Source: a phage
Direction: 5' to 3' (one strand)
Sequence record: PZ386974.1
Length of the DNA: 64,000 nt
In this document: in pieces, positions 1 to 64,000 of the stretch
Layout of the letters: the number at the start of each line of letters is the position of its first letter
How positions within the stretch are numbered: position 1 is the first letter of the stretch
Position numbers and translations under genes: made by a program
Notes under the pieces: generated by a model
Seen by the model: the letters and a program-made list of their open reading frames with translations, nothing else
Database searches by the model: none
Told to the model about the DNA's origin: nothing

Positions 1-353
1 CTATATTGGTCAATAAATCCTTGGTCATCATCACAAACTTGTTGAGTAACTAATTGAGGTTTAACTACATCTAAAACTTCTGCCATATCTTTAGAATAAT
101 GGCGAGCACCTGGAATAATAAGAGTTCGTCCATCTTTTAATTTAAAACGATTAGCTGCACAGACAATTCGTCGTTGATACTTTTGGTTTTCATCCCAATA
201 CAGAGTCTGCCAACAGATTTCAGGAACTTCATCTAAAACATTTTGTTCTGTATATTCACCGCCGTAAGAAGCTAATTTAGCAGCCAGACTTTCCGGAGTC
301 TCACGCGACAAAGCTTTATCTAACAGAGCTAAACGTTCTTTAAAAGTTTTCAT
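1..353 (-). CDS. hypothetical protein, partial (C-terminus beyond window start)
   Basis: ATG at 353-351 overlaps stop of upstream ORF (ATGA); frame open to position 1. Confidence 0.35.
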
Positions 354-679
354 TTAAACCATCCTTTAATACGTTGCCAAATAGATTTTTGTGCTTGTTT
401 ATTTACACCAATCGAACGAATAACCGGTTGTGACTGCTGATATTCTTTATAATCTTCTTTATAGATTTCGTAAGCTGCATCAACAAATGAACTGATCGCT
501 GCCATGTAGTTTTTACGAAGGCCAAATGGCGCGTCATTATTTTCACGAATAACCGTATATTGGCCTGCTTTAATCTTTACAATTGTCCCTAAATAAGCCC
601 CGTGGTACCAAATATCCCATCCTTCTTGAGTAGGTTCTGCACATTTACGAAGTTCGTTAATAATATTCAGCTTATTCAT
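350..679 (-). CDS. hypothetical protein (109 aa)
   Basis: ATG start with GAGGA SD; ATGA-coupled to downstream ORF. Confidence 0.5.
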
Positions 680-689
680 TATGTATTCC

Positions 690-1322
690 TCACAGTACGT
701 TAGTTACAAGGGTAATGATTTCTTTGGACACATTAGGGAAGTCAATGTAAGTATATTTACCACCGATCTTAATCTTAACATCATTTTCAAGAGAAGTAAA
801 CAGCTTTGATTCAGTTTCTGACATGTTGTATGCAAAGATTCTAAGAGAACCATCTCGACGAATTTCGATCTGACGAATACCTAGAACTCGTTTAGCGAAT
901 CGAACTTCTAAGTTACTACGGTTTTCACCAATTTCTTTAACTTCAACTTTATCTTTAATATTTTCAAAAACAAAGTTTGCTAATTCATGCATTTCAGGAG
1001 TAACTCCACGTGCTTTTCTAGTGTTACGTTTCTGAAGAAGTTCTGGAGCATTTTCTTGGGCAAAGAGGTCTGCAGCTTTTTGGATAATATCCATTGCTTC
1101 GCCTGTTGCTACAAGTCCATCACCGGATTTTTCGACTAAACCTTTCTTAATCAATACACCAATGTTAGAGTTAACAACCGATGCATTGTATTCTGCTTCC
1201 AGAGCTTCACGGACATTGGCAGCAGTGGTGAAGTTGTTCTTAATGATATAAACCATTATTGCAGCAGTTTTTTCATTCAGAGCGTTTTCAGAAGCTTTGA
1301 TGATGTAAGTAACTTTAGACAT
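690..1322 (-). CDS. motA: MotA-like middle transcription activator
   Basis: 210 aa; N-terminus MSKVTYIIKAS matches recalled T4 MotA; located beside gene 52 as in T4; GGAGA SD. Confidence 0.75.
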   Translation of the reverse strand: MSKVTYIIKASENALNEKTAAIMVYIIKNNFTTAANVREALEAEYNASVVNSNIGVLIKKGLVEKSGDGLVATGEAMDIIQKAADLFAQENAPELLQKRNTRKARGVTPEMHELANFVFENIKDKVEVKEIGENRSNLEVRFAKRVLGIRQIEIRRDGSLRIFAYNMSETESKLFTSLENDVKIKIGGKYTYIDFPNVSKEIITLVTNVL

Positions 1323-1391
1323 TTTATTTCTCCAATTTGGGTGTTTTGTTTTGATAGGTCTATACTATCATGTTTGAAGCAAAAGTAAACT
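1314..1391 (-). repeat. 78 bp direct repeat copy A (promoter-leader cassette including first 9 nt of motA)
   Basis: Identical to 1635..1712 except one mismatch. Confidence 0.8.
1362..1390 (-). promoter_or_regulatory. early-type promoter cassette (GTTTAC-N17-TAGTAT) with flanking inverted repeat TGATAG/CTATCA
   Basis: Minus-strand GTTTAC at 1390-1385; -10 at 1367-1362; upstream of motA. Confidence 0.5.
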
Positions 1392-1427
1392 TTATTTTGG
1401 GCTCTTTTTCAAAAGCCCTGGTAAAAT

Positions 1428-1643
1428 TTACAAACTCATTTCTTTAATAAGGCTAATAAGTTTTGCCTTTTTAGAACGAAGCTTTTCTAAATGATGTCCA
1501 TTTGAACCGCGAACCACTAAAGAATTGATTTCAACTTCTAAGAAATTTAATTCTTCAACAAGTGCTTTACGTGGAGCATTCATACCAGGTTTAACTTTAC
1601 CGAAACGAGTAGTTGTGTTTTGGGTTAATTTCATTTTAGACAT
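1428..1643 (-). CDS. hypothetical protein (71 aa)
   Basis: ATG with GGAGA SD; shares identical 78 bp promoter-leader with motA. Confidence 0.5.
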   Translation of the reverse strand: MSKMKLTQNTTTRFGKVKPGMNAPRKALVEELNFLEVEINSLVVRGSNGHHLEKLRSKKAKLISLIKEMSL

Positions 1644-1712
1644 TTTATTTCTCCAATTTGGTTGTTTTGTTTTGATAGGTCTATACTATCATGTTTGAAG
1701 CAAAAGTAAACT
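1635..1712 (-). repeat. 78 bp direct repeat copy B (promoter-leader cassette including first 9 nt of 71-aa ORF)
   Basis: Identical to 1314..1391 except one mismatch; period 321 bp. Confidence 0.8.
1683..1711 (-). promoter_or_regulatory. early-type promoter cassette (duplicate of motA promoter)
   Basis: GTTTAC-N17-TAGTAT; upstream of 71-aa ORF. Confidence 0.5.
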
Positions 1713-1721
1713 GTTTTGTGA

Positions 1722-1752
1722 GAAAAATGCACAAAAGGGAGCCGAAGCTCCC
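1722..1752 (-). terminator. intrinsic terminator, UUCG-tetraloop hairpin GGGAGC/GCTCCC plus U-rich tail
   Basis: Stem 1737-1752, T-rich 1722-1736 on minus strand; downstream of gene 52. Confidence 0.5.
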
Positions 1753-1828
1753 TAATCATGTTTGTCCAACCAATACAGCCAAATCACTAGTACAGCTATT
1801 GCACCGAGAAATCCTAAGGCTAGGGCAC

Positions 1829-3154
1829 TCAAAGTGCCTCCAAGTCTTTAGTGTACTCGGTCACAACATCAGTAGACTTCCAATACTCATTTTCTTCTTT
1901 CTTAGCTTTAGCTTCTTCTGCTAGTTTACGTGCTTCGTCGGAAGTGATATGGAAGATGTTAAGACCTACCAGTTTATCGACATGTTCTTTATACATTTCG
2001 ATTTGTGCTAGCTCTTCAGTCAAAGCTTTACGAGTCTTGCCCTGAATCACAATTTCACCTGTAATAACTTTTTTGATGAAGTGTGCCTTAGCAAAAGCCA
2101 GTTTAAATGCTTTTTCAGATTCAAGGATTTTGTTGTCAATACGTTTCTGAACGTAAGTCTTACGGACTTCAACAAAATCTTTGATTAAGTCCACTACGTT
2201 ATCGTAGACAGCTAATTTACCCTTTTCATTAATCACTGTGATGTTTTGAGAACGGCGTTCGATGAGACTAAAATCTTTCATGATTTTTTCATGACGTAGC
2301 TCTTCATCATCAGGAAGCGAGTACTCTTTACGGAACTTCACTTTAAACCCAAAGCCGTGTTCACCACAATCATCTTCCCAAGAGATTAGACCTTTGTCTT
2401 CCAACGGGTCAAGAACCTTACTCACATACGTTTCACGGTCGAATTTATATGGGATTTCAGTTATCTGCATTTGAGTGCGAGATGTGAACTTATATGTTCC
2501 GTGAATCTCATAACGCCCATCAACTTCATGTACTTCACCACGGAATTCCGGGAATTCAACTTTTGGCTTAGTGACATTTTTACCTTGAAGAGCTTGTAAT
2601 ACAGCCTTTTTGACTGATTTAAAACTATGAGGCAGAATATTTGTTGCGTAACCGGTTGCAATACCAGAAACACCATTCAAAAGAACTGTCGGAATAATAG
2701 GAAGATAGAATTTTGGTGGAATGTGTTCTTTATCTTCATGAGCTGGAGCATATTCAGTATCTTTATATACGTTATAGAAATTTTTACTTACACGAGCAAA
2801 AATATAACGAGATGCTGCAGCTTTTTGGACTGTTCTAGAACCAAAGTTGCCTTGGCCATCTAACAGTGGATAGTTGTTGTTCCATGTGTTAGCCATCAAT
2901 GCACCTGCATCTTGTGCAGAAGATTCACCATGGTGATAACCTAAATCTGCAACACCACCTGCAATTGACGCAAGTTTATGAAATTTTTCTTTATTACCAC
3001 GAGCCAAATCTAACGCACGATGAACCACAAAACGTTGAACCGGCTTAAATCCATCAATCATGTTTGGGATTGCACGGTTTTCAACGGTGTACATCGCATA
3101 TGCTAAGGCTTCGTTATCAATAATACTTTTTAGATTACGAGAATTCAATTGCAT
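1829..3154 (-). CDS. 52: DNA topoisomerase II medium subunit (GyrA-like)
   Basis: 441 aa; N-terminus MQLNSRNLKSIIDNEALAYAMYTVENRAIPN matches recalled T4 gp52. Confidence 0.9.
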   Translation of the reverse strand: MQLNSRNLKSIIDNEALAYAMYTVENRAIPNMIDGFKPVQRFVVHRALDLARGNKEKFHKLASIAGGVADLGYHHGESSAQDAGALMANTWNNNYPLLDGQGNFGSRTVQKAAASRYIFARVSKNFYNVYKDTEYAPAHEDKEHIPPKFYLPIIPTVLLNGVSGIATGYATNILPHSFKSVKKAVLQALQGKNVTKPKVEFPEFRGEVHEVDGRYEIHGTYKFTSRTQMQITEIPYKFDRETYVSKVLDPLEDKGLISWEDDCGEHGFGFKVKFRKEYSLPDDEELRHEKIMKDFSLIERRSQNITVINEKGKLAVYDNVVDLIKDFVEVRKTYVQKRIDNKILESEKAFKLAFAKAHFIKKVITGEIVIQGKTRKALTEELAQIEMYKEHVDKLVGLNIFHITSDEARKLAEEAKAKKEENEYWKSTDVVTEYTKDLEAL

Positions 3155-3158
3155 ATTT

Positions 3159-3299
3159 TCACCATATTAATGAACGAATAGCCATTATAACATCTGAAAT
3201 GAAAAGCACTACTTTGATTAGTCCAAACATCACACCATAGTACAGAACCGTAAGCAACAACAAGAGCCCGAAGGCTCCTGCTAAGATTTTCTTAATCAT
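3159..3299 (-). CDS. small hydrophobic peptide (46 aa), below track threshold
   Basis: ATG at 3299-3297; translation MIKKILAGAFGLLLLLTVLYYGV...; TAATG-coupled to upstream small ORF; position equivalent to T4 52.1/ac/stp region. Confidence 0.3.
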   Translation of the reverse strand: MIKKILAGAFGLLLLLTVLYYGVMFGLIKVVLFISDVIMAIRSLIW

Positions 3300-3445
3300 T
3301 ACTCGCCTTTTAATACGTTAAGAAGAGCTAAGACCGCTAAGGTACCTTGTGATACGGCCTGTTGAAATACTGTTGTTTCACCTGTAACTAAAGTGTTAAC
3401 GAATAAAAACGACCAACACAGCAATGCAATAATCCATGCTACCAT
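3299..3445 (-). CDS. small membrane peptide (48 aa), below track threshold
   Basis: ATG at 3445-3443; translation MVAWIIALLCWSFLFVNTLVTGETTVFQQ...; position equivalent to T4 ac/stp region. Confidence 0.3.
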   Translation of the reverse strand: MVAWIIALLCWSFLFVNTLVTGETTVFQQAVSQGTLAVLALLNVLKGE

Positions 3446-3497
3446 TTTAATTACCTCAAAAATAAATTAAAGGCCTATTAAGCTAGGCCCGTATAAA

Positions 3498-3944
3498 TTA
3501 GTAACTCTGCAGAATGAATTTGAAATTATCTGCCAGAAGACGGTTCATTTCAGTGAGTGTTTGATATTCTGATGTATGGTTGCGAGTGAATGCCAGAGCC
3601 AATTGTCCTTTACCATAACCAGTAGTCAGTGGTTTCATGTTCTTAGCTGCAACAAAGATTACATCATATTCAATATTGTTAGTGCCCATGGTACGGGCTA
3701 GTTGCGAACGGCCTTGACGAATGTGAGAAAGAATTGCATCCAACCCTTGTTTAGAACGTTGACGTCCTACAAAGAATCGTGCTGCTACTTGTCGCCAATC
3801 AGATGAACCTTTAACAAAGAAGTAAAAACCTTCGCGAGAACGAAACTCTTTAGAAACTTCAGAACCGTATTCGCCATTACGAACTACTGCAACAACTTCA
3901 CCACCAACTGCCAGAAGGTCTTTACGAGTTAAATATTTGGACAT
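3498..3944 (-). CDS. ndd: possible Ndd nucleoid-disruption protein (148 aa)
   Basis: Size and position (clockwise of 52) match T4 ndd; ATG with GAGGAA SD; identity not verified by alignment. Confidence 0.4.
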
Positions 3945-3988
3945 GCTAATTTCCTCAATTGATTAATGTTTTTGTAATCCATGAGAGC

Positions 3989-4016
3989 ATTATACTCTGC
4001 TCTCAAGAGTTTGTAC
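3989..4016 (-). promoter_or_regulatory. early-type promoter (GTACAA-N-TATAAT) with inverted repeat GAGAGCA/TGCTCTC around -10
   Basis: Upstream of ndd-like ORF. Confidence 0.45.
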
Positions 4017-4020
4017 AATT

Positions 4021-4221
4021 TTATTCGGCTATATCAGAACGTTCAAAAAGCTCTTCAACAGTTAAACATTCAGTGTCATCTTCAATAAAGAATCGAGTCC
4101 AACACGTTGGGGCGATACAGTTATGAGTTTGTCCGGCGATAGAAGCTACACGAATAAGCTGCTGACCATTATTCAGAACAAATTTTTCACCAATTTCAAC
4201 ATCTTTAAAAAGCTTAGCCAT
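4021..4221 (-). CDS. hypothetical protein (66 aa)
   Basis: ATG with GAGGAA SD; own early promoter upstream. Confidence 0.45.
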   Translation of the reverse strand: MAKLFKDVEIGEKFVLNNGQQLIRVASIAGQTHNCIAPTCWTRFFIEDDTECLTVEELFERSDIAE

Positions 4222-4249
4222 TTTGTGTTCCTCGTGTTTCAGTAGGACT

Positions 4250-4279
4250 ACTATACCATAATCCTACCTTGATGTAAAC
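4250..4279 (-). promoter_or_regulatory. early-type promoter cassette (GTTTAC-N18-TATAGT), IR TAGGA.TA
   Basis: Upstream of 66-aa ORF. Confidence 0.45.
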
Positions 4280-4471
4280 AATTAAATTACATTAAAATAT
4301 GTTAAAGCCAACCATGTTCCAGTGAACGAACATGCGATGTAAAAACCCGTATCACAAATTGTTCTTAGTACAATAAGAAGTGCATTTTTCATAAGTACCT
4401 CAATACAATTGAAAATATTATACAAATCATAGGGATACTAAGCAACCATATTCCGATCCACATTTTAGAGC

Positions 4472-4735
4472 TCATATCTCAACTTCCGCGAGTTCCATAT
4501 ATCCTTTGTTGATAACCTCTTTAAGGTCTTTAGAAAGAATAACACTAAAATGGTCGTTCATATGCCCATTAACCAGACGAGTTATTTCGGCTTCAGATGA
4601 CATATAAGGCACGTCTGAGTCCCAATGAGATAGACCCAAATGGGTATAAATCATCCCTTCGTCATCTGCAGTGTTGTACATTGAAACAAATTCGCCTGTT
4701 ACTTTATGTTTTGCGTAGAAAAATTTAAATTTCAT
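4472..4735 (-). CDS. hypothetical protein (87 aa)
   Basis: ATG with AAGAGGA SD; own early promoter upstream. Confidence 0.45.
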   Translation of the reverse strand: MKFKFFYAKHKVTGEFVSMYNTADDEGMIYTHLGLSHWDSDVPYMSSEAEITRLVNGHMNDHFSVILSKDLKEVINKGYMELAEVEI

Positions 4736-4761
4736 GATGTTATCCTCTTTTAGATAGGACT

Positions 4762-4791
4762 ACTATATCATAGTCCTACTTAGTTGTAAAC
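4762..4791 (-). promoter_or_regulatory. early-type promoter cassette (GTTTAC-N18-TATAGT), IR TAGGACTA/TAGTCCTA
   Basis: Upstream of 87-aa ORF. Confidence 0.5.
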
Positions 4792-4803
4792 ACTTTTATG
4801 AAA

Positions 4804-5361
4804 TTAAAGTTGAAGATACCACCCGTTGTAGTTGCTCTTGCGGACGATTTTCTTTAGGTCTTCATGGTCTCCCACAAACTTTATAGAATAAGAGAAGACG
4901 TCAGGTGAGGTTTCTTTGGCATCTAATATAATAATGCAATCTGCGACTCGATGGTTCAAGAAGGGGCCTATATTGATTCCATTACCACCCGGATAATCAC
5001 CACTGTATCCTGTGGTAACCGAAATCCATTTAGAATCCATCTGATGTGTCTTGACTTCTACACGAATTCCACAATATTTGGGATGGGCTAACACGTCCCA
5101 TGCATACGTGTACGGGTCTTCTACATCTTCAATACCTTTATTAACATATCCGTCTAGCCAATTTGCTACTACATACTCTGCAAAGACCGCAACCTTACAA
5201 CGTCGAACTACATCTTCTTTGTTTTGGTCAGGATTTTGGCTCAGGGAATACCGAGCCGTGTCAGCAATCTTCACCTTCATTTCACTAGTCAAAAACTCAT
5301 TCGACAGGATAAATGTCGGAAGATTCTTCAGTCTCAACAGTCCCAAGTTCGTCTTTACCAT
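4804..5361 (-). CDS. possible DenB endonuclease IV (185 aa from internal ATG)
   Basis: Track ORF 4804..5424 trimmed to ATG at 5361 with AGAGG SD; 185 aa equals T4 DenB length; position between ndd and rIIB. Confidence 0.4.
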   Translation of the reverse strand: MVKTNLGLLRLKNLPTFILSNEFLTSEMKVKIADTARYSLSQNPDQNKEDVVRRCKVAVFAEYVVANWLDGYVNKGIEDVEDPYTYAWDVLAHPKYCGIRVEVKTHQMDSKWISVTTGYSGDYPGGNGINIGPFLNHRVADCIIILDAKETSPDVFSYSIKFVGDHEDLKKIVRKSNYNGWYLQL

Positions 5362-5584
5362 AGATACCTCTGATGTGTAGTTCGCCAAAATAAATGCGGT
5401 CACCTTCTTCAAGATATTCTGCATCTACAGGCGGAATTTCAATAACAACTTCGTCGCATTCTAACCAGCCGTAGTGTGCATCGCCGGGATGTTTTACCAA
5501 TTTAGCACAATAAACTGATTTACACTTATGATGACCACGAAGACTAGCAATTTTGGATTCTGATACGTCAAATGGATGAATCAT
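5297..5584 (-). CDS. hypothetical protein (95 aa; denB.1 position)
   Basis: Track start is TTG; first ATG at 5584 follows the rIIB terminator. Confidence 0.4.
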   Translation of the reverse strand: MIHPFDVSESKIASLRGHHKCKSVYCAKLVKHPGDAHYGWLECDEVVIEIPPVDAEYLEEGDRIYFGELHIRGIYGKDELGTVETEESSDIYPVE

Positions 5585-5594
5585 AATTACCCCT

Positions 5595-5619
5595 AAAGAA
5601 AAAGGGGACCGAAGTCCCC
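5595..5619 (-). terminator. intrinsic terminator, UUCG-tetraloop hairpin GGGGAC/GTCCCC plus U-run
   Basis: Immediately downstream of rIIB stop. Confidence 0.55.
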
Positions 5620-5624
5620 AATTA

Positions 5625-6560
5625 TTATTCTGCAAACAATTCAGTAACGTCTGAAATTACTTCATAACGACATGTACGCATCTTAGCATCACCATAGTCA
5701 ACTGGGATGGACACAACATCACGTGGATGAACTTTAACCTTAACAACTTTATCTGAGCTAGAACCAAAGTAACGAATATATGATTTAGCACAAACATGTA
5801 GACCGCGAGAACAAGTTTGTGTATCATCGTCGTTAACTCGAGTACGAGGCATTGAAACAACTTTACCTGGGGAGTTATCAAATGTACCACTATAGCAGTC
5901 TAAATAGTCCTTACGAACTACTTTCCACGCATAGAAATGACCATCTTCAGTGATTTCAATATCGTTTGCAACCAAGAAGTCGAATAAACGTTGTACAGCT
6001 TTTTCGCTTGGGTTTTCTAACAGGTTTTCAAGGAATGGCAGATAGAATTTAAAGTCTTCACCTTTTTCCATGGAATCAATAATACGGTTAACCAGCCCTG
6101 AACGAATCTCTATACCTTGATAAAATAAACTACCACCTTCAATAGTAACATTACCATCAACAAACTTAGTAATAGCTTTCTTGACGTTAATAAGTTCGAC
6201 AGCTTTACTAAGGTTTCCTGCGACCAAATTAGCTTTAATTTCTTCAAAATTTGCATGACTTGATGGGGTCGCATTGTATGCTACGCGTCCTTCAATGATT
6301 GAGATAAATTTAGATGACGCGTTCCATACGATTTCTGGACGATGTCCGCCGATAATAGGTTCATCATTTTCTGGGACCTGTTCTTCGTCTTCAAATTCAG
6401 CTGCTTTCTCTTCAGCTTTAAAATTCTTAACAATCTTACGAAGAGTATCTGTTGAAATGTCGAAGTAATCGGCAATTTCTTTACGGGTCCATTTGCCTGA
6501 TTTGACCAGGTCGTAAGCTTCTAACTGTTCTTCTTGGGACAAGCATTTGATATTGTACAT
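5625..6560 (-). CDS. rIIB: rIIB membrane-associated protein
   Basis: 311 aa; N-terminus MYNIKCL matches recalled T4 rIIB; adjacent to rIIA. Confidence 0.85.
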   Translation of the reverse strand: MYNIKCLSQEEQLEAYDLVKSGKWTRKEIADYFDISTDTLRKIVKNFKAEEKAAEFEDEEQVPENDEPIIGGHRPEIVWNASSKFISIIEGRVAYNATPSSHANFEEIKANLVAGNLSKAVELINVKKAITKFVDGNVTIEGGSLFYQGIEIRSGLVNRIIDSMEKGEDFKFYLPFLENLLENPSEKAVQRLFDFLVANDIEITEDGHFYAWKVVRKDYLDCYSGTFDNSPGKVVSMPRTRVNDDDTQTCSRGLHVCAKSYIRYFGSSSDKVVKVKVHPRDVVSIPVDYGDAKMRTCRYEVISDVTELFAE

Positions 6561-6569
6561 AATGTTTCC

Positions 6570-8783
6570 TTATTTGGCCGCTTCCACGGCCTTCATGAAT
6601 TTAACGATTTGAGCGACCTGTTCTTTAGAAAGAGTACCACGTCGTCCCATGTATTCTGACACAATATGATAATTGGTTTCAAATTCAATAACCATTTTAT
6701 CATCATTATCGTAAGCATTATCTTTAAGCTTATCGAAAATTTTAGCACACAATTCTAACTTCTTATTCAGATCTCTGTTAGTAGCACCTGAGAATCGATT
6801 CCATCCCCAACGATTATTTACTGTTGAAAGTTTTGCAAAATCTTTACTGATTTCTTTGTTCTTAGAGCTAAAATACTTACTAAGGAAGTTGAGCTCTTCA
6901 TTACGAGTAATATGATTCAAATAAGGCTGTGCTCTACGACTTGGTGATACATACTCATCATAATCTACTTTATCGATTAGCATAATATAGTCATTAATTG
7001 ATTTTTCAAACAAACATTCTACTTCACCAAGTTTACGAACTTTCTTAGCAATCTGTGGACGGACTACAGTGAACTCTTTAATACCTGACAAATCAGCAAT
7101 ACGGGTCAAGAAATTGGAGTCATAGTTCAACCAACCTTTATCTGCGTCAAGACATTCAGCATTAGAACGATTACGAACTATAGCATAACCTTGGATTTCA
7201 TCAGCTTCACTCGCCGGAATAAAGAGATCTTCTGATACCCAAACATCGTTTTCATTCTTAAAGAACCGATGAGCACTCGGGGATTTAGGACGAGGCCCAT
7301 TAGAACGAGTCTTGACTTCAATCCATGGCTTAACGATTTGTAAAAGCTCTGAAGTCTTGTACATGTTAATGTTGTCGCCATCAAAGATAACTTTAAGGCG
7401 TTCCAGAAGTTTCATTGCGTCTTCGTCTGTAGGGTCAACGAATAGTACGCTTTTACCAAAACCACGTGGGACTTTACCGGTTAATTTAACCTCGTCTTTA
7501 GACATTTCAATTGAATTAAGAGCTCGCATTAATGGAACACGTCCCTTAACGTCATCAATAACAATTTCAACGTTTTTAATGTTAATGCCAATCAGACTGT
7601 TAATTGAAATAGTTGCAGATGAGCTACCACTTTCACGAATACGACGAAGACGAGGGTCTTCAATGATATCGTATACGACGCCGAGATTACACCATTCGGG
7701 TCCCATTTTAAAACGTTTGTACAACTCAGAATAAGTTAGTTGTTCTTTAGAATATTTCAGAGATTCAATATTAGACCCAGCCTTTTCCATGTATTTGCGA
7801 GCGGTATAGCCAAGAGAATCAATTTCACGGAACACATGGCGCGGGTATTTACAATCAATCCATTTCTTAGAATCTTCAGCGAACAATTTAGCATCGATTT
7901 CTGCAACGCGTTTATGGATATTTGCTACTGTACGTTTATCAAATGACAATGCTTCACGAGACGGGGCTACATCTAGTTCACCCATAGGGAATTTAATATA
8001 AGCTGTAGTGCATCGCGTCATCATCCATGTTTGTTCTTTAATAACACTTCCGATTGGATATACAATACCACCATAAACAGCCATGATATTACCACGTTCA
8101 CCCCATGGAGCTTCCTTGGCCAAATATACATCGTCAAATTCAGGGAAGTATTTGATATCTTTAACACCGCGAACTTCTGCAATATCACCTAGAGGACGCA
8201 TAACATATGCAATTTCAGATGCGAACTTTTCAAAATCTTCTGGGTTAACCGGTACAACTACTTCTACACCCGTACGGTCATCAGGGCCCATCTTATCTAC
8301 GAAGGTTGGCTTAATCTGTGGACCACTGTCATCTTGATAAATTACATAACCACGAACTTCACCGTTGTGATAAGATGTAAGGTTAAACGTATCGGTATAT
8401 GCTAGTGGAGCTTTAGAGCCGAGTCCGAATCCACCAATGAAATCGTTACTCGATGTTTTAGTTGAAGCAAAATATGAGTTATAGATTCCTGGCTCTTCGT
8501 CATTACCTCGAATGGTGAAATCACTCATACCAGGACCAAAGTCTCGAACTACAAAACGCGGGTCTAAACGACCTGGAGCCTGAACAATAAACTTATCAGT
8601 GCAACCATTAAGAATTTGTCCATCGATACAGTTTGTGATTAATTCACGTACACAAGCCAATTCTTTGTTTGTATAAAGGTCATTAGACAAAATCTTATAA
8701 ACTTTGCTATTGCCTTGAATAGTAAATGCTGTGCTCTTACCGCCTGAACCAATAATCGTTTCTTTAGCCGTTTCAATAATCAT
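6570..8783 (-). CDS. rIIA: rIIA protein
   Basis: 737 aa; N-terminal region with DLYTNK...RELITN...PGRLDPRFV...DFGPGMS matches recalled T4 rIIA. Confidence 0.85.
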   Translation of the reverse strand: MIIETAKETIIGSGGKSTAFTIQGNSKVYKILSNDLYTNKELACVRELITNCIDGQILNGCTDKFIVQAPGRLDPRFVVRDFGPGMSDFTIRGNDEEPGIYNSYFASTKTSSNDFIGGFGLGSKAPLAYTDTFNLTSYHNGEVRGYVIYQDDSGPQIKPTFVDKMGPDDRTGVEVVVPVNPEDFEKFASEIAYVMRPLGDIAEVRGVKDIKYFPEFDDVYLAKEAPWGERGNIMAVYGGIVYPIGSVIKEQTWMMTRCTTAYIKFPMGELDVAPSREALSFDKRTVANIHKRVAEIDAKLFAEDSKKWIDCKYPRHVFREIDSLGYTARKYMEKAGSNIESLKYSKEQLTYSELYKRFKMGPEWCNLGVVYDIIEDPRLRRIRESGSSSATISINSLIGINIKNVEIVIDDVKGRVPLMRALNSIEMSKDEVKLTGKVPRGFGKSVLFVDPTDEDAMKLLERLKVIFDGDNINMYKTSELLQIVKPWIEVKTRSNGPRPKSPSAHRFFKNENDVWVSEDLFIPASEADEIQGYAIVRNRSNAECLDADKGWLNYDSNFLTRIADLSGIKEFTVVRPQIAKKVRKLGEVECLFEKSINDYIMLIDKVDYDEYVSPSRRAQPYLNHITRNEELNFLSKYFSSKNKEISKDFAKLSTVNNRWGWNRFSGATNRDLNKKLELCAKIFDKLKDNAYDNDDKMVIEFETNYHIVSEYMGRRGTLSKEQVAQIVKFMKAVEAAK

Positions 8784-8795
8784 ATTTTTCTCTCA

Positions 8796-8996
8796 TCACA
8801 AGTTACGTTTAAAAATTTCTGCTACTTCAAGAAGTTCTTCTTTAGTAGCTGTATCGGTTTGTATTTTATATCGAATTTCTTTAAAGCGTTCTTTAAAGGA
8901 CTCTGCTGACTCGATATCAAAAAATCTTTGGATAAGCCGGAATTCCCGGAGCACTGCTTTATCAAAAAGTTCCAAGTCCACGTTATATGTTCTCAT
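8796..8996 (-). CDS. hypothetical protein (66 aa; rIIA.1 position)
   Basis: ATG start; positional equivalent of T4 rIIA.1. Confidence 0.45.
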   Translation of the reverse strand: MRTYNVDLELFDKAVLREFRLIQRFFDIESAESFKERFKEIRYKIQTDTATKEELLEVAEIFKRNL

Positions 8997-9088
8997 AATA
9001 TTCTCTTCAGTAGATTCCTAGGGCACTATTACTAAAGACCATATAATCTATCATCTTATGTGTAATAGTGCCTCAGGCGATTCAGGAT

Positions 9089-10189
9089 TTACGCTGTGAA
9101 GATTTTATCCCACATCGCAACAACTGCATCTCGATTATACTTCTTCCATACTGCTTCAGCACGTTTAACTCGAGCTTCGTATGTGTCAGTGAATTCTAAT
9201 ACAGCTTTTGTGTAAAGCGCAACTACTTCTTTCTTAGGAGTAGAGGAATCAATTTCTACACGCACAGTATCTGGGTCATATTCGAATGTCGCGTGCGGAT
9301 AATCCTTAAAAACTAACTGGATTACAGGGACACCTTTAGAGATGGCTTCAATAGAACTATTCTCTACCGTACCTGTGTCAGGACACGTATTAATAAGTGC
9401 TTTAGCTGTTTTAAGACGTTCCATAATTTCACTGTGTGGAGCATCAATAATAACAGGATATTTAGCCGGTGGTGCCCATTTACTAGGACAGTATCCTACA
9501 CCATTTTCGCCTAGTGCTTTAATCGCTTCAAGAGCAACATCAGTACGACGCATTTTAGTGTCATAACGTTGTGCACTAATAATCAGATCAGTCGCCGGAA
9601 GAACTTCAGGTTTCTCATTCAAACAAATAACCGGATAATCTTCGGCTTCAAACAACGGATTTGCTCGCCAATAATCATAATCAATTTTGTCAGTCAGACC
9701 CGAAGTCATATAACAATATTTACGTTCAAATTCACGGAAGGCTTTAGTAGGAGCATAACTCTTACCACCATTCTTATGAATTTGAATAGTCTGGTCCCAA
9801 ATTTGAACAATGCCACGAGATACCGGTTCAAATGGTGTTGCCATAAAATTCTTATGAACTTTAGAGAGACCTGCGTCTTTAATTGCCTGAACGGTTAGTT
9901 TGGTCGGTTCCATTGTAACAACGAAATCATACTCATTAATGCCGGCTAGTTCAACAATCTTACGAGCCATAGTATAACTCATACCTAGACTGAATTTAGT
10001 CAGATGACCAACAGGATGATGATTAACTTTCCAATCACCAAATGTGTCATTATCAAAACCGATATAATCAATATCGGCACCGATGGACACAAGATATTTC
10101 AACACATTTAAATGTACTGCTTCAAGACCACCTTGTACACGTTCTGGGTTAAATGGGACTGCGCGAGATGGGATAAACATAACTTTCAT
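9089..10189 (-). CDS. GT-B fold glycosyltransferase, candidate hmC-DNA pentosyl(arabinosyl)transferase
   Basis: 366 aa; C-terminal segment TGTVENSSIEAISKGVPVI resembles GT4-type donor-binding motif; sits where T4 has gene 60/mobA. Confidence 0.6.
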   Translation of the reverse strand: MKVMFIPSRAVPFNPERVQGGLEAVHLNVLKYLVSIGADIDYIGFDNDTFGDWKVNHHPVGHLTKFSLGMSYTMARKIVELAGINEYDFVVTMEPTKLTVQAIKDAGLSKVHKNFMATPFEPVSRGIVQIWDQTIQIHKNGGKSYAPTKAFREFERKYCYMTSGLTDKIDYDYWRANPLFEAEDYPVICLNEKPEVLPATDLIISAQRYDTKMRRTDVALEAIKALGENGVGYCPSKWAPPAKYPVIIDAPHSEIMERLKTAKALINTCPDTGTVENSSIEAISKGVPVIQLVFKDYPHATFEYDPDTVRVEIDSSTPKKEVVALYTKAVLEFTDTYEARVKRAEAVWKKYNRDAVVAMWDKIFTA

Positions 10190-10200
10190 AATTAAGCCTT

Positions 10201-10233
10201 ATTAAAATTAAAATGAAGCTCCCGAAGGAGCTT
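10201..10233 (-). terminator. intrinsic terminator, UUCG-tetraloop hairpin AAGCTCC/GGAGCTT plus U-rich tail
   Basis: Overlaps gene 39 stop codon. Confidence 0.5.
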
Positions 10234-12049
10234 AGGACATCCATTCTTTACGAAGTTCTGAATCATCACCCATCAACATTTCAAAGAGTTCTTTCCAATT
10301 TTCAGGAAGTTTAACTACGTCGTACACAGGGTTCTGAATCATTTCACGATATTCTGACTTTTCAAGGGAGCCTAATCCCTTGATGTATCGAATACTATGC
10401 TTAGGCAGTGTATATTTAACTTCTTCATACTCAGCTACAGTATAAAACCATTTTTGAGTTTTGCCAATTTGTGCAATAATTACAGGTGTTTTAACAAAGC
10501 GAATACGTCCTTGTTCAAACAATTCAGGCCAATTACTAAAGAAAGCAAGCAAAGCTGGATAAATGCTTCCAAGACCGTCATGATCGGCATCAGTCATAAT
10601 TGCAATATTACGATAGTTCGTATTCTCTGCCTTTTCACCAAGAATAAGACCTGTGATAGCACAGATATCAAAGAGCTCTTTGTTCTTCATCATATCAGCA
10701 TATGACATACCCCAGCTATTCATCACCTTACCACGTAATGGGAATCCACCATGTAGTTCACGGTCACGAACATCAATGAGATAACCAATTGCCGAATCAC
10801 CTTCTGTTAAGAACAATGTCGTATCTGCATCTTTACCACATTGGTTAGCTTTAATATGCTTATGAACCTTAGCTTTAGTTGCCTTTTTAGCTGCTTTAGT
10901 TTCTGCAGCCTTTTCTGCCGCCAATTTACGAGCTAATGCTGCTTCAACAATAGGCATAATCAAGGCTTCGTTTTTAAGAAGTGCCTGAGCAATTTTCTTA
11001 GCATCTAATTGGATATGATTACGAATATCACCATATGTTGACGTTAAACGTTCTTTAGTCTGAGAATCAAAACGCATGTTGCTCATGTCTCTAATAAACA
11101 TCAACATTGTGAGACATTCTTTAACACGAGCTTTAGTGACTTCAATACCCTTATATTTCTTTTTAATACCGGGCAAAAGATGTTCGCAGATATCATCCAT
11201 TACACATTCAACATGATGACCACCATTTTTAGTATGGATGTTATTCACATAAGTTAAATGACGGAAGCCATCTGGTGATGTTGTGAATGCTATAGAGACT
11301 TTATCATTTTCTTGAATGATGTTATCTTCGCCAAATTGTTTAGCAAATCGTTTAAAATTACCATCAACCTTTTTACCATTAAATGTGAACTTGATATCAG
11401 GATAAACGACTGCCAACGTTTGAAGTCGGTCTAAAGTAATATCTAAATAAACTTGAGATAAATTATGCTCTTCAAATGAAGAGAAATCAGGAGTGAAGAT
11501 TACTTTAGTGCCTTTACCTTTAGATTTCTTAGAAGACCATGATTTGTTTTCCATTCCGTTTGAACAGTTAACAGTGATTTCATTTTCGCCATCTGACGTG
11601 ATGCCTGTAAACAACGTAGAGAAGATATTAGTTAAACTACTCCCGACGCCGTTCATACCACCAGTCTTGCGTTCAGAGTCATCACCAAAGTTACCACCGG
11701 CCTTTGGAATAGTCCAGGCTGCTACAGGCCCAGGAATTTGTTCACCTGTTTGGTCTGTAACTAAACCTTGAGGAATACCACGTCCGTTATCTTCCACCGA
11801 AACTTGATTATTTTTAATTTGCACATCAATTTTATTTGCAAACTTAAATGATGTACGAATAGCTTCATCAACCGAGTTGTCAATAATCTCATCGATTAAT
11901 TTAACCAGACCAGGAACATATTCAACTTGCTGATATTTACCAAACAAAAAACGCTCATGTGCTTCTTTGGCCGAAGAACCAATATACATACCACTGCGTT
12001 TCTTAATATGTTCTACATCTGACAATACCTTAATTTCATTTTTAATCAT
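10232..12049 (-). CDS. 39: DNA topoisomerase II large subunit (GyrB-like), unsplit
   Basis: 605 aa single ORF; N-terminus MIKNEIKVLSDVEHIKKRSGMYIGS matches recalled T4 gp39; GAGGAGA SD. Confidence 0.9.
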   Translation of the reverse strand: MIKNEIKVLSDVEHIKKRSGMYIGSSAKEAHERFLFGKYQQVEYVPGLVKLIDEIIDNSVDEAIRTSFKFANKIDVQIKNNQVSVEDNGRGIPQGLVTDQTGEQIPGPVAAWTIPKAGGNFGDDSERKTGGMNGVGSSLTNIFSTLFTGITSDGENEITVNCSNGMENKSWSSKKSKGKGTKVIFTPDFSSFEEHNLSQVYLDITLDRLQTLAVVYPDIKFTFNGKKVDGNFKRFAKQFGEDNIIQENDKVSIAFTTSPDGFRHLTYVNNIHTKNGGHHVECVMDDICEHLLPGIKKKYKGIEVTKARVKECLTMLMFIRDMSNMRFDSQTKERLTSTYGDIRNHIQLDAKKIAQALLKNEALIMPIVEAALARKLAAEKAAETKAAKKATKAKVHKHIKANQCGKDADTTLFLTEGDSAIGYLIDVRDRELHGGFPLRGKVMNSWGMSYADMMKNKELFDICAITGLILGEKAENTNYRNIAIMTDADHDGLGSIYPALLAFFSNWPELFEQGRIRFVKTPVIIAQIGKTQKWFYTVAEYEEVKYTLPKHSIRYIKGLGSLEKSEYREMIQNPVYDVVKLPENWKELFEMLMGDDSELRKEWMS

Positions 12050-12090
12050 GTTGTCTCCTCGTTATGAAGGTATTCTATCATCCGAAATCT

Positions 12091-12112
12091 AAAGCAAAAA
12101 GGGCCGAAGCCC
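12091..12112 (-). terminator. intrinsic terminator, UUCG-tetraloop hairpin GGGC/GCCC plus UUUUU
   Basis: Between 39.1-position ORF and gene 39. Confidence 0.5.
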
Positions 12113-12535
12113 TTATTTAAATTTAATTTTCTGAAGTGCATCAATTGCAGCCAAACGCCCTTGTTCACTTTTAACTGTAATGACCACATCGCCTGATACG
12201 ATCACCGAACCATCAACAAATTCTATAGAGCCTTTTTTGAAATCGACAGCTGTATCTGGTTCCGGAACTTCTTCAAAGAATTTAAATTCTGCACCATAAA
12301 GCAGAATATCACCTTGCATACTAATGATTGTACGTCCAGGTCCATCGGTTTCAGCGGCAATCATTGAAACACCGTAACCAATCATCTCTTCTACAATAAA
12401 ATCTCTTGATAATAAAACTGTATGCAGAGTAGTGTTAAGACGTTTACCAGTTGTATTAAGAATTCTCAAGAAATTATCTTCTTGACCTTTGATAATACGA
12501 TATTTCTTACCAACTTCAAAACCTTTAAAAGCCAT
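12113..12535 (-). CDS. hypothetical protein (140 aa; 39.1 position)
   Basis: ATG start; followed by UUCG-loop terminator. Confidence 0.5.
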   Translation of the reverse strand: MAFKGFEVGKKYRIIKGQEDNFLRILNTTGKRLNTTLHTVLLSRDFIVEEMIGYGVSMIAAETDGPGRTIISMQGDILLYGAEFKFFEEVPEPDTAVDFKKGSIEFVDGSVIVSGDVVITVKSEQGRLAAIDALQKIKFK

Positions 12536-12537
12536 AA

Positions 12538-12717
12538 TTAACCCTTCTTAAGTAAGTCGTAAAAACCACCGTTCACATGTTTAGGAGCAGAAACCCGACG
12601 AGTAGACAGACGATGACATTCAGGGCAAACATCGTTTTCTCGTTCAGAAATCCTTTTAATTTTTTCATATTCATGGCCACAATCTTCAGATTGGCATTTA
12701 TAGTCGTATAACGGCAT
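12538..12717 (-). CDS. FmdB-like zinc-ribbon protein (59 aa), below track threshold
   Basis: Translation [59 protein letters not shown]; two CxxC pairs; TAATG-coupled to upstream ORF. Confidence 0.45.
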   Translation of the reverse strand: MPLYDYKCQSEDCGHEYEKIKRISERENDVCPECHRLSTRRVSAPKHVNGGFYDLLKKG

Positions 12718-13130
12718 TATTGTTCCTTAAAGTGAGCTTTCAACATTTGATACAAAGACCATGCCTGGTCATTATTTTCGATAGTAATCGTCATCACAGG
12801 AAATTCAGACAATTCGTCAAGTTCACCAGAATCTTGCTCTTCGGACGCTTGATATGGATTTCCAACTTCGTCAAAGAACTCTGCTTCATTCGTGGAGAGC
12901 CAGATAAAGTTTTCATCAAGGATATCACCACCTGTTGCGTATCCAACCATGCCAGTAGATGTCACAATTTTAGTAGGACGACCAAGATGGTCAACATCTA
13001 ATACTTTAAATGGTTCCATGCCAAGACGTCGTGCATAAATCCCATTATCAGTGTGGTCTTTAATAAACTCTTCTTGGGCACGTTTATCTATGAACTGATA
13101 CCATTTATTAACTTCAAATTTATTAGCCAT
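12717..13130 (-). CDS. hypothetical protein (137 aa; goF position)
   Basis: Track start is TTG; ATG at 13130 with GGAAGGAA SD. Confidence 0.5.
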
Positions 13131-13357
13131 TAGTAAGTTTCCTTCCAATAAGTTGTGCCGTTTTCAGTGATTTCACGGAAGATACCATAGATAGGCATTT
13201 CATCGCCGAGTTTTTCGTAAACGTAAACCACTTCGGTGTAGCATAAAAATTCGGTCCAGTTTTTCTGTACAACAACTAAATCAGGATTAAACAGAACATC
13301 TTCAAACTCATCAATGTTTGAATCAGTAGTTACGTTTTTAATGATTTGACGTTTCAT
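13130..13357 (-). CDS. hypothetical protein (75 aa; cef position)
   Basis: Track start at 13402 lies inside promoter element; ATG at 13357 with AGGAGA SD. Confidence 0.4.
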
Positions 13358-13385
13358 AATATTCTCCTCTTGTTTTGATAGGTCT

Positions 13386-13413
13386 ATAGTATCATAGGCC
13401 ATAGTTGTTGTAC
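13386..13413 (-). promoter_or_regulatory. early-type promoter cassette variant (GTACAA ... TACTAT AGACCTATCA)
   Basis: Upstream of 75-aa ORF. Confidence 0.4.
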
Positions 13414-13414
13414 A

Positions 13415-13939
13415 TCATTTTAGCAAAATAAAATCAACTTGTTCTGCCAATGAACGTCTAAACATTAATTGACAACTTCCGAGGATGAAATCAGGTGCTT
13501 CATAGACAGCGATGTAGTATCCTTTAGCTTTCAAGAGTTCAACATCCACCTGGTCATCAAACCATGCATAAACCGCGTCAACACTTTCAAATCCAAAATA
13601 GAACCCTTGAGCCCAATCTTCACTCAATTCAAATGTGTGCTCAATTCTATGGTATCTTAAGATATTTTGTTCAAGGAGTTTGTCTTCATTTACTGTAGGA
13701 CGATTAGGGACATTATAGTTGTCGCCGTGATGGTAGAAGTTACCTGAGATTATTCCGTGTTTATCAAGGAACTCCCATGTTTCTTCAGAGTTGTCGGTGC
13801 CAGACCAACCGTATGGCGAGCGAGGTTCTTTATTCCAAGAGGTTTCCCAAATTCTGACGGCTTTACCGTCTTCGATAGCAATTCCTGGTAATGATTCACG
13901 TTGAGTACAAAAACTACGTTCTACGCGGTAAACTAACAT
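13415..13939 (-). CDS. hypothetical protein (174 aa; motB position)
   Basis: ATG with GAGGAGA SD; own early promoter. Confidence 0.5.
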   Translation of the reverse strand: MLVYRVERSFCTQRESLPGIAIEDGKAVRIWETSWNKEPRSPYGWSGTDNSEETWEFLDKHGIISGNFYHHGDNYNVPNRPTVNEDKLLEQNILRYHRIEHTFELSEDWAQGFYFGFESVDAVYAWFDDQVDVELLKAKGYYIAVYEAPDFILGSCQLMFRRSLAEQVDFILLK

Positions 13940-13965
13940 ATTATTCTCCTCTGGTTGATAGGTCT

Positions 13966-13994
13966 ATAATACCAAAACCAGAGGAGAAGTAAAC
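13966..13994 (-). promoter_or_regulatory. early-type promoter cassette (GTTTAC-N17-TATTAT AGACCTATCA)
   Basis: Upstream of 174-aa ORF. Confidence 0.5.
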
Positions 13995-13998
13995 AACT

Positions 13999-14418
13999 TT
14001 ATGCGAAAGCCGCTGGGCTATATTTTTTAATTTGGAATTCAGGAACTACCATGAACTGTCCAGCAAAAACAATATTGTAGAGCTTGACGCCATCTTCTAT
14101 CCAACGGTCGCTAATAAATCCGGCGATTTGCTTAGTTTTCCATGGCGTTCCATCAGTTGCCGCAGCAATAGTGAATTCATGGTCTTTTTCAACAGAAACT
14201 GATCTGCATAGTCCCCATTTGAACGCACGTTCTTCTGGCTCAATGAACTGGCTTGAGACGTAGCCAATATTACCATTGGCATCACGAACTTTAACTTGGT
14301 TACGACCAAAAACCGGATCACTCACAGAAAGAACTTCAACCAACTTCCCGGCAACTTTAGAGCGAGAAGCAACAGATACATATACGTAATCACCTGTAGA
14401 GAGATTTACAATATTCAT
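13999..14418 (-). CDS. hypothetical protein, tandem paralog family member A (139 aa)
   Basis: Shares C-terminal motif GFISDxWIEDGxKLYNIVFxGxF with next two ORFs. Confidence 0.5.
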   Translation of the reverse strand: MNIVNLSTGDYVYVSVASRSKVAGKLVEVLSVSDPVFGRNQVKVRDANGNIGYVSSQFIEPEERAFKWGLCRSVSVEKDHEFTIAAATDGTPWKTKQIAGFISDRWIEDGVKLYNIVFAGQFMVVPEFQIKKYSPAAFA

Positions 14419-14427
14419 AATAATTCC

Positions 14428-14892
14428 TTAAGCTTTACGAGGAGACACATAGCGAGTGATTTCAGATTCTTTAACAACTCGGAAGTCACCTAAGAATACG
14501 ATATTGTATAACTTTTCACCATCTTCAACCCATTGGTCACTAATGAAGCCACACATAGTATCAGTTTTGCTTGGATAACCGTATTCATCGATGAAGTCAA
14601 ATTCTTTATCGGTTATAAATTCAACGCCTTTGCAAAGGGCCCATTTGAACTGTGTAGTAGGCTCAACGATATCGCTTGAAGCAAAGTGGGCACTTACACG
14701 AGTTTCCAAGAATTTAGGACTTACATAGGCGAACTGAGTTTCAGTTTTTCCAGAACTAGGAATGATTCGAACTTTAACTTCTTTAATACGTCCCATGCCA
14801 TTTGTGCGAAGTCCGACAACTTCAACCAGACGACCTGCGGCTTTAGAACGGGATGCAGTTGATACACGCTTAATTTCACCAATATTAATCAT
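14428..14892 (-). CDS. hypothetical protein, tandem paralog family member B (154 aa)
   Basis: Start moved to ATG at 14892 by alignment with paralog A (MINIGEIKRVSTASRSKAAGRLVEV); track start lies in promoter element. Confidence 0.5.
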   Translation of the reverse strand: MINIGEIKRVSTASRSKAAGRLVEVVGLRTNGMGRIKEVKVRIIPSSGKTETQFAYVSPKFLETRVSAHFASSDIVEPTTQFKWALCKGVEFITDKEFDFIDEYGYPSKTDTMCGFISDQWVEDGEKLYNIVFLGDFRVVKESEITRYVSPRKA

Positions 14893-14923
14893 ATTTTTTC
14901 TCTCTTTGTTTAAATTGAATTCA

Positions 14924-14951
14924 TTATACTCCATCCATCCTTGGATGTACA
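14924..14951 (-). promoter_or_regulatory. early-type promoter cassette variant (TGTACA ... TATAAT)
   Basis: Upstream of paralog B; overlaps track-predicted N-terminal extension. Confidence 0.4.
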
Positions 14952-14954
14952 ACA

Positions 14955-15449
14955 TTAATTTAGAATATTAACCATAGCACTACGTGGAACTACACTAAAA
15001 TCACCTGCATGAACAACGTTCAGAAGTTCAACACCGTCTTCAATCCACTGATCAGTTACCCATCCACTCACTGGACCTGCGAACGGACGTCGAATTGAAA
15101 CAGCTTTACACAACAAATCAGTAGGCTCAATAGGCTTAATCAGAGTACCGTACATACAAGCGATATCCATATCAATACAGATGTCTTTAACGGGTTCTAC
15201 TTCTTCAATCAACAGTTCAAAGTCAGTGCTTGGAATGGCGGTAGTAGAAATTGTACCGTGTGAATTTTTAATTTCTAAGAATAACCAAGGGCCTTCAGCT
15301 TGTTTGATGAAGTTAACAATAGTGAAACTATTACCTTGAGTGGCACCTAAAATTTCACAAAACTTTTCATAAGCTCGCACTGAAGCACCGTACCAGTTGA
15401 TTTGTTTTTCGTCTTTCATGATGTAAGTAGCCGTAGTATTGATGTTCAT
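14955..15449 (-). CDS. hypothetical protein, tandem paralog family member C (164 aa)
   Basis: C-terminal motif WVTDQWIEDGVELLNVVHAGDF shared with paralogs A/B. Confidence 0.5.
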   Translation of the reverse strand: MNINTTATYIMKDEKQINWYGASVRAYEKFCEILGATQGNSFTIVNFIKQAEGPWLFLEIKNSHGTISTTAIPSTDFELLIEEVEPVKDICIDMDIACMYGTLIKPIEPTDLLCKAVSIRRPFAGPVSGWVTDQWIEDGVELLNVVHAGDFSVVPRSAMVNILN

Positions 15450-15480
15450 AATGTTTTTCCTGTTTGGTTAAGATAGAAAG

Positions 15481-15510
15481 ATTATACTCCAACCATCCTT
15501 GGTTGTAAAC
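15481..15510 (-). promoter_or_regulatory. early-type promoter cassette (GTTTAC-N18-TATAAT) with spacer hairpin CAACCA/TGGTTG
   Basis: 30 bp identical to 56985..57014; upstream of paralog C. Confidence 0.5.
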
Positions 15511-15515
15511 TGATT

Positions 15516-16193
15516 TTATCGCTGTTTTACACTTAACGGGTCAGGATTCTCAGGGACATCTTCAAGGCCAAGCGCATAACGCTGAGCATATTTTAACATC
15601 AAAATATCTTTAGCACAATCATGAATACTATCATGAGCAACGAATCCTTTTAGCGTACCCATCGGTAATGGACACATACTTAATCCTCGTGTCAACGAGT
15701 AAGCTTCGATTGCCGTACGAATATCACGTTGAGCCCAGAATTTAACCGGTTCTAATTTATCAGTATCAATCTCTGGTTCAAGAACACCTTCATCACGATA
15801 GAGGTCACGAATCAAATCGACCAAGATCGGGAAGTCAAAGCTCATACCGCGGCACCACATCTGTGATTTCCATTGGTCAACTTTATTAGCTCGACAATAA
15901 TCTAAAAAGATTTTAATGCCTTCAAGCGTAGTGACATCGTCTTCAGACGGAGCCAAGTTTTTACGCGCTTCAGCCGATTGTTCTTTCCACCATTTCATAG
16001 TGGATTTAGCGAAAACTCGCTTCCCTTTCTGAGAAGCTAAATTAAATTTAATTCGCTTACCTCGTTGAACAAGTTCTTCAAATGATTCAACAACTTCAGG
16101 GTCGGAATTATATGCAATAACCGCAAGGTCAATAACAGCCGCTTTTGATGTATTGCCGAATGTTTCAAAATCTATAATAACATCAGTGCTCAT
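15516..16193 (-). CDS. dexA: exonuclease A (DEDD-type)
   Basis: 225 aa; N-terminal DFETFG exonuclease motif; adjacent to dda as in T4. Confidence 0.75.
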   Translation of the reverse strand: MSTDVIIDFETFGNTSKAAVIDLAVIAYNSDPEVVESFEELVQRGKRIKFNLASQKGKRVFAKSTMKWWKEQSAEARKNLAPSEDDVTTLEGIKIFLDYCRANKVDQWKSQMWCRGMSFDFPILVDLIRDLYRDEGVLEPEIDTDKLEPVKFWAQRDIRTAIEAYSLTRGLSMCPLPMGTLKGFVAHDSIHDCAKDILMLKYAQRYALGLEDVPENPDPLSVKQR

Positions 16194-16202
16194 AATTTTC
16201 TC

Positions 16203-17516
16203 TCAAATAAAATGGACGTCAAACCGGCCACGAGTTGTGCCGACATACAATAACTGTTTAGCTAATTCCGAATCAGCATAATGGATACACGGTGTATAAA
16301 CAAAGGCCGTGTCAACAGACATACCCTGGGCCTTATGGAAGGTTGATACTGGTAGTGCCTTCACCTTAGTGAACATACGTTTAGCATCCCAGAATTCGCT
16401 CCATGGAGCTTTACCACCTTTATTCCAGAATTTGTATGTTTCTGCGGCCTTAGCCAAAAACAAATTGAATTTATAAAGCTCTTCTTCTGAAGAAATAACC
16501 TTTATATCTTCGCGGATGTATTCTTCATCATCCCCATATGTTTCTACTGTAAGATTCCAGTATCGTATCATATATTCGCCTGAAACACCACGTGCTTTAA
16601 CGAATGTAGACGTTTCTACAGCATCTCGAATACGAACGAATTGCCCGTTATTGAAAAGCATTTCGGTCATATTTTTACAATCTAGCTTATATGTCTTAGT
16701 AAATGGCTCTTGTAGAACAATGACTTCGTCTTTAATAAATGGTTTTTCTGTTTCAAGAAGTTTTCGGCGAATAATTGAATTTAACTTGTCCACCGACTTA
16801 TTTGTGAATGCCATCATTCGATTTTCGAAAAGGTCTTCAGGAGTTTTAACGACATTAAAATAGTTCGTCATATACGATTTAAGGTCTGTATATCCATGAA
16901 CACCATGCCCGTCAACTACTTTATCGTAAATCCATTTGCCATTACGAATATCAGTCGCAACATCAATAATTGGTGCATTGCTACGTTTAACTTCTGTAAG
17001 GTTGCATTGCACGAAGTCTTTGTGAGTGAAGAAAGGACTTAGATACGCAGTTGATTCGCCTGGATCTACCGGACGAATCTGGCATCGGTCGCCGATTCCA
17101 ATTACTGTACACCATTTAGGGATACTAGCTAACATTATTTTAAACAGAGAACGGTCGCACATTGACGCTTCATCAAATAACAGTACACGACACAAGGCTA
17201 AGTCGGGAACCTTTTTCTGTTCAAACAATACGTTTTCTTCGTATGTAGTTGGGTTGATTTTAAGAATGCTATGAATAGTCGATGCTTCTTGACCAGCAAG
17301 TTTGCTTAGAACCTTTTTAGCAGCATGTGTAGGGGCTGCTAAAATAATGCCTGATTCTCCGGCAGAAATAAGAGCTTCAACGATGAATCTAGTAAGGGTT
17401 GTTTTACCTGTACCAGCAGGCCCATTAATAGTTACGTGATGTTTCTTTTCTTTAATAGCTTTCATAACAACGTTGAAGGCGTTTTTCTGGCCTTCAGTCA
17501 AATCATCAAATGTCAT
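16203..17516 (-). CDS. dda: Dda DNA helicase (SF1)
   Basis: 437 aa; MTFDDLTEGQKNAF...GPAGTGKTT matches recalled T4 Dda. Confidence 0.9.
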   Translation of the reverse strand: MTFDDLTEGQKNAFNVVMKAIKEKKHHVTINGPAGTGKTTLTRFIVEALISAGESGIILAAPTHAAKKVLSKLAGQEASTIHSILKINPTTYEENVLFEQKKVPDLALCRVLLFDEASMCDRSLFKIMLASIPKWCTVIGIGDRCQIRPVDPGESTAYLSPFFTHKDFVQCNLTEVKRSNAPIIDVATDIRNGKWIYDKVVDGHGVHGYTDLKSYMTNYFNVVKTPEDLFENRMMAFTNKSVDKLNSIIRRKLLETEKPFIKDEVIVLQEPFTKTYKLDCKNMTEMLFNNGQFVRIRDAVETSTFVKARGVSGEYMIRYWNLTVETYGDDEEYIREDIKVISSEEELYKFNLFLAKAAETYKFWNKGGKAPWSEFWDAKRMFTKVKALPVSTFHKAQGMSVDTAFVYTPCIHYADSELAKQLLYVGTTRGRFDVHFI

Positions 17517-17824
17517 CGTAAAGTCCCTGCAATTGGAATACTAACAATACGGCCTGTGTCCAGGATTCGTTGATACAATCTTTGCGTCTCCGCATCTAGT
17601 TTAATGTGTTTCATTTCGAGCTTATTAAACCAGAACTTACGCGGAGTTTCGACCATTCTTAGAACTCCCATTTTTAAATCTGTTTTATACTGTGTTTTCA
17701 AAGTATCGAAAACTTTATCTGCAATATCCTTTCTAAAAAATACTGCAGGACGATGCTCATCAAGTGGAACCGGGACAGTAAATCCTTCCATATCTCGATA
17801 AACTATTGCATATACATAAACCAT
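17513..17824 (-). CDS. hypothetical protein (103 aa; dda.1 position)
   Basis: ATG start overlapping dda stop region. Confidence 0.5.
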   Translation of the reverse strand: MVYVYAIVYRDMEGFTVPVPLDEHRPAVFFRKDIADKVFDTLKTQYKTDLKMGVLRMVETPRKFWFNKLEMKHIKLDAETQRLYQRILDTGRIVSIPIAGTLR

Positions 17825-17826
17825 AA

Positions 17827-18573
17827 TTAACCTTTAATCAGTTGGAATAATGATGCGCTAAGTGGTAGGCCACGTTTCAATTTTAATTTACCAATGAAAC
17901 CAATCTTTTCAAAACGTTGCAGACCTTGGATAACTTTATCATATGTATCGAAAAGCGATTCAGCGTCAGTTAATTTAGTTTTAGTTTTCCAGTCAGAGCC
18001 TTTAAGAAGAACATTGAGTTTAGTAAGTTCATGGCCTTCTGCTTGATGTGAGCCATTAATGCGTGCTTTCAAAGCAACAATTCTAAGTTTAGATTCGTTA
18101 GATAAAGGTTGATTTTTCATCATGTTCGCCATATGCTTAACACGATTTTCACGTTTTGCTCGGATTTTTAAAATAGTGCCATAAACCTTTTTAATTTGGG
18201 CCCATTTCTTCTCGTCGAGATTAAGTTTCTCTACTTTACGGGCAGAAGGATTAGCGATACGTCTTGCAATGGCATCACGTTTCTCAATAAGTTCTTCTAA
18301 TGTTAAATCAGAACGAGCCGTGTTATATTTTTTCTTAACTGGGATGACATTACCTTTAATGTAGCCTATATCATTATTAAAACGTTCTAAGGATAATTTC
18401 TCACCTTCAACAGAGTTATTAAAAGATTCACCTGAGTAAGCGCAGACCTTTTGATCAAGAATGTTTTTAAGGTAATTAAAGTCTAAGTTAAAATCCTTAG
18501 AGCGTCTCTTCGCAGAAGCTCTGGTGTGGTCAAGACGACGATTGATTTTGTTAATTTTATTATTTGATAACAT
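17827..18573 (-). CDS. srd: Srd (sigma-70-like decoy/regulator)
   Basis: 248 aa; N-terminus MLSNNKI.KINRRLDHTRASA matches recalled T4 Srd; position between dda and mod genes. Confidence 0.65.
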   Translation of the reverse strand: MLSNNKINKINRRLDHTRASAKRRSKDFNLDFNYLKNILDQKVCAYSGESFNNSVEGEKLSLERFNNDIGYIKGNVIPVKKKYNTARSDLTLEELIEKRDAIARRIANPSARKVEKLNLDEKKWAQIKKVYGTILKIRAKRENRVKHMANMMKNQPLSNESKLRIVALKARINGSHQAEGHELTKLNVLLKGSDWKTKTKLTDAESLFDTYDKVIQGLQRFEKIGFIGKLKLKRGLPLSASLFQLIKG

Positions 18574-18622
18574 AATATTTTCCTCTGTCTTACGGACGTT
18601 AGGTCATTTAGCTGATAGGTCT

Positions 18623-18650
18623 ATAATATCATGCCCTCAGGTAGTGTACA
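18623..18650 (-). promoter_or_regulatory. early-type promoter cassette variant (TGTACA ... TATTAT AGACCTATCA)
   Basis: Upstream of srd. Confidence 0.4.
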
Positions 18651-18725
18651 CTCTTTTTTCGTAAAATGCTTTAATTTTTTATGTGTTATAATGGTTCTGA
18701 GTTCCATCCGGTTATTCCAATCCAG

Positions 18726-19334
18726 TCAGTAACTGACAATAGACAGATTCCAAATTGTATAACGTCCATCTTGAATAATAGAATCTACACGCAGTGTAGT
18801 CCCTATAGGGAGCATAAATTCACATTCGTCAGATATAAGTCTAGCATTAGACCGTCTTGTCGCTTCAGGGAAAGCTCCATTGAACTCACAAGATGGCGCA
18901 GCCAGAATCATGTTAAGCATATGTTCACGGAAGTTGAAAGCAAATGATGCATCTTTGATGCAGAACATATTAAATGTTCCATAAAAATTATATGAAGCGA
19001 AGTTACGTGCTACACCAAACACCGGACTAAAGCTCATTACTCTGTCAAATTTAATAATACTACCAATGCCTTTATCATCAAGTGTGGCCATAGTTTTCTT
19101 AGAGATTCCACGATACATTGTCTCAGGAACAGAAGACGTCCAATTTCTACGAACGATTGAACTTAACTCCTGTTGAATACAGTCTGGCTTGTTTTCCATA
19201 CACTGCCAAAGGATGCTTTGTTCATTATCGTTGAATTGACTATCAATTTCGTACTGCAATACATCTTGATATTCGGGGTTTTGAGCACGACGAACCATTT
19301 CTTCAATTTCACACTCGTTATACGGCATAAACAT
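18726..19334 (-). CDS. modA: ADP-ribosyltransferase, ModA-like
   Basis: 202 aa; R (YRG), S-x-S and E-x-E motifs; paralog of adjacent ORF; T4 order srd-modA-modB. Confidence 0.5.
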   Translation of the reverse strand: MFMPYNECEIEEMVRRAQNPEYQDVLQYEIDSQFNDNEQSILWQCMENKPDCIQQELSSIVRRNWTSSVPETMYRGISKKTMATLDDKGIGSIIKFDRVMSFSPVFGVARNFASYNFYGTFNMFCIKDASFAFNFREHMLNMILAAPSCEFNGAFPEATRRSNARLISDECEFMLPIGTTLRVDSIIQDGRYTIWNLSIVSY

Positions 19335-19362
19335 TTAGGTTTCTCCTCTGGTTGATAGGTCT

Positions 19363-19390
19363 ATAGTATCATCGTCCTTGTTGTTTGTAC
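19363..19390 (-). promoter_or_regulatory. early-type promoter cassette variant (GTACAA ... TACTAT AGACCTATCA)
   Basis: Upstream of modA-like ORF. Confidence 0.4.
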
Positions 19391-19391
19391 A

Positions 19392-19973
19392 CTAAAAATT
19401 CAACATTTTCAAATGAATGATTTTGTATAATCGAGATAAAGGGTCATATTCTAAGTCTTCAATTTCAACAATCTCAAATCTAGAGATACCTGAGACCATG
19501 TACTCTTGTTCAGATTCAATCATATCTAGGACGTCAACACGCTTTTCTTCCATAACATGCTTAGGGTTCTTTCCGGCGAGTACAATGTTAACCATGTTTT
19601 GGTAGTAATCAAAAATGAATGGAGCATTCCTGAGACTAAGAATAGTGTACGTCTGATATTCCCAACTCCCAGAGAATTGACGAGCTGTACTGAAATCAGT
19701 TGTGAACGATGTTACTCGTCCAGGAGACCAATGGCATCCAACAGAAAGAAGTGAAAGACGTTCTACTTCTTCTGGAGTTACACCACGGTAGAGTTCTACT
19801 GGTACTGTAGAAGTCATATGCTTACGAACAAGATGGTCTAATTCATAGTGGAAATCCGGGTCTTCCTTAGAATCGGTGCAAGCCCAGAGAATGTTTTGTT
19901 CTTGGCGGGTGAATTTGCTATCAATCAGATTTGTTAGGTATTCACGTTCTTGAAGTTCAGATTGACATGTCAT
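19392..19973 (-). CDS. modB: ADP-ribosyltransferase, ModB-like
   Basis: 193 aa; YRG...SFTT...EQE motifs; paralog of previous ORF. Confidence 0.5.
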   Translation of the reverse strand: MTCQSELQEREYLTNLIDSKFTRQEQNILWACTDSKEDPDFHYELDHLVRKHMTSTVPVELYRGVTPEEVERLSLLSVGCHWSPGRVTSFTTDFSTARQFSGSWEYQTYTILSLRNAPFIFDYYQNMVNIVLAGKNPKHVMEEKRVDVLDMIESEQEYMVSGISRFEIVEIEDLEYDPLSRLYKIIHLKMLNF

Positions 19974-20000
19974 GATAGACCTCCATTTAAAGATAAGCCT

Positions 20001-20029
20001 ATCATAACACGAGAGGAGGGAATGTAAAC
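20001..20029 (-). promoter_or_regulatory. early-type promoter (GTTTAC-N17-TATGAT)
   Basis: Upstream of modB-like ORF. Confidence 0.45.
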
Positions 20030-20189
20030 TACTTTTTAAGCTTTCCTACTAAAGGTCCATCAGGGCCAGGTTGTTCTAACATGAATAACGATGCTTTAAA
20101 AAGCAATGTCAACCCTTTCACCATTCGATACCATGTCTCAAAGTCTTTTTCCTTGATTTCTAGTAAGAATTTCTCTTTCAATTTCTCTT

Positions 20190-20369
20190 TCATTTCCAAG
20201 GACTCCATGGTGGAGGGTCATCATAATAAGAGGCGAGGTCTTTCAGGACATCTAATGGTAAACTAAAGCCATGACGCTGTATAATACTATCTAGTTCATC
20301 AACAAGTTCACTACGATGCACTTTAGGAGCCTCAACTTCAGGCTCGTCAAACATACTCATAAGGTCCAT
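20190..20369 (-). CDS. hypothetical protein (59 aa)
   Basis: Track start is GTG; first ATG at 20369. Confidence 0.35.
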   Translation of the reverse strand: MDLMSMFDEPEVEAPKVHRSELVDELDSIIQRHGFSLPLDVLKDLASYYDDPPPWSPWK

Positions 20370-20370
20370 A

Positions 20371-20835
20371 TTATTCACCTAAATAAAAACTAGCAGGTTC
20401 AGAGAATGTTTCTAGTGCTACACCTTTTGTCTTAAAAAATTTCCAAATAGCTCGTTGCAAATGGATTAAATCTGCTAATGATGTAATAAAGTATTTTTTG
20501 GCAAAATACGTATGGTCTCGCTTTTCAAACAGGTCTAAACGCTTTTCAGGATTCACATAAACCGCATTTTCTGTGGATTCATACCCTAAGTCCTTTATGC
20601 CTTCTTCAAGACTAAACGGAGAATTTTTAGAACGAGTAATAGCTCCAACTCGCTCTACACGAATTTTGTAACCTTTAGGAATCTGCAATTTGCAGAATTC
20701 TTCTACGATATATTGCGGATTATTTAGACTTTTGTTAATGAGAATAGCTATTTCTAGTGGAGTCTTATCTTCTACTGGTATATGTTTAAACGACTTGGCT
20801 TCAAGCAAGTACATTTTAAATAACATAGCATCCAT
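20371..20835 (-). CDS. hypothetical protein (154 aa; mrh position)
   Basis: ATG start. Confidence 0.5.
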   Translation of the reverse strand: MDAMLFKMYLLEAKSFKHIPVEDKTPLEIAILINKSLNNPQYIVEEFCKLQIPKGYKIRVERVGAITRSKNSPFSLEEGIKDLGYESTENAVYVNPEKRLDLFEKRDHTYFAKKYFITSLADLIHLQRAIWKFFKTKGVALETFSEPASFYLGE

Positions 20836-21014
20836 TATAATTTCCTCGATGGTTCACCCATATAAAGTTTTACAATACGTTCGCCTTCATCTTCGACGAG
20901 CTTTTCTTCATGTTTCTGGAATTCTTTAGCCATATTCTCTTCAAGAACATCCAGCCAATCTTCTGGACCGACACCATAGTCCCAGCTTTTAAACCATTTA
21001 ACTATCTTGTTCAT
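20835..21014 (-). CDS. hypothetical protein (59 aa)
   Basis: Track start is TTG; ATG at 21014 ATGA-coupled to upstream ORF. Confidence 0.35.
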   Translation of the reverse strand: MNKIVKWFKSWDYGVGPEDWLDVLEENMAKEFQKHEEKLVEDEGERIVKLYMGEPSRKL

Positions 21015-21211
21015 TCGCAGCTCCCTGAGCTTGAACCACAATCAGAATAACTTGACCCAGAATCACCAGGCCAAGACGATACGTATGAATGATTATAACT
21101 TGAAGAGCTTGAAGCATTAATCTGTTTTGTTTTTGGACGAACAACTTCTTCCATCATTCCGTCACCAATGTATTCCCAACTTTTTTCGTGTGTATCAGGA
21201 ATAGGCATCAT
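21011..21211 (-). CDS. hypothetical Ser-rich protein (66 aa)
   Basis: Track start is GTG with hydrophobic extension; ATG at 21211. Confidence 0.35.
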   Translation of the reverse strand: MMPIPDTHEKSWEYIGDGMMEEVVRPKTKQINASSSSSYNHSYVSSWPGDSGSSYSDCGSSSGSCE

Positions 21212-21224
21212 ACCTTCGCCTGGT

Positions 21225-21452
21225 TTAACAGCAAATAACTTCTTCAGTATCGTAAGCATTAATTGTTCCTCGAACAAAACGAACACCACCATCATCCCAG
21301 CGGATTTCGGCATTAAATTTGATGTCTTCACCGTCCATCATGAAAGAATGTACCACAACATCATCATAGTATCCAAGACCGTACTTTAATGAAACTTCTT
21401 GAGCAATCAAAGCGCCTAATGTGTTATTAGGTTTAATCCAACGATTTAACAT
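21225..21452 (-). CDS. hypothetical protein (75 aa)
   Basis: ATG start; weak promoter-like element upstream. Confidence 0.4.
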   Translation of the reverse strand: MLNRWIKPNNTLGALIAQEVSLKYGLGYYDDVVVHSFMMDGEDIKFNAEIRWDDGGVRFVRGTINAYDTEEVICC

Positions 21453-21519
21453 ATTGTTCTCCTCTTGAGTAAGTAAGAATATCTTAACACAGTTTTTAGT
21501 GGTTGTAAACTCTAGAAAC

Positions 21520-21545
21520 GAAAAAAGGAATCCCGAAGGATTCCT
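21520..21545 (-). terminator. intrinsic terminator, UUCG-tetraloop hairpin AGGAATCC/GGATTCCT plus U6
   Basis: Immediately downstream of soc. Confidence 0.6.
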
Positions 21546-21553
21546 TAAATTAT

Positions 21554-21790
21554 TTAACCACTTACTGGTGTAGGGGTAAACATTGCAGCGTTCTTAGTTT
21601 TCCAAGTTGCTGCGTCAGAAACGACATCAGAATAAGCTGCCTTTTCTGACGGAAAGATTTGGTAATGGGAATCTGCAATTCGATGTTCGTTTGAATAAAT
21701 CTCAAACGGTACAGAAACTTCCATACCTTTAACTTCTTTACCTTCACCAGCTGGACGTGTAAAGGTTTTGATATTAACGTAACCACCCAT
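21554..21790 (-). CDS. soc: small outer capsid protein Soc
   Basis: 78 aa; GYVNIKTF...HYQ.FPSEKAAYS matches recalled T4 Soc; AAGGAG SD; terminator downstream. Confidence 0.7.
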   Translation of the reverse strand: MGGYVNIKTFTRPAGEGKEVKGMEVSVPFEIYSNEHRIADSHYQIFPSEKAAYSDVVSDAATWKTKNAAMFTPTPVSG

Positions 21791-21835
21791 AATTAACTCC
21801 TTTGTTGTTTAATTACAGGTGTATTTATAACTTAA

Positions 21836-22357
21836 TTAGTAACCATTATCCTGGCGTTCAAAGTTGTGTTGGTTTTTCAAGTAGTAAAGTTTAAAGATTT
21901 CTTCAGCAGTAAGACCAAGACCTTGGAACATATTCAGAACAAAGTGGAGGATATCAATCATTTCAAATTTAATTTCAAGCTGGTCTTCAGGAGACAGTTC
22001 ATCGATACGACGATTTCGATATTCAGCATGTTGTGCCTTCCACGGCTTCCATACACTGCTGGCGGCTTTTTCACCATTGCTCATACCACCAAGTGAAGTC
22101 AGCAGTTCACGAAATTCATCATCAATATAATCTTTCTGATTACGCAGCCAATCAACAACATCACCAGCAGTGGCCAATTCATCAGGATGTTTGTTATGTT
22201 CAGGCTTGTCATTTGCCAGACGAACCTGTAAAGATTTCTGCATATCAAGCATTACCTGCAGTGGGTCTTTATCTTCGTGAATCAGAGCATTAAAATAAGC
22301 TTCTTCTGCTTTATCAACACCAGAAATAAGTTGTGAACATTCGTTAAAGTGTGCCAT
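21836..22357 (-). CDS. 56: dCTP pyrophosphatase (MazG-like)
   Basis: Start set to ATG at 22357 (MAHFNEC...) with AAAGGAA SD; matches recalled T4 gp56. Confidence 0.85.
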   Translation of the reverse strand: MAHFNECSQLISGVDKAEEAYFNALIHEDKDPLQVMLDMQKSLQVRLANDKPEHNKHPDELATAGDVVDWLRNQKDYIDDEFRELLTSLGGMSNGEKAASSVWKPWKAQHAEYRNRRIDELSPEDQLEIKFEMIDILHFVLNMFQGLGLTAEEIFKLYYLKNQHNFERQDNGY

Positions 22358-22445
22358 TATTTTTCCTTTCAATTCAGTATAAGAGAGTTAATTCTAACAT
22401 TAATTTTATAAAGCGTAATAAATAATAGGTAACTAAGGAGATATT

Positions 22446-22643
22446 ATGTTTAAACTTCCATCGTTAATCAACGCTATTAAAGGCAATAAAAAGAAAACTG
22501 CTATCGCTGCAATAGTTGTAGGTGGCATTATTTCATGGAACTTCGGGATTGCACCATTGTTAGTTGCCCATGGTATTATAGTTCCTTCTGTTCCATTGGA
22601 TACTGTAGTTGATTTGGCCTTTGCTATTATAGGGCTTGTTTAA
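22446..22643 (+). CDS. small membrane protein (65 aa), only convincing plus-strand gene
   Basis: ATG with TAAGGAG SD 6 nt upstream; hydrophobic; fills the gap between gp56 start and gp61 stop. Confidence 0.45.
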   Translation: MFKLPSLINAIKGNKKKTAIAAIVVGGIISWNFGIAPLLVAHGIIVPSVPLDTVVDLAFAIIGLV

Positions 22644-23662
22644 ATCTTCGAATAACGAGATAATCTCATTTTAGCATGCAACCCACTTGAAATATTCTGT
22701 TTCATATATTCTAAAATTTCTTGTGGTGTTGCATTTTCTTTCATTACCATATCATTCACATCCTTTGATCTCCATGGAGCTCGATCCCAGAACATGACAC
22801 GTTCGCCTGCATCAACTAATCGCTTCATGCGAGCTATAGTATCCGGATGCCTAGGTTCATTATCCATTACCCATACCCGACGCTCTTTAAATGGTACCAC
22901 ATCTAAATCTATTGAGCCGCCTGTAATAGCGATTGCGTTGGGTATGAATAAACTATCAATAGGACCTTCCATTACCCAGACGTCCCCTTCCTTAACACGT
23001 TCAACACCATAAATTTTTGTTGCAGACTCAAACGCTTTAATAGTGATATATTTCTGAGGAGCATCTTTACGAAGTGCACGTCCTTGGAACGACTCTGCCT
23101 TCCCATCTTTATTAAAAATAGGAATCACTAAACGCGGTTCAGGAATCTCTTTCTTATACGTACCCGGTTGAATCTTGTTGACCAATTTAGGCCATTCTAA
23201 TGTGAACCATAATCTGTTCCATGATTCTTTAGGAATGCATCGAGACTTAACATATTTCACAATAGGATGCTCTTCAGGCAGCTTGTCCAGACGAGAACAA
23301 GACGGCAAAGAATTTATAGTCTTTTTCTCCGGTTCTGGTTTATGTTCAGGAACCTTTTCAATCTTTGGTTCCATTCTAGCTTTTTCTTTACGAACTTCCA
23401 TTAGATACTCACGATAAAGCTCTTCATCATACTCTTTTAAGTATCCGGAAATTGTATTGTGGTATTGACAGTTATAGCAATGTACATTACCAGGAGTACC
23501 GCCATAATACCACCCGCGAGCTTTCATTGCATCTGTCTGGGAGTCGCCACAAACTGGACATCGAAACGTTAATTTAAATGTGCTTGAATTATTGATTTGT
23601 CTAAAACGAGGGAGGTGAGAAAACGCACGATAAGCAAATTCATTATCTATCCATTCAGCCAT
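22640..23662 (-). CDS. 61: DNA primase
   Basis: 340 aa; zinc ribbon CPVCGD...CYNC and Toprim EGPID; matches recalled T4 gp61. Confidence 0.9.
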   Translation of the reverse strand: MAEWIDNEFAYRAFSHLPRFRQINNSSTFKLTFRCPVCGDSQTDAMKARGWYYGGTPGNVHCYNCQYHNTISGYLKEYDEELYREYLMEVRKEKARMEPKIEKVPEHKPEPEKKTINSLPSCSRLDKLPEEHPIVKYVKSRCIPKESWNRLWFTLEWPKLVNKIQPGTYKKEIPEPRLVIPIFNKDGKAESFQGRALRKDAPQKYITIKAFESATKIYGVERVKEGDVWVMEGPIDSLFIPNAIAITGGSIDLDVVPFKERRVWVMDNEPRHPDTIARMKRLVDAGERVMFWDRAPWRSKDVNDMVMKENATPQEILEYMKQNISSGLHAKMRLSRYSKI

Positions 23663-23701
23663 AGTATTCTCCAGAGGCCTTAAATTAATAAGGCCATCTT
23701 A

Positions 23702-24169
23702 TCACAACTTATTAATATTTACTTTAATTCGCTTTCTTTTCTTGGAAGGAATTTGTTCTGGACCTTTATTTACGACTGCACCCGTAGTTGTTCCTGATGC
23801 AATAGCTTGAGGACTGCCGCCTGAATCACCAGCAACCATATCCTCAAATAAAGGGAGTTCTTTAAATATTTCTTTCTGTTGTTCTTCCGTAATGTTATAG
23901 CGTGAAGCTACAGCACTCCAAGCAGACATCATTGATGCCATTCCATTAAGACCTGGAACAGTGCTCATCATTCGCTTCATTGAACGAACTGAAGCATGAA
24001 AAGGTGTATACGCCGCTTTTTCTTCGGGAGTAGAAGGACGTTTAAGAACACTTCCACGTTCATCGATGATTTTGGCTTCGTATGCTTTCCATTCGGTAAA
24101 AGGTTTTTGCATTAGTCGAATAAACTTATATGCATAAACAGAATCTATTGCAGTGTTAATAATACCCAT
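23702..24169 (-). CDS. hypothetical protein (155 aa; 61.1 position)
   Basis: Track start is TTG; ATG at 24169 with AGGAGG SD. Confidence 0.5.
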   Translation of the reverse strand: MGIINTAIDSVYAYKFIRLMQKPFTEWKAYEAKIIDERGSVLKRPSTPEEKAAYTPFHASVRSMKRMMSTVPGLNGMASMMSAWSAVASRYNITEEQQKEIFKELPLFEDMVAGDSGGSPQAIASGTTTGAVVNKGPEQIPSKKRKRIKVNINKL

Positions 24170-24188
24170 AGGTACCTCCTGAGTATAT

Positions 24189-24386
24189 TTAATCAATTAC
24201 AAAGATTGCTTTGGCACCATTTATATCTGTGACTTCATATGTAGTGCCTTCATACTGTGGAATATTCCAAATTACACCATCATTAGCTTTTACGCTAATA
24301 TGGTATTGGTGTTTTGAAACAACTTCATAATCTTCAAAACTTGTAAAAACACTAATTTTAGAACCAGTGCAAATTGCAGTAGTCAT
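24189..24386 (-). CDS. hypothetical protein (65 aa)
   Basis: ATG with GAGG SD. Confidence 0.4.
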   Translation of the reverse strand: MTTAICTGSKISVFTSFEDYEVVSKHQYHISVKANDGVIWNIPQYEGTTYEVTDINGAKAIFVID

Positions 24387-24387
24387 T

Positions 24388-25038
24388 TTAACCTCGATTC
24401 ATAAATGCATTAAATATTTGGTCATCAACAGAAATTTCTAATTCGACTTCAATTGCTTCAGCCTTTTCTTCAGGTGGTAATTCGTATCCACACACTACAA
24501 TTTTTTCATCGATATCAAAATATACAGAAGCAATACGATTAATGTTATTTTCAGTTAAGTCCAAATCAACATCAACGTCTTTTTGGCCTACACTTAGAGG
24601 ATAACTAATACGGGTTATTTTATTATCTTTAACAAAGAGTCCACCAACATACTCTGTACTACGTTTGAAGTCTACACGTTTCCGAATTGAAAGATATGAT
24701 ACATCTTTACCGTGAGCTCGGCTCATAGGACATAATGAATAACTAGAATAAGAGATGTCAAATCCTACACCTTCAATATGAGCCAACGCGTCATGATTAA
24801 ACCAATTATAATCATATGCCAAATCCATTATATTGTAATATGTGAAAGGCACAGGATTAACATCATATGTTGTACCTTTAAAATCTGCCCAGGCAACGAT
24901 TTCGTTATCTTTAACAATTACAAAAATTACACCGAGATGGTATCCGTTATTATTTTCATTAGGCGTTATATTATAACATTGTGCATTAGGAAATTTACCA
25001 TATTTAAATGGTGCGTTTTTGTGCATATAATAAATCAT
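24388..25038 (-). CDS. hypothetical protein (216 aa; 61.2 position)
   Basis: Track start is GTG; ATG at 25038 with AGGTG SD. Confidence 0.5.
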   Translation of the reverse strand: MIYYMHKNAPFKYGKFPNAQCYNITPNENNNGYHLGVIFVIVKDNEIVAWADFKGTTYDVNPVPFTYYNIMDLAYDYNWFNHDALAHIEGVGFDISYSSYSLCPMSRAHGKDVSYLSIRKRVDFKRSTEYVGGLFVKDNKITRISYPLSVGQKDVDVDLDLTENNINRIASVYFDIDEKIVVCGYELPPEEKAEAIEVELEISVDDQIFNAFMNRG

Positions 25039-25039
25039 A

Positions 25040-25333
25040 TTATTCACCTGTGATTTCGGTTACGATATCTTTGTTATCGAAATTAGGGTCACAATACAAG
25101 ACATAGTTGTACTGCATGATACCACCAGACTTAAGTTGTTCAACAACTTTATTAACCATATTAGGACGGTCTCGTTTAGTGATGTTCATGATATCAGAGA
25201 AGATTTGTTGTTCAACATCTTCTTGATTTGCAGTCATTGACCACTCACAGAGGTCTTTATCATAACCTGCCGTAACTGGAGCCGGTGTACATGATACTGC
25301 AAGTAAGATTGCTGCCAATGATAACTTTTTCAT
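25040..25333 (-). CDS. sp: Spackle-like periplasmic superinfection-exclusion protein
   Basis: 97 aa; signal peptide MKKLSLAAILLAVSC; 97 aa as in T4 Sp; position 61.3; AAGGAG SD. Confidence 0.55.
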   Translation of the reverse strand: MKKLSLAAILLAVSCTPAPVTAGYDKDLCEWSMTANQEDVEQQIFSDIMNITKRDRPNMVNKVVEQLKSGGIMQYNYVLYCDPNFDNKDIVTEITGE

Positions 25334-25362
25334 TTTAACTCCTTAGTTGATTTGATAGGACT

Positions 25363-25392
25363 ACTATACTATAGTCCATCTATAATGTAAAC
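25363..25392 (-). promoter_or_regulatory. early-type promoter cassette (GTTTAC-N18-TATAGT)
   Basis: Upstream of sp. Confidence 0.5.
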
Positions 25393-25396
25393 AAGT

Positions 25397-25645
25397 TTAT
25401 TCTTTTTCGCGAATAATAATTACTTGTTGAGGCTGCTGAGCAGATTTCTTTTCGGCAACGATAGACCAAATTAAAGTTCCAATCCAACCAACCATCGTCC
25501 AGTTAAAGAGTAAAGATACAAAGAAGATTGCTGTTGTGCTTTTTGTGCCACGAATAAGTGCGATTATCCAAGGCAACATGTAAATGATGATTGAACCAAT
25601 ACCTGCGATTAAAACTGCTACTGAACTAGCTACGAATAATTCCAT
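25397..25645 (-). CDS. small membrane protein, two predicted TM helices (82 aa; 61.4 position)
   Basis: Hydrophobic segments; own early promoter. Confidence 0.5.
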   Translation of the reverse strand: MELFVASSVAVLIAGIGSIIIYMLPWIIALIRGTKSTTAIFFVSLLFNWTMVGWIGTLIWSIVAEKKSAQQPQQVIIIREKE

Positions 25646-25673
25646 GTTAATTTCCTCTTGATTTGTTATGTTT

Positions 25674-25703
25674 ATAGTATCTTATTTTAACTTTGGTGTA
25701 AAC
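25674..25703 (-). promoter_or_regulatory. early-type promoter (GTTTAC-N18-TACTAT)
   Basis: Upstream of 82-aa membrane ORF. Confidence 0.45.
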
Positions 25704-25706
25704 CAA

Positions 25707-26075
25707 TTAGTTAAATTTGTTTAAACGTTCAATACACTGGATGTAGTTATTCGCTATTTGTTTCTGGGTAGGCTCTTTACCGGTTGTTTCAACATAGCGA
25801 ATGAATGCGATTTCAGTAGCCTGTAAGCAATGTTCTTTAACGCGTTGTTCTTTTGACAATGCTACAGTATCAGAGTCACGATACCGTTGAGCATGAGCAT
25901 CAGCTTGAATCATTCGATTACCTACAGTAACCGGGTCTTCCACTTCAACTTTAGGTTGGTCATACTGTTTAACATTCGGATTGTAAATCAATTGGCCAAC
26001 GTTATTAGGGATAAAGCCATGGGCACCACATCCGGTTAATCCGAATACCATTGCTAAAGCGATTAATTTTTTCAT
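25707..26075 (-). CDS. putative lipoprotein (122 aa)
   Basis: Signal peptide with lipobox LTGC (MKKLIALAMVFGLTGC). Confidence 0.5.
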   Translation of the reverse strand: MKKLIALAMVFGLTGCGAHGFIPNNVGQLIYNPNVKQYDQPKVEVEDPVTVGNRMIQADAHAQRYRDSDTVALSKEQRVKEHCLQATEIAFIRYVETTGKEPTQKQIANNYIQCIERLNKFN

Positions 26076-26146
26076 TTCAATTTCCTCTGTAGTTGATAGA
26101 AAGATAGTAACACAGTATGCGGTGCTTGTAAACAGTTTATTTAAAA

Positions 26147-26335
26147 TTATCGAAAATCTGCTTCGAAAACTTTCTCGTCATTAACAAATGCTTTAACCAG
26201 TGCACTGTTCACTTCAGCAAGTTGTACCGTAACCCACTCGATTTCTTCGCGATCACCTGATAACATGATATCTTTAGTGAACATCTCACCGCTTTTAAAC
26301 CAGCCAATAAAAGTAACTTTAGTTAATTTGCTCAT
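26147..26335 (-). CDS. dmd: Dmd-like antitoxin (discriminator of mRNA degradation)
   Basis: 62 aa; FxGWFK..MFTK...AEVN.ALVKAF pattern matches recalled T4 Dmd; position 61.5 next to gene 41. Confidence 0.6.
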   Translation of the reverse strand: MSKLTKVTFIGWFKSGEMFTKDIMLSGDREEIEWVTVQLAEVNSALVKAFVNDEKVFEADFR

Positions 26336-26649
26336 ATTTCCTCACAGAATGCCCATTCAGCATGATAAACTGTAGCACCTTTAGTATCATTCATTTGAAC
26401 TACATCTACCGGAGAAATTACTCGATAGAGACGTGGTTCACCTCCATAAGAGCGTGCTGCTCGTCCTGCATAAATCTTTGCTAAACCGATATCTTCAGTA
26501 AAGAATACACGATCCAAGTTTTTCTTACGTCCAGTTTCAGACAGAACTCCTGTTTCCTCAGGAGGACAAAGCATGTTTTCGATGTTAGCTGAACTACTTG
26601 AACCGTGATAAAAAATCTTAAATTCTGCTTTACAATCGATGGTTTTCAT
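26332..26649 (-). CDS. hypothetical protein (105 aa)
   Basis: ATG; ATGA-coupled to dmd. Confidence 0.5.
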   Translation of the reverse strand: MKTIDCKAEFKIFYHGSSSSANIENMLCPPEETGVLSETGRKKNLDRVFFTEDIGLAKIYAGRAARSYGGEPRLYRVISPVDVVQMNDTKGATVYHAEWAFCEEI

Positions 26650-26675
26650 TTTGTTCTCCAGTAGTTGATAGGTCT

Positions 26676-26704
26676 ATAATAACACAACTACTGGAGAAGT
26701 AAAC
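26676..26704 (-). promoter_or_regulatory. early-type promoter cassette (GTTTAC-N17-TATTAT AGACCTATCA)
   Basis: Upstream of 105-aa ORF. Confidence 0.5.
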
Positions 26705-27079
26705 TTAAAAATGTAATTTAGATACATCTGCGTTGATTTCACTTTGGTTTGCGTCATATGCAATTAAACGAACCGCTTTAGATGGGTCATTCAATGCATA
26801 GAAATGATGGAACATTGCTCGAACGATATCACCATTTACGAGTTCTACCTGGATAGGAGAACCTTTTTCGAGTTGGAAATGTTCATAAGCTTTGATGGTT
26901 CGCAGATAATCAAGTTTTTGATTTCCGGCTCCAACGATTTGTACGATACGTTTGCCCATGTTTTCCATACGAGATACAATAGATTTAGGAGCAAGAATAA
27001 CGTAGGTTGCCAGCGGAGAAACTACTTCAACAGTTGTGTTTTCGGTGATTGCAGTAAAAATTGCTTGAGACATATTCAT
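26705..27079 (-). CDS. hypothetical protein (124 aa)
   Basis: ATG; own early promoter. Confidence 0.5.
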   Translation of the reverse strand: MNMSQAIFTAITENTTVEVVSPLATYVILAPKSIVSRMENMGKRIVQIVGAGNQKLDYLRTIKAYEHFQLEKGSPIQVELVNGDIVRAMFHHFYALNDPSKAVRLIAYDANQSEINADVSKLHF

Positions 27080-27108
27080 AATGTTTTCCTCTTGGTTGGT
27101 GTAAGTAC

Positions 27109-27138
27109 ATCATATCATGCCTAGAGGAAGATGTAAAC
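27109..27138 (-). promoter_or_regulatory. early-type promoter (GTTTAC-N18-TATGAT)
   Basis: Directly after gene 41 hairpin; upstream of 124-aa ORF. Confidence 0.45.
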
Positions 27139-27140
27139 CC

Positions 27141-27161
27141 CGAAAGGAGACCGAAGTCTCC
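27141..27161 (-). terminator. UUCG-tetraloop hairpin GGAGAC/GTCTCC (weak U-tail on minus strand, T5 on plus)
   Basis: 7 nt downstream of gene 41 stop. Confidence 0.35.
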
Positions 27162-27167
27162 TTTTTA

Positions 27168-28610
27168 TTAAAATTTTAACTCATTGGCTAAGCTATCTAG
27201 GTCAGCACGTGTTGCTTTGGCTTTACCTACGCGTTCCGTACGATTCACCTCTGCCTGACGCATCTGAGCACCTGCGTTTTCATTTACTGTGTTAGGTGTG
27301 TTCATGCCTTCTTGCTCAATCTCGATCCATTTCTGGTTGCCTTTACGTACACCCATCAGGAATTTATTCCACTTATTCTTATCACCATATCGTGATTTTA
27401 TTTGTTTGATAAGTTGTTGTTCAGCTTGTGCAAGTTCTTCGGTTTCAATTACGGCCAACATGAAATCTGCCGTTGCTGGTAAACCTGCTGATTCTGCGAT
27501 ATCACTCATGTTCATGTCTGAAGCATCCCATGCTGCACGTCCTACTTGAGCTGCAGTCCATAGAACTGTTTCAGATTCTACTGCTAATGCACGAAGTTCT
27601 TCTGCGATAGCTTTAACTAATGTGTAGCTATTTTCAGTGTAAACTCTGATACGACAAGACCCACAAATACCTAAGTAATCAACCATGATTACAGACGGCA
27701 CAAAGTTCTTCTTAAGTTTTAACTCATTAAGCAATGCACGAAATGTATTAGCATTAGCTCCACCAGTAGGATACTGTTTAACTACTAAACGTCCTAATGT
27801 GGATTTTGAACGCCATTTTTCCATCTTGGCTTTATATTCAGCATAAGATACGTTACCATCATCGATATCATCGAGTGATACGTCAAGCATGTTTGCATCT
27901 ATACGCTTAGCACAAACTTCTTCAGCCATTTCCATGGAAATATAAAGAACATTATGACCTGTTTGAAGATAATCTGCAGCAAGTGAACAAAGGCCTAAAG
28001 ATTTACCAACGTTAACACCGGCCATTAAAACATTCAGTGTACCGGTTTCAGCACCACCTTTAGTGATTTTATTCAGAATGTTTAATTTGAACGGGACCTT
28101 ACGTGCTTTATTTAGATAAGAAAGCCAGCGTGCTTCGTAGTCTTCCATCCAGTCATGTCCAACATAACTATCAAACGAAATTGAAAGTGCTTGACGCATA
28201 ATATCAGGAATAGCTCCTACGTCAGGCATTTTCTTGTTACGTTGTTCTGGAGGTAGTTCAGCATTAGACTGAATCTCAATGATTTTGGATGTAGCATTAT
28301 ACATCGCTTTTTGCTGGACATATTTCTCAGTTTCTTTAACCAACCATTCATGGTCTTCAGGAGTATCAGCCAATTTTTCAATTAGGTCTGAAGTTCCTTT
28401 ATATTCTGCTTCAGTTAAAGAACTATTATCTAAAGCCACCTTTAATGCATTGATAGATGGCATTGCATTATATTCGTTAACGTGGCTCTTTATAATTTTA
28501 AAGACGTTTTTTGCCGGTCCACGCTCAAAATACTCAGAATCCATATAAGGCCAGACCTTAGAAAAATAAGCCTGGTCATATACTAGATGAGACAAAATAA
28601 TTTCTACCAC
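27168..28610 (-). CDS. 41: replicative DNA helicase (DnaB-like)
   Basis: 480 aa; MVEIILSHL... and Walker A GVNVGKS match recalled T4 gp41; start codon is GTG after AAGGAG SD. Confidence 0.9.
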   Translation of the reverse strand: MVEIILSHLVYDQAYFSKVWPYMDSEYFERGPAKNVFKIIKSHVNEYNAMPSINALKVALDNSSLTEAEYKGTSDLIEKLADTPEDHEWLVKETEKYVQQKAMYNATSKIIEIQSNAELPPEQRNKKMPDVGAIPDIMRQALSISFDSYVGHDWMEDYEARWLSYLNKARKVPFKLNILNKITKGGAETGTLNVLMAGVNVGKSLGLCSLAADYLQTGHNVLYISMEMAEEVCAKRIDANMLDVSLDDIDDGNVSYAEYKAKMEKWRSKSTLGRLVVKQYPTGGANANTFRALLNELKLKKNFVPSVIMVDYLGICGSCRIRVYTENSYTLVKAIAEELRALAVESETVLWTAAQVGRAAWDASDMNMSDIAESAGLPATADFMLAVIETEELAQAEQQLIKQIKSRYGDKNKWNKFLMGVRKGNQKWIEIEQEGMNTPNTVNENAGAQMRQAEVNRTERVGKAKATRADLDSLANELKF

Positions 28611-28619
28611 GATAACTCC

Positions 28620-28961
28620 TTAAAAGAATTTAAATTTTTTCTTGGTCCGTTCATTAAAAGCTTGTTGTACTTGCATTGTAACACATTTTTCAACATGTGG
28701 TGCAAGTTCTGCTTTTCTGTCCTGATCAAGAACTGCAAAGTCCATTACGATTTTACCATCAACCCAGTCTAGTTTTGTAATATAGACTATATGATGGGAA
28801 CCGTCTTCAAGTGTAATCAGAATCTCTTGAATGACATTTTCCATTGCTGAACGGACAATTTTAAGAGATTCATTAAACACTCGTTCTTTGCGAATGTCTT
28901 CCCCTTCCGAAGAAGGGGATTCATCAACGATTTCTAGATTTAAATCATCGAGATTATTCAT
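28620..28961 (-). CDS. 40: gp40-like protein (113 aa)
   Basis: Position between uvsX and 41 as in T4; track start is TTG, ATG at 28961. Confidence 0.45.
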   Translation of the reverse strand: MNNLDDLNLEIVDESPSSEGEDIRKERVFNESLKIVRSAMENVIQEILITLEDGSHHIVYITKLDWVDGKIVMDFAVLDQDRKAELAPHVEKCVTMQVQQAFNERTKKKFKFF

Positions 28962-30126
28962 CGAAATCTTCCATTTCGTCAAGGTCGTTTTCTATATCTG
29001 CTGCAGATGGAGCATCAGAAGTTTTAACCGGAACTTTAGTTGTTGCTTTGCAATTAATAAGGTCGTTAACAGCGTCATCAACTTCTTTAATAGAAGAGAT
29101 AGCACCTAGTTTATATTTAGTTTCAATTGCATCTCGGAAAGGTTTGTGTTTAAACAAAGGTCCCCAGAATTCTACACAATCAGTAGCTTTAGCACGCCAT
29201 GATTTTTCTTCACGAATCATTTCACCTGTTTCTTCGTCAAGGAATTCACGAGCATACCAACCGGCTTTAGGCTTAACTACAAAACCAATTTCAGTTGCCA
29301 TTTCTAACAAGCCACTGAATGGGTCAATACCGCCATCAAAATTAACCGTGATTGGGAAAGTAGATTTCTCTTTAACTGTACGAGATTTTTCTGCTTTCAA
29401 CGTGAAGTCATAACCGGTCAATTCTGTACCTTCTTTAACCTGACGTTTAGAGATAAAGAATACAGTGTTAGCAGAGTAAAGAATACCTGTACCACCACCC
29501 ATAATCTCTTTAGGATACAATCCGCCGATTTCCATTGCTGTATGGTTGATTGCAACACACGGAATATCTTTAATAGTCAGATAAGGAGTCACAATGCGGA
29601 ACAGAGATTTAAGTGCCTTAGCACGAGACATATCACCTACAACTTTCTCGTTCAACGCATCTTCGGTTTCTTTCTTAGATGCAGTATTACCAATCGAGTC
29701 AATAAAGATAATAACTTTATCACCGCGTTCAATAGCATCAAGCTGATTAGTCATATCAACTTTAAGTTGTTCGACAGATTGAATCGGAGTATGAACTACA
29801 CGGTCTAAATCAACACCCATTGAACGAAAATAAGATTCTGAAGCACCAAATTCCGAATCATAGAACAAACAAATTGCATCTTTATATTTCTTCATATATG
29901 CTGCAACCATGGTCAGTCCAAACAATGTTTTAAAATGTTTAGAAGGAGCAGCAAAAATAGTTAAGCCTGATTGCAACCCGGCATTCAGTGCACCACCTAA
30001 TGCAATATTCAACATCGGAATACGAGTAGGGACTTCATCACGATTATTAAACAGCTTAGACTTAGTCAAGTCTGCAGTCATTTTAGAAGTAGAAGCTTTA
30101 ATCAGACGAGATTTTAAATCAGACAT
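28954..30126 (-). CDS. uvsX: UvsX RecA-like recombinase
   Basis: 390 aa; RecA fold motifs; matches recalled T4 UvsX length and position. Confidence 0.9.
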   Translation of the reverse strand: MSDLKSRLIKASTSKMTADLTKSKLFNNRDEVPTRIPMLNIALGGALNAGLQSGLTIFAAPSKHFKTLFGLTMVAAYMKKYKDAICLFYDSEFGASESYFRSMGVDLDRVVHTPIQSVEQLKVDMTNQLDAIERGDKVIIFIDSIGNTASKKETEDALNEKVVGDMSRAKALKSLFRIVTPYLTIKDIPCVAINHTAMEIGGLYPKEIMGGGTGILYSANTVFFISKRQVKEGTELTGYDFTLKAEKSRTVKEKSTFPITVNFDGGIDPFSGLLEMATEIGFVVKPKAGWYAREFLDEETGEMIREEKSWRAKATDCVEFWGPLFKHKPFRDAIETKYKLGAISSIKEVDDAVNDLINCKATTKVPVKTSDAPSAADIENDLDEMEDFDE

Positions 30127-30224
30127 TGTATTTTTCCATAGGCATCATTATATTTTACTCATGTTTAAAAGATAAGACGATTATATACTAAGGGTTATAC
30201 AGCATTTAAAACTTTAAATGGCTC

Positions 30225-30773
30225 TTAACGAGCCCATTTGATGATTTCTGTAATCAAACCATTACGTTCGCTTGCATTAAATCCTATAACTTTGTTAGCA
30301 CCATCATGATTAAGTAATTGATACGTTTGGATTTTGTTATGAATTGCAAACTCTTCAAAATGTGAAATGACTGTATTAAAACCGAATGAAGACAAAGTAA
30401 TAAGGTCGTCTTCAAAACTTTCAGTCATTTCGTTACGTGTTAAAATAATTGTGAACACATCATGGTTTTGGCAAAGACGAACATAATCCTGTTCATAAAC
30501 ATCAAGAACCGAGTCCGCATCTTGTCGAATACGTCCATAAACCCAGTTACTAATATATCCACGGTCTAACAGATAAATCTTAGTAGGGTCTAAATAATTC
30601 AACATCGTTTCGAAACAGCCAACTTCATTTCGAGACTTAACATCGAAACGTCCATCAACCGTTCGTTTAGGGAAATCAATCTTTACATATCTTTCACTAA
30701 TTTCCATTATGTCATTAATGAAAGTTGTTTTACCAGCATTATCCGGGCCATCTACTAAAATAATTTTAGCCAT
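30225..30773 (-). CDS. P-loop kinase-like protein (182 aa)
   Basis: Walker A GPDNAGKTT near N-terminus; small nucleotide/sugar kinase-like size. Confidence 0.5.
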   Translation of the reverse strand: MAKIILVDGPDNAGKTTFINDIMEISERYVKIDFPKRTVDGRFDVKSRNEVGCFETMLNYLDPTKIYLLDRGYISNWVYGRIRQDADSVLDVYEQDYVRLCQNHDVFTIILTRNEMTESFEDDLITLSSFGFNTVISHFEEFAIHNKIQTYQLLNHDGANKVIGFNASERNGLITEIIKWAR

Positions 30774-30774
30774 T

Positions 30775-31674
30775 TTATTCCTCGATTACGACATCTTCGT
30801 ATTTAGGTATATTATACGGCGAAGAAATTAAAGCATTAAAGTAGATGAACTCACCAAGACCTGGATGGAATACTTCTTCAGGATTTTCGAAATATTGAAT
30901 CTTCGGACGTCCTTTAAGAATTTGATAGTACTCAGTTTTAGTTGGTTTAAAAATTCGAATCAGCGCTTCTTCAGGATACTTATTTCTGTCGAAGCTATTA
31001 TTTGGATCGGTTATATAAAGCGGTTGGCCTAATTGAATTGCACATTCAACCACTTGTTCAAAACGATAGCATGGGTCACTAATTCGAAATGGATGAAAAA
31101 TACCATCTAGATGAATAGGAGCCAAATCACCTACAAGACGCTGCATGATGGAAGGACGTATAACTTTCTGCGTTACGATAATCTTATTACCATCTGCACC
31201 TGCGTTAACCAGCACTTCTTTTTGACGTTCATTCAACACAGTAGTTTGAAGTGAACGATTAACAGACAACATGTCGGTTTTTAAGAATTCATCAATATAA
31301 AAACGTGGTTTATTAGGGTCTGCAGTGATATTGAAATTGAATTCTACGTCAAAAGCGCCATCATATCCAGTGATATCTGTGATTAGAAAATCACAATCAT
31401 AATAAGCAATTAATGAATCAACCACAAATTCATTTTCAGACCAGAAATATTTACGAGTGTTATACGCGTTATCTTTATACCATAATGGAACAAACTTAAA
31501 TTCTGGGAAAAGACGTTCACATTCTTTAATATCAGATGCATTACGTGGATATGTAATCACATCGCCTGGATTAGCACGGTGCAAATGAAGTTGGAAGTTG
31601 CCATCCTTAAGGATAGCATACTGTCCAGTTTCATAAGACCGCATACTCAAAATAGGTACGCGGAAAATAGCCAT
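30775..31674 (-). CDS. hypothetical protein in beta-glucosyltransferase position (299 aa)
   Basis: Occupies T4 beta-gt locus between 42 and uvsX; no recognisable motif; TAATG-coupled to gene 42. Confidence 0.45.
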   Translation of the reverse strand: MAIFRVPILSMRSYETGQYAILKDGNFQLHLHRANPGDVITYPRNASDIKECERLFPEFKFVPLWYKDNAYNTRKYFWSENEFVVDSLIAYYDCDFLITDITGYDGAFDVEFNFNITADPNKPRFYIDEFLKTDMLSVNRSLQTTVLNERQKEVLVNAGADGNKIIVTQKVIRPSIMQRLVGDLAPIHLDGIFHPFRISDPCYRFEQVVECAIQLGQPLYITDPNNSFDRNKYPEEALIRIFKPTKTEYYQILKGRPKIQYFENPEEVFHPGLGEFIYFNALISSPYNIPKYEDVVIEE

Positions 31675-32390
31675 TAGTCAAGAAATCCTTTAACATAATC
31701 AAAATCACGTTCAAACACATGGGCACTTACCATGGTATGAGTATAATCACCAACTTCTACACCACATTCGTTAGCGATATAATGAAGTAATTTTCCTTGG
31801 AGATAAAAATCCAACTGCATAACAACAGCACAGTTCTGAGAACGCATATGACAGTGGGTATAAAGCTTACCATCGCGAATATAATAAGTCACTGAGTCAG
31901 TACATGGATATTCAAGCGTTTCGTCCGAATCAAGCAAAGCCTGATCAGAACTTTCTAGAATTTGGAACACAACTCTTCGAGAGTTAGGCTTCTCTTTAAG
32001 TTCTTTTAGAAGAGCCGGTAATTGGGCCGCAATGCGAGGACCATAGAAAGTGTTGAAGTTCGCAGGCAAAGCATCTGATTTTGGTTTAGAAATAAATTTA
32101 GCGACATTAGGATATGCTTTAAACGCTTCTTCTGCATCAGTACCACCAGAAATCATAAACTTCCAGAAGTCTTCGGCATATTCATAAGAGATGCGGTTAA
32201 TACGTGGGTCGGTCATTTTGAATGATGATGGATTGTCAACAACTACTGTCATGGACCCGATTTCATTACAACGTCCAATACGAGAATTAGTTACGAATTC
32301 GGGGTTTTCTAAAATTTCACGATTGACTGCTTTAAATGCGGTTTGAAAATCTGCGGCTTTGATATATTTCATTGTGTTATGTTTTCCCAT
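31674..32390 (-). CDS. 42: dCMP hydroxymethylase (thymidylate synthase family)
   Basis: 238 aa; active-site region YPCTDSVTYYIRDGKLYTHCHMRSQN parallels TS/gp42 PC(H)...YQRSxD core. Confidence 0.65.
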   Translation of the reverse strand: MGKHNTMKYIKAADFQTAFKAVNREILENPEFVTNSRIGRCNEIGSMTVVVDNPSSFKMTDPRINRISYEYAEDFWKFMISGGTDAEEAFKAYPNVAKFISKPKSDALPANFNTFYGPRIAAQLPALLKELKEKPNSRRVVFQILESSDQALLDSDETLEYPCTDSVTYYIRDGKLYTHCHMRSQNCAVVMQLDFYLQGKLLHYIANECGVEVGDYTHTMVSAHVFERDFDYVKGFLD

Positions 32391-32432
32391 GTTTACCTCA
32401 ATACAATTTATTATATACTCAATTCGTAAAGC

Positions 32433-32672
32433 TTATTTGAATTTCTTGGCAATGTTGATATAACGTAAAGCTTCAGAATCTATACTTCCAAGAACACTAT
32501 GAAGGAATGCATCAGTGTAGTATTCCAATTGAACAGGTTCTTTAATCACTTTAGCCGCTTTGGTTTCAAACAGGCCCATAAGGGCCTTTTTAAGAATTTG
32601 TTCGTTAGTGTTCAGTTTAATAGTCAAAATCTCTTCGTTAAGATTATAATTAAAAGTTTTTCTAGAAATCAT
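32433..32672 (-). CDS. hypothetical protein (79 aa)
   Basis: ATG ATGA-coupled to upstream ORF. Confidence 0.4.
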   Translation of the reverse strand: MISRKTFNYNLNEEILTIKLNTNEQILKKALMGLFETKAAKVIKEPVQLEYYTDAFLHSVLGSIDSEALRYINIAKKFK

Positions 32673-33838
32673 TCCGGGTACCTCAAAGCGTCATCAGAGT
32701 TAGTTATATCAATAATAGATATAGAGTTTTCTGCTAACCCGTTTTTAGATAATTGACGTTTATAATACCTTTCACAATATGTACACGTTGACCCACAGAT
32801 TTCATTAGCACAATCAAAATCTGGATGTCTGAACCACCTTTTTTCTAAAAAGCCATCTAACAAAGAGGTTTCAATATTTACTGTATGTGAAAACTCAGTC
32901 TCATTTTCAAGAGTGAAAATAGTCTCTAAAGGCTTCCACAGTTCTAACAAATTACCTTCAAACTTTTCAGAAGCGTATGCTTCAAGAACTTTCAAAATGT
33001 AGTCTGTGCTACCTGTACGTCCTGAAACTTTGAATTGAGTGATACCAATATCATTATAAAGTTTCAAATCTTGAGGACGAACAAAACGAGTTCTCAACCA
33101 ATTAAATGGGTCTGTATCACGAGCTTTAATACAGTGCTGCATTGGATATCCGTTTAAGGATTTAGCATCATCAGCTGTAACATCAGTACTATGGAAAATA
33201 TAGCAAGAGTCACGATAGCTACAATGTGTTGTATACCCTTTACCAGCATTAGAACAGAACTCGTTTACAAGAACTTCAAATATTATATTGTTCTTATTGC
33301 AAAACTCTGCTGCACGCTTCAGGAAAGAAACTGAACGGTTCTTATGAATTCCGCAACAGACCTTTTTGATGTTATATTGGTCATGCAAGTATTTGATTTG
33401 AGTTACAGCATCGACATGTAGAATTGTTGAAACTTCAATCTCAATATCTTTATTGACTTCACGAACAATTTCCATAACAACAGGGTTAGCGATAGTAATA
33501 CGCCATACGCCTATTGACCAAAGATACTGAACATAATCCTGAATAGCTTTCTTCTTCCACTCAACTAGTTCTCTTTTTGAACCAGGATTTATCGTGTTGA
33601 GTGTATAGTTAAAGCAAATACCTAATTCGTTACAACGTTTAACGTAATCTTCTAACATCTTTTTGTCAACGTCAGGAAGCCTAAAATCAGGTCTGGCTGC
33701 TACAAAAGCCATTTCTCTTGTAGAGCCGTATACTTCGTTTATCAAGCTATTAGGATAAGTTTTATTGAGCTCTACGATTTTATCAAGAAGAGCTAAATCA
33801 AAATTCGTTCCGATTTTAAAAGTATTCATTTTTTGCAT
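32669..33838 (-). CDS. Cys-rich enzyme of unknown function (389 aa), candidate Fe-S protein
   Basis: C-terminal CANEICGSTCTYC (CX4CX3CXYC) plus internal CSNAGKGYTTHCSYRDSC cluster; embedded in sugar module. Confidence 0.5.
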   Translation of the reverse strand: MQKMNTFKIGTNFDLALLDKIVELNKTYPNSLINEVYGSTREMAFVAARPDFRLPDVDKKMLEDYVKRCNELGICFNYTLNTINPGSKRELVEWKKKAIQDYVQYLWSIGVWRITIANPVVMEIVREVNKDIEIEVSTILHVDAVTQIKYLHDQYNIKKVCCGIHKNRSVSFLKRAAEFCNKNNIIFEVLVNEFCSNAGKGYTTHCSYRDSCYIFHSTDVTADDAKSLNGYPMQHCIKARDTDPFNWLRTRFVRPQDLKLYNDIGITQFKVSGRTGSTDYILKVLEAYASEKFEGNLLELWKPLETIFTLENETEFSHTVNIETSLLDGFLEKRWFRHPDFDCANEICGSTCTYCERYYKRQLSKNGLAENSISIIDITNSDDALRYPE

Positions 33839-33884
33839 CTCGCGTTAATTGATGCGATGGTTTTTGCAGGTCTTACTTAAATTA

Positions 33885-34286
33885 TTATAGGTTCGGTTTA
33901 TATGATTTAAATGTTTCGAATTCGCCTTTATTCATAAGAGCTTTGAATTCGTCGGGACGCATAGCTTTGTCGTCGATAATCCAATCATATACTGGTTTAT
34001 GTGTTAGCAAATTATGGTACTTCAAACCAATGTTTTCCAAGTTCTGAATCAGACTTGGGAGAATGTCAATTGCTATACGACCAGGACCTACTGACTTCAT
34101 ACCGCGAGCAGTGTAAAGCGTTATGGTATGCCCTGCATCATACAGGGCATTAATGGCAGACACCATTTCGACGTCTGGTTTGAAGTTCACGTAATCACGA
34201 TTGTTATTCCACTCTGTTATACAATCATCGACATCAAAATAAAGATTAAGCATGTTTTCTACACGGTGCATTAGATTCGTTCCCAT
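33885..34286 (-). CDS. HAD-superfamily phosphatase-like protein (133 aa)
   Basis: Motif I FDVDDCIT near N-terminus and DD motif DWIIDD near C-terminus. Confidence 0.5.
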   Translation of the reverse strand: MGTNLMHRVENMLNLYFDVDDCITEWNNNRDYVNFKPDVEMVSAINALYDAGHTITLYTARGMKSVGPGRIAIDILPSLIQNLENIGLKYHNLLTHKPVYDWIIDDKAMRPDEFKALMNKGEFETFKSYKPNL

Positions 34287-35956
34287 TGATGAGTGATATC
34301 GCCACCGATTGGACGGTAAGAAACACCAGTTTCTTTATCAGTTAGTACCCATTTACCAGGATTTTTTGTAATCAGAGTAGCCGTTACAGGTTCTGCTACG
34401 TCATAACTAATAGAGCCGTCTTGAAGTACACGGCCCATGTTACGTAATTGCTTAGTCAGAAGTTCCATACCTTTATAATATGCGGCTACCGCTTTAAGTG
34501 GATTATTCTTGAAATAACCACCTAATGCAATCCAGATAATTGCTACGGCCAAATGATGATACTCGTTAAACGAACTCAGCTTTCCATATTTGTAAATTAA
34601 TGGATTGATGTTAATAGTCACATTACAAGTTGTTTCGTCAATAGTAAACTGTCCCCAGGTCGGATTAGCGTTGAATTCATCATAACCTGAAACAGCATAA
34701 AGCACTTTAGCTTCATCATACAATTTTGGCCCGTAAATCTTGGTTTCACCAAAATATCCACGAGGGTCGATAAACTTGACTTCGCCGTTATCAGTAATCA
34801 TAGTATTACTGAAGTTCGGGTCACCATGAATAACAGAGTACTGTCCCTGAGAACGGTTATGATAACGAATAAGGTGTTCTAAAGCTTGTTTCAGCATTGG
34901 CTTCAGACGCCCAATCTTAGTGTAGTTCACATGGGTGATTTTACCAAATGAATCAATCAATGGTTGAATGCTTTCACAACGATCAATAACTTTCGTATAG
35001 AATTCTTTAGTGAAATCACGACGAACAGTTTCAGGACTTACAAAATAAGTGTCTGTGCTGAATTTCAGTGCATCTAAAATTGCATCAACAATTTGTGGAC
35101 GAGCAAGACTTGATTTGGATTTAATATATTCAAATGCCGGCTTACCTTTAATGCGTTCCATTTCAAAGTTATTTTCATTAACAGAAACTAACTGAGGAAC
35201 TGAATCTGATTTCACTTTAAGATACCATGAAATCTCATCTTTCTGAAGAGCTCGACCCTGTTCGGTTAATGCGAATTTAGTTACAGTTTCTTCACCAATT
35301 TCAACTGCATTAAAACTACGATTAAGTTCACGAACTTCATGAGCTTTTTCAAGTTTAGGCATATCACCTAAATCAATTAGATTCATAAGCTCTGATTTAT
35401 TGAATGCGCTGCCGTAAAGGAATTCTACGAAATCACGTCCTTTGCAGTATTCATGAATTTCCTCATCGGTAGAACCCATATAGAATTCCCAGTCTTTGAA
35501 CTGATAAATTCCTACAACATTACCACCTGTTGAACCTACGTTAGTGATATTTTCACCGTCGAAATTATATCGACATTCGTCACCCTTAACATAGATTGCG
35601 TTAACATTCCAAGACCATGAACCAAAATCGGGAATAATATCACACCAGTTAACAATTACATTATGGCCGTCTAAATCTTTGTGTAATTTAGCAAGAGCAT
35701 AAGCAGAACCATACGCTTCATCAACTGTGCGAATAGTCACATTGAACCCTTCTTGCTCACAATAAGCTCGAACAGTTTCAGCAAATTTTGAATGAACTAC
35801 TACAATAATTTCATCTGCGCCAAGGTCAGAATAAATTGTATACAAATTGCTCAGAATAGTGTCTTGTTTATAGTTAACAAGCACCTTAGGAATATGATGC
35901 GTTATTGGATATAAACGAGTCGCCAGTCCAGCACCAAGAATAACAGCTTTTTTCAT
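34271..35956 (-). CDS. bifunctional sugar-1-phosphate nucleotidyltransferase / APH-like sugar kinase
   Basis: N-terminus ILGAGLATRLYPIT (G-x-G-T-R-L NTase motif); C-terminal HGDPNFSNTMITDNGEVKFIDPRG (Brenner kinase motif). Confidence 0.7.
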   Translation of the reverse strand: MKKAVILGAGLATRLYPITHHIPKVLVNYKQDTILSNLYTIYSDLGADEIIVVVHSKFAETVRAYCEQEGFNVTIRTVDEAYGSAYALAKLHKDLDGHNVIVNWCDIIPDFGSWSWNVNAIYVKGDECRYNFDGENITNVGSTGGNVVGIYQFKDWEFYMGSTDEEIHEYCKGRDFVEFLYGSAFNKSELMNLIDLGDMPKLEKAHEVRELNRSFNAVEIGEETVTKFALTEQGRALQKDEISWYLKVKSDSVPQLVSVNENNFEMERIKGKPAFEYIKSKSSLARPQIVDAILDALKFSTDTYFVSPETVRRDFTKEFYTKVIDRCESIQPLIDSFGKITHVNYTKIGRLKPMLKQALEHLIRYHNRSQGQYSVIHGDPNFSNTMITDNGEVKFIDPRGYFGETKIYGPKLYDEAKVLYAVSGYDEFNANPTWGQFTIDETTCNVTININPLIYKYGKLSSFNEYHHLAVAIIWIALGGYFKNNPLKAVAAYYKGMELLTKQLRNMGRVLQDGSISYDVAEPVTATLITKNPGKWVLTDKETGVSYRPIGGDITHQWERI

Positions 35957-35997
35957 GTTGAAGTCCTCATTGGTAAGTAGGAGTATTGTACACTATT

Positions 35998-36141
35998 CTA
36001 GTTAAAGCATTCATACTTTGCTTGTAGTCCAATCATAATCCATCCAATTACAAGTGTTGGAATCATTACTGGAGCCGTTAAGCTCCAGTAGATAGTCATG
36101 ACAAGCATCAATAGTAAAAGTCCTATTGTTATTGCTTTCAT
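35998..36141 (-). CDS. small membrane peptide (47 aa), below track threshold
   Basis: ATGA-coupled to SIS gene stop; translation MKAITIGLLLLMLVMTIYWSLTAPVMIPTLVIGWIMIGL... Confidence 0.3.
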   Translation of the reverse strand: MKAITIGLLLLMLVMTIYWSLTAPVMIPTLVIGWIMIGLQAKYECFN

Positions 36142-36773
36142 TGTTCGCCTCGTAACATGGCACCTAGTGCACCGCCTGGATGGAACTTAAGGAAGTCATT
36201 AGAGGTAAATCCACGCTCAGACGAAAGGTTGATAGCGAACGTATCGATAAGCGCTAACAACAATGTAGTGGACATAGTCGGAGCTAAAGAGTTCTCGTCA
36301 ACTTCTACCGCGATACCGGTACAGAACGTATAATCAAAAAGAGCTTCGTATTCTTGTGGAATGTCAGGGTTACAATGTAACAGAATCTGTTTAACCTGAG
36401 GACGAATCATACGAAGATGTTTAGCAACACCTATCATTTCTTCAGTCTTACCAGAACGACTGATGTGAACTAATACATCATTAGGTGCAATAAATCCTGC
36501 GTCACCATGAGAATAATGCCCGGTGTTCAAGTACATACTCGGGATACCGAGTGAAGCAAATGTCTCAGAAGCTTTAGTTGCAATATTAGCATTCTTACCA
36601 ACACCTGTAATAATTACTCGGCTTTCATAATTACTAAGTCCTGGGCGTCGAAGAGTTTCTAGAATAGCATTATAACGAGCAGGGTTTTGACTAATTACTT
36701 TGGCCATAGCGGCCAAAGAAGAAGCTTGTTTTATGATTGCGTCAATAGCGATAGTAATAGGAGTAGTTTTCAT
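36138..36773 (-). CDS. SIS-domain sugar-phosphate isomerase (KdsD/GutQ-like arabinose-5-phosphate isomerase type)
   Basis: 211 aa; GVGKNANIA...HGDAG...SRSGKTEE...LAPTMSTT match SIS/API motifs. Confidence 0.7.
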   Translation of the reverse strand: MKTTPITIAIDAIIKQASSLAAMAKVISQNPARYNAILETLRRPGLSNYESRVIITGVGKNANIATKASETFASLGIPSMYLNTGHYSHGDAGFIAPNDVLVHISRSGKTEEMIGVAKHLRMIRPQVKQILLHCNPDIPQEYEALFDYTFCTGIAVEVDENSLAPTMSTTLLLALIDTFAINLSSERGFTSNDFLKFHPGGALGAMLRGEQ

Positions 36774-36813
36774 ATTTCTCTCATTTAATTAGTTTACCGT
36801 CCATGTCATTATA

Positions 36814-39525
36814 TCAAAAATCGAACATATCGAACAGAGATGCTTTCTTCTCGTAATCGAGTTTCGCTGCTGATGTGAATCCTTCAAGTGGTTTAATAAA
36901 TGTCTTCTCAAGGAGAACAGTGTAGTCCATCCAATGAAGTACGTCGTCTTTAATTAAATCTGTGATTTCAGTACCAGAAGGCCATGCGATACATTTATCA
37001 CCGAATGGGTTTCCTTCACGTAAAGGCAGAACATATACTTTTTCACCTTCTACAACTTGCGGCGCATCGATATTACCTTTGATAGCCCGGTTATACGTCA
37101 GAATTCCACGAATATGGAACGGGCATTTGGGACCAGGGAATCCACCGACGTCATATTTAGCAATGTTATTCGCAGAAGATACCGACGCGATGCTAATATA
37201 ATTCAATTGACGGAATTCTTTTTCAAACTCTTTAAAATATTCTTGTAATGATTCTTCACCTTCTTGAAGCATACGACGAATACATTCCTTAAGAGCTTTC
37301 TGTACTGCTTTAGGGGTCGAAGATTTCTGAGTCTCTAGACCCATGATTTTGAGTTTAGGCTCAGCGTATCTGGTTCCTTCCATATCCCACACGTTTAATG
37401 CATAACGTTTCTTACCAGTCCAAAATCCGCCAATACCTTTAGAACCAAGCGGAGGCCCAGCGATAGCTTCTCGGTCCATGAACATTAAGTGTTGTTTATT
37501 GTTCATGTATTCACACATTTCACGGAAACCTCTATCAATAGCAGGTTCCATACGTTCACGTGCAAACTTATCTAAGAAGTCTACCCAATGGTTGGTATCA
37601 CGGAATTTAGATTCACCAACCTTATCGATAATTTTATCAGCAGATACGTAAATAGAGTCTGTATCACCATAAAGAACGAAAGCTTCACCTTCTGTACCAC
37701 AAACTTCATTCAGATATTCATTAACTTTACGTTCAATCCACTGTAAAGCCATTTGCCCGAATGTTGTGATTGCAGTAGCATTACGCAAATCATAATAACG
37801 GAACCAAACGTTGCCAAGTGCACCATAAAGTGAGTTGATGAGCAATTTACGGTTAATTTGTGCAGTCATACCTGCAACTTCAGTACGTTGAGCTCTAAAC
37901 AACATTTCGTTAAGAGATTTAGCAGACAACTTTTTAATCTTTTCTTTAATCTCATCACTGAAGTCGAAACGATAATCAACATCTAATGGTTCGTCAACAG
38001 AAAGATTAGGATTATGCAATGCCTCTTTAATTATTTCACCATTGCGTTGAGCCGCAAGCATATAACCTTTGTGTTCTTTACGTTGATTAAAGACTTTAGT
38101 GATTTCAGTTGGAACAACACCGTCACGGTCTTTATAATACATCATGCCGTTAGGAGAACAACTGTACACATCAGAAGGACGTTCAGCAACAGCGTTAATA
38201 TAATCATGCAATGGAGCTACTTTAAACGTTCCTGCTATTGTTTCTGGGCTAATATTCACTTGGCGAATAATACTTGGATACAGAGATGTGAGGTCGAAGC
38301 TCATCACATATTTGTATCGATTTGGAATAGGTTCCTTAACAAAAGCGCCAGGATAAGGTTGAACCGGATGAGAACGACCTTGTGGAATCACCTTGTTCTG
38401 CTCTTTAAGGCTATTAAAAATAATAGCATCCCATGTTTTAATTGGGCTAAACACAGATTGAATCTGTATCTTAGCATAATAACCCATGTCCAAGCTCAAG
38501 TTAATGAACTGACGTTTACCATCAATTTGCAATACACGATACACGTCGATAATGTTATAAGAAATATATCGTTGGTGATTGCTTTCACGAAGCTTAGAAA
38601 TAGGGCCGTCATATTTCAGTTTACCAACGTTCAATTCAAATTCTGAAATGTAATCCAGAGAATACGACGGTTGATTGGTAAAAGAGAATTTTTTGTAAAG
38701 GTCAATGTAATCAAGAACAGAGATACCGAACAATGTAATGATTTCACGAGAACCATACATGTTTTCGATAACTTTAACACGAGTTTTACGATGTGGTGAT
38801 AAACGTTTCGCAGTAGATTCGCCAAAAATATTCTTGATTCGGTTATACACATATGGAATATCAAATGACTCAACGTTCCATCCAGTCAAAATGACAGGAG
38901 TTTTCTGTTGCCAGAAGTTGAGATATTCCATCAACAATTCTTTTTCATTATCGAACGGCATATAAATGATTTTATCGATAATTTCGGATGGAACTTCATC
39001 ACCACCTTGTTCTTGAAGCTTAGCCGCAATTTCGATAGACCATTCTTCCACATTACCGTATGGAGAATTCAAAAGGTCAAATACGTAGAACCTGTCGTCA
39101 ATTGAGTCATAATGGGTGATAGCATCAATCGGATGTTTTGCTTGTGACGGCTCAGGGAACCCGTCCGGAGATGTTACTTCGATGTCGAAGTTAGCCACAC
39201 GAATTTTTGTATGGTCGTATTTGATTTCATAGTTATAAGTGTCAGACAAATACGCCAATTTGAAATCGTCCATGCCAAGTGCTTCAAGTCCGATATCTTC
39301 CATGCGTTTAATCCATTGGGAGGCATCACGCATATTAGCGAACAACTTACGAGTACACGGCTTACCGTAGATATCGAAATATTTCGTAGCCTGACTTTCT
39401 GGACAATGAGCAAACAGTGATGGTTTATATTCTACTTCACGAGTACGTTCACGGCCATTAGAATCGATGTAACGTTCAAAAATTGAATCACCAATCTGTT
39501 CAACCGTTAAGTAAAATTCTTTCAT
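36814..39525 (-). CDS. 43: DNA polymerase (family B)
   Basis: 903 aa; sequence appears essentially identical to RB69 gp43 as recalled (MKEFYLTVEQIGDSIFERYIDSNGRER..., YGDTDS). Confidence 0.95.
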   Translation of the reverse strand: MKEFYLTVEQIGDSIFERYIDSNGRERTREVEYKPSLFAHCPESQATKYFDIYGKPCTRKLFANMRDASQWIKRMEDIGLEALGMDDFKLAYLSDTYNYEIKYDHTKIRVANFDIEVTSPDGFPEPSQAKHPIDAITHYDSIDDRFYVFDLLNSPYGNVEEWSIEIAAKLQEQGGDEVPSEIIDKIIYMPFDNEKELLMEYLNFWQQKTPVILTGWNVESFDIPYVYNRIKNIFGESTAKRLSPHRKTRVKVIENMYGSREIITLFGISVLDYIDLYKKFSFTNQPSYSLDYISEFELNVGKLKYDGPISKLRESNHQRYISYNIIDVYRVLQIDGKRQFINLSLDMGYYAKIQIQSVFSPIKTWDAIIFNSLKEQNKVIPQGRSHPVQPYPGAFVKEPIPNRYKYVMSFDLTSLYPSIIRQVNISPETIAGTFKVAPLHDYINAVAERPSDVYSCSPNGMMYYKDRDGVVPTEITKVFNQRKEHKGYMLAAQRNGEIIKEALHNPNLSVDEPLDVDYRFDFSDEIKEKIKKLSAKSLNEMLFRAQRTEVAGMTAQINRKLLINSLYGALGNVWFRYYDLRNATAITTFGQMALQWIERKVNEYLNEVCGTEGEAFVLYGDTDSIYVSADKIIDKVGESKFRDTNHWVDFLDKFARERMEPAIDRGFREMCEYMNNKQHLMFMDREAIAGPPLGSKGIGGFWTGKKRYALNVWDMEGTRYAEPKLKIMGLETQKSSTPKAVQKALKECIRRMLQEGEESLQEYFKEFEKEFRQLNYISIASVSSANNIAKYDVGGFPGPKCPFHIRGILTYNRAIKGNIDAPQVVEGEKVYVLPLREGNPFGDKCIAWPSGTEITDLIKDDVLHWMDYTVLLEKTFIKPLEGFTSAAKLDYEKKASLFDMFDF

Positions 39526-39584
39526 TTAATTTCCTTTAGACGAGTTATTGTCTTTTGTTTGTTGATGAACTTATTATACTCCAA

Positions 39585-39602
39585 ATGGGACCGAAGTCCC
39601 AT
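39585..39602 (-). terminator. UUCG-tetraloop hairpin ATGGGAC/GTCCCAT (terminator-like or RNA-stability element)
   Basis: Between regA stop and gene 43 start; short U-tail; TATAAT follows on minus strand. Confidence 0.3.
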
Positions 39603-39606
39603 TGCT

Positions 39607-39975
39607 TTAATTACCAATTGTATATTTTGCTTTCAAAGTCCAGTCATCTTTCTGTTTAAAAGAGATAACACGGAAGTTATTAGTCAGGCCAAACAGATCT
39701 TCACGAGCAGAGTCTTCAATAACAATCAATCCCCAGTCTTCAAGCAACTGGGCAATCGAATCACGTCGTTGGTAGTCTTCACCATCAATATCAACTTGAC
39801 GCCCGTCCATACGCAACATTTCTTTAAAGTGGACGATGTAATATTTACCTTGCTTTTGGAGGATATGACAGGACTGATAAAGAACTTTATCCTTGTTATT
39901 AGCGATGCCCATACGGGTCAGAGTCTCTTTGACTTTAAGAAAATCTTCGGGGTTCTTCAATTTAATTTCAATCAT
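39607..39975 (-). CDS. regA: RegA translational repressor
   Basis: Start set to ATG at 39975 (MIEIKLKNPEDFLKVKETLTRMGIANNKDKVLYQSCHILQK) matching recalled T4 RegA, 122 aa. Confidence 0.8.
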   Translation of the reverse strand: MIEIKLKNPEDFLKVKETLTRMGIANNKDKVLYQSCHILQKQGKYYIVHFKEMLRMDGRQVDIDGEDYQRRDSIAQLLEDWGLIVIEDSAREDLFGLTNNFRVISFKQKDDWTLKAKYTIGN

Positions 39976-39977
39976 TT

Positions 39978-40541
39978 TTACCATTCCAATGCTAATTTTT
40001 TAAATTGTTTTTGTTCTTTCACATTTTTTGTAACTTCTTTGAGAAACTCATCAGTGACCATGGCCTTCAGTTCTTTAAGGACTATTGGCAACTTGTTATT
40101 TTTTTCAAGGAGCCGCTTATACTCAGTAGCATCATTCATGTTGATTGTGTAACGTTTCATCAACAGTTTGATAACTAGTAACTCTGAAGTGTCTTCGACT
40201 AGTTTAGCCCATTTAGAGAATCGACGACCACGCGGAATTGCCGCCATCATATAGTTGAAGTGCGCTTCATCACTTAATTCAGAACCGACTAAGTTCATCA
40301 TGTAAACAGCTGGCATACATTCTGGAAACTGGGATAATGAGTTCTCAACCATAAATTTTGAGTAGTCAACCTGAGCAATTGACATAGGTTTCTTTTCATT
40401 AATAGCATTAATGATTTTAAAGAATTCATTCTCAGGTTTTTCTTTAAACATATCAGCACATTTTTGAATCGCATCAGCGTCATTAGACTTCCATGCAATT
40501 TGGTGCTCGTTAAGCCGGACGTCATCATCGAATAAGTTCAT
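39978..40541 (-). CDS. 62: clamp loader small subunit
   Basis: 187 aa; matches recalled T4 gp62 (…[15 protein letters not shown]). Confidence 0.85.
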
Positions 40542-40542
40542 A

Positions 40543-41505
40543 TTATTTCCAAGTCAGTTCGCAGGTCAGTTGAAGAAGCATATACATAACATGTAATTCA
40601 ATATTACTTGCTAATCCATGAAACTTGTTGTTTTCGCCTGCAATTTCATAAAGCGAAATAATACTTTTACCAGGTGCAACTTGGTCATAACATTCTGAAA
40701 CTAATTTATCGATGAACCATGAATAATCTGCGGCATATTTTGGAGCTAATGCACGAAGCTGTTTGATATCTTTGTTCTTCATTGCTTCGATAACATCAGA
40801 GACTGTGCCACGGTCATTAGTTACGATAGACAAAATACCCGCATCAAGAACACCTTTAGACGAGTACTGGTCTAATTGGCCAATTGTACGACGAAAGTCC
40901 GGGAAGTTCTTTTTAACCAGAGCTGCAACAACTTTCATATCAGCGATTTCGATATTTTCATTCTTACAGATTTCAACCATACGATGAATCATTTTCTTCA
41001 TCATCGAGATTTTATCTTCTTCGGTTGGACGTCCGAATTCGATAACTCGACAACGACTACGTAACGGTTCGATAATTCCATCGATGTTGTTGGCAGTAAT
41101 AATAATAGAACAGTTACTAGAGAATTCTTCCATAAACGTACGAAGGTGACGTTGTGATTCGGCGAGACCACTACGATCAAATTCATCAATAACAATAACT
41201 TTAGGCTTGCCTTCCATTGAGACTGAACGAGCGAATGCAGTTAATGGACCACGCACAAAATCAATCTTACAATCAGAACCGTTGACGAACATCATTTCGG
41301 CATTGATATCATTACATAATGCTTTTGCTACGGTTGTTTTACCTGTACCAGGAGAAGGAGAGTGCAAAATAATATGAGGAAGTTTTCCTTTAGATACTAA
41401 AGACTTGAATGTTTCATGGTCATACGCAGGCAGAATACATTCGTCAATGGAAGAAGGACGATATTTCTGTTCTAGAATGTGTTCTTTGGAATTGATAGTA
41501 ATCAT
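40543..41505 (-). CDS. 44: clamp loader large subunit (AAA+)
   Basis: 320 aa; [18 protein letters not shown]...[10 protein letters not shown] matches recalled T4 gp44. Confidence 0.9.
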
Positions 41506-41580
41506 GTAATTTTCCTCATTATCATTAAACTGGAGGATTTCTCCTCCATAATCGTACTACATTAAACGTAAAGCTTTGAC

Positions 41581-42267
41581 TTAGAAGTCGTGAGTAGAAT
41601 CGGCTTCCATCGCAATAACATAACTTACTTGAGAGCTTTCAAACTTAGCTGCAACTTTATCACCAGCTCCCCACAACATTACTTTATAGTTACCTGGCTG
41701 AATTTTCATATTAGCCATATTGATTACGAAGTTAAAGTTGTTAGAACCATCATAATCAGTAAGAGTCAAAGAATACTTAGGACGAGTTAGTCCAGAATCT
41801 TCAACTTTATTATAACCATTGATAACAATTTTACCATCTTTATTTGTAATAGCAATTGTATCAATCTGGAGACCACGTGAAACTCGAAGCAATTGTTGAA
41901 GGTCTTCAGCTTTAATTTCAGTAATCACAGAAGCCACCGGGAATTGAATTGGCTTATTAGGAAAAACAATGGTGCTCTTGTCGGCAGCAGGCCAATAAAC
42001 TGTGGAACGTGTATCTGCAATTTTAATATTGCCGTCAGTGTGCATTGAAATTTCAGCATCGTCAGACACTAGACTCAAAATGCTTAAGAAGCTATTCAAA
42101 TCATAAAGTGCTACGTCAAAATCAATTTCATCAGAGATATTTGCTTCCGCATAAGTGGTGCCATTAACTGCACGAGTCATAATAAATTTACCTTGACTCA
42201 GCAGAATGCCGGAGTTAATAGAGGCAAAGTTTTTCAGAATAGCGATAGTATCTTTAGACAGTTTCAT
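41581..42267 (-). CDS. 45: sliding clamp
   Basis: Start set to ATG at 42267 (MKLSKDTIAILKNF...), 228 aa as T4 gp45; AAGGAAA SD. Confidence 0.9.
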   Translation of the reverse strand: MKLSKDTIAILKNFASINSGILLSQGKFIMTRAVNGTTYAEANISDEIDFDVALYDLNSFLSILSLVSDDAEISMHTDGNIKIADTRSTVYWPAADKSTIVFPNKPIQFPVASVITEIKAEDLQQLLRVSRGLQIDTIAITNKDGKIVINGYNKVEDSGLTRPKYSLTLTDYDGSNNFNFVINMANMKIQPGNYKVMLWGAGDKVAAKFESSQVSYVIAMEADSTHDF

Positions 42268-42309
42268 TTTATTTCCTTTCAAGACAATTCAAAGTTTATA
42301 ACAAATTTA

Positions 42310-42726
42310 TTATGCAGCAACCATCTGCTTTTTAATAGCTTCAGGCAGTGATTCAATATATTCTGGAATTTTAGAAGCAACAATTTCACCAGCTGCAATT
42401 AGTTGTTCGTCGGCATCAACACAGTAAAAATCTTCAAGGCGTTCAGAACCGTCTTTATCAAGAACGATTTTAGCACCTGCTTCGATAGAATCTTTATAGT
42501 GCTTACGCATCAAATGAATCCACATATCAGACACATCGTTATCAATAAAACCATAAATCATAAAACGAGTTTCTTGTGGCAAAGATTGGAGTTTTTTAGC
42601 ACTTGCGTCATCACAATGCAGGACCCATGCTTTACGAACACGATTATGGTTATGCGGGTTAGCGTCAGTACGGATAGAAGTAACTTTCAGATCAGCAGCG
42701 GTAAAACCTTTAGCAGTAGTAAACAT
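42310..42726 (-). CDS. rpbA: RNA polymerase-binding protein RpbA-like (138 aa)
   Basis: Position between 45 and 46 as in T4; size similar; not sequence-verified. Confidence 0.45.
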   Translation of the reverse strand: MFTTAKGFTAADLKVTSIRTDANPHNHNRVRKAWVLHCDDASAKKLQSLPQETRFMIYGFIDNDVSDMWIHLMRKHYKDSIEAGAKIVLDKDGSERLEDFYCVDADEQLIAAGEIVASKIPEYIESLPEAIKKQMVAA

Positions 42727-42738
42727 ATTATTTCTCTC

Positions 42739-42939
42739 TTATTCGTAGAAGTCGGTAACTGTCCATGCGGAATTGCGATTAGACATTATTTTATTATACT
42801 CATCTTTAAAAGCAGATTTGAGCATTTGTTCAGTAACAATATGTTCTTCACCTGAAAACGTATTGGTCAAAACATATTTTTTAATTTCAGGGACAACGAG
42901 AAGATGTTGGCCAGTTGAATACTCCATGTTGTTCTCCAT
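42739..42939 (-). CDS. hypothetical protein (66 aa)
   Basis: ATG start. Confidence 0.4.
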   Translation of the reverse strand: MENNMEYSTGQHLLVVPEIKKYVLTNTFSGEEHIVTEQMLKSAFKDEYNKIMSNRNSAWTVTDFYE

Positions 42940-42981
42940 TTAATTTGATGTGGTCATTATAACCACATCGTGTTAAAGCGT

Positions 42982-44670
42982 TTATGAAACAGTCATTACA
43001 GTAAATCGTCCAACTTTGCTCATCCGAAGATGTTGTCCATAACGTTGAGGGTCATGGTCTCGATGAGAGATAATGAACACATTAGTATTTTGTAAACTTC
43101 CAAGAATGGTATCTATAGCCTTAACAGCCTCAGAATCGACAGCCCCGTCAAAAACCTCATCAAGAATCAGAGTGTTGATTTTAACACCAGAGACCTTTTC
43201 AGCAATATCTCTCCATGTAAACAACAATGCGATATCGATACGTGCCTTTTCACCTTGACTAAATGAAGCATAACTAAAATCTTCACGACCACGTGATTTT
43301 ATAGATTCATTGAATTCTTCGTCAATAGAAAACACGTAATCAGCTTCCATGATTTTAAGATAATGGTTAATCTGCTTGTTGAACAGAGGCACATATTTTT
43401 TAATGATAGCACCTTTAATACCAGAATCTTTTAACATATCTGTGATAATACCACGATGGTATTTTTCAAGAACGATATCCGATTTTGTTTTAATGATTTT
43501 ATCAAGTTCTTTTTGAAGCAAAGCTATCTCATCGGCATGGTCGATAAATTCTGCTGAGGCTTGCTCTATTGCAGCTTTAACTTTCTTAGCTTTATCAATA
43601 GTGGCAATCATTGCTTGTTTCTTGGTATGAATATCAGATGCAAGGTCCTGTTTAGTCTTAACATTAGCTCTATATTCGTCCACTAGGACACTCAGATTAT
43701 CTCTGTGACATGTAAGTTGCTCGAATGAGTGATTACATTCGTGAAGCTTATCGGTAATCTTAGAGACAATAGGATCACCCTGGTGCAACTGTGATGCACA
43801 AGTAGGACATGTGCCACCATCATGATACATCTTAATAACTTTGTTGTATGAGTCGATTTTAGATTTAATCAAGAATGCTTCTTGTCCTATCTTGTTGAAT
43901 GCCTCAGTAGGGTCTTCATCAAGAACGATATTAAGTAGTCGCTCATTAGCTTCTTCGATTTCTGCTTTTAATGAACGAGCTTCTTTGGCTAGGTCGTCAT
44001 ACATATTCTGTAGACGCGCTACATTATCACCAGATAATTTCTTTTGACGTTCGATATTCTCGTTATAAATCTTAATTTGTTGGATAACACCATCTTTCTT
44101 GGCATCGAGAACTTGTCCCTGGGAATTAAGTTCTCGAACTTGAGACTTATTGATTTTATCCATTTCGGCGAGTGTGCCGACTTCTAAAAGGTCTTCGACA
44201 AGTTTTCTACGAGCAGGGGTGCTAAGAGCCATGAAAGGGGTATACCCTGCCGTCCCAAGCACAACGATCTGTTTAAAAGACGCGTATGACATTCCGATGC
44301 TACGTTCAAATTCTTCTTGGAAGTCACGACTGCTGGCAGATTCATCGAGACGAACACCGTCAACGGAGATTTCGAAAATATTGGGCTTTTGGCCACGTCT
44401 AATGAAGTATTTTTTATCATCGAATTCCATCCAAAGCTCAACTAAGAGCTCTTTCTTGTTCGTGCTATTAATGATTTGTCCTTTCTTAACATCACGAAAT
44501 GGTTTACCGAAAAGTCCGAAAGTAATGGCTTCTAACATCGTAGATTTACCACCGCCATTTTTACCAGTGATTAATGTCTTTTGGACTTTATCTAATTGGA
44601 TATCAATAGGATTCCCACCTACCGACATGATGTTTTGATAACGAACACGATTTAATTTAAATGATTTCAT
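42982..44670 (-). CDS. 46: recombination endonuclease subunit (SbcC/Rad50-like)
   Basis: 562 aa; Walker A GKNGGGKST; coiled-coil centre with CPTC zinc hook; matches T4 gp46. Confidence 0.9.
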   Translation of the reverse strand: MKSFKLNRVRYQNIMSVGGNPIDIQLDKVQKTLITGKNGGGKSTMLEAITFGLFGKPFRDVKKGQIINSTNKKELLVELWMEFDDKKYFIRRGQKPNIFEISVDGVRLDESASSRDFQEEFERSIGMSYASFKQIVVLGTAGYTPFMALSTPARRKLVEDLLEVGTLAEMDKINKSQVRELNSQGQVLDAKKDGVIQQIKIYNENIERQKKLSGDNVARLQNMYDDLAKEARSLKAEIEEANERLLNIVLDEDPTEAFNKIGQEAFLIKSKIDSYNKVIKMYHDGGTCPTCASQLHQGDPIVSKITDKLHECNHSFEQLTCHRDNLSVLVDEYRANVKTKQDLASDIHTKKQAMIATIDKAKKVKAAIEQASAEFIDHADEIALLQKELDKIIKTKSDIVLEKYHRGIITDMLKDSGIKGAIIKKYVPLFNKQINHYLKIMEADYVFSIDEEFNESIKSRGREDFSYASFSQGEKARIDIALLFTWRDIAEKVSGVKINTLILDEVFDGAVDSEAVKAIDTILGSLQNTNVFIISHRDHDPQRYGQHLRMSKVGRFTVMTVS

Positions 44671-44915
44671 ATGTATTCTCTTCGAATGAAGTCCTCTACA
44701 TATTTTAACATGTCATCTCTATCAGCAAAATATTCATCTAGTTCTGCATACATAACAACACCTGGCGCGTACTCACAGGTAACATACATTGTTCCAAAGA
44801 AACTAGGAGTTGATTCCTCGTAATTCTCAGTCCATTCAACGATACCAATATAACCGTCACCAATACTAAATTCATGACGATGGATTTCATAATCAGTCTT
44901 CGTCATTATACGCAT
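44667..44915 (-). CDS. hypothetical protein (82 aa; 46.1 position)
   Basis: Track start is TTG; first ATG at 44915. Confidence 0.4.
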   Translation of the reverse strand: MRIMTKTDYEIHRHEFSIGDGYIGIVEWTENYEESTPSFFGTMYVTCEYAPGVVMYAELDEYFADRDDMLKYVEDFIRREYI

Positions 44916-45150
44916 CCTCAATACACGCTTCAGCCATTTTAAGAATAGAGCCAGGAGTATCGTTGTCCATTATATTAAAGCTAAATTCAATAGCCCAGTC
45001 GGTGCAGACATGAACTGCTTTAACTTCATTGCCTTCAACGCGTAATGGCTCAATCCAATACTTGATAGTGTTCTCGAATCCATCATCATCTTTAACGTCA
45101 ATTTCAACTTCAAGGTTGAGTCCAGCATTGTTAAATTCATCTAAAGTCAT
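44893..45150 (-). CDS. hypothetical protein (85 aa; 46.2 position)
   Basis: ATGA-coupled to gene 47. Confidence 0.4.
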   Translation of the reverse strand: MTLDEFNNAGLNLEVEIDVKDDDGFENTIKYWIEPLRVEGNEVKAVHVCTDWAIEFSFNIMDNDTPGSILKMAEACIEDAYNDED

Positions 45151-46166
45151 TGTGTTGCCTCGATATAAAGTTCGTTGGAATATTTGACCAGCGCTTCTCT
45201 GTCTTCGTCTGAGATATCTGGAATCGCGTCAATATATTCTTTAATGATATCTTGAAGTGATTTAATCTCTATTTCCTGGTCGTCATCAGATTCAACACTG
45301 TTATCAACTTTAGAAACCATACGAAGAGAGTGAACTACTTTTTCAAGTTCAGATTCAAACTTAGTCAACTCTGAATCGATTTCTGATACTATAACACGTA
45401 CGGCTAGATTAGTATAATCAGAATAATTGATTTTGCCTTTAAACGGATAAGTGATTCGTCGATGCCATGTTGTTTCATTAGGAATAAATTCCATACGTTC
45501 AACATCAGTGTCAAATACCCAGAATCCTCGAGGGTCGTTCTCATCGCCTGCAGTAAGGGTCCATGGTGTCCCAATATATTTGACGTTAGCAGCTTCAGAG
45601 ATTGTGTGGAAGTGGCCGGACCAGACTTGTTTATAGGTCTTTAAGAAATCAGGTTCAAGCCCATGAGACTTCATTCCTTTATAGAAATAAAAGCCATTCA
45701 GTTCCCAGTGCCCAACACAATACGCTGCGGAAGAAGTCTTGATGTGCTCTAAGATTTCACCTGTATTTTCTTCACACATCCATGGAACGATATCAATCAG
45801 ACATCCGTCAAAATCTACAGTAGTTGGATGTTCATAAATAGTAAAGTTTTCAAATTGAGTTAACAATTCAGAAACAGTGTTAGGTGTTATTGTATTCTTA
45901 AACGCCATGTCATGGTTTCCTATCGTGACATGAACGTGAATGCCTGCTTTAGAAATCATATCAACGATTTCACGATTGAATTCCATTGTACGATGTGTTA
46001 TTGCTTTACGGACGTCAAACCAATCACCGTACTGAATCCAAGTTTTAATCCCGTGTTTCTTAGAGTATTCAATTGCTTGTCGAATACCATCACGTTGAAT
46101 ATCTTGAACCCATGGGTCGTCTTGTTTGACTCCGATATGGAAGTCGCCTAAGTGCAAAATTTTCAT
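45147..46166 (-). CDS. 47: recombination endonuclease subunit (SbcD/Mre11-like)
   Basis: 339 aa; phosphoesterase motifs (LHLGDFH, GNHD); matches T4 gp47. Confidence 0.9.
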   Translation of the reverse strand: MKILHLGDFHIGVKQDDPWVQDIQRDGIRQAIEYSKKHGIKTWIQYGDWFDVRKAITHRTMEFNREIVDMISKAGIHVHVTIGNHDMAFKNTITPNTVSELLTQFENFTIYEHPTTVDFDGCLIDIVPWMCEENTGEILEHIKTSSAAYCVGHWELNGFYFYKGMKSHGLEPDFLKTYKQVWSGHFHTISEAANVKYIGTPWTLTAGDENDPRGFWVFDTDVERMEFIPNETTWHRRITYPFKGKINYSDYTNLAVRVIVSEIDSELTKFESELEKVVHSLRMVSKVDNSVESDDDQEIEIKSLQDIIKEYIDAIPDISDEDREALVKYSNELYIEATQ

Positions 46167-46212
46167 ATTATTTCCTCATTAGTTAATTCATTTTATCATC
46201 CGTTTATAAAGC

Positions 46213-46236
46213 AAAAAAGGAACTCCGAAGAGTTCC
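46213..46236 (-). terminator. intrinsic terminator, UUCG-tetraloop hairpin GGAACTC/GAGTTCC plus U6
   Basis: Upstream of gene 47. Confidence 0.55.
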
Positions 46237-46409
46237 TATCCACATAATACACCGTACAGAGGCTCATTTGAACTTTTAAATCGAATGGGCTTGTACGTAA
46301 TAGTTCCTTCGGCTTTAGCTTTATCATAAGACTCTTTAAAACGTCTCATTCTTTCTGCTTTGCCTTTACGGATTTTATCGAAATTTTCAGAAGTCGGGAT
46401 GTTCGTCAT
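46236..46409 (-). CDS. hypothetical basic protein (57 aa), below track threshold
   Basis: ATG with GAGGTG SD; stop overlaps UUCG-loop terminator. Confidence 0.3.
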   Translation of the reverse strand: MTNIPTSENFDKIRKGKAERMRRFKESYDKAKAEGTITYKPIRFKSSNEPLYGVLCG

Positions 46410-46448
46410 GCATAAGCACCTCTCAGAAAATGCCTAAATCAATTTCTC

Positions 46449-46655
46449 TCATCGTTTCCACCATTTCTTAACTTGAAATGAATCGACCCACACGAGTTGT
46501 TTTGGGTCTGCCTTTACAATAGGCGGACAAATTTCTGTAATAGAACCGTCGTGATATTCCTTTTCAGAAATTTTAACACAAAGAGGACCTCCCAATTTAA
46601 GGGTGAACCCTGCGTTCAGCTTCAGACGTTTAAACTTTGTTTGAACTAGCGCCAT
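46449..46655 (-). CDS. hypothetical protein (68 aa)
   Basis: Track start is TTG; first ATG at 46655. Confidence 0.35.
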   Translation of the reverse strand: MALVQTKFKRLKLNAGFTLKLGGPLCVKISEKEYHDGSITEICPPIVKADPKQLVWVDSFQVKKWWKR

Positions 46656-46953
46656 TAATGATGTCCTCAATAGCCTGACGAGTAGTAACCCACTGGATTT
46701 TAATTAACTTGTCATTGTACGGTTGTCGTAGAATATCCCGAGATTTCTTAATAGCATATTCGTAAGCTTCGAAGTTGTTTTGAATTGCTGCTTCTTGAGC
46801 ATGAGCATAAAGACGGTTTAGTTCAAAACGATTCTTTTTAAGAATCTTTTCGGATTTTTTACGTGCTTCAGCTTCATTTTTCTTTTGGATTTCTTGTAGC
46901 ATTTTAGCTACTGCATCTTCTGCTTCTTTATTTTCAATAATCTCGGTAGTCAT
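46630..46953 (-). CDS. hypothetical protein (107 aa)
   Basis: ATG start. Confidence 0.45.
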   Translation of the reverse strand: MTTEIIENKEAEDAVAKMLQEIQKKNEAEARKKSEKILKKNRFELNRLYAHAQEAAIQNNFEAYEYAIKKSRDILRQPYNDKLIKIQWVTTRQAIEDIINGASSNKV

Positions 46954-46954
46954 A

Positions 46955-47164
46955 TTATCTCATTAAATTAAAATAAAAACGTCCATCCTCTTCAATACAG
47001 AACTCATACTCAACCGGAGTCCCGTTTATTGAAAATGACACGTCATGTGGGTTCAAAGGGTCGATGTCAAAATTAATTTTAAATTCACGACCCAACAGTT
47101 TTACCAAATAAGGGATTGCTTCGTCAAAAGGTTCTTCTAAGTAGTTAGAGATGTCAATTGTCAT
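46955..47164 (-). CDS. hypothetical protein (69 aa)
   Basis: Track ORF overlaps gene 55; trimmed to ATG at 47164 just after gene 55 stop. Confidence 0.4.
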
Positions 47165-47711
47165 CCTCATATAAAAAATCCAAACTAGGCGAATCGCTAA
47201 CAACTTCCTTCTTTTCAGCCCCAGGAGCTTTATAAGCGGATTCTTCATAATGCGTCATTTTATCGTAGATGTCTTGAATAAACGTTTCATCTACCAACGC
47301 TACCATATCATCGTCATGACTGTCATAGACATTATGAACGAAGTAACTATATTTCTTTGCAACTTCCTTACGTTCTTTTTTGATACGTTGGACAAAAGCA
47401 TTAAAACAAGCTCGAGTTATGTATGCATGTGGGTTATTGTACTTAGTTTCGTCGAAATTATGAAGTCCCTTAATAGAGGCTTCAATCCCATCTGCAATCA
47501 TCTCCTGCTTCCAAGACTGGGTATATCCTGAAAAGTTGAAACGTTTGGACAGGCCTTCGGCGATAAGCATAATTGCTAAACCGATGGTATCATTCTGACG
47601 AATAATTTTGTTTGGGTCTTTATTATTTAAGAGCTCCTTTTTCCACTCGATTATAGCGGCGAGAAGCTCTTTATTATTCACATAGTTATTTTTAGGTTTT
47701 TGTTCAGTCAT
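47154..47711 (-). CDS. 55: late-transcription sigma factor
   Basis: Start set to ATG at 47711 giving 185 aa; internal …[48 protein letters not shown] matches recalled T4 gp55. Confidence 0.85.
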
Positions 47712-47783
47712 AAGTACCTCTTGGCTCAATTCATAGGTCTATTATATCATAATATTTAGAGACCTATCTTAAAGCACGAGATA

Positions 47784-48053
47784 CTATCGGAGCAAACAAT
47801 AAGCCTGAAACACTTTTTCCATTAAACGTTTGAACTCATGGATATCGATATAAAACTCAGTAAGACCGGCATTATAAAGAAAATCTAAAAAGTTATCATG
47901 TGTTTCGTTATAGTCGCCTTCGTTTAATTGAGATACATGAGTTTCCCAAAAACCAACACCTTTAACGAATGGAAAATACGTGACTTTCATGAAGTTATCG
48001 ACGTAAAATTCGCCCAGCTTTTCTTCAGTTATACTGATTCGAGTTAATTTCAT
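47784..48053 (-). CDS. hypothetical protein (89 aa)
   Basis: ATG; ATGA-coupled. Confidence 0.45.
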   Translation of the reverse strand: MKLTRISITEEKLGEFYVDNFMKVTYFPFVKGVGFWETHVSQLNEGDYNETHDNFLDFLYNAGLTEFYIDIHEFKRLMEKVFQAYCLLR

Positions 48054-48277
48054 TTTAGTTCCTTTGCTGCTTCAAGAGCAGCATCCAGCGAATCAAATTG
48101 GTCAACGAAATCAATATTCAACGCATCGTCAACCGTAGCATATAACCACCATTGTTTGAATTCATATTCTAGGATAAATCCAGGCCCTTCAATCTGAGGA
48201 AGACCTAGACTATTTGTACCAACTTCGTAACCAGCTAGACGCAGGTCATTAATCAAAGTTTCTGTTAATACGCTCAT
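48050..48277 (-). CDS. hypothetical acidic protein (75 aa)
   Basis: ATG; ATGA-coupled. Confidence 0.45.
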   Translation of the reverse strand: MSVLTETLINDLRLAGYEVGTNSLGLPQIEGPGFILEYEFKQWWLYATVDDALNIDFVDQFDSLDAALEAAKELK

Positions 48278-48606
48278 TTTACCGCCTTAACAATTTTAAG
48301 GTCAACGAATTTTTTCTTACGTTGATTTTTCATACGACGGATAGTCTTTTCAGAGATTTCATGTTTCTGATAAGCTTTAGATTCAACACCAAATGCAGCA
48401 ACGTCAAATTCAGAAAGAATATATTGTACTAGAATTTCACGAATAGAATTACGTCCAATTTTCTGGTCGTGTTTTTGCATGATTTCGTAAAGACGGAATT
48501 CCCATGCGTCAAGAACTTGAGGAGTAACAATATTGCCAGATTCCAGAAGAGCAACAACTTTATCGAAAGCGAAAGAATTAACTACGTTTTTGATTTTAGT
48601 AGACAT
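48274..48606 (-). CDS. hypothetical protein (110 aa)
   Basis: Track ATG at 48645 lies inside promoter -10; ATG at 48606 has GAGGAA SD. Confidence 0.45.
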   Translation of the reverse strand: MSTKIKNVVNSFAFDKVVALLESGNIVTPQVLDAWEFRLYEIMQKHDQKIGRNSIREILVQYILSEFDVAAFGVESKAYQKHEISEKTIRRMKNQRKKKFVDLKIVKAVK

Positions 48607-48643
48607 ATTATTTTCCTCGGTTATTTTATTATCCAACGAGAGC

Positions 48644-48672
48644 ATTATACTCTGCTCCCAAGAGTCTGTACA
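48644..48672 (-). promoter_or_regulatory. early-type promoter variant (TGTACA-N17-TATAAT) with IR GAGAGCA/TGCTCTC
   Basis: Upstream of 110-aa ORF. Confidence 0.45.
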
Positions 48673-48912
48673 CTATTTTTTAAGCATGAAAAGTAAGTAA
48701 TTTGTATCACGTGGAGTAATATCAACACCCATATCAAAGATGCCTTTATAGATCGGGTATTTGTTTTCGGTTGTATCGAAGCTGAAACTATTTCCATCAC
48801 AACTAACAGTAATAGCATCTGTTAAAATGTCATACTCAATCCTAACAATTGAATCCCCAATTTTAACGTCGAGGTGTTTTTTGAATTTGATAAAATCTAA
48901 TTCTTGGGCCAT
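48673..48912 (-). CDS. hypothetical protein (79 aa)
   Basis: ATG; own promoter. Confidence 0.45.
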   Translation of the reverse strand: MAQELDFIKFKKHLDVKIGDSIVRIEYDILTDAITVSCDGNSFSFDTTENKYPIYKGIFDMGVDITPRDTNYLLFMLKK

Positions 48913-48943
48913 GATATTTTCCTCATTTTAAGACGATAGGAAG

Positions 48944-48972
48944 ATAATAACATGTCTTCCTATCGTTGTACA
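48944..48972 (-). promoter_or_regulatory. early-type promoter variant with IR GATAGGAAGA/TCTTCCTATC around -10
   Basis: Upstream of 79-aa ORF. Confidence 0.4.
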
Positions 48973-48975
48973 TTA

Positions 48976-49176
48976 TTAACCGAACTTTTTAGCGCCTTTC
49001 CAGCCTTCGTACATAACTGCACAAGTCAGTAGTACAGCGTGCTGGCATTCTTTGTATTTGTAAATCCAGAACCAGCGTAAGAAGTCTTCATCCTCAACGC
49101 CGTTGAGTTTCATATTGGCAAAGAATTCGGCACGTTCTTCACGAAGCTTTTGCGATAACATAGATTCAGGATTCAT
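48976..49176 (-). CDS. hypothetical protein (66 aa)
   Basis: ATG start. Confidence 0.4.
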   Translation of the reverse strand: MNPESMLSQKLREERAEFFANMKLNGVEDEDFLRWFWIYKYKECQHAVLLTCAVMYEGWKGAKKFG

Positions 49177-49307
49177 TTTGTGTTCCAGGCCCCATTTTCA
49201 TCGATGAACTTAATCCAGTCATTTACAGACCATTTAGTTGTATCACCCTTTGGATTAACATTTAAAGTATATAATCCCTGCTTAAAAAGCATTCGTTTGA
49301 TATTCAT
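49173..49307 (-). CDS. hypothetical small protein (44 aa)
   Basis: Track ORF 49173..49400 overlaps next gene by 86 nt; ATG at 49307 has GAGGAA SD. Confidence 0.3.
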   Translation of the reverse strand: MNIKRMLFKQGLYTLNVNPKGDTTKWSVNDWIKFIDENGAWNTK

Positions 49308-49314
49308 AATTTCC

Positions 49315-49608
49315 TCAACTGTAACGATAACATTCGTTAGCTTTACGTTTGGCTTCAGTATGAGAAGTATTATAATCATAATCTTCTTTACTGTAAACAT
49401 CTTTTTTCAACTTACGAACTTCTTTGCGGAGTTGTCGATTCATTTCATTCTTGACTTCAGAATCAACGCCTTTCATACGTTTCCATTTATCTGAGCGGAA
49501 AATGTTTTCAACCATGTCTTTGTGGCTAACACCGTCAGGAGCTTTACGCTTACCAAAATAGTCGTAATCGCGAACTTTCAAATCTTTACGACGATATGTT
49601 TTACCCAT
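49315..49608 (-). CDS. hypothetical basic protein (97 aa)
   Basis: Track start is TTG; ATG at 49608 with GAGGT SD. Confidence 0.4.
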   Translation of the reverse strand: MGKTYRRKDLKVRDYDYFGKRKAPDGVSHKDMVENIFRSDKWKRMKGVDSEVKNEMNRQLRKEVRKLKKDVYSKEDYDYNTSHTEAKRKANECYRYS

Positions 49609-49615
49609 AAGTACC

Positions 49616-49864
49616 TCAGAGGTTGATCGATACAACGCGTTTGATAAAATTCACTTCACTTACTGAAAGGTCTTTAAGACCGATTGATTCTAAACGCTGA
49701 GTAAGCGTCAACATCGGGATATAATCCCATTGAGTTTTATTTGCTTGATAAGTACGAACGCCATTAGCAATTTCAACATGCAAATCGGAAATGGTAATGA
49801 ATACCGGATGCTCGTCATTAACTTTAAGGGTTAGAACAACCTTCTTTGAATCTAAACTAATCAT
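49616..49864 (-). CDS. hypothetical protein (82 aa)
   Basis: ATG; ATGA-coupled. Confidence 0.45.
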   Translation of the reverse strand: MISLDSKKVVLTLKVNDEHPVFITISDLHVEIANGVRTYQANKTQWDYIPMLTLTQRLESIGLKDLSVSEVNFIKRVVSINL

Positions 49865-50043
49865 GGCTTAATTTCCTTCGCAATTGAACAGAAGATACTA
49901 CGGTCACAAAGCATTTCACCAATTTCTGGATATTTGATTGAACGGTACCAAACATCCAGGCTTGAAACTCTGGTTATCTGTACTGCATTACCGTTGACAG
50001 AATAGTACTGGTCAACCTTAATTTCTTTATCTTCAATTGTCAT
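49861..50043 (-). CDS. hypothetical protein (60 aa)
   Basis: Track start is GTG with junk-like extension; ATG at 50043 with AGAGGAA SD. Confidence 0.4.
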   Translation of the reverse strand: MTIEDKEIKVDQYYSVNGNAVQITRVSSLDVWYRSIKYPEIGEMLCDRSIFCSIAKEIKP

Positions 50044-50209
50044 TTTGTTTTCCTCTGTGGTAGATGGTGCTAATCTTAACATATCTATCGAGGATGTAAA
50101 CTGTTTTATGAAAATATTTTTGATTTGAGAGGGGCACAAGGAGATAATGAAGTGAAGATTCCAATGGATTATATTAGAAATGAGATAAAGAAGACCAGGC
50201 GGCACCTGG

Positions 50210-50533
50210 TCAATCTTCTATGATATCAGAGTCATATCCTAATGAAATCAAGGACTTTTTAAACTCTGCAATATTCTTTTGTTTCTTATCATTTAAAAAT
50301 ATGACAGGATAACGAATATTAAGTGAAGTGAATCCTGCACGTTTAGCAAGAGATACGATTAAAGGACGGTCATATTCAATCTTACCATTATTAGTGAGGA
50401 CTTTATAAAATGTATAAGGAGCATTGAGCTCCTTTAAAAGTTTTGTAACAGTATAACATCCTGGACAACGTCCTACTTCTTCAGGGATGCCATAGATTTC
50501 AATCTTGTTCTTTAAGTTCGAGTTTTGTTCCAC
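50210..50533 (-). CDS. nrdH: NrdH-like glutaredoxin (107 aa)
   Basis: CPGC redox motif; position between nrdG and 55; start set to GTG at 50533 after AAGGAA SD (track extension is hydrophobic low-complexity). Confidence 0.5.
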   Translation of the reverse strand: MEQNSNLKNKIEIYGIPEEVGRCPGCYTVTKLLKELNAPYTFYKVLTNNGKIEYDRPLIVSLAKRAGFTSLNIRYPVIFLNDKKQKNIAEFKKSLISLGYDSDIIED

Positions 50534-50817
50534 GAGAAATAATTCCTTGGTAAGCCCAATAAGGAGGATTAACAGAATCCTCGCCAGAGTTTTCTTCAGG
50601 AAAATAAACCTGGATAACAAATCCAGACTCATCAAAGGTAAAATAAACCGTAGGCAGTTCACCTAACAATTCGACACGAGCATTAATTTCTTCTAGATCT
50701 CGTTCACGTCCAGCCCAAAAAACTAGGATTTAGACTACATTCATAGAAATAATAGTCATTACCGAACATATCAAAACCTTTCCAACTCTCTACCACATAC
50801 CGCTCAAAACTAATCAT
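50499..50817 (-). pseudogene. ORF interrupted by a +1 frame change at a T6 run (programmed frameshift, pseudogene or sequencing error)
   Basis: ATG at 50817 opens 37 codons then TGA at 50706-50704; +1 frame is open from 50729 to stop at 50501-50499; frames overlap at minus-strand TTTTTT (plus 50717-50722). Confidence 0.3.
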
Positions 50818-50819
50818 AA

Positions 50820-51035
50820 TTAAGCCTTTTTATCAAGAACAGAATTCAGTTTATTAGTAATTTTGTCCAAACGTTCATTGAATTCGCTGGAGGATAAACC
50901 CTTTTCTGGAGAAATTAAACTAATCACGAAAAATACACCAGTAAAAGGAATAAGAAAAATAGCTCCAACTGCCATAAACAAAAAGAACGTTACAGTTGTA
51001 AGAAAATCAGCTAAACCTTTACGAAATTTATACAT
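50820..51035 (-). CDS. small membrane protein (71 aa)
   Basis: ATG; hydrophobic segments. Confidence 0.45.
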   Translation of the reverse strand: MYKFRKGLADFLTTVTFFLFMAVGAIFLIPFTGVFFVISLISPEKGLSSSEFNERLDKITNKLNSVLDKKA

Positions 51036-51145
51036 ATTTACCCTTAATTAACTAAGCATTGATAATCATTAAACTATATTGCGAATAAAATTCTGGGCCA
51101 AAACGAAAAATCATATCATTTATAGTATCCATAATATAATTCAAT

Positions 51146-51616
51146 TTAATCATGTTTCCACACCCCATCGGTATTTGACCAAAGTCGCTGATTATCTGAT
51201 CCTCGCCACAGCTTTTTAGTCGGAAGATTTTTCTCATACTTCCCATCAATAATAACATCAACATATTTAAGCATTTCTAGTTGTTTAATATCTTCAAACT
51301 TATATCCTGTCCACAACCAAATGCTTTTATTGGGATAAAGATTTTTTACTGTTTGAACAATGCGATGAATAACATCTCGGTTATCAGGATAGAGAGGGTC
51401 TCCTCCGGTTATAGTTAATCCTTCTATATAATCATTATTCAAACATTCAATTAATTGTTCTAGTGTCTCTCCAGTGAATGGAACACCGTTTCTAGCATTC
51501 CATGTTGATTTATTATAACACCCTTCGCATTTATGCAAACAACCTGTGACGAAAAGAACGACCCTGCAACCAGGGCCATTCACAAAATCGCAAGGATAAA
51601 ATCTATCATAATTCAT
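51146..51616 (-). CDS. nrdG: anaerobic ribonucleotide reductase activating protein (radical SAM)
   Basis: 156 aa; N-terminal CDFVNGPGCRVVLFVTGCLHKCEGC; ATGA-coupled to nrdD. Confidence 0.85.
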   Translation of the reverse strand: MNYDRFYPCDFVNGPGCRVVLFVTGCLHKCEGCYNKSTWNARNGVPFTGETLEQLIECLNNDYIEGLTITGGDPLYPDNRDVIHRIVQTVKNLYPNKSIWLWTGYKFEDIKQLEMLKYVDVIIDGKYEKNLPTKKLWRGSDNQRLWSNTDGVWKHD

Positions 51617-53430
51617 TGGTGTTTAACCCTATGCATGATTTCTTTATTTTTGCCTAGATTAAATCCGCGTTCGTTCGGGTTTCCAAGATAACCACACGTT
51701 CTTCTTATTGTGTTCATCTTTTTAGGATCAGTTTCTCCACAAATAGAACAAACAAATCCGTTTTCAGTAGGAGTCATTTCATGGGTACTTCCACACGTAA
51801 AACATTTATCTACTGGCATATTAACACCAAAATAATCTAAATGTTGTGCAGCATAATCCCAGACAGCCTCAAGTCCCTTTAAATTGTTTTTCATATCTGG
51901 AAGTTCAACATAAGAAATGTGACCACCTGACGCAATGAAATGATATGGCGCTTCACGAGAAATCTTTTCAAACGGAGTAATATTTTCTTCTACTGAAACA
52001 TGGAAACTATTAGTGTACCAGCCTTTATCAGTGACATCCTTTACACTTCCATATTTTTCCGTGTCGAGTTTACAGAAACGATAACACAAGTTTTCAGCAG
52101 GAGTAGAATACAAGCTAAAAGCAAAACCGGTTCTTTCGGTCCACTGTTTAAGATGAGTATTCATTTTAGTTAAAATTTCTTGTCCAATATCACGACCGAC
52201 AAGAATATTCAATTCGTGAATACCAATGTATCCTAGGGACACTGAACTTCTACCGTTTTTAAATAACTCAATTATATCGTCATCAGGTTTAAGACGGACC
52301 CCGAATGCACCTTCTTGGTAAAGAATAGGAGCAACAGTCGCTTTAACCCCTTTTAAGGAACTAATTCTACACATCAAAGCTTCAAAACACAAATCCATTC
52401 GTTCATCGAACAATTCGGCAAATTTCTGTTCATTGAACTGTGTTCCAATATAAGAATCTAATGCGATACGAGGAAGATTCAGTGTTACAACACCGAGATT
52501 ATTACGTCCATCAAGAATTTCATTACCGGTCGAATCTTTCCATACGCTCAAGAAACTACGGCAACCCATTGGAGAAACAGGAACTGAAGAACCGGTAATA
52601 GCTTTATTATTCTTAACCGAAATAATATCAGGATACATTCTTTTGCTTGCGCACTCTAGAGCAAGCTGCTTAATATCATAGTTCGGATCATCTTTATAAA
52701 GATTAACACCTTCTTCAACAAACATAACAAGCTTAGGGAAAATAGGAGTTATTCCATCACGACCAAGACCTTTAATGCGGTTTTTAAGAATTGCCTTCTG
52801 AATCATTCGTTCAGTCCAATCGGTTCCCGTACCAAATGTAATTGTTACAAAAGGCGTTTGTCCGTTTGAACTAAAGAGAGTATTTACTTCATATTCATAA
52901 GCTTGGAATGCGTCATAGACATCTTTTTCTGTTTTGGATTGAGCATAATTCAACGCATCAGCGATTTGCCATTTTTCTGCATCTTCAATATGTTTTGCAT
53001 AGGTGCGTTTAACATAAGGAGAAAGTACTTTATCTACATTAGCAAAAGTCGTTCCGCCATACTGGTGAGAAGCAACTTGTGCGGTAATTTGTGCCATAAT
53101 TGCAGTAGCAACGCCAATAGATTTAGGCGTTTCAATTTGAGCATTGCCTAATTTAAATCCATTCTCAAGCATCCCATTTAAATCGACTAAACAGCAATTA
53201 GTAAATGGAAGAGCAGGAGAATAATCAATATCATGCATGTGAATGATTCCGCTTTCATGCGCATTCATAATAAAAGACGGGACCATATTTTTGGCAATGT
53301 GCTTAGACACAATACCAGCCATAAGGTCCCGTTGAGTTGGAAAAACACGAGAATCTTTATTAGCATTCTCGTTTAAAAGGTCTTTATTAGTTTTATGAAT
53401 TAATCCTTCAATTTCTTTTTCAATTTTCAT
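51613..53430 (-). CDS. nrdD: anaerobic ribonucleoside-triphosphate reductase, intact
   Basis: 605 aa; C-terminal zinc ribbon and glycyl-radical region (RTCGYLGNP); single uninterrupted ORF. Confidence 0.9.
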   Translation of the reverse strand: MKIEKEIEGLIHKTNKDLLNENANKDSRVFPTQRDLMAGIVSKHIAKNMVPSFIMNAHESGIIHMHDIDYSPALPFTNCCLVDLNGMLENGFKLGNAQIETPKSIGVATAIMAQITAQVASHQYGGTTFANVDKVLSPYVKRTYAKHIEDAEKWQIADALNYAQSKTEKDVYDAFQAYEYEVNTLFSSNGQTPFVTITFGTGTDWTERMIQKAILKNRIKGLGRDGITPIFPKLVMFVEEGVNLYKDDPNYDIKQLALECASKRMYPDIISVKNNKAITGSSVPVSPMGCRSFLSVWKDSTGNEILDGRNNLGVVTLNLPRIALDSYIGTQFNEQKFAELFDERMDLCFEALMCRISSLKGVKATVAPILYQEGAFGVRLKPDDDIIELFKNGRSSVSLGYIGIHELNILVGRDIGQEILTKMNTHLKQWTERTGFAFSLYSTPAENLCYRFCKLDTEKYGSVKDVTDKGWYTNSFHVSVEENITPFEKISREAPYHFIASGGHISYVELPDMKNNLKGLEAVWDYAAQHLDYFGVNMPVDKCFTCGSTHEMTPTENGFVCSICGETDPKKMNTIRRTCGYLGNPNERGFNLGKNKEIMHRVKHQ

Positions 53431-53900
53431 TTTAAACTCTTTCTAAGCTGCTTTTTGAATGAAGCTATTAATTGTGTTTTAGTGTCAGATTCATTATATT
53501 TAAATCCTCTTTGAAGCATCTCAGTCATCATTTCCTCTTTACCTAGTCTTGAGAACTCTTTAGTTTTGTCTGGAACAAAATTAGGATGGATATTATTATC
53601 AGAATAATCTTGTTTCAAATAAGCAAGAAGAGCTTCAAGCCATTCGAGGTAATCAACGTTTTGACCTTTAAGACCAGAACGGTTGAACTTATGCTTCATT
53701 TGACCTTCTGCTGCGTTGCACAGGTTACATAGTAAACCACGAACCTTACCTGCTTTTGGCCCGTTTAATTCATGGTCGTGGTCAAGATGGTTACCTTGAA
53801 CATCAGGGTCTAATTCACGGTGGCAAATAGGACACTTACCGTTCTGTGCATCATAAAATTTTTGTTTTTCTTCTTTATATTTTGCGCCTGATAATAACAT
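53427..53900 (-). CDS. 49: endonuclease VII (Holliday junction resolvase)
   Basis: 157 aa; CPICHRELD...H-N-H-like motifs; length equals T4 gp49. Confidence 0.85.
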   Translation of the reverse strand: MLLSGAKYKEEKQKFYDAQNGKCPICHRELDPDVQGNHLDHDHELNGPKAGKVRGLLCNLCNAAEGQMKHKFNRSGLKGQNVDYLEWLEALLAYLKQDYSDNNIHPNFVPDKTKEFSRLGKEEMMTEMLQRGFKYNESDTKTQLIASFKKQLRKSLK

Positions 53901-53935
53901 GATAAACCCTTACCTTAAATAGATAAGGGTATTTA

Positions 53936-54349
53936 TTAACTTAAACGTCTTTCTAAATATTCAATGTATTCTGCGGCTGCTTGCATCAGGTTACCTTCAT
54001 AGCCGTCGTTATTTTCTTGTCCGGCTAATTTAGCTAATGCATAAGAAATTCGTTCACCTTCGAATTCACCAAGTCCGCCATCACAAACTTCTTGGTCAAT
54101 TTCTTCGAGTTCATCTATTGAATGGGATTCCCAGAAGCACCAAAGAGAAGTATCACGGTCATAGATGCAAAGTTTCTCACCTGTGTTCAACATCACTTCG
54201 ATAATGCCATGGTCGCCATAACCATCTTCGGTAGTAGTACCAATTACCTTGATGATTGTTCCTTTCTTTAATTCAGGAAACTTGACTTGTAGTTCTTCAT
54301 CTTCTTTAACAATCTTGAACCATTTACCGCGAGTTTCAGAAATATTCAT
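53936..54349 (-). CDS. hypothetical acidic protein (137 aa)
   Basis: Track start extended through hydrophobic junk; ATG at 54349. Confidence 0.45.
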   Translation of the reverse strand: MNISETRGKWFKIVKEDEELQVKFPELKKGTIIKVIGTTTEDGYGDHGIIEVMLNTGEKLCIYDRDTSLWCFWESHSIDELEEIDQEVCDGGLGEFEGERISYALAKLAGQENNDGYEGNLMQAAAEYIEYLERRLS

Positions 54350-54350
54350 A

Positions 54351-54521
54351 TCAATATTCTCTATAAAAGTTACGATGAGAACGTTTAGCTTTGCGAAGCT
54401 GACGTTTAGTAGGACGAACTGTAAATGGTTGTCCAGAGAAAAAATTCGGATCGGTTTTAATAAGCAAATACCAATCATGCTTGCCATTTTTTAATAAACG
54501 GTACAATAATTTAACTTGCAT
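54351..54521 (-). CDS. hypothetical basic protein (56 aa)
   Basis: Track start is TTG; ATG at 54521 with GGAAGAG SD. Confidence 0.3.
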   Translation of the reverse strand: MQVKLLYRLLKNGKHDWYLLIKTDPNFFSGQPFTVRPTKRQLRKAKRSHRNFYREY

Positions 54522-54822
54522 AATAATCTCTTCCCATTTCCATATCAATTAATTCATTTATTGAAGGTTCATCATAACACGTTTCTTCGTCGTTGTAAAA
54601 TGTTTCGACGTCTGGCTCGACCGTCTCCCATCGAGCCGAATACCACGGTTTAACCGCGGAGCTTATTGAGCTCTTCATAATCAATCCAGGATTCTAGTCC
54701 GGATGGTAAAGCCGATTCAATTTCCCAAAGAAGCTCTTCAATTTTTTGAAGACGATCTAATTCTTCAACAGGAATAGTAACCATTGATGGAGCTCTTGCT
54801 GCACTAATATCGTAAATCATAT

Positions 54823-55038
54823 TTACCCCAGTTTAACCATGCAATCGCCGTATTTCCATTTAGAAATAGACTTTTCGCCATTAGAATAATAAACTTCGAG
54901 TTTAGCACGATTATTTTTAATTTGAATAACCTTGGCTGTCATCAAAGTTCCATACCCATAGTAAACTGCAACTTCATCACCTACATACACCGCGTTTCCA
55001 CGGTAGTCATGGATATAATCAGTTCCTTTAAGCATCAT
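54823..55038 (-). CDS. hypothetical protein (71 aa)
   Basis: ATG; ATGA-coupled to nrdC. Confidence 0.45.
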   Translation of the reverse strand: MMLKGTDYIHDYRGNAVYVGDEVAVYYGYGTLMTAKVIQIKNNRAKLEVYYSNGEKSISKWKYGDCMVKLG

Positions 55039-55298
55039 TTAAAATATTCCCGCAGTTGATCAAATCCACCGATCGAAGTTCCATCAGGAGCAAACACCTG
55101 AGGCATCGTCAACCCAACATGTGTTTCACGTCCTAGTTTATTCAGAAGCTCGTCAATTTTTTCTTCATCAAATACACCTTTCTCTGGCATCACGTTAATG
55201 AATTCGAACGGCTGTTTCTTAACAGTCAGCAATCGTTTCGCATTATCACAATAAATGCATTTATGAATAGTAGAGTCATACCCGTACACTTTAAACAT
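55035..55298 (-). CDS. nrdC: glutaredoxin/thioredoxin NrdC
   Basis: Start set to ATG at 55298 (MFKVYGYDSTIHKCIYCDNAKRLL...) giving 87 aa as recalled T4 NrdC; AAAGGA SD. Confidence 0.85.
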   Translation of the reverse strand: MFKVYGYDSTIHKCIYCDNAKRLLTVKKQPFEFINVMPEKGVFDEEKIDELLNKLGRETHVGLTMPQVFAPDGTSIGGFDQLREYFK

Positions 55299-55704
55299 TA
55301 TTTTTCCTTTCATCAATTAAATATGCAATGCCAAATACAATACATGTAATAAAACCTGTGATACAGATAGAAACCAACAACACTGTACCAAAGAACCAAA
55401 TCAAGTTATCTTTAGTAGTTTGTTTGATATCCATCTCACGAATTTCTATAGCTATCGTATCACCTTTATTCAGAAGCGTATAAAACGATGGCGATACACG
55501 CCTGTCAAAAACTCGTCCTTGCTCATCTTTATAGACGGCAATAAATTCTAATTTAGAATATTTTCCTGTAGATTGACCTGAGATTAGCTCTACTACCTCC
55601 ACAGGAATTACTTTAGTTTCCATGTAAGTATTCTGGCTGTTCCAAATGAACGGGATGATGGCAAAAACTAAAGCTGCAATAAAACAACGAAGACTATATC
55701 TCAT
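55291..55704 (-). CDS. membrane protein (137 aa, two hydrophobic segments)
   Basis: ATG; TAATG-coupled. Confidence 0.5.
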   Translation of the reverse strand: MRYSLRCFIAALVFAIIPFIWNSQNTYMETKVIPVEVVELISGQSTGKYSKLEFIAVYKDEQGRVFDRRVSPSFYTLLNKGDTIAIEIREMDIKQTTKDNLIWFFGTVLLVSICITGFITCIVFGIAYLIDERKNNV

Positions 55705-56009
55705 TATAATGTTCTCTCAAATTTGTGGAAGCATTTACGGCATTTCAATTTCAAGTTATCACTGGTCCAGTTAACCAGTTGGACTTGGATAGTTCCACAT
55801 TCTGGGCATGGGTGTTTTGCTGCCGATTTGGCAGCATTTTCACGTCGTTCAACCATTTTCATTATTTCGTTCCATGCTGGAGGAACGAACTCTTCTTCAC
55901 CATGAATTTTATCTCGCTGAACAAATTCAATCTTTGAACTATCATCAATAAACTTAACTAAGCCATGATTAGTGCTCATATCAATATCCTCTAGAAGACG
56001 TAGGTTCAT
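55704..56009 (-). CDS. zinc-ribbon protein (101 aa)
   Basis: CPECG...CRKC pairs; TAATG-coupled. Confidence 0.5.
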   Translation of the reverse strand: MNLRLLEDIDMSTNHGLVKFIDDSSKIEFVQRDKIHGEEEFVPPAWNEIMKMVERRENAAKSAAKHPCPECGTIQVQLVNWTSDNLKLKCRKCFHKFERTL

Positions 56010-56956
56010 TATAACACCTCAATGGCATTTCGTAAACCATCCGCTTTCGCGTTCAGAGCTTTTAACGATTTAGTCTGTTCTTTAATCTGGGCTTCGACTT
56101 CTTTAAGACGAGATTTGAGATATTCACGTTCTTCGCTCAAGTTGTCAACTTTTTCTACTTTAGGTTCTTTAATAGTCTTAAGTTTATACTCGTTAGGGTT
56201 CTTCAACTTAATTTGAATGCGAGAACTGAATAACATCGAACCGTTATCTTCGGTTTCGTCATACATTTCTACTACGTCCATGATTCTTAACATCATGCGA
56301 AGTTTATAAGACAGCGAACGAACGGTTTTATTGTGCTTCTTAATTTCTTCAGCTTTCATGGTGCCGAGATTACGTGAGTAGTAATAAGGAACCTGGATAT
56401 CAATTGACAATGATGCGTTACCATTACCTGTTGGTTTGAATACTGCAGTAACCCAATCTTTAACATGAACTTTATTTGTACGATCATCGCCACCAGTGAA
56501 TAATTTACGAGAATGTTTAAAAAGCATATTCACTTGGTTATTGAATTCACAAGCAAATTTATCAGCAAATTTAGTTTCAGGAATGGTAGATAACCAATCA
56601 GCCAAATGAGTCTTTTTAACATCATTAACAATAGTGAATTCAACCAAATCGGTTTTAGATGTCACAGATTTAATAAAGCTCGGCTTCATAAAGTTTTTAA
56701 TGTTATCGCGAGCTACAGTAGAAGATAATAAACGAGAACGTTTGAACCATTGAAGCAGCGTCCCTAATGAATGAGAATATGCATTTTGAGTATCTTTACA
56801 GATATGATTTTCTTGGCCTGTGTATGTAAGAAAATCACGAAGAATACTATAAACCACACCTTTATGTGGAACATCAGTCCAAGCACCAGTAGCACGTTGA
56901 GCGTGAGCGTTAGCGATAAGACCGGCAAAGTATTCAATGTAATGTGAACGTGTCAT
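56009..56956 (-). CDS. hypothetical protein with C-terminal coiled coil (315 aa)
   Basis: ATG; own promoter cassette. Confidence 0.5.
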   Translation of the reverse strand: MTRSHYIEYFAGLIANAHAQRATGAWTDVPHKGVVYSILRDFLTYTGQENHICKDTQNAYSHSLGTLLQWFKRSRLLSSTVARDNIKNFMKPSFIKSVTSKTDLVEFTIVNDVKKTHLADWLSTIPETKFADKFACEFNNQVNMLFKHSRKLFTGGDDRTNKVHVKDWVTAVFKPTGNGNASLSIDIQVPYYYSRNLGTMKAEEIKKHNKTVRSLSYKLRMMLRIMDVVEMYDETEDNGSMLFSSRIQIKLKNPNEYKLKTIKEPKVEKVDNLSEEREYLKSRLKEVEAQIKEQTKSLKALNAKADGLRNAIEVL

Positions 56957-56984
56957 AATATTTTCCTCTCGTTAAGATAAATTC

Positions 56985-57014
56985 ATTATACTCCAACCAT
57001 CCTTGGTTGTAAAC
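56985..57014 (-). promoter_or_regulatory. early-type promoter cassette (GTTTAC-N18-TATAAT), spacer hairpin
   Basis: 30 bp identical to 15481..15510; upstream of 315-aa ORF. Confidence 0.5.
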
Positions 57015-57018
57015 TGAT

Positions 57019-57978
57019 TTATGATTTTAACGCATTCATTGCGTTAAAAAGTTTAGAATACTGCAACTGGAGATTCGTTACAACACTTTGAGCATCACGA
57101 AGCTTAGCTTGTGCTTTGTCAAGTTCAACAGACAGTTGGTCCATAGTGGCCTTGATTTGATTGTAATGGTAATCTTCGACCGGAAGAAGGTCATTAGAAA
57201 CATTTAGTTTTACTGCAGACAGTTTGCACACATTTGGCAAACCTTTAAACATTGATTTACCCGAAGTAGAATAAGCACTTAGGACTTCGGCCTGTTCAAT
57301 TGGGGTCCCAGTAAGCGATGCTTCAAACGTTGCATTTTCCTTTTTAAGATTTTGATAATATTCGGAGTCTTTGTGCCACCATGGCGCAGGAACCTTTTTA
57401 CCAATAGATACACGAGCCTGGATAGCGATATGGCCCTTATTCTTGATAGGGTTGATAATATTAAGCTCACGAGAATAAATTGCTTTAATCTGGTGGATAT
57501 TATCACCTAACACTTCCAATGCTTGGTGGAATACACGAGCAACGTTATCATTCTTAGGTTTATACGTAAGAGTGAACTCATTCTCACTGATAACCATGAT
57601 TTCCAACTTATCGTAAGTATATTTCAAATGTTTCATGTTAATTGCTTGAGGACGAATACGAGAAGCAATGGCCATCAGATTGTTAAGGTTATTCCGGAAC
57701 TGCTTAGCGAAATATTGACCTTCACCGCCAATACAAAAATTACGAAGTTTCTGTTTGGCCAATAAACGGCTGAACTCACCATTTTTAATGAACTCTTTAA
57801 CGGGTGTGTTAGTAACGCATTCAAATTGGGTAAACATACGAGAAGTAATCCCATAATATGAACAGATTTCCTCAATCTCTTCAGGAGTCTTTACAGGCAT
57901 ACGGATAGGATTAGGTCCTGGAGTATATGCGTTCGAGGTAAATTCTTTGATAAGTTCTCTACGTGTAATAAAAGCCAT
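57019..57978 (-). CDS. hypothetical protein with C-terminal coiled coil (319 aa)
   Basis: ATG; own promoter cassette. Confidence 0.5.
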   Translation of the reverse strand: MAFITRRELIKEFTSNAYTPGPNPIRMPVKTPEEIEEICSYYGITSRMFTQFECVTNTPVKEFIKNGEFSRLLAKQKLRNFCIGGEGQYFAKQFRNNLNNLMAIASRIRPQAINMKHLKYTYDKLEIMVISENEFTLTYKPKNDNVARVFHQALEVLGDNIHQIKAIYSRELNIINPIKNKGHIAIQARVSIGKKVPAPWWHKDSEYYQNLKKENATFEASLTGTPIEQAEVLSAYSTSGKSMFKGLPNVCKLSAVKLNVSNDLLPVEDYHYNQIKATMDQLSVELDKAQAKLRDAQSVVTNLQLQYSKLFNAMNALKS

Positions 57979-58004
57979 TTTATATTCCTCATGTTGAAAA
58001 ATTT

Positions 58005-58034
58005 ATTATACTCCAACCATCCTTGGTTGTACAT
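58005..58034 (-). promoter_or_regulatory. early-type promoter cassette variant (TGTACA ... TATAAT), spacer hairpin
   Basis: 28/30 identical to 15481..15510; upstream of 319-aa ORF. Confidence 0.45.
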
Positions 58035-59029
58035 CATTCCTTAAGAAGTTTTACTACTTGAATAAGATTAGCTCGTTCTGTTTTATTTTTACCGTTTAAG
58101 CCTGCTAATCGTGAGATTTCATCGTCAGTCTGTTGAATAGTTACATTAAGTTCGTTAATCAAAGCTTCAAAGTATTTGATTTGCTCAGCATGTTTTGATT
58201 CAAATTTCTGAACCGGAATAACGTCTTGGTTCAGTTCATCAATAAGGTCTTTAAGAGCATCTTCTTGGTTGATATCATATTCAACTTCTTTTATTTCTTC
58301 AACTAGCTCGTCTTTATATCTAACGTCTTTTAGTCCTGGTGCTGGTCCTGAAATCTCTTCTTTAAGAGTACAAACATACCCAATACGGTATCCAGTGCCG
58401 TCTCGCTTGATATCAACTTCGTCGATAAATCCACAATGTTTGAGACCAGAGCCGATTAGGTCAAAATATCCTTGACGACGTCCTTCAAACGTTACACGAA
58501 CTACTAAGACAGTTTTGCCTGCAATCTTTTGAAGCTCACATTTATAAAAGTCAGTTGAACCTGAATAACGTGGATGAGTTTTAAAGTTCATCTGACGATC
58601 TAGGCCCATTTGTAAACGTGCTGTTACGGCCATAAAACGTGTTTGGTTCTCGTTAAGATGAGCAACAATCCATTTCAAAGGCATTTTACACTGTTCACGA
58701 CCGAACAAATCAGTACGTCCTAGATTACGCAGGATGTTGTTAGAGTTAATCATCGACAGAACGTTAAGTTTATTCAGCGCGCTGAAGATTCCATCAGCCA
58801 TTGATTTTCCGTAGCCTTTACACGCTTTAATAAGCGCTCGCGGTAGATTAGTATAGATTTCAGACGGCATATGAAAATCAAATTTACTAACCAGTAATTG
58901 ATGAACTTGGATAGCAATTCGTTCATAATTAAGCGCTCTGCGATCATTATGGTCTTTAAACCACACTTTAATCTGTGAAGCACATAAACCGTTAATTTCA
59001 TGTTTTATCGCATCAGATGTAATGCTCAT
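58034..59029 (-). CDS. hypothetical protein with C-terminal coiled coil (331 aa)
   Basis: ATG; own promoter cassette. Confidence 0.5.
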   Translation of the reverse strand: MSITSDAIKHEINGLCASQIKVWFKDHNDRRALNYERIAIQVHQLLVSKFDFHMPSEIYTNLPRALIKACKGYGKSMADGIFSALNKLNVLSMINSNNILRNLGRTDLFGREQCKMPLKWIVAHLNENQTRFMAVTARLQMGLDRQMNFKTHPRYSGSTDFYKCELQKIAGKTVLVVRVTFEGRRQGYFDLIGSGLKHCGFIDEVDIKRDGTGYRIGYVCTLKEEISGPAPGLKDVRYKDELVEEIKEVEYDINQEDALKDLIDELNQDVIPVQKFESKHAEQIKYFEALINELNVTIQQTDDEISRLAGLNGKNKTERANLIQVVKLLKE

Positions 59030-59091
59030 AACTATTTCCTCAGATTGAATTGGAACTCAAAACCATTATAACCCGTCCTTGGGTAAAGCGT

Positions 59092-59619
59092 TTATGCGTG
59101 AACCGTCTTTAAACGTTCTTCAAATTTCCGAAGAGTACTAATACGTTCTGCTTTCTGTTTTGTATAGTTTGCAATACGTTCCGAAGTGAGAGCGTATCGT
59201 TCGTTTACTGTTTCTTTCATGAAGTCAGGGATTTCACGAGAAGCTTTAATTTCATCAAACTTATCGAGTACTGCCTGGTCTTCAGCGATTAAATTTTCGT
59301 ACATCTCGATATCTTTCTTAATAAACTCGATATCTTCCTGGGTTACTTTGGATAAACGAGATGCTTTATCCTTTTTGTACTGCTCGTTAGTTTCACGAGA
59401 CCAGAATAATGTACGGTTTTTGTTAGTGTTTTTGTAGACTTCCACAATTCCAACTGAATCGATGATAACAATCCAATTCCAGCGAGATTTGAAAATCTGA
59501 CCTCCATCTACGGTAATCTCGTTACCATAAGCAACGTCATTAAAGAACTTGCTTTGTGCTTCAGATTTAAATTTACCGTCGTTATAATTTACCAGGTTGA
59601 AAATATCTTTAGCGTTCAT
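59092..59619 (-). CDS. hypothetical protein (175 aa)
   Basis: ATG; own promoter cassette. Confidence 0.5.
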   Translation of the reverse strand: MNAKDIFNLVNYNDGKFKSEAQSKFFNDVAYGNEITVDGGQIFKSRWNWIVIIDSVGIVEVYKNTNKNRTLFWSRETNEQYKKDKASRLSKVTQEDIEFIKKDIEMYENLIAEDQAVLDKFDEIKASREIPDFMKETVNERYALTSERIANYTKQKAERISTLRKFEERLKTVHA

Positions 59620-59646
59620 GTTTTACCTCCAGTAGTTGATAGGTCT

Positions 59647-59675
59647 ATAATAACATAACCATAGACCTTGTAAAC
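59647..59675 (-). promoter_or_regulatory. early-type promoter cassette (GTTTAC-N17-TATTAT AGACCTATCA)
   Basis: Upstream of 175-aa ORF. Confidence 0.5.
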
Positions 59676-59677
59676 AA

Positions 59678-59965
59678 CTAAAAGAAACTTTTTTCGGTAT
59701 TTTTTCCACTGAACCAAACCGACTTCGGGATTTTTTGTAATTTTTCAGATTTAAGTTTCTCTTCCTGTTCTTTCTTATATACACCCTTGTCGTACTGGAG
59801 CATCTCTATGGCATTCTTTTGCAAACGATCTAAGGTAATTAAGGCTTTAGTTTTTCCTTTCAAGGAAGAGTCCTGGCGAACCTCCTCGCTATATTGCATC
59901 GTAGAACTAACCATACGATGAGCATAGAGTTCGACTGCGGCTTTAATTTTTTGCATAAAATCCAT
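59678..59965 (-). CDS. hypothetical protein (95 aa)
   Basis: ATG start. Confidence 0.45.
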   Translation of the reverse strand: MDFMQKIKAAVELYAHRMVSSTMQYSEEVRQDSSLKGKTKALITLDRLQKNAIEMLQYDKGVYKKEQEEKLKSEKLQKIPKSVWFSGKNTEKSFF

Positions 59966-60102
59966 AACATATCCTCTTTGATTTGTACATCATTATTTTA
60001 AATATTTCTATGCCCTCAGTAGGTTCCTAGTGTCCTTCTTTGAGGTAAGCCATATGATTATTCATCTTTATGGCTTTTGTTACCTCAGAACTTCCTATAA
60101 GC

Positions 60103-61083
60103 TTATTTCAGTAAAGTTACTTCGGAGATTTCCTCCCAACCATCTTTATCAGTTGAAATAAAATCTGCTACATAAAGAGCCGTACGTAATGATACATTGC
60201 GAAGACGAGATACGTTAGCCTTCATCCAGGACAATGCTTTGTACGTTTCAGCATCAGTCAGACCACGTTTCTGCATCATGTCAGTAGATAATATTACGTC
60301 TTCAACTCGAACCATAATCTCTTCATTAGAGTGTACTCCAAGGTCGAGATACACTGAACGAGATACTAAAGCTTGAAGGTGTGGGGCAAGTTTCGAACCA
60401 CGTTCTAACTCTTTATCGATATCAACGTTTGTAATGAAAACGATAGTACCTTCAAACTCAAATTCTTTATCAATACCCTTATCATCAAGATAAGATGACG
60501 CAGTGCTCCAACAAACTTTGCGTTTATCTCCGGTATCTAATGCTGCTTTAAGAAGGTTCAAGATATCCATATCAGAGAATACATCAACATCGTCGATTAA
60601 GAGAACGCTGTCTGCATCACGGTTGAGCCAAAGTTGTTCGTAAAGGCCGATACCAGAGATTTTACCATTAATGCTTTTGTATTTGATGAAACCATTATCA
60701 TTAGCATTATTAAGTGCTTTATCCAGAGAATACGTCTTACCAATACCGGCTGCACCTGAAATGATGAGTGAACGAATTTTGCCATCGATAATGCCATTCG
60801 TCATCATGTTCATTACTTTAAAGCGTTTGTTGATACGAGTTTTCATATCTTCAGTGCTTTCAACAACTGCAACTGGTGATGTCTCAACTCCTTCCATTAC
60901 GATGTCTGATTTGAAGACCCATACTCCACGTTCAGAACCATCAATCATAACGAAAATTTTACCATCACCTAAGTGGGAACATTCAGGATTAAGCTTTGCT
61001 GGGAACCATGTCTTTGTGGCGACATAAGAACCAGAGATTTCGTTATTACGATAGATACCTTTTTTGATTTGAACGTTGAACAT
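60103..61083 (-). CDS. P-loop ATPase (AAA-like), 326 aa
   Basis: Walker A GAAGIGKT and Walker B LLIDDVD; start set to ATG at 61083 with GGAGAA SD. Confidence 0.6.
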   Translation of the reverse strand: MFNVQIKKGIYRNNEISGSYVATKTWFPAKLNPECSHLGDGKIFVMIDGSERGVWVFKSDIVMEGVETSPVAVVESTEDMKTRINKRFKVMNMMTNGIIDGKIRSLIISGAAGIGKTYSLDKALNNANDNGFIKYKSINGKISGIGLYEQLWLNRDADSVLLIDDVDVFSDMDILNLLKAALDTGDKRKVCWSTASSYLDDKGIDKEFEFEGTIVFITNVDIDKELERGSKLAPHLQALVSRSVYLDLGVHSNEEIMVRVEDVILSTDMMQKRGLTDAETYKALSWMKANVSRLRNVSLRTALYVADFISTDKDGWEEISEVTLLK

Positions 61084-61121
61084 TTTATTCTCCAATTTAC
61101 TCATTTCGTTTCGATAGGTCT

Positions 61122-61149
61122 ATAATAACATATCCTAAAAGCATGTACA
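61122..61149 (-). promoter_or_regulatory. early-type promoter cassette variant (TGTACA ... TATTAT AGACCTATCGA)
   Basis: Upstream of P-loop ATPase gene. Confidence 0.4.
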
Positions 61150-61177
61150 CTACTTTTTAAAAATATTTTAACCCCCT

Positions 61178-61196
61178 AAAGGGACCCGAAGGTCCC
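61178..61196 (-). terminator. UUCG-tetraloop hairpin GGGACC/GGTCCC (terminator-like)
   Basis: Downstream of secreted-protein ORF; weak U-tail. Confidence 0.35.
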
Positions 61197-61201
61197 CACA
61201 T

Positions 61202-61483
61202 TTACTTATCGCACTTAGCAACATAATTAGGCATATCACAGAATACGGAGCGAGTAACTACTCGACCCTTTGACCATGCTTCAGTTGCTTGTCCGGCAGT
61301 GCTATTAATATAGCTTGATTTGATATTCTCAATACCCTGAGAATGTGATGCATTTACCGAACCGTTGGAAGGCCCAGAAGACTGGTTACCACCAGCTCCT
61401 GCACTACCGCTGGCTGCACCCGTGGTAGCACCAACAGAGAACGCCATCATTACTGCGAATAAACCAATTACTAATTTTTTCAT
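61202..61483 (-). CDS. secreted Gly/Ser-rich protein (93 aa)
   Basis: N-terminal signal peptide MKKLVIGLFAVMMAFSVGA; two C-terminal Cys. Confidence 0.5.
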   Translation of the reverse strand: MKKLVIGLFAVMMAFSVGATTGAASGSAGAGGNQSSGPSNGSVNASHSQGIENIKSSYINSTAGQATEAWSKGRVVTRSVFCDMPNYVAKCDK

Positions 61484-61514
61484 ATTTACCTCAAGTGAAT
61501 GGTTATTTATCTAT

Positions 61515-62504
61515 TTATTTATAGTAAGAATTATGATTTTCGAGATAGACTTGCTCAAGGAAATCATCCCAGAAACTCATATCTACTTTTTGTTGCATAC
61601 CGTTCTTAGCGGCTTGTTCTGATGCTTGTTCAACTTGGTCAACGATATCTTCTAGGAATTCTTGTACAGTTTTAAACGTATGTTTACCAAGCTTAACATC
61701 GAGAATAAATGGAGCATCCTGAAGCGGGTAAACCAGGTCACCGGTTTTGTAAATTTCCAATAATTGAAGTCCACCACGACATGCATGACTCAATGCTTTC
61801 CAGTCAATACCTTCGTTGGCTTCCGCCTTACGAGCACGTTCACCATAGTTCTCTTCCAGTTTAACCAGGATGGCATTGAACTCTTTATTGGTTAACGTGT
61901 CTTGGAATTTACGGTCCAACAGATTATAGAATGTTTGCTTACCTGTTTTCTCGTTTTCGGTTTCAACCCACGAAGCAAATTCACCTACAGGCAGAACATT
62001 CTTCATATGTGATAAACGAATTACTGCACCATTATCAAAGTATTGTCCCCATTCATTAGAACGTTTAAGGGCTTGTCGAAGAACAGCCAGTCGAGAACCC
62101 TTGACACCGTATTTAGAAGCTTGCTTACGGACATACCCTAAATAAGATTTCATGTTAGTGGTATAGAAACGAGACCTGTTATCTTGAATATACTTCCATA
62201 CATCAGGCAAATCAGATTTAACTACTAGACTTTGTGGAGTGTGAAGCATATCTAATGCGACGGTTTCACCATCTGCAGCTAGTTTAAAGAAATATTTGAG
62301 ACTATATAACTCATGGTCCACGTCGTCTTTTGTGTTCTTAGAAGATGTGTTATTCGTGTTCTTGCTCATATGTTCTTTAACGTTACCGGTCAAGATATCA
62401 CGAGCATGAGGGACATAAATTTCTTTAAAATCAACGTCAGATTCTGGGGTAGACGTTCCATAAAGGTGGCTACCAAAGTAGCCTTTCATAATTGTTTTCA
62501 TCAT
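61515..62504 (-). CDS. Pol-beta superfamily nucleotidyltransferase-like protein (329 aa)
   Basis: N-terminal GSHLYGTSTPESDVDF (G-S-x9-D-x-D) motif. Confidence 0.55.
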   Translation of the reverse strand: MMKTIMKGYFGSHLYGTSTPESDVDFKEIYVPHARDILTGNVKEHMSKNTNNTSSKNTKDDVDHELYSLKYFFKLAADGETVALDMLHTPQSLVVKSDLPDVWKYIQDNRSRFYTTNMKSYLGYVRKQASKYGVKGSRLAVLRQALKRSNEWGQYFDNGAVIRLSHMKNVLPVGEFASWVETENEKTGKQTFYNLLDRKFQDTLTNKEFNAILVKLEENYGERARKAEANEGIDWKALSHACRGGLQLLEIYKTGDLVYPLQDAPFILDVKLGKHTFKTVQEFLEDIVDQVEQASEQAAKNGMQQKVDMSFWDDFLEQVYLENHNSYYK

Positions 62505-62974
62505 TTAGCCTTATATTCAAGAGTAGGACAGACTTTTTCTTTACGAGCTTTAAGGTATTCACCTATTAATGATTTCTTACGTTCAATAGGCGCAAGTCCA
62601 TTTTTAATTCGTTCTTGGTTTTGTGCAATGAGCTCAATTTCTTTATAATATTTTCTGTCGTTATATTTGTCTAACAACCAAGACGGACCAATTACCGCCC
62701 CGACAGCAATAAGAACCATTACTGATATTGTTAAAATGCCTATACCAATTGAAGCAGGAACTAATGTCCATAAACTACTAAAGACAAAGAATTTAGTTAA
62801 AATTTCTTGGCCAATGATTGCGGCACCTGCTAAAGTTGCAAATCCAACAATTGAAACAGCCAATACCGGAATAAACGTTTTCCAAAAATAAGCACATAAT
62901 GTTTTCGGACGATTCCATGTACTATTGAACGTGGCATAAATTTTAAAGTGCCAAGAGTTTTCATTGATAATCAT
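62501..62974 (-). CDS. membrane protein (157 aa)
   Basis: Multiple hydrophobic segments; ATGA-coupled. Confidence 0.5.
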   Translation of the reverse strand: MIINENSWHFKIYATFNSTWNRPKTLCAYFWKTFIPVLAVSIVGFATLAGAAIIGQEILTKFFVFSSLWTLVPASIGIGILTISVMVLIAVGAVIGPSWLLDKYNDRKYYKEIELIAQNQERIKNGLAPIERKKSLIGEYLKARKEKVCPTLEYKAK

Positions 62975-62983
62975 AATAATTCC

Positions 62984-63514
62984 TTATTTCAAAGTCGGGA
63001 TAATAGAATCGAGATAAGCTTTAAGAGCAACTGCTTCATCTTTGTCTAATGTAATGATATGTTGACGAAGGTCGTCAATTTGACGAATAACTACAACATC
63101 ACCGTCTTCATAAGAAGGATTAACGCTCAGGACTGTTGTATAGTCAGGGTTGTCCTGATTTGTAATAAAAGCATTACGACATTTAGCCCATTGAAGTTTG
63201 GCCTTTTTGGCTGTTTCAGATTCCATGAATTCTTTCACTTTAGCGACGAATGTTTTCCAATTATTAATAGAAAAACATTCGTCTTCTGTTTCGATATTAA
63301 CCCCACTATAAAGTCCGTGATAAAAACGAACTTGAAGGTCTTCATCAATGTTAATTACAGATGCATGGCCTGGTGGATTGAGTTTCAAAATCTTGTCCAG
63401 TTCCATAGGAAGAATAGTAACAGCATCATCTTCTTGCGTCAGAACGTAAGCATAACCGCGTTTTTCAATACATAAATCACCAAACAATTCAGTTGTTTCA
63501 ATTACAGTTTTCAT
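62984..63514 (-). CDS. hypothetical protein (176 aa)
   Basis: Track start is TTG; ATG at 63514 with GGTGA SD. Confidence 0.5.
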   Translation of the reverse strand: MKTVIETTELFGDLCIEKRGYAYVLTQEDDAVTILPMELDKILKLNPPGHASVINIDEDLQVRFYHGLYSGVNIETEDECFSINNWKTFVAKVKEFMESETAKKAKLQWAKCRNAFITNQDNPDYTTVLSVNPSYEDGDVVVIRQIDDLRQHIITLDKDEAVALKAYLDSIIPTLK

Positions 63515-63515
63515 A

Positions 63516-63695
63516 TTATTCACCAATTAAAGTTTCAACAAAATTCACCAAAGCATTCTGGCAAGCGTCAACCTGATTTTCATAAAAGTCTCCGTTATCA
63601 TTTACCGCATGATAAGCTACATCATTCAAATCTGAATCGGCTTCACGTAAGTCATGGATAAGGTCCATCAATTTATTAGCTTGTTCACGGGTCAT
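63516..63695 (-). CDS. hypothetical acidic protein (59 aa), below track threshold
   Basis: Translation MTREQANKLMDLIHDLREADSDL...; ATGA-coupled to upstream 36-codon ORF. Confidence 0.3.
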   Translation of the reverse strand: MTREQANKLMDLIHDLREADSDLNDVAYHAVNDNGDFYENQVDACQNALVNFVETLIGE

Positions 63696-63802
63696 TTTAC
63701 CATACTCGTTTCAATAAGATTCACTATGCCGTTTACCATGTTATAAGTAAACATCGGATAATTGTATTGTACTACAACATAAGCGATAAGCAAAAGTTTC
63801 AT
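63692..63802 (-). CDS. small hydrophobic peptide (36 aa), below track threshold
   Basis: ATG with GGAGAA SD directly downstream of promoter cassette. Confidence 0.25.
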   Translation of the reverse strand: MKLLLIAYVVVQYNYPMFTYNMVNGIVNLIETSMVK

Positions 63803-63830
63803 TTTGTTCTCCGTTCGTTTTGATAGGACT

Positions 63831-63860
63831 ACTATAACATAGTCCTATCAAGTTGTAAAC
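63831..63860 (-). promoter_or_regulatory. early-type promoter cassette (GTTTAC-N18-TATAGT), IR TAGGACTA/TAGTCCTA
   Basis: Upstream of small ORF chain and 176-aa ORF. Confidence 0.45.
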
Positions 63861-64000
63861 TACCGATTGTGTTTTAAATGTTGATAAAGTTCTTCAACTT
63901 GTTTAGGGTCCAAAACAATTAAGTCATTTTCTTGACGAAGATAAATCCATCCCTTATCCCCAGGGCCATTTTTACAAAACATCACCGTCGTCATATCGTC
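63860..64000 (-). CDS. hypothetical protein, partial (N-terminus beyond window end)
   Basis: Open frame from window end to TAG at 63862-63860. Confidence 0.35.
   Translation of the reverse strand, partial: DDMTTVMFCKNGPGDKGWIYLRQENDLIVLDPKQVEELYQHLKHNR

Follow-up and report, generated by a model that had tools for sequence, protein, structure and literature searches.

What occupies the position of the alpha-glucosyltransferase gene (alpha-gt) in a T-even-type phage that lacks it? In T4, alpha-gt lies between genes 47 and 55. In the window analyzed here, a 64,000-nucleotide stretch of phage DNA (record PZ386974.1), four minus-strand ORFs are placed between these two genes. According to the original prediction, the four ORFs fill the alpha-gt slot with no glycosyltransferase-like protein among them, which would support a DNA modification chemistry different from that of T4. 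We examined what the four ORFs are, where the alpha-gt site lies, and which genes could account for the modification of this DNA.

Layout of the locus

The window belongs to an RB69-like T-even phage of the Mosigvirus type. The locus is 99% identical to that of many sequenced isolates, and 147 records of RB69-like phages carry it as a contiguous unit. Its features are as follows.

45147-46166, minus strand: gene 47, Mre11/SbcD-like recombination nuclease subunit, 339 aa (phrog_100)
46167-46189, minus strand: gene 47 leader, with the Shine-Dalgarno sequence GAGG at 46174-46177
46190-46216, minus strand: predicted MotA-box middle promoter (TTTTGCTTTA, 11 nt, TAAAAT), homologous to T4 PmobB
46212-46237, minus strand: predicted intrinsic terminator (hairpin from 46237 to 46218, 8-bp stem AGGAACUC/GAGUUCCU, UUCG tetraloop, U6)
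46236-46409, minus strand: a-gt.2 orthologue, 57 aa, pI 9.8 (RB69p067)
46449-46655, minus strand: a-gt.3 orthologue, 68 aa from ATG, pI 9.7 (RB69p068)
46630-46953, minus strand: a-gt.4 orthologue, 107 aa, pI 9.1, three helices predicted
46955-47170, minus strand: a-gt.5 orthologue, 71 aa (69 aa from 47164), pI 4.3 (RB69p070)
47154-47711, minus strand: gene 55, late-transcription sigma factor, 185 aa (phrog_234, E = 3.9e-68)
47741-47746, minus strand: gene 55 promoter -10 element TATAAT, homologous to T4 P55

We consider it highly probable (about 0.9) that this is the standard 55/a-gt.5/a-gt.4/a-gt.3/a-gt.2 block of a T-even-type phage, followed by a single terminator/promoter module and an empty alpha-gt site. 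The flanking genes are close to those of T4, with 76% identity to gp47 over its full length and 89-91% identity to gp55. The block is read on one strand in the order 55, a-gt.5, a-gt.4, a-gt.3, a-gt.2, terminator, and T4, RB69, mar005P1, IME08, and KpV477 show the identical order. Around the gene 55 promoter, the alignment with T4 is nearly identical; the start site of T4 P55 is at T4 position 40180 (PMC2988021, Table 1), and its counterpart is presumably active in the window's phage. The five genes overlap or are tightly packed and would be transcribed from the gene 55 promoter, together with read-through from upstream. In T4-like phages, whatever their DNA chemistry, the a-gt.5-a-gt.2 block directly follows gene 55 and precedes the Mre11/Rad50-like genes 47 and 46.

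The four ORFs are orthologues of T4 a-gt.2 to a-gt.5

The original prediction was accurate in describing four short ORFs between genes 47 and 55, of 57, 68, 107, and 69 aa; all lie on the minus strand. Each has a partner in T4. The a-gt.2 product is 76% identical to that of T4 (E = 4.7e-28), with no second T4 partner; the corresponding values are 71% for a-gt.3 (E = 1.5e-33), 58% for a-gt.4 (E = 7e-37), and 47% for the 71-aa form of a-gt.5 (E = 3.6e-17). The pairs hold when tested reciprocally, and in comparison with T4, variation is greatest at third codon positions. Family assignments agree: a-gt.2 belongs to DUF5486 (PF17588; 97.3 bits against a cut-off of 27), a-gt.4 to DUF2654 (PF10849; 96.6 bits, cut-off of 25), and a-gt.5 to DUF5491 (PF17595; 49.4 bits, cut-off of 27). 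No Pfam model matched a-gt.3, which is assigned to phrog_1648 (E = 1.6e-34), its residues 2-68 aligning with positions 1-67 of the 67-position profile. Across the four ORFs, PHROG and Pfam matches have E values of 1e-23 to 1e-37.

The T4 proteins (NP_049675-NP_049678) and RB69p067-RB69p070 share with the window their families, gene order, strand, location directly after gene 55, and overlaps. At their junctions, gene 55 and a-gt.5 share 17 nt, as they do in T4, and a-gt.4 and a-gt.3 share 26 nt. Two differences from T4 concern a-gt.2: its N-terminus is six residues shorter, and a gap of 39 nt separates it from a-gt.3, whereas the two genes overlap in T4. For a-gt.5, a start at 47170 (71 aa) is more likely than one at 47164, because the resulting N-terminus, MRMTIDIS, then lines up with T4 a-gt.5 (MRLTINLS) at its first residue.

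By homology, then, the four ORFs are all real genes, namely orthologues of a-gt.2, a-gt.3, a-gt.4, and a-gt.5 of T4, and they were known before this analysis: the RB69 RefSeq entry names RB69p067-RB69p070 a-gt.2 to a-gt.5, and the genes of mar005P1 are named likewise.

A predicted terminator and middle promoter beside an empty alpha-gt site

The strong UUCG-loop terminator reported previously is borne out by its stem, its U-tract, and its folding energy. The stem begins within the a-gt.2 stop codon. The hairpin folds at -13.9 kcal/mol (z = -4.2), and none of 200 shuffled sequences folded equally well. It has the features of a Rho-independent terminator, that is, a G+C-rich hairpin located 3' of a stop codon and directly followed by a U-tract. 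Hairpins with other stem sequences occupy the same position in T4, IME08, IME523, KpV477, Melville, and Berthold; over the seven phages, all nine modules fold as a tetraloop hairpin at the equivalent place, with differing stems. This terminator probably works in the window's phage as it does in T4, and transcription of the 55-to-a-gt.2 block would end there.

The U-tract runs directly into the MotA box TTTTGCTTTA. Middle promoters dependent on MotA have been defined by the box (a/t)(a/t)(a/t)TGCTTtA located 12 +/- 1 bp from a sigma-70 -10 element (PMC2988021), and the promoter of the window has this structure, with the pattern of box and -10 element matching from 46213 to 46190; transcription is predicted to start near 46183. 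Across the window, we counted 17 occurrences of the MotA-box pattern, where 2.25 would be expected, and the activator is encoded in the window as well:

690-1322, minus strand: motA, middle-promoter activator (Pfam MotA_activ, 133.8 bits; MotCF, 34.6 bits)

In T4, middle promoters have been mapped at 38682 (PmobB) and 36576 (P47) (PMC2988021, Table 1), and both starts fall exactly 6-7 nt downstream of the -10 elements in the two T4 modules, the distance being 6 nt for PmobB. The window promoter aligns with the T4 sequence after a-gt.2, the site of the mapped PmobB; on this alignment, the window module is the match of T4's PmobB promoter, and it probably works in the same manner. T4 has a listed P alpha-gt.4 promoter within a-gt.5; the consensus pattern detected no MotA box of this kind in the window.

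The module resembles T4 PmobB (P alpha-gt.1), P47, and the PeSL/PmSL elements (Arbiol 2010; Comeau 2014) in combining a G+C-rich tetraloop hairpin with a T-run. Further shared features are the MotA box TGCTTTA followed by the -10 element TAAAAT at a spacing of 11-12 nt and a location at a boundary where gene content varies among related phages. PmSL elements were described for vibriophage nt-1 (Comeau 2014), where we did not find the window's locus discussed. As a composite terminator/middle-promoter module of the PmSL type (Comeau et al. 2014), it would restart transcription into genes 47 and 46. We also considered that the window module might be a recombinant of PmobB and P47. Downstream of GCTTTATA, the matching stretches are neither long nor clear enough to show this, and an identical GGATGATAAAAT is present in IME08; thus, the hybrid was discarded.

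The alpha-gt site itself can be placed precisely by aligning the window with T4. After a-gt.2, the two sequences align through the hairpin, TTGCTTTATAAA, and TAAAAT; beyond this point, T4 continues into mobB, while the window continues into the ribosome-binding site of gene 47. The block missing relative to T4 consists of mobB, alpha-gt, and 47.1, and the empty site corresponds to about 12 bases (~46178-46189), bounded by the promoter -10 element on one side and by the Shine-Dalgarno sequence of gene 47 on the other. Therefore, the "alpha-gt slot" of this phage is roughly a dozen bases beside a conserved terminator/promoter module rather than the four ORFs.

Loss or gain of alpha-gt

Two modules bracket mobB and alpha-gt in T4, whereas the window has one. 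In T4, the first module precedes mobB, alpha-gt, and 47.1, and the second, comprising a hairpin and the mapped P47, follows alpha-gt. In Klebsiella phage KpV477, alpha-gt likewise lies between two hairpin/promoter modules. Since alpha-gt is bracketed in both phages, it can be regarded as a cassette bounded by repeated modules, and recombination between the two modules may have removed this cassette from the window's lineage or may never have admitted it.

These two outcomes correspond to different histories. The first, loss of alpha-gt in the Mosigvirus lineage, is the one we favor, with some reservation. Between T4 and KpV477, alpha-gt is 66% identical, and the flanking products gp47 and gp55 are 69% and 76% identical. 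The window is nearer to T4 than KpV477 is (76% for gp47 and about 89-91% for gp55). Loss in the window's lineage is favored because the divergence of alpha-gt resembles that of the flanking gp47 and gp55, which fits vertical descent followed by later loss, a comparison that involves two alpha-gt sequences.

Alternatively, the alpha-gt-free state may be ancestral, and Tequatrovirus and Jiaodavirus may have gained alpha-gt by insertion. This history is the less probable of the two, by a moderate margin. Representatives of Dhakavirus, Kanagawavirus, Gelderlandvirus, and Acinetobacter Lazarusvirus have no alpha-gt at this site, so the two genera may have received it horizontally, and the flanking hairpin/promoter modules could mediate such an insertion (PMC4122927). 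Among the phage records searched, 657 carry alpha-gt, most of them from Tequatrovirus and from Jiaodavirus phages of Klebsiella. Other cargo, homing endonucleases included, enters the site: IME523 carries a lone 47.1 homologue, IME08 a GIY-YIG-like ORF, and Melville a 109-aa ORF. This mosaic in other genera fits repeated exchange rather than one event, which weighs against the favored history. Against an insertion stand the divergence of alpha-gt, which is about that of core genes 47 and 55, and the greater closeness of the window to T4.

The four genes neither replace alpha-gt nor derive from it

One rival reading takes the four ORFs as lineage-specific genes that replaced alpha-gt and are tied to an alternative DNA modification. 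Their position, in the same interval that holds alpha-gt in T4, and the different DNA modification of this phage would suit such a replacement. Yet T4 holds its own copies of all four genes between mobB and gene 55, in the same order and next to an intact alpha-gt, and KpV477 carries all four plus alpha-gt. More broadly, a-gt.2 to a-gt.5 occur in T4-like phages both with and without alpha-gt; tblastn finds a-gt.4 homologues in 1443 phage records covering various hosts and modification types; and these four genes are missing from the gene sets published for arabinosylation. A replacement is therefore very improbable, and the claim that the ORFs fill the T4 slot does not hold. The synteny check with T4 and its relatives that was proposed along with this claim has to draw on T4's full gene list.

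Slightly less probable still is that one or more of the small ORFs are remnants of a degraded glycosyltransferase, the finding that had been named in advance as one that would overturn the original prediction. That the interval encodes no glycosyltransferase-like protein was confirmed by tblastn and Pfam searches. Used as tblastn queries, T4 alpha-gt, beta-gt, mobB, and 47.1 gave no match in the 64-kb window (best E > 0.2); for alpha-gt, the best similarity anywhere in the window had an E value of 1.3. No ORF matched a glycosyltransferase Pfam family at E <= 1. T4 alpha-gt has a GT-B fold (PDB 1XV5), for which we expect a protein of ~350-400 aa with two Rossmann-like domains; the ORFs encode 57-107 aa, the a-gt.4 model consists of three helices with no strands, and the interval has nothing in common with that of T4 alpha-gt beyond the neighbors 47 and 55. 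The one hint of a remnant came from the window's a-gt.5, where 25 residues show local similarity to residues 318-342 of T4 alpha-gt (Smith-Waterman score of 45, reached by 6-10 of 1000 shuffles). Against both alpha-gt proteins, the T4 and KpV477 orthologues of a-gt.5 give scores equal to the mean of the shuffles; as they do not share the match, we rejected it as due to chance. Moreover, T4 and KpV477 each have a-gt.5 beside an intact alpha-gt, and all four ORFs are complete members of their own families.

Finally, although the ORFs are short (57-107 aa) and AT-rich DNA such as this contains many open frames, it is scarcely conceivable that they are chance open frames, given their 47-76% protein identity to T4 with changes mostly at third codon positions, their strong PHROG and Pfam matches, gene overlaps and couplings that agree with T4, and the conservation of a-gt.4 as far as phages of Acinetobacter, Aeromonas, and Vibrio.

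Cytosine arabinosylation genes lie elsewhere in the window

The window contains the RB69-type arabinosyl-cytosine gene set listed in Table 1 of PMC13326640. The gene roles given below for the cluster are from that work, and the role of gp3 as an arabinosyltransferase was proposed in PMC6024577 and PMC13326640.

30225-36773, minus strand: RB69-type cytosine-arabinosylation cluster, between uvsX and gene 43
30225-30773, minus strand: kinase-like gene of the cluster
30775-31674, minus strand: glycosyltransferase, gp46:47 homologue (putative arabinosyltransferase)
31674-32390, minus strand: 5-hydroxy-dCMP synthase, gp48 homologue
Next in the cluster, minus strand: U32-family protein; phosphatase; nucleotidyltransferase/kinase; SIS-domain arabinose-5-phosphate isomerase
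9089-10189, minus strand: second putative arabinosyltransferase, RB69 ORF003c/gp3 homologue, 366 aa

Pfam matches in the cluster include Thymidylat_synt, Peptidase_U32, NTP_transferase, and SIS. The window has 99%-identical orthologues of RB69 gp48 (236 of 238 residues identical), gp46:47 (179/181 in its N-terminal part, gp47), and gp3 (RB69p003; 362/366). The genes for the U32-family protein, phosphatase, nucleotidyltransferase/kinase, and isomerase are also present, in the order of the RB69 pathway. In the window, the gp46:47 glycosyltransferase is a single intact ORF of 299 aa, as opposed to the two parts into which it is divided in the RB69 reference record. The arabinosylation genes lie 10-37 kb from the interval of the four ORFs.

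On the evidence of this gene content, the phage presumably makes arabinosylated 5-hydroxycytosine rather than the T4 modification, a chemistry already published: arabosylated cytosine has been described in RB69 (Thomas et al. 2018, PMC6024577; Lee et al. 2026, PMC13326640). The absence of alpha-gt would be explained because the DNA is decorated with arabinose by genes elsewhere in the window. Hence, the part of the original prediction that concerned a different chemistry stands as far as the missing alpha-gt and the arabinosylation genes are concerned; that the four ORFs themselves bear on it is not supported. The discovery value of the locus is small, as the genes, the absence of glucosyltransferases of the T4 type from RB69-like phages, and the arabinose modification are all annotated or published.

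What the four proteins may do

The proteins had also been flagged as uncharacterized. They are so in function, and neither structure nor profile searches pointed to one; as families, they are the known and annotated a-gt.2 to a-gt.5. Their PHROG families are labeled "unknown function" with the exception of phrog_17354, whose label "head maturation protease" we regard as a mislabel. NCBIfam gave no match for the four proteins. Sequence searches of the PDB returned one chance-level match each for three of the four queries (E = 0.7-0.9) and none for the fourth. Structure prediction relied on shallow alignments, as a large protein database yielded 4-5 cluster representatives per query. The AlphaFold2 model of a-gt.4 reached a pLDDT of 86.9 (6-sequence alignment; other four models, 68-74), and that of a-gt.3 reached 45. 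For the a-gt.4 model, there was no PDB neighbor at E < 1, and the viral library gave only uncharacterized family members. In the full-text literature, a-gt.2 to a-gt.5 appear in a homing-endonuclease table, a conserved-ORF list, and a phage genome paper, with no functional data.

As a low-confidence guess, the four may be small prereplicative accessory proteins. For the three basic proteins (pI 9.1-9.8), the expected partners would be nucleic acid or the transcription/recombination machinery, and for the acidic one (pI 4.3), protein. Their action appears to be independent of the type of DNA modification. In any case, a-gt.2 to a-gt.5, above all the widely conserved a-gt.4, are reasonable targets for functional screens.

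The bracketing of alpha-gt and the varied cargo at its site fit the published model in which cassettes are shuffled at composite promoter/terminator elements. We offer, as a speculation to which we give little weight, two ideas: the a-gt.5-a-gt.2 block might be a module tuning late transcription or the gp46/47 nuclease, and, separately, alpha-gt might be a mobile modification cassette, exchanged via recombination between duplicated terminator/middle-promoter modules.

The four small ORFs have counterparts in T4

The original prediction placed four ORFs (57, 68, 107, and 69 aa) between genes 47 and 55, as our ORF list confirmed, and took them to fill the slot of alpha-gt (a-gt, the DNA alpha-glucosyltransferase gene). 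From gene 47 to gene 55, T4 is annotated with 47.1, a-gt, mobB, a-gt.2, a-gt.3, a-gt.4, and a-gt.5, and each window ORF pairs with a single gene from a-gt.2 to a-gt.5, with the order preserved:

45147–46166, minus strand: gene 47 (ORF list)
46236–46409, minus strand: a-gt.2 ortholog, 57 aa (T4 a-gt.2, 76% identity, E = 4.7e-28; Pfam DUF5486)
46449–46655, minus strand: a-gt.3 ortholog, 68 aa from ATG (T4 a-gt.3, 71%, E = 1.5e-33; phrog_1648)
46630–46953, minus strand: a-gt.4 ortholog, 107 aa (T4 a-gt.4, 58%, E = 7e-37; Pfam DUF2654)
46955–47164 as a 69-aa ORF, minus strand: a-gt.5 ortholog, 71 aa (T4 a-gt.5, 47%, E = 3.6e-17; Pfam DUF5491)
47154–47711, minus strand: gene 55 (ORF list)

The gene order is shared with T4, but the four ORFs do not replace alpha-gt, since T4 itself carries all of them. 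For the last ORF, 47170 (71 aa) is a more probable start than 47164: translation from it lines up with residue 1 of T4 a-gt.5, and most relatives have a 216-nt gene annotated. Between the window and T4, codon position 3 is the most variable in the small ORFs, as expected of coding sequence. RB69p067–070 of the RB69 reference genome are named a-gt.2 to a-gt.5 (“similar to T4”), and the mar005P1 annotation likewise uses these names. The predicted sequence features are real. The positional reading is mistaken, and what is right in the interpretation can be found in earlier literature and in reference annotations.

Residues 9–42 of the a-gt.2 protein (46236–46409, minus strand) also match phrog_17354 (E = 1.9e-14), a 62-position profile whose label, “head maturation protease,” is probably wrong. 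An 89-aa ORF between genes 55 and 55.1 (47784–48053, minus strand) is the counterpart of RB69ORF072c; T4 lacks it at that position, and IME08 annotates a homolog. Like all of these genes, the others treated here lie on the minus strand.

Many sequenced coliphages, including vB_EcoM_KAW3E185, vB_Eco_mar005P1, APCEc01, and O157 typing phages, match the interval 45147–47729 at 99% identity along its entire length, and 147 records contain it contiguously. The records place mar005P1 and RB69 in Mosigvirus. Shigella phage JK45 (NC_054940), also 99% identical at this locus, is recorded as Tequatrovirus; it has the arabinosylation cluster and not alpha-gt or beta-gt, so this placement looks inconsistent with its gene content.

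The alpha-gt site is empty in the window

In an alignment of the minus strand, a-gt.2 to gene 47, with T4, the two sequences agree over the end of a-gt.2, a homologous hairpin (AGGAGC-UUCG-GCUCCU in T4), TTGCTTTATAAA, and TAAAAT, past which T4 enters mobB and the window enters a GAGG ribosome-binding site and the ATG of gene 47. Given this point of divergence, the alignment identifies the block missing from the window as mobB, alpha-gt, and 47.1, about 2.2 kb in T4, and its site as roughly 12 bases (46178–46189). The predicted absence of a glycosyltransferase from 46236–47164 was confirmed, and T4 alpha-gt and beta-gt have no match in the whole 64-kb window.

The possibility, raised with the original prediction, that a small ORF is a glycosyltransferase fragment was rejected. 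Against alpha-gt, three of the four ORFs score no higher than the shuffle mean. The window a-gt.5 gives a 25-residue match, equaled by 6–10 of 1000 shuffles; its T4 and KpV477 orthologs show no such match to either alpha-gt protein, and in both phages a-gt.5 is present alongside intact alpha-gt. On these comparisons, the match is chance.

DNA modification and the function of the small proteins

The proposed departure from T4 modification chemistry is real, but it has been published for RB69 (PMC6024577; PMC13326640). RB69 modified cytosine carries arabose instead of glucose, and alpha-gt and beta-gt homologs are absent (PMC6024577). A 2026 revision gives the base as mono- and di-arabinosylated 5-hydroxycytosine, with gp48 as 5-hydroxy-dCMP synthase and gp46:47 and gp3 as putative arabinosyltransferases (PMC13326640). 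The window encodes homologs of these proteins:

9089–10189: gp3 homolog, putative arabinosyltransferase, 99% identical to RB69
30775–31674, minus strand: gp46:47 homolog, putative arabinosyltransferase, 99% identical to RB69 (gp47 part compared)
31674–32390, minus strand: gp48 homolog, thymidylate-synthase-like, 99% identical to RB69 gp48, at the position of T4 gene 42

Judging by its gp3 and gp46:47 homologs, the window does have glycosyltransferases, 10–37 kb from the four-ORF interval. It also encodes a U32-family protein, a phosphatase, a nucleotidyltransferase/kinase, and a SIS-domain isomerase. T4 gp42 (dCMP hydroxymethylase) is only 24% identical to the gp48 homolog, which in relatives such as JK45 is still annotated “dCMP hydroxymethylase.” The gp46:47 homolog is one intact 299-aa ORF, split into RB69p046 and RB69p047 in the RB69 reference record; PMC13326640 attributes the split to a sequencing error, in line with the intact ORF.

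The small proteins had been called uncharacterized, which is right in that literature searches on a-gt.2 to a-gt.5 returned no functional data, but the genes were already named in the RB69 and mar005P1 annotations. Nolan et al. 2006 listed a-gt.4 among conserved ORFs without function. The four proteins have no significant match in PDB or NCBIfam. The predicted a-gt.4 model, from a shallow alignment (pLDDT 86.9), has three helices (residues 9–57, 61–75, and 81–104) and no informative neighbor in a structure search; the a-gt.3 model is unreliable. Three of the proteins are basic (pI 9.1–9.8) and a-gt.5 is acidic (4.3). Since the genes adjoin 55 under glucosyl-hmC, arabinosyl-5hoC, and other modification gene sets, their context argues for a role independent of DNA modification. 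We would guess, with low confidence and as a reading rather unlikely to be right, that all four are small prereplicative accessory proteins whose targets are nucleic-acid or transcription/recombination machinery.

A predicted terminator and middle promoter separate a-gt.2 from gene 47

The strong UUCG-loop terminator predicted here was borne out: the minus strand from 46237 to 46218 reads AGGAACUC-UUCG-GAGUUCCU, then U6, and folds at −13.9 kcal/mol (z = −4.2; 0 of 200 shuffles as stable). From 46216 to 46190 (minus strand), TTTTGCTTTA, 11 nt, and TAAAAT match the published definition of a MotA-box middle promoter, (a/t)(a/t)(a/t)TGCTTtA with 12 ± 1 bp between it and the −10 element (PMC2988021). 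The T4 sequence has two such modules, one after a-gt.2 and the other after alpha-gt, and the T4 middle promoters PmobB (= P alpha-gt.1; 38682) and P47 (36576) (PMC2988021) start 6 and 7 nt, respectively, past their −10 elements. The noncoding region upstream of mobB contains a middle promoter that drives its transcription (PMC2988022).

The window has 17 instances of the MotA-box pattern TGCTTYA-N10-13-TANNNT (2.25 expected; 0 of 100 shuffles reach 17), and 9 lie on the minus strand, which is the transcribed one (e.g., 12096 to 12072, 21116 to 21092, 30835 to 30811, 36009 to 35985, 43520 to 43496, 46213 to 46190, and 53518 to 53493). For the late-promoter motif TATAAATA, there are just two occurrences (6.7 expected). 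This excess and scarcity fit a prereplicative gene region. MotA is encoded at 690–1322, and the region upstream of gene 55 is nearly identical to the T4 P55 promoter region. Terminator, MotA box, MotA, and P55 together make it likely that one transcription unit runs from P55 through 55, a-gt.5, a-gt.4, a-gt.3, and a-gt.2 to the terminator, after which a new middle-promoter start would serve genes 47 and 46.

Cargo at the site and its history

Past the a-gt.2 position, nearly all phages examined have a tetraloop hairpin, a T-run, and a promoter; in each of nine modules compared across seven phages, the hairpin folds at the same place, though the stems differ in sequence.

Cargo between the module and gene 47
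T4 (Tequatrovirus): mobB, alpha-gt, and 47.1
KpV477 (Jiaodavirus): alpha-gt alone
IME523 (Kanagawavirus): unannotated 47.1 homolog
IME08 (Dhakavirus): unannotated 205-aa ORF, weak GIY-YIG match (E = 0.008)
Melville (Gelderlandvirus): 109-aa ORF; hairpin alone after the a-gt.2 position, MotA-box promoter after the 109-aa ORF
Berthold (Lazarusvirus), RB69, and the window: none

T4 and KpV477 have a second hairpin/promoter module downstream of alpha-gt. The IME08 ORF (MKYITYLTIYSGTKLPPFYIGST...; 3715–4332 of comparison locus L006, NC_014260) may be a Seg-like homing endonuclease, its GIY-YIG match falling below the Pfam cutoff; the annotated IME08 gp47 start looks too long, with the conserved MKILNTGDWH start about 25–28 codons downstream. 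Enterobacter phage IME523 lacks alpha-gt at this site, yet carries the 47.1 homolog (MELFLGYVVLIMAFYTFTRACWIGFFSTPDGLISIILFCIAMTALDI) upstream of gene 47 (3674–3826 of locus L008, MN087708); the label “DNA double-strand break repair protein” on its 45-aa ORF at the a-gt.2 position seems unfounded.

Alpha-gt is 66% identical between T4 and KpV477, close to the values for its neighbors gp47 (69%) and gp55 (76%), and the window is nearer to T4 (gp47, 76%; gp55, 89%) than KpV477 is. These divergences favor an ancestral alpha-gt that was lost in the Mosigvirus lineage. Possibly, the ancestral site was empty and alpha-gt was acquired later, as several other genera likewise lack alpha-gt between a-gt.2 and 47. 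Across the phage collection, 657 records contain alpha-gt and 1443 contain a-gt.4.

As for the probable loss of alpha-gt, the modules bracketing it in T4 and KpV477 are of the “PmSL” type, composite elements proposed as recombination points for cassette shuffling in T4-like genomes (Comeau et al., PMC4122927), and recombination between the two would yield the window's arrangement exactly. The bracketing hairpins (T4, 36576–36620 and 38682–38729; KpV477 locus L011, 3430–3470 and 4700–4750) are nearly identical across distant phages, the second T4 module and the first KpV477 module both having AAAGGGC-TTCG-GCCCTTT. Such a shared hairpin would offer recombination a common target.

Follow-up and report, generated by a model that had tools for sequence, protein, structure and literature searches.

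A disrupted RB69 ORF082c-like gene upstream of nrdH in a Mosigvirus-type phage genome, with a probable private one-base homopolymer insertion

Frameshifting at short runs and the RB69 ORF082c-like gene family

Mononucleotide runs undergo Streisinger-type replication slippage, for which the runs in the T4 rII and lysozyme genes are the classic hot spots. During translation in bacteria, UUU_Ynn is an especially +1-prone sequence even without a stop codon, as at argI and YopN-TyeA (PMC5009743), and the programmed +1 frameshift of prfB, the gene of RF2, combines CUU_UGA_C with an upstream Shine-Dalgarno stimulator (described in part in PMC5009743). Programmed transcriptional slippage is described for Thermus dnaX (a run of nine A residues), Shigella mxiE and IS elements, and the criterion of Baranov et al. 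for such sites is that the length of the run is conserved among homologues (PMC1088944).

The RB69 ORF082c-like family (phrog_2749) occupies the slot between gene 55.8 and nrdH in six T4-like genera, and the copies examined elsewhere than in the present genome consist of one ORF of about 97-105 aa; members include moskry_99 (QHR76537.1), the JS98 protein (YP_001595202.1) and cluster P0001. In moskry, VIPECOMC06 and AlbertHofmann the DNA that corresponds to the locus described here is one 318-nt CDS that encodes 105 aa and overlaps nrdH by 35 nt; in JS09 the same frame is annotated from an internal ATG and labelled as similar to RB69ORF082c, and the copy of JS98 (Dhakavirus) is annotated as 'RB69 orf082c-like'. 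A tblastn search with the intact 105-aa moskry protein matched 527 phage records, 526 of which cover 80% or more of the query at a single place; 60 rows sampled evenly down the ranking are all single-piece and single-frame, with identities from 100% down to 38%. By tblastn and annotation the family is present in Mosigvirus, Tequatrovirus, Dhakavirus (JS98), Gaprivervirus (VR26) and Kanagawavirus (CIP9), and single ORFs are annotated in records of Mosigvirus, Dhakavirus, Kanagawavirus and Gaprivervirus; the copy in Mosugukvirus (PM2) was found by fold search and annotation. Gene calls on 15 further contigs (NCBI, ENA metagenomes, Logan assemblies) likewise yield a single ORF, of 89-105 aa, in this slot. 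The slot between 55.8 and nrdH is kept in JS98, CIP9, VR26 and PM2, where nrdD and nrdG are not adjacent. T4 does not have the gene, and its 55.8 is followed directly by nrdH.

The protein has no match in Pfam, its PHROG category is 'unknown function', a PDB fold search with its predicted structure returned no match (best E-value about 2), and its fold matches in BFVD are uncharacterised proteins of T4-like phages. A HMMER scan of 1.84 billion representatives (50% identity) found nine proteins, eight of them 88-100 aa long, and a literature search found the name ORF082c in no paper. The fixed position between 55.8 and nrdH is the sole hint of function. AlphaFold predicts one small alpha/beta domain for the intact protein (pLDDT 76, pTM 0.67), in which residues 9-25 form strands, 38-51 a helix and 56-94 further strands. 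Where dN/dS could be computed, it is 0.08-0.3, and synonymous changes dominate on both sides of the position at which the present copy is broken; for the N-terminal part the value (0.09) comes from the comparison with JS09, dS being zero or saturated in the others. The residues at this position, LNPSFWAG, are the most conserved stretch among the closer homologues.

Three members of the family or of its slot have unusual structures. In Pectobacterium phage PM2, the 199-aa 'glutaredoxin' PM2_077 (KF835987.1, 41901-42500; L021:11902-12501, minus strand) is an in-frame fusion of an ORF082c-like protein to NrdH, in which …WSYQGIISSGKKYP is joined to KIEIYGIPETVSRCAGC…. A tblastn search with PM2_077 gives a single piece only in PM2 and two pieces in all 28 other phages listed. 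If the fusion is genuine, it is a hint of a functional link with NrdH; alternatively, the record may contain a frameshift error. As a singleton among the phages listed, PM2_077 is a weak functional clue. The Logan contig ERR10879660_16751 (L016:1501-1806; P0002, four member sequences) has an extra G near the 3' end of the gene, CAAGGGAAT versus CAAGGAAT, which changes the C-terminus of the 101-aa product to …YQGNYFSWNKTQT. This is another indel in a short run of the gene, independent of the one in the window. In Shigella phage CT01 (OK018184.1, L020:412-675; Tequatrovirus), only the last 26 ORF082c-like residues match and the rest of the nrdG-nrdH slot is filled by a different 87-aa ORF, which suggests that the content of the slot was replaced by recombination.

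Anatomy and neighbourhood of the disrupted copy

The window, which is the whole stretch of 64,000 nucleotides analysed (sequence record PZ386974.1), is part of the genome of a Mosigvirus (RB69-type, T4-like) phage; over 25 kb it shares 97% identity with phages moskry, mobillu and AlbertHofmann, the closest in the phage collection by blastn. Exact look-ups of its NrdD and NrdG proteins returned nothing, and E. coli genomes gave no match. On its minus strand, nrdD (51613-53430; an uninterrupted 605 aa) and nrdG (51146-51616) precede the gene for a 71-aa small membrane protein like that of gene 55.8 (50820..51035; phrog_1930; PF26812 Phage_T4_Y04H), the stop codon of which lies 2 nt ahead of the ATG of the broken gene (50499..50817). 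Next comes nrdH (50210..50533), which encodes a glutaredoxin-like protein of 107 aa; its first 35 nt lie, in a different frame, within the 3' end of the broken gene. As in T4 and the annotated relatives, nrdH begins with a GTG (50533) and not with the out-of-frame ATG at about 50494. The sequence AAGGA lies 10 nt upstream of the GTG, and nrdH may be able to initiate independently. A terminator-like hairpin (50193..50211, minus strand) stands directly past the nrdH stop codon, and a terminator is annotated at the matching position in several relatives.

The nrdH frame is also open for 43 codons upstream of its GTG, inside the ORF082c-like gene, as part of a 150-aa ORF (50210-50662, minus strand, from GTG 50662). 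This is probably coincidental, because the length of the overlap ranges from 20 to 35 nt among relatives, and in JS98 the two genes are separated by a spacer of 31 nt; recoding at the overlap of ORF082c and nrdH was rejected on the same grounds. Elsewhere the window is without three small moskry genes, soc.1, soc.2 and moskry_57 (blastn breaks at about 21830 and 26150), a case of accessory presence and absence. In several close relatives (L023, L025 and L027, positions 1-1923) nrdD is called shorter, at 443 aa, and just upstream of it is a gene for a SegE-like GIY-YIG endonuclease; at its nrdD locus T4 has mobC and the I-TevII intron.

The ATG at 50817-50815 on the minus strand opens 37 sense codons (MISFERYVVESWKGFDMFGNDYYFYECSLNPSFLGWT) that are followed by TGA at 50706-50704. 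This 5' piece (50704..50817) comprises 33 native codons, counted from the ATG, and four that are out of frame (LGWT). The other piece (50499..50729) is in the +1 frame, which is open for 76 codons (50729-50502), covers native residues 34-105 and ends at TGA 50501-50499, 35 nt inside nrdH. The two frames join at a run of six T residues (the T6 run; 50717..50722, read as A6 on the plus strand), where the zero frame is AGU UUU UUG GGC UGG ACG UGA and orthologues have AGU UUU UGG. The coordinates of both frames and of the run agree in full with those in the initial annotation, which had put the product of a slip between the frames at about 106 aa; such a product would be 105 aa. The ORF measures 319 nt here versus 318 nt (105 codons and a stop) in intact relatives, and removal of one T from the run yields a 105-aa protein that is 100% identical to the copy of phage ECO26.1 3-1.

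Of the 100 positions of the PHROGs profile phrog_2749, 1-34 are matched by the 37-aa piece (E 1.2e-15) and 33-99 by the 76-codon piece (E 8.5e-28). Since both pieces match contiguous parts of one profile, they are not a chance juxtaposition of ORFs. The window copy matches the whole profile and occupies the slot between 55.8 and nrdH, and its ORF is not intact. Judged from the profile matches, the DNA alignment and the translation after deletion of one T, the locus holds a single gene and not two; it is a disrupted member of the RB69 ORF082c-like family. A pair of genuine small genes, one for the 37-aa peptide and one for a C-terminal protein from an internal start, would have TTG 50669 as a possible start for the latter, with an ORF of 56 aa in the second frame. 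The two pieces, however, belong to one profile and one predicted domain, no Shine-Dalgarno sequence precedes TTG 50669, the 37-aa product is not on record elsewhere, and the comparison of orthologues, in which two separate genes would have counted against the slip according to the initial annotation, shows a single ORF and no split orthologue. Two genes are thereby effectively refuted, and a restart at TTG 50669 of the one disrupted gene would yield a 56-aa fragment that has no recognisable ribosome-binding site.

Origin and consequences of the extra T

In the DNA alignment, the single difference that matters between the window and moskry, JS09, VIPECOMC06 and ECO26.1 3-1 is that these have TTTTT where the window has TTTTTT. 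The run of five (T5 run) belongs to the codons AGT-TTT-TGG (Ser32-Phe33-Trp34). Many close relatives, Tequatrovirus phages included, spell Ser-Phe-Trp in this way; three Logan contigs have AGC TTT TGG, with four T residues; others, including phages with a 55.8 protein identical to that of the window, have AGC TTC TGG or TCG TTC TGG and no run; and the distant genera have GAA/GAT TTC TTT at the site. Both the T5 and the AGC_UUC_UGG spelling are found among phages that have the same 55.8 protein. A T6 run is present at none of the 24 loci compared, the runs of the homologues being 5, 4 or 2 nt long. A 40-mer with the T6 run is present in none of 50,697 phage records, 218 of which contain the 39-mer with the T5 run. 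This search needed an exact word of 28 nt and a T6 allele with diverged flanks could escape it, against which the tblastn sample and the compared loci argue. The 21-mer with the T6 run is found in no IMG/VR sequence (the T5 20-mer is found in four), in no metagenome contig and in no bacterial genome contig, and the 37-aa product is absent from an index of 153 billion genes. Copies spelled AGT-TTT-TGG always have exactly five T residues (218 phage records and 15 of the 24 loci). No other length of the run was seen among these copies, which speaks against a phase-variable contingency locus. The window allele differs from its orthologues by a one-base change in a run, reversal of which restores the full ORF, and against the nearest relative the gene shows one synonymous change and the indel, with no secondary decay. 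From these comparisons the extra T is read, with a probability of about 0.9, as a private insertion that turned a T5 into a T6 run and is not programmed, mutation and sequencing error being taken together. An inactivating frameshift and a homopolymer error had been named as alternatives in the initial annotation, and the T5 run and single ORF of the close relatives support them.

Whether the sixth T belongs to the phage or to its assembly divides this reading in two. If it is a miscall in the consensus, the phage truly has a T5 run and an intact 105-aa gene. A length change of +1 in a mononucleotide run is a classic class of error, the T6 run is a singleton across all collections searched, the gene is otherwise universally intact, and once the T is removed the protein matches that of a relative in full, with no other damage left. 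Lack of secondary decay fits a lone miscall and a very recent mutation alike. Against an error, the rest of the window is in good order. In a tblastn comparison of 115 moskry CDSs with the syntenic stretch, 109 are in one piece at 93% coverage or more; the other six are two cut by the ends of the window, three that are absent (soc.1, soc.2 and moskry_57) and the gene at issue, the only one split over two frames, even though the window contains 276 homopolymers of at least 5 nt (222 runs of 5 nt, 53 of 6 nt and one of 7 nt). The signature of pervasive homopolymer error was looked for, and what was found is one frame-broken gene in 115 and almost no private indels. All other indels relative to moskry that are not multiples of three are intergenic or compensated within a few bases, and each remaining indel of the window either recurs in other genomes, is compensated in frame or falls between genes. 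When 5.2 kb were aligned with ten independent loci, no indel state but the extra T was private to the window; across 33 kb compared with five relatives, no other private indel lies uncompensated within a gene. Two other private indels were seen, one at 56876-56885, where losses of one and two nucleotides seven bases apart give a net change of -3 in frame in a CDS homologous to moskry_111, and one at 59996, where an intergenic run has one T fewer (four versus five). A noisy consensus from long reads, 454 or Ion Torrent should have given several breaks of this kind, and Illumina consensus errors at 6-mers are rare. That the assembly does not look noisy at homopolymers tips the balance modestly towards a real mutation. 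Purifying selection on the gene in more than 500 genomes makes a viable null allele less likely a priori; the absence of the gene from T4 means that it is dispensable in principle. On balance, a real, recent null allele private to this strain and produced by replication slippage is slightly preferred, at about even odds, and a sequencing or assembly error is held to be a little short of that. The presence of the T6 run in the DNA of the phage, and not only in the assembly, is likewise an evenly balanced proposition. Assuming a mutation, the identity of the corrected translation to that of ECO26.1 and the lack of any other lesion indicate that the insertion is recent.

For such a mutation, replication slippage would have added one T to the T5 run of AGT-TTT-TGG in a dispensable accessory gene, and translation would proceed through the 33 native codons, continue out of frame as LGWT and stop at the UGA at 50706-50704. 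Ribosomes would then end 171 nt ahead of the nrdH GTG, versus 32 nt inside nrdH when the gene is intact, and with this early termination any translational coupling to nrdH would be lost. Relative to the AlphaFold model, the 37-aa peptide keeps only the first three strands and lacks the helix and the C-terminal strands, for which reason the allele should be effectively null and the peptide is almost certainly non-functional. The locus is best annotated as one disrupted RB69 ORF082c-like copy (frameshifted; possible sequencing error), not as two ORFs or a recoding site. If the T6 run is real, a Mosigvirus can remain viable after loss of this widely conserved accessory gene beside nrdH, and the phage would be a natural knockout for the function of the gene and for the role, if any, of the overlap in NrdH expression. 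Beyond annotation the significance is little.

Recoding at the run and comparison with described sites

Recoding would require that the T6 run is real and that one protein is made from both frames, either by a +1 slip of tRNA-Phe on UUU_U (from AGU_UUU_UUG to UGG) or by transcriptional slippage that omits one U, as a selected device or as low-level incidental rescue of the kind termed a 'pseudo-pseudogene'. The +1 slip on UUU-U had been put forward in the initial annotation, and its geometry holds: re-pairing of UUU in the +1 frame gives Phe-Trp and a product identical to the orthologue, with the predicted junction …NPSFWAGR… in place of the truncated C-terminus …NPSFLGWT, and UUU_U is an intrinsically +1-prone tetranucleotide (PMC5009743). 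The programmed device is what the comparison with orthologues, a check proposed in the initial annotation, does not bear out, the ORF being continuous in every orthologue examined. Neither the break nor the run is conserved, since orthologues have a T5 run, four T residues or no run and need no shift, and the T6 run is found nowhere else in the collections searched. In the candidate cassette of the window, AAUCCUAGUUUUUUGGGCUGG, the A-site codon is apparently not a slow one: UUU is followed in the zero frame by UUG (Leu), and a stop is reached only four codons downstream. There is no stimulatory element either: the 20 nt upstream (GAAUGUAGUCUAAAUCCUAG) contain no Shine-Dalgarno-like GGAGG or AGGA, the fold of the surrounding 161 nt is not significantly stable (z = -1.5, equalled by 20 of 200 shuffles), and no Rfam element scores above chance. 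A programmed +1 frameshift was rejected for these reasons, and recoding as a whole is regarded as very improbable.

Incidental leakiness is a separate matter. If the T6 run is real, rescue at a low level is plausible because UUU_U is +1-prone and re-pairing gives the native Phe-Trp. It is possible, if unlikely, that the run is real and the gene leaky in this way, with +1 slippage on UUU_U supplying a small share of wild-type protein, to which loss of one U in transcription could add a smaller share; expression of the gene would then be strongly reduced. Any such rescue would be leakiness at the level of error, and nothing suggests selection for it. The intact T5 allele, AGU_UUU_UGG, also contains the +1-prone UUU_U, and AGC_UUC_UGG does not.

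The window site resembles the described UUU_Y sites, error frameshifting in E. coli argI and the YopN-TyeA fusion of Yersinia, in that UUU_U is present and a +1 shift would give the native protein; it differs in that the argI and YopN-TyeA sites lie in normal genes and the YopN-TyeA product is conserved and functional (PMC5009743), whereas here a shift is needed in one sequence only and synonymous changes erase the site in orthologues. With prfB it shares the +1 direction and re-pairing of the P-site tRNA on a U-rich codon, but its A site holds no stop codon, a Shine-Dalgarno-like stimulator is absent, the site is not conserved and there is no autoregulatory logic. With sites of transcriptional slippage it shares a homopolymeric A:T run at which two overlapping frames join, but the run of 6 nt is far below the approximately 9 A/T of such sites and its length is not conserved among homologues, contrary to the criterion of Baranov et al. 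(PMC1088944), and programmed transcriptional slippage was rejected accordingly. Compared with the RB69 ORF082c-like family itself, the window ORF is interrupted by an extra T where the other copies examined are one ORF, and it has the same slot and sequence; its corrected product shares 100% identity with the ECO26.1 protein and 96-99% with the copies of other Mosigvirus and Tequatrovirus phages. As an event, the insertion resembles a Streisinger-type frameshift in a T4-type phage gene, with a +1 change in a short A:T run, an out-of-frame tail, an early stop and restoration of the gene by restoration of the run; a sequencing miscall here would look identical. It is an ordinary, already understood type of event in a known but uncharacterised gene family.

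What the first reader, a model, noticed from the sequence alone, without database searches (positions are those of the whole stretch)
54351..54820. Chain of overlapping sub-60-aa ORFs in an apparent gap between the 49-proximal ORF and nrdC
The 270 nt that look non-coding in the track contain two overlapping ATG-initiated ORFs: 54650..54820 (56 aa, MIYDISAARAPSMVTIPVEELDRLQKIEELLWEIES...) and 54511..54678 (55 aa, acidic). They are followed by a 56-aa basic ORF at 54351..54521. Similar coupled micro-ORFs occur at 3159..3445, 35998..36141 and 63516..63802.
Basis: seen in the sequence. Interest (0 to 1): 0.35.

Follow-up and report, generated by a model that had tools for sequence, protein, structure and literature searches.

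The report
Three small conserved phage genes
The apparent gap between the Lon-protease-inhibitor gene and nrdC of this T4-like phage holds three real, conserved small genes, one of them a 91%-identical homologue of a phage T6 protein shown in 2026 to switch off the bacterial OLD defence, so the finding is correct but already known.

Summary
On the minus strand, three ATG-initiated ORFs tile 54351-54820: A (54650-54820, 56 aa, acidic), B (54511-54678, 55 aa, acidic) and C (54351-54521, 56 aa, basic). A and B overlap by 29 nt and B and C by 11 nt. C stops 1 nt before pinA.

All three are real genes:
- Each scores best in its own frame.
- Each is under purifying selection (dN/dS about 0.03-0.4).
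- Each matches a PHROG family over its full length.
- Each is annotated as a CDS in at least some related Mosigvirus genomes, and the overlap geometry is the same in all nine loci that share this gene order.

Identities:
- ORF A is the homologue (51/56 identical; M13, T15 and W32 conserved) of phage T6 "Gp49.2". That protein was shown experimentally (Nat Commun 2026, PMC13096335) to inhibit the P2 OLD anti-phage nuclease.
- ORF B is the homologue of T4 gp49.1. Its function is unknown, and the T6 homologue had no effect on OLD.
- ORF C belongs to Pfam DUF7279, function unknown.

The PHROG label "antitoxin" and a weak T7 gp5.9 resemblance are not supported.

Verdict: ordinary, tightly packed T-even early genes that gene callers annotate inconsistently. 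This is already known and of low interest, apart from the anti-OLD assignment.

The parts
54650..54820 (-). ORF A: 56-aa acidic protein, homologue of phage T6 'Gp49.2', an OLD inhibitor. Belongs to phrog_3402. M13, T15 and W32 are conserved.
   Evidence: - Family: phrog_3402, E 9.6e-39, full length.
- Homology: 91% identity to T6 BBF63505.1 in its 56-aa form. The paper's cloning primers match that gene.
- Selection: dN/dS 0.03-0.36.
- Translation start: strong SD, -6.0 kcal/mol.
- Annotated in moskry, LH01, pEB20, mobillu, T2, PP01 and Mineola.
54511..54678 (-). ORF B: 55-aa acidic protein, homologue of T4 gp49.1. Function unknown.
   Evidence: - Family: phrog_2382, E 7.3e-28. Homologues carry a precomputed Pfam PF26863.
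- Distribution: 971 phage records, including T4 at 63% identity.
- Annotated as 49.1 in PP01, T2 and Mineola.
- Selection: pS 0.59 vs pN 0.22 against T4, p = 3e-4.
- Translation start: weak SD, -3.1 kcal/mol.
- Structure: AF2 model mostly low confidence, with one C-terminal helix.
54351..54521 (-). ORF C: 56-aa basic protein of Pfam DUF7279 / phrog_3272. Function unknown.
   Evidence: - Family: PF23945, E 1.1e-14, 54.5 bits against a cutoff of 24.5. phrog_3272, E 5.8e-27.
- Distribution: 223 phage records, mostly Mosigvirus.
- Selection: pS 0.43 vs pN 0.06 against mobillu, p = 6e-7.
- Annotated in moskry, pEB20, mobillu, RPN187 and O157 typing phage 6.
54650..54678 (-). 29-nt overlap. The C-terminus of ORF A (DYEELNKLRG*) and the N-terminus of ORF B (MKSSISSAV) are read in two frames.
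   Evidence: The same -29 junction is present in the window, all eight fetched Mosigvirus loci and T6.
54511..54521 (-). 11-nt overlap between the end of ORF B and the start of ORF C.
   Evidence: The same -11 junction is present in the window and all eight fetched Mosigvirus loci.
54823..55038 (-). 71-aa ORF (X71), the upstream neighbour in the chain. It is the homologue of T6 'Gp49.3'. Carries DUF7205 and belongs to phrog_2112.
   Evidence: Family matches. T6 EcT6_00081 is 97% identical, and the paper's primers match it. It overlaps nrdC by 4 nt (ATGA).
53936..54349 (-). pinA, the inhibitor of host Lon protease (137 aa). It is the downstream neighbour; its ATG lies 1 nt after the ORF C stop.
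   Evidence: PF10465, E 1.1e-48. phrog_2167. Weak SD of -2.9 kcal/mol.
55035..55298 (-). nrdC (glutaredoxin/thioredoxin, 87 aa), the upstream landmark of the chain.
   Evidence: ORF. 87-94% identical to nrdC annotated in relatives.

Best explanation
The 470-nt stretch is coding. It carries three consecutive small genes on the minus strand, within an uninterrupted, tightly packed run: nrdC, the 71-aa ORF, A, B, C, pinA, gene 49. The phage is a T4-like Mosigvirus (RB69-like).

Junctions and translation (inferred). The junctions are ATGA, +2, -29, -11 and +1 nt, and no terminator lies inside the run. The genes are therefore most likely translated from one polycistronic early mRNA. ORF A and ORF C have their own usable Shine-Dalgarno sites. 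ORF B and pinA have weak ones, so they probably depend partly on ribosomes arriving from the upstream gene.

ORF A. It is the homologue of phage T6 'Gp49.2', a 56-aa acidic protein. Expressed from a plasmid, Gp49.2 abolishes defence by the P2 OLD protein, an ABC-ATPase/TOPRIM abortive-infection nuclease. This was shown for the T6 protein and is inferred for this one. The T6 authors predict that Gp49.2 binds the OLD ATPase domain through M13, T15 and W32. All three residues are present here.

ORF B. It is the homologue of T4 gp49.1, an acidic, probably largely disordered peptide. In other T4-like genera it is always placed immediately upstream of pinA and overlaps it. Its function is unknown, and the T6 homologue did not affect OLD.

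ORF C. It is a basic DUF7279 protein of unknown function, inserted between gp49.1 and pinA in Mosigviruses.
For: Coding status:
- The own frame scores best of six for all three ORFs.
- Pairwise dN/dS is 0.03-0.4, like the neighbours pinA and nrdC. pS exceeds pN with p from 7e-3 down to 6e-7, while the alternative frames show pS at or below about pN in nearly all comparisons.
- There are full-length PHROG matches, and a Pfam DUF7279 match above the curated cutoff.
- tblastn finds the ORFs in 832, 971 and 223 phage records.
- ORFs and junction geometry are intact in every fetched relative.
- CDS annotations exist in relatives.

ORF A as the T6 Gp49.2 homologue:
- T6 EcT6_00080 / BBF63505.1 contains MIYDISVSRTPSMVTIPAEELDRLQKIEELLWEIESDLPSGLESWIDYEELNKLRG, 51/56 identical to ORF A.
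- The paper's cloning primers for 'gp49.2' encode MIYDISVSRT... and ...YEELNKLRG*. BBF63505.1 is listed among the Gp49.2 homologues.
- The primers for 'gp49.1' and 'gp49.3' match the T6 homologues of ORF B and X71.
- The paper reports that Gp49.2 abolishes OLD defence and that M13A and the triple mutant lose activity. [quoted passage not shown]
- The family is confined to T4-like phages: 7 representatives among 1.8 billion proteins, in line with the paper's statement.

Operon and coupling:
- No terminator-like site lies on the minus strand, and promoter-like matches are at chance level.
- SD:anti-SD energies are A -6.0, C -4.2, B -3.1 and pinA -2.9 kcal/mol, against a median of -5.6 for long-ORF starts.
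Against: - No expression data (transcripts, ribosome footprints or peptides) were available for this phage, so translation and coupling are inferred.
- The anti-OLD activity was shown only for the T6 protein expressed from a plasmid.
- Wild-type T6 and T2 carry the gene yet are still restricted by OLD unless the locus is amplified or the protein is over-expressed. The native single copy may therefore give little protection.
- The binding mode rests on an AlphaFold3 model of medium confidence (ipTM 0.55, reported).
- My AF2 monomer of ORF A is only moderately confident (pLDDT 74, two helices) and has no significant fold match.
- ORF A differs from the T6 protein at 5 positions (7, 8, 10, 18, 37).
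- ORF B and ORF C have no functional evidence at all.
Confidence: 0.85

Rival explanations
1. The stretch is a non-coding spacer and the ORFs are chance open frames.
For: The ORFs are short (55-56 aa). About 57 ATG ORFs of 55 aa or longer are expected by chance in 64 kb over six frames. Some GenBank relatives leave one of them unannotated.
Against: - Three same-strand ORFs tiling 470 nt is expected in 0.03% of random stretches.
- There is significant purifying selection in exactly these frames.
- There are full-length family matches.
- The ORFs are conserved across hundreds of phages, down to 50-60% identity.
Confidence: 0.02
2. ORF A is a T7 gp5.9-like DNA mimic that inhibits RecBCD.
For: - There are weak hits to Pfam Phage_T7_Gp5_9 (E 0.0014, 18.9 bits) and to phrog_6234 'host RecBCD nuclease inhibitor' (E 0.0017), both over residues 12-35.
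- ORF A has similar size and acidity (pI 4.2 vs 4.0) and the shared motif VTIP followed by a helix.
Against: - The Pfam score is below the curated cutoff of 24.5.
- hhalign of the ORF A family against gp5.9 gives probability 1.3% over 15 columns.
- The family profile does not retrieve gp5.9 from the PDB even at E = 10.
- The exhaustive search finds no gp5.9-type proteins.
- The helix is broken by the invariant PSGLESW segment, so there is no long coiled coil.
- RecBCD inhibitors activate OLD, whereas the T6 homologue inhibits OLD defence.
Confidence: 0.03
3. ORF A is the antitoxin of a toxin-antitoxin system, as the PHROG/Pharokka label says.
For: phrog_3402 is labelled 'antitoxin from a toxin-antitoxin system', and many GenBank records copy this label. 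The T6 paper reports a weak HHpred similarity to RelB3 (probability 79%, E 8.8).
Against: - No antitoxin family was found in Pfam or NCBIfam even at E = 1.
- No toxin-like partner is adjacent; the neighbours are X71 and gp49.1.
- The reported HHpred hit is not significant.
- The only experimental activity of the family is OLD inhibition.
Confidence: 0.04
4. ORF C is not a gene. Instead PinA starts at the upstream ATG (54487), giving a 183-aa protein, as annotated in phage LH01.
For: The open frame 53936..54487 exists. LH01 annotates the equivalent 183-aa 'inhibitor of host Lon protease' and no ORF C.
Against: - The PinA Pfam domain starts at residue 53 of the long form, and the extension matches nothing.
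- That ATG has no SD (+0.9 kcal/mol).
- In 54350-54487 the ORF C frame has the better codon score (0.31 vs 0.06).
- The ORF C frame shows pS 0.43 vs pN 0.06, while the other frames show the opposite.
- ORF C matches DUF7279 above the cutoff.
Confidence: 0.03
5. ORF B is conserved at the DNA level only, for example as a regulatory or coupling spacer in front of pinA, and is not made as a stable protein.
For: - Its SD is weak (-3.1 kcal/mol).
- The AF2 model is low confidence and mostly unstructured (pLDDT 65).
- It has no known function and no effect on OLD.
- It is often skipped by gene callers.
Against: - Amino-acid-level constraint is seen across genera. KPWY.AR, EP, E, Y, P, N, ID, E and G are invariant in the homologue alignment, with nearly invariant ETV and CYDE.
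- pS is significantly above pN against distant relatives, at p of about 1e-4.
- It matches phrog_2382 over its full length.
Confidence: 0.06

Closest known systems
Phage T6 'Gp49.2' (BBF63505.1 / EcT6_00080), inhibitor of the P2 OLD defence nuclease (Nat Commun 2026, PMC13096335)
   Same: - ORF A is 51/56 identical and the same length.
- M13, T15 and W32 are all present.
- The neighbours are the same: X71 ('Gp49.3') upstream, and gp49.1 downstream with an identical 29-nt overlap.
   Different: - There are five substitutions, at positions 7, 8, 10, 18 and 37.
- The host genome is a Mosigvirus, not a Tequatrovirus.
- Activity was not tested for this protein.
- The name clashes with T4's own gp49.2, a 106-aa protein of phrog_2294 that is unrelated.
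Phage T4 gp49.1 (phrog_2382; Pfam PF26863 on homologues)
   Same: ORF B is 63% identical to the T4 protein. It shares the conserved core KPWYSARWETVEP...CYDEP..NELID and lies on the same strand between nrdC and pin.
   Different: - In T4, T2, T6 and the Klebsiella phages, gp49.1 overlaps the pin start by 11-32 nt. Here ORF C is inserted between them.
- The first 9 residues of ORF B are read from the same DNA as the conserved C-terminus of ORF A.
Pfam DUF7279 (PF23945) / phrog_3272
   Same: ORF C matches the whole 53-position profile at 54.5 bits.
   Different: The family has no known function. The Tequatrovirus relatives (about 43% identity) sit on the other side of pin, and LH01 has both copies.
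T7 gp5.9, a RecBCD-inhibiting DNA mimic (PDB 8B1R)
   Same: Both are small acidic phage proteins. Both have an N-terminal short strand motif (VTIP) followed by an amphipathic helix.
   Different: The two are not detectably homologous. ORF A has a helix-loop-helix with the invariant PSGLESW loop rather than a long coiled coil. The expected relation to OLD is opposite.
Oad2 of phage HK446, another anti-OLD protein (bioRxiv 10.64898/2026.07.10.737580)
   Same: It is a functional analogue: a phage-encoded inhibitor of P2 OLD.
   Different: It comes from a lambdoid phage and is encoded in the recombination locus.

Membership tests
T6 Gp49.2-type OLD inhibitor (phrog_3402) | Full-length sequence homology to the characterised T6 protein | tested here: met
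   91% identity over 56/56 residues, E 6e-37. phrog_3402, E 9.6e-39 over 1-56/56.
T6 Gp49.2-type OLD inhibitor (phrog_3402) | Residues M13, T15 and W32 of the predicted OLD-binding surface (M13 critical in mutagenesis) | tested here: met
   All three are present in ORF A. The mutagenesis results are reported.
T6 Gp49.2-type OLD inhibitor (phrog_3402) | Genomic position between the X71/'Gp49.3' gene and gp49.1, in the nrdC-pin interval | tested here: met
   Order and junctions are identical to T6.
T6 Gp49.2-type OLD inhibitor (phrog_3402) | Abolishes P2 OLD defence when expressed; binds OLD | not testable with these tools
   This needs a plaque assay on OLD-expressing E. coli and a pull-down. 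It has been shown only for the T6 protein.
T4 gp49.1 family (phrog_2382 / PF26863) | Sequence match to the family profile and to T4/T2/T6 gp49.1 | tested here: met
   phrog_2382, E 7.3e-28. 62-66% identity to T4, T2 and T6 49.1. Homologues carry PF26863. The local Pfam copy gave no hit.
T4 gp49.1 family (phrog_2382 / PF26863) | Lies immediately upstream of pin and overlaps it | tested here: not met
   Here, and in all the Mosigvirus loci, ORF C separates it from pin. The overlap (-11) is with ORF C instead. This is a synteny habit of the family rather than a sequence criterion.
Pfam DUF7279 (PF23945) | Score above the curated gathering threshold | tested here: met
   54.5 bits against a cutoff of 24.5, E 1.1e-14, profile positions 1-53/53. 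Homologues P0033 and P0034 carry PF23945.
T7 gp5.9 RecBCD inhibitor (PF25708) | Score above the curated gathering threshold, or profile-level homology | tested here: not met
   18.9 bits against a cutoff of 24.5. hhalign probability 1.3%. Not retrieved from the PDB by the family profile.
Toxin-antitoxin antitoxin (RelB/ParD-like), the PHROG label | Match to an antitoxin family, plus an adjacent cognate toxin gene | tested here: not met
   No antitoxin family in Pfam or NCBIfam at E up to 1. The neighbours are X71 and gp49.1, neither toxin-like.

The most novel reading that the evidence does not exclude
The nrdC-pin interval may be a small, fast-changing anti-defence islet. In that reading, ORF B (gp49.1) and ORF C (DUF7279) are themselves inhibitors of other host defence or proteolysis systems.

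Two observations fit this. gp49.1 is almost universally attached to the start of pinA, so it could be a partner or modulator of the Lon inhibitor. The DUF7279 gene hops from one side of pin to the other.
Probability: 0.2. Interest if true: 0.5.

Novelty: already known. Interest (0 to 1): 0.2.

Why it matters
The value is mainly for annotation. Gene callers treat this stretch inconsistently: ORF B is often skipped, ORF C is sometimes swallowed by an over-extended PinA, and ORF A is called at 44, 56, 64 or 69 aa. The automatic label for ORF A ('antitoxin') is misleading. The correct reading is that ORF A is a close homologue of an experimentally shown OLD inhibitor. The name 'Gp49.2' used for it collides with the unrelated T4 gp49.2.

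The result also shows that Mosigviruses carry the anti-OLD gene. It points to gp49.1 and DUF7279 as untested neighbours in a locus that T6 amplifies under defence pressure.

Tried and rejected
- **Fold search.** The ORF A AF2 model (pLDDT 74) searched against the PDB gave nothing significant (best E 4.3).
- **Sequence searches of the PDB.** Searches with ORF A, its family profile, ORF C and the ORF B profile gave only chance-level hits such as GINS PSF1 and nylon hydrolase.
- **gp5.9 lead.** The sequence I recalled from memory was verified against 8B1R, then rejected by hhalign.
- **NCBIfam and PADLOC scans.** No hit for ORFs A, B or C. X71 gave only two chance-level NCBIfam matches (16S rRNA methyltransferase, E 0.07, about 13 bits against cutoffs above 210) and nothing in PADLOC.
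- **Word-indexed homologue searches.** These returned only close relatives: 26, 2 and 9 clusters. The exhaustive search for ORF A added only 4 genuinely divergent representatives and two repetitive false positives.
- **IMG/VR scan for ORF B.** Only 7 loci were found.
- **AF2 of ORF B.** The model was too uncertain to use (pLDDT 65).
- **Paralogues in the window.** A search for paralogues of A, B and C, and for the ORF C C-terminal basic motif, found none.
- **Promoter and terminator scan.** Promoter-like matches were at chance level, and no terminator-like site lies on the coding (minus) strand.
- **Literature searches.** Searches for DUF7279, PF26863, DUF7205, RB69ORF091c and for T4 49.1/49.2 found nothing beyond the T6 paper.
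- **An invalid comparison.** An ungapped ORF B comparison with T6 is invalid because of an indel and was disregarded.

Full report
**What is there.** The window is a T4-like phage genome segment, 37% G+C, with nearly all long ORFs on the minus strand. It is about 98% identical to many Mosigvirus (RB69-like) isolates but identical to none in the phage collection. Around the finding, the minus strand reads as follows:

| Feature | Coordinates | Size / note |
|---|---|---|
| nrdD | 51613-53430 | |
| gene 49 (endonuclease VII) | 53427-53900 | |
| pinA | 53936-54349 | PF10465, E 1e-48 |
| ORF C | 54351-54521 | 56 aa, pI 10.8 |
| ORF B | 54511-54678 | 55 aa, pI 4.05 |
| ORF A | 54650-54820 | 56 aa, pI 4.2 |
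| X71 | 54823-55038 | 71 aa |
| nrdC | 55035-55298 | |

A and B overlap by 29 nt, B and C by 11 nt, and the C stop lies 1 nt before the pinA ATG.

**Is it more than chance?** Yes.
- In first-order Markov sequence with the window's composition, only 0.03% of 560-nt stretches hold three or more same-strand ATG ORFs of 55 aa or longer.
- A codon-usage log-odds score trained on the window's 49 long ORFs is highest in each ORF's own frame among all six frames. The scores are A 0.39, B 0.08 and C 0.28. All other frames score at or below -0.2, and the known neighbours nrdC and pinA score 0.31 and 0.57.

**Conservation.**
- tblastn finds ORF A in 832 phage records, ORF B in 971 (including T4 itself at 63% identity) and ORF C in 223, mostly Mosigvirus.
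- In the 18 fetched loci, every ORF that has a homologue there is intact.
- The -29 / -11 / +1 junctions are the same in the window and all eight fetched Mosigvirus loci. T6 has the same -29 A/B junction and then a -17 B/pin junction.
- Differences fall mainly on third codon positions. Pairwise dN/dS is 0.03-0.36 for A. For B and C it is mostly 0.1-0.4; the higher values come only from pairs with fewer than about 7 differences or from the 43%-identical PP01 relative of C. The range matches that of pinA and nrdC.
- pS exceeds pN significantly: for example A vs Klebsiella phage Mineola p = 1e-5, B vs T4 p = 3e-4, C vs mobillu p = 6e-7. Reading the same alignments in the other two frames gives pS at or below about pN in nearly all comparisons.

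**They are already described families.**
- Family matches: ORF A matches phrog_3402 over 1-56/56 (E 1e-38). ORF B matches phrog_2382 (E 7e-28). ORF C matches phrog_3272 (E 6e-27) and Pfam DUF7279 at 54.5 bits against a cutoff of 24.5. Homologues of ORF B carry a precomputed PF26863.
- Annotation in relatives is uneven:

| Phage | What is annotated |
|---|---|
| mobillu, RPN187 | all three ORFs |
| moskry, pEB20, O157 typing phage 6 | A and C only; B omitted |
| LH01 | A and B; PinA extended over ORF C |

- ORF A is called at 44, 56, 64 or 69 aa by different pipelines.
- In T2 the ORF A homologue is noted as 'similar to RB69ORF091c'. The ORF B homologue is gene 49.1.

**Function of ORF A.** The only paper in the library containing 'gp49.1' is a 2026 Nature Communications study, PMC13096335.
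- Phage T6 escapes the P2 OLD defence by SegB-dependent amplification of the gp49.1-nrdC.1 locus.
- Of five genes tested from plasmids, only 'Gp49.2' abolished OLD defence. [quoted passage not shown]
- The M13A mutant and the M13A/T15A/W32A triple mutant lost activity.
- AlphaFold3 (ipTM 0.55) placed Gp49.2 on the Walker A/B region of the OLD ATPase domain.

M13, T15 and W32 do not exist in T4's 106-aa gp49.2, but they fit ORF A exactly.
- In the T6 record AP018814.1 the genes between pin and nrdC are a 55-aa gp49.1, then EcT6_00080, then a 71-aa gene.
- EcT6_00080 contains MIYDISVSRTPSMVTIPAEELDRLQKIEELLWEIESDLPSGLESWIDYEELNKLRG.
- The paper's cloning primers for 'gp49.2' encode exactly this 56-aa protein, and its homologue table lists BBF63505.1.
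- The 'gp49.1' and 'gp49.3' primers match the T6 homologues of ORF B and X71.
- ORF A is 51/56 identical to the T6 protein, with all three named residues conserved.

ORF A is therefore a homologue of an experimentally shown OLD inhibitor. An exhaustive profile search of 1.8 billion representative proteins found only 7 clusters. Five are small phage-type proteins or fusions, and two are repetitive artefacts. This agrees with the paper's statement that the family is confined to Straboviridae.

**Structure of ORF A.** The alignment shows an invariant core, EE..RL..IEELLW.IE..LPSGLESW...E.L.KLR. AF2 gives two helices (18-37 and 48-55) joined by the PSGLESW segment, at moderate confidence (pLDDT 74). 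In a sister Mosigvirus lineage, this core (residues 13-56) is the C-terminal domain of a 105-129-aa protein that replaces X71 plus ORF A.

**Caveats on the anti-OLD reading.**
- The activity was shown only with plasmid expression.
- T6 and T2 carry the gene but are still restricted by OLD unless it is amplified or over-expressed.
- The binding mode is a medium-confidence prediction.
- Nothing was measured for this phage's protein.

**Rejected labels for ORF A.**
- The PHROG text 'antitoxin from a toxin-antitoxin system' is copied into many GenBank records. Pfam and NCBIfam give no antitoxin support even at E = 1, and no toxin gene is adjacent. The T6 paper reports only a non-significant HHpred similarity to RelB3.
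- A weak resemblance to T7 gp5.9 (Pfam 18.9 bits against a cutoff of 24.5; phrog_6234, E 0.0017) fails at profile level. hhalign gives a probability of 1.3%, and the family profile does not retrieve gp5.9 from the PDB.
- The gp5.9 reading also points the wrong way biologically. RecBCD inhibitors trigger OLD, whereas the T6 homologue suppresses OLD defence.

**ORF B and ORF C.**
- ORF B is the gp49.1 homologue. Its core KPWYSARWETVEP...CYDEP..NELID is conserved across Tequatrovirus, Mosigvirus, Klebsiella phages and IMG/VR contigs.
- Outside Mosigvirus it always overlaps the pin start by 11-32 nt.
- AF2 sees only a C-terminal helix, at low confidence, which is consistent with an acidic peptide that folds on a partner.
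- Its first nine codons are read from the same DNA as the highly conserved C-terminus of ORF A.
- ORF C is a basic DUF7279 protein with a C-terminal RPTKRQLRKAKRSHRNFY tail.
- Its Tequatrovirus relatives (43% identity) lie on the other side of pin, and LH01 has both copies. It therefore behaves as a movable small cassette.
- Neither protein has a solved-structure relative, a defence-database hit or a paralogue in the window.
- Their functions remain unknown. The T6 gp49.1 did not affect OLD.

**How the chain is probably expressed (inferred).** No terminator-like site lies on the minus strand between nrdC and gene 49, and promoter-like matches are at the chance level. Shine-Dalgarno pairing energies compare as follows:

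| Start | SD:anti-SD energy (kcal/mol) |
|---|---|
| ORF A | -6.0 |
| ORF C | -4.2 |
| ORF B | -3.1 |
| pinA | -2.9 |
| Median, long-ORF starts | -5.6 |
| Median, all ATGs | -1.5 |

Together with the conserved overlaps, this fits partial translational coupling of B to A and of pinA to C. It has not been demonstrated.

**Verdict.** The observation and its interpretation are right. The feature is ordinary for T-even phages: densely packed, overlapping small early genes. All three genes belong to known families, with identical or near-identical proteins already in the databases. The one informative result is that ORF A is a close homologue of the published anti-OLD protein. Interest is low and the novelty rating is 'already known'.

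Noticed in passing
window 53906-53930 (minus strand), just upstream of the gene 49 ATG at 53900: A 10-bp hairpin (ACCCUUAUCU / AGGUAAGGGU, 5-nt loop) contains the Shine-Dalgarno sequence of gene 49 in its 3' arm. It resembles the translational control described for T4 gene 49 (from my own knowledge of Barth et al. 1988, not checked here).
   Followed up: partly
window 53936-54487 (minus strand): A 183-aa open frame extends PinA 46 residues upstream and overlaps ORF C out of frame. Phage LH01 annotates this long form and omits ORF C. Domain limits, the absent SD, codon scores and the substitution pattern all favour the short PinA plus ORF C.
   Followed up: yes
window 34271-36773 (minus strand): A 561-aa nucleotidyltransferase/kinase-like ORF and a 211-aa ORF flank a 47-aa hydrophobic micro-ORF (35998-36141). 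Some relatives annotate the matching 20-kb region as 'putative enzyme involved in UDP-arabinose biosynthesis'. That would be the RB69-type arabinosyl-hydroxymethylcytosine pathway.
   Followed up: no
The ORFs at 3159-3299, 3299-3445 and 35998-36141 are hydrophobic, membrane-like peptides. The ORF at 63516-63695 matches phrog_4859, labelled 'helicase loader'.
   Followed up: partly
L007 873-1229; L016 1112-1468; L017 855-1172: In a sister Mosigvirus lineage the ORF A core (residues 13-56) is fused as the C-terminal domain of a 105-118-aa protein. That protein occupies the place of the 71-aa gene plus ORF A. The T6 paper's table lists 129-aa versions as well.
   Followed up: partly
L005 2095-2271 (PP01_083); L002 2895-3074 (lh_086): Distant relatives of ORF C (36-43% identity) lie between pin and gene 49 in Tequatrovirus PP01. 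LH01 carries copies on both sides of pin. The small DUF7279 gene has therefore moved or duplicated around pin.
   Followed up: partly
T6 record AP018814.1 (L018) 2054-2581: The T6 GenBank record labels the gp49.1, anti-OLD and 71-aa genes as 'baseplate wedge subunit', 'baseplate wedge tail fiber connector' and 'baseplate wedge subunit and tail pin'. These are clearly propagated mis-annotations. The published name 'Gp49.2' also collides with the unrelated 106-aa gp49.2 of T4.
   Followed up: yes
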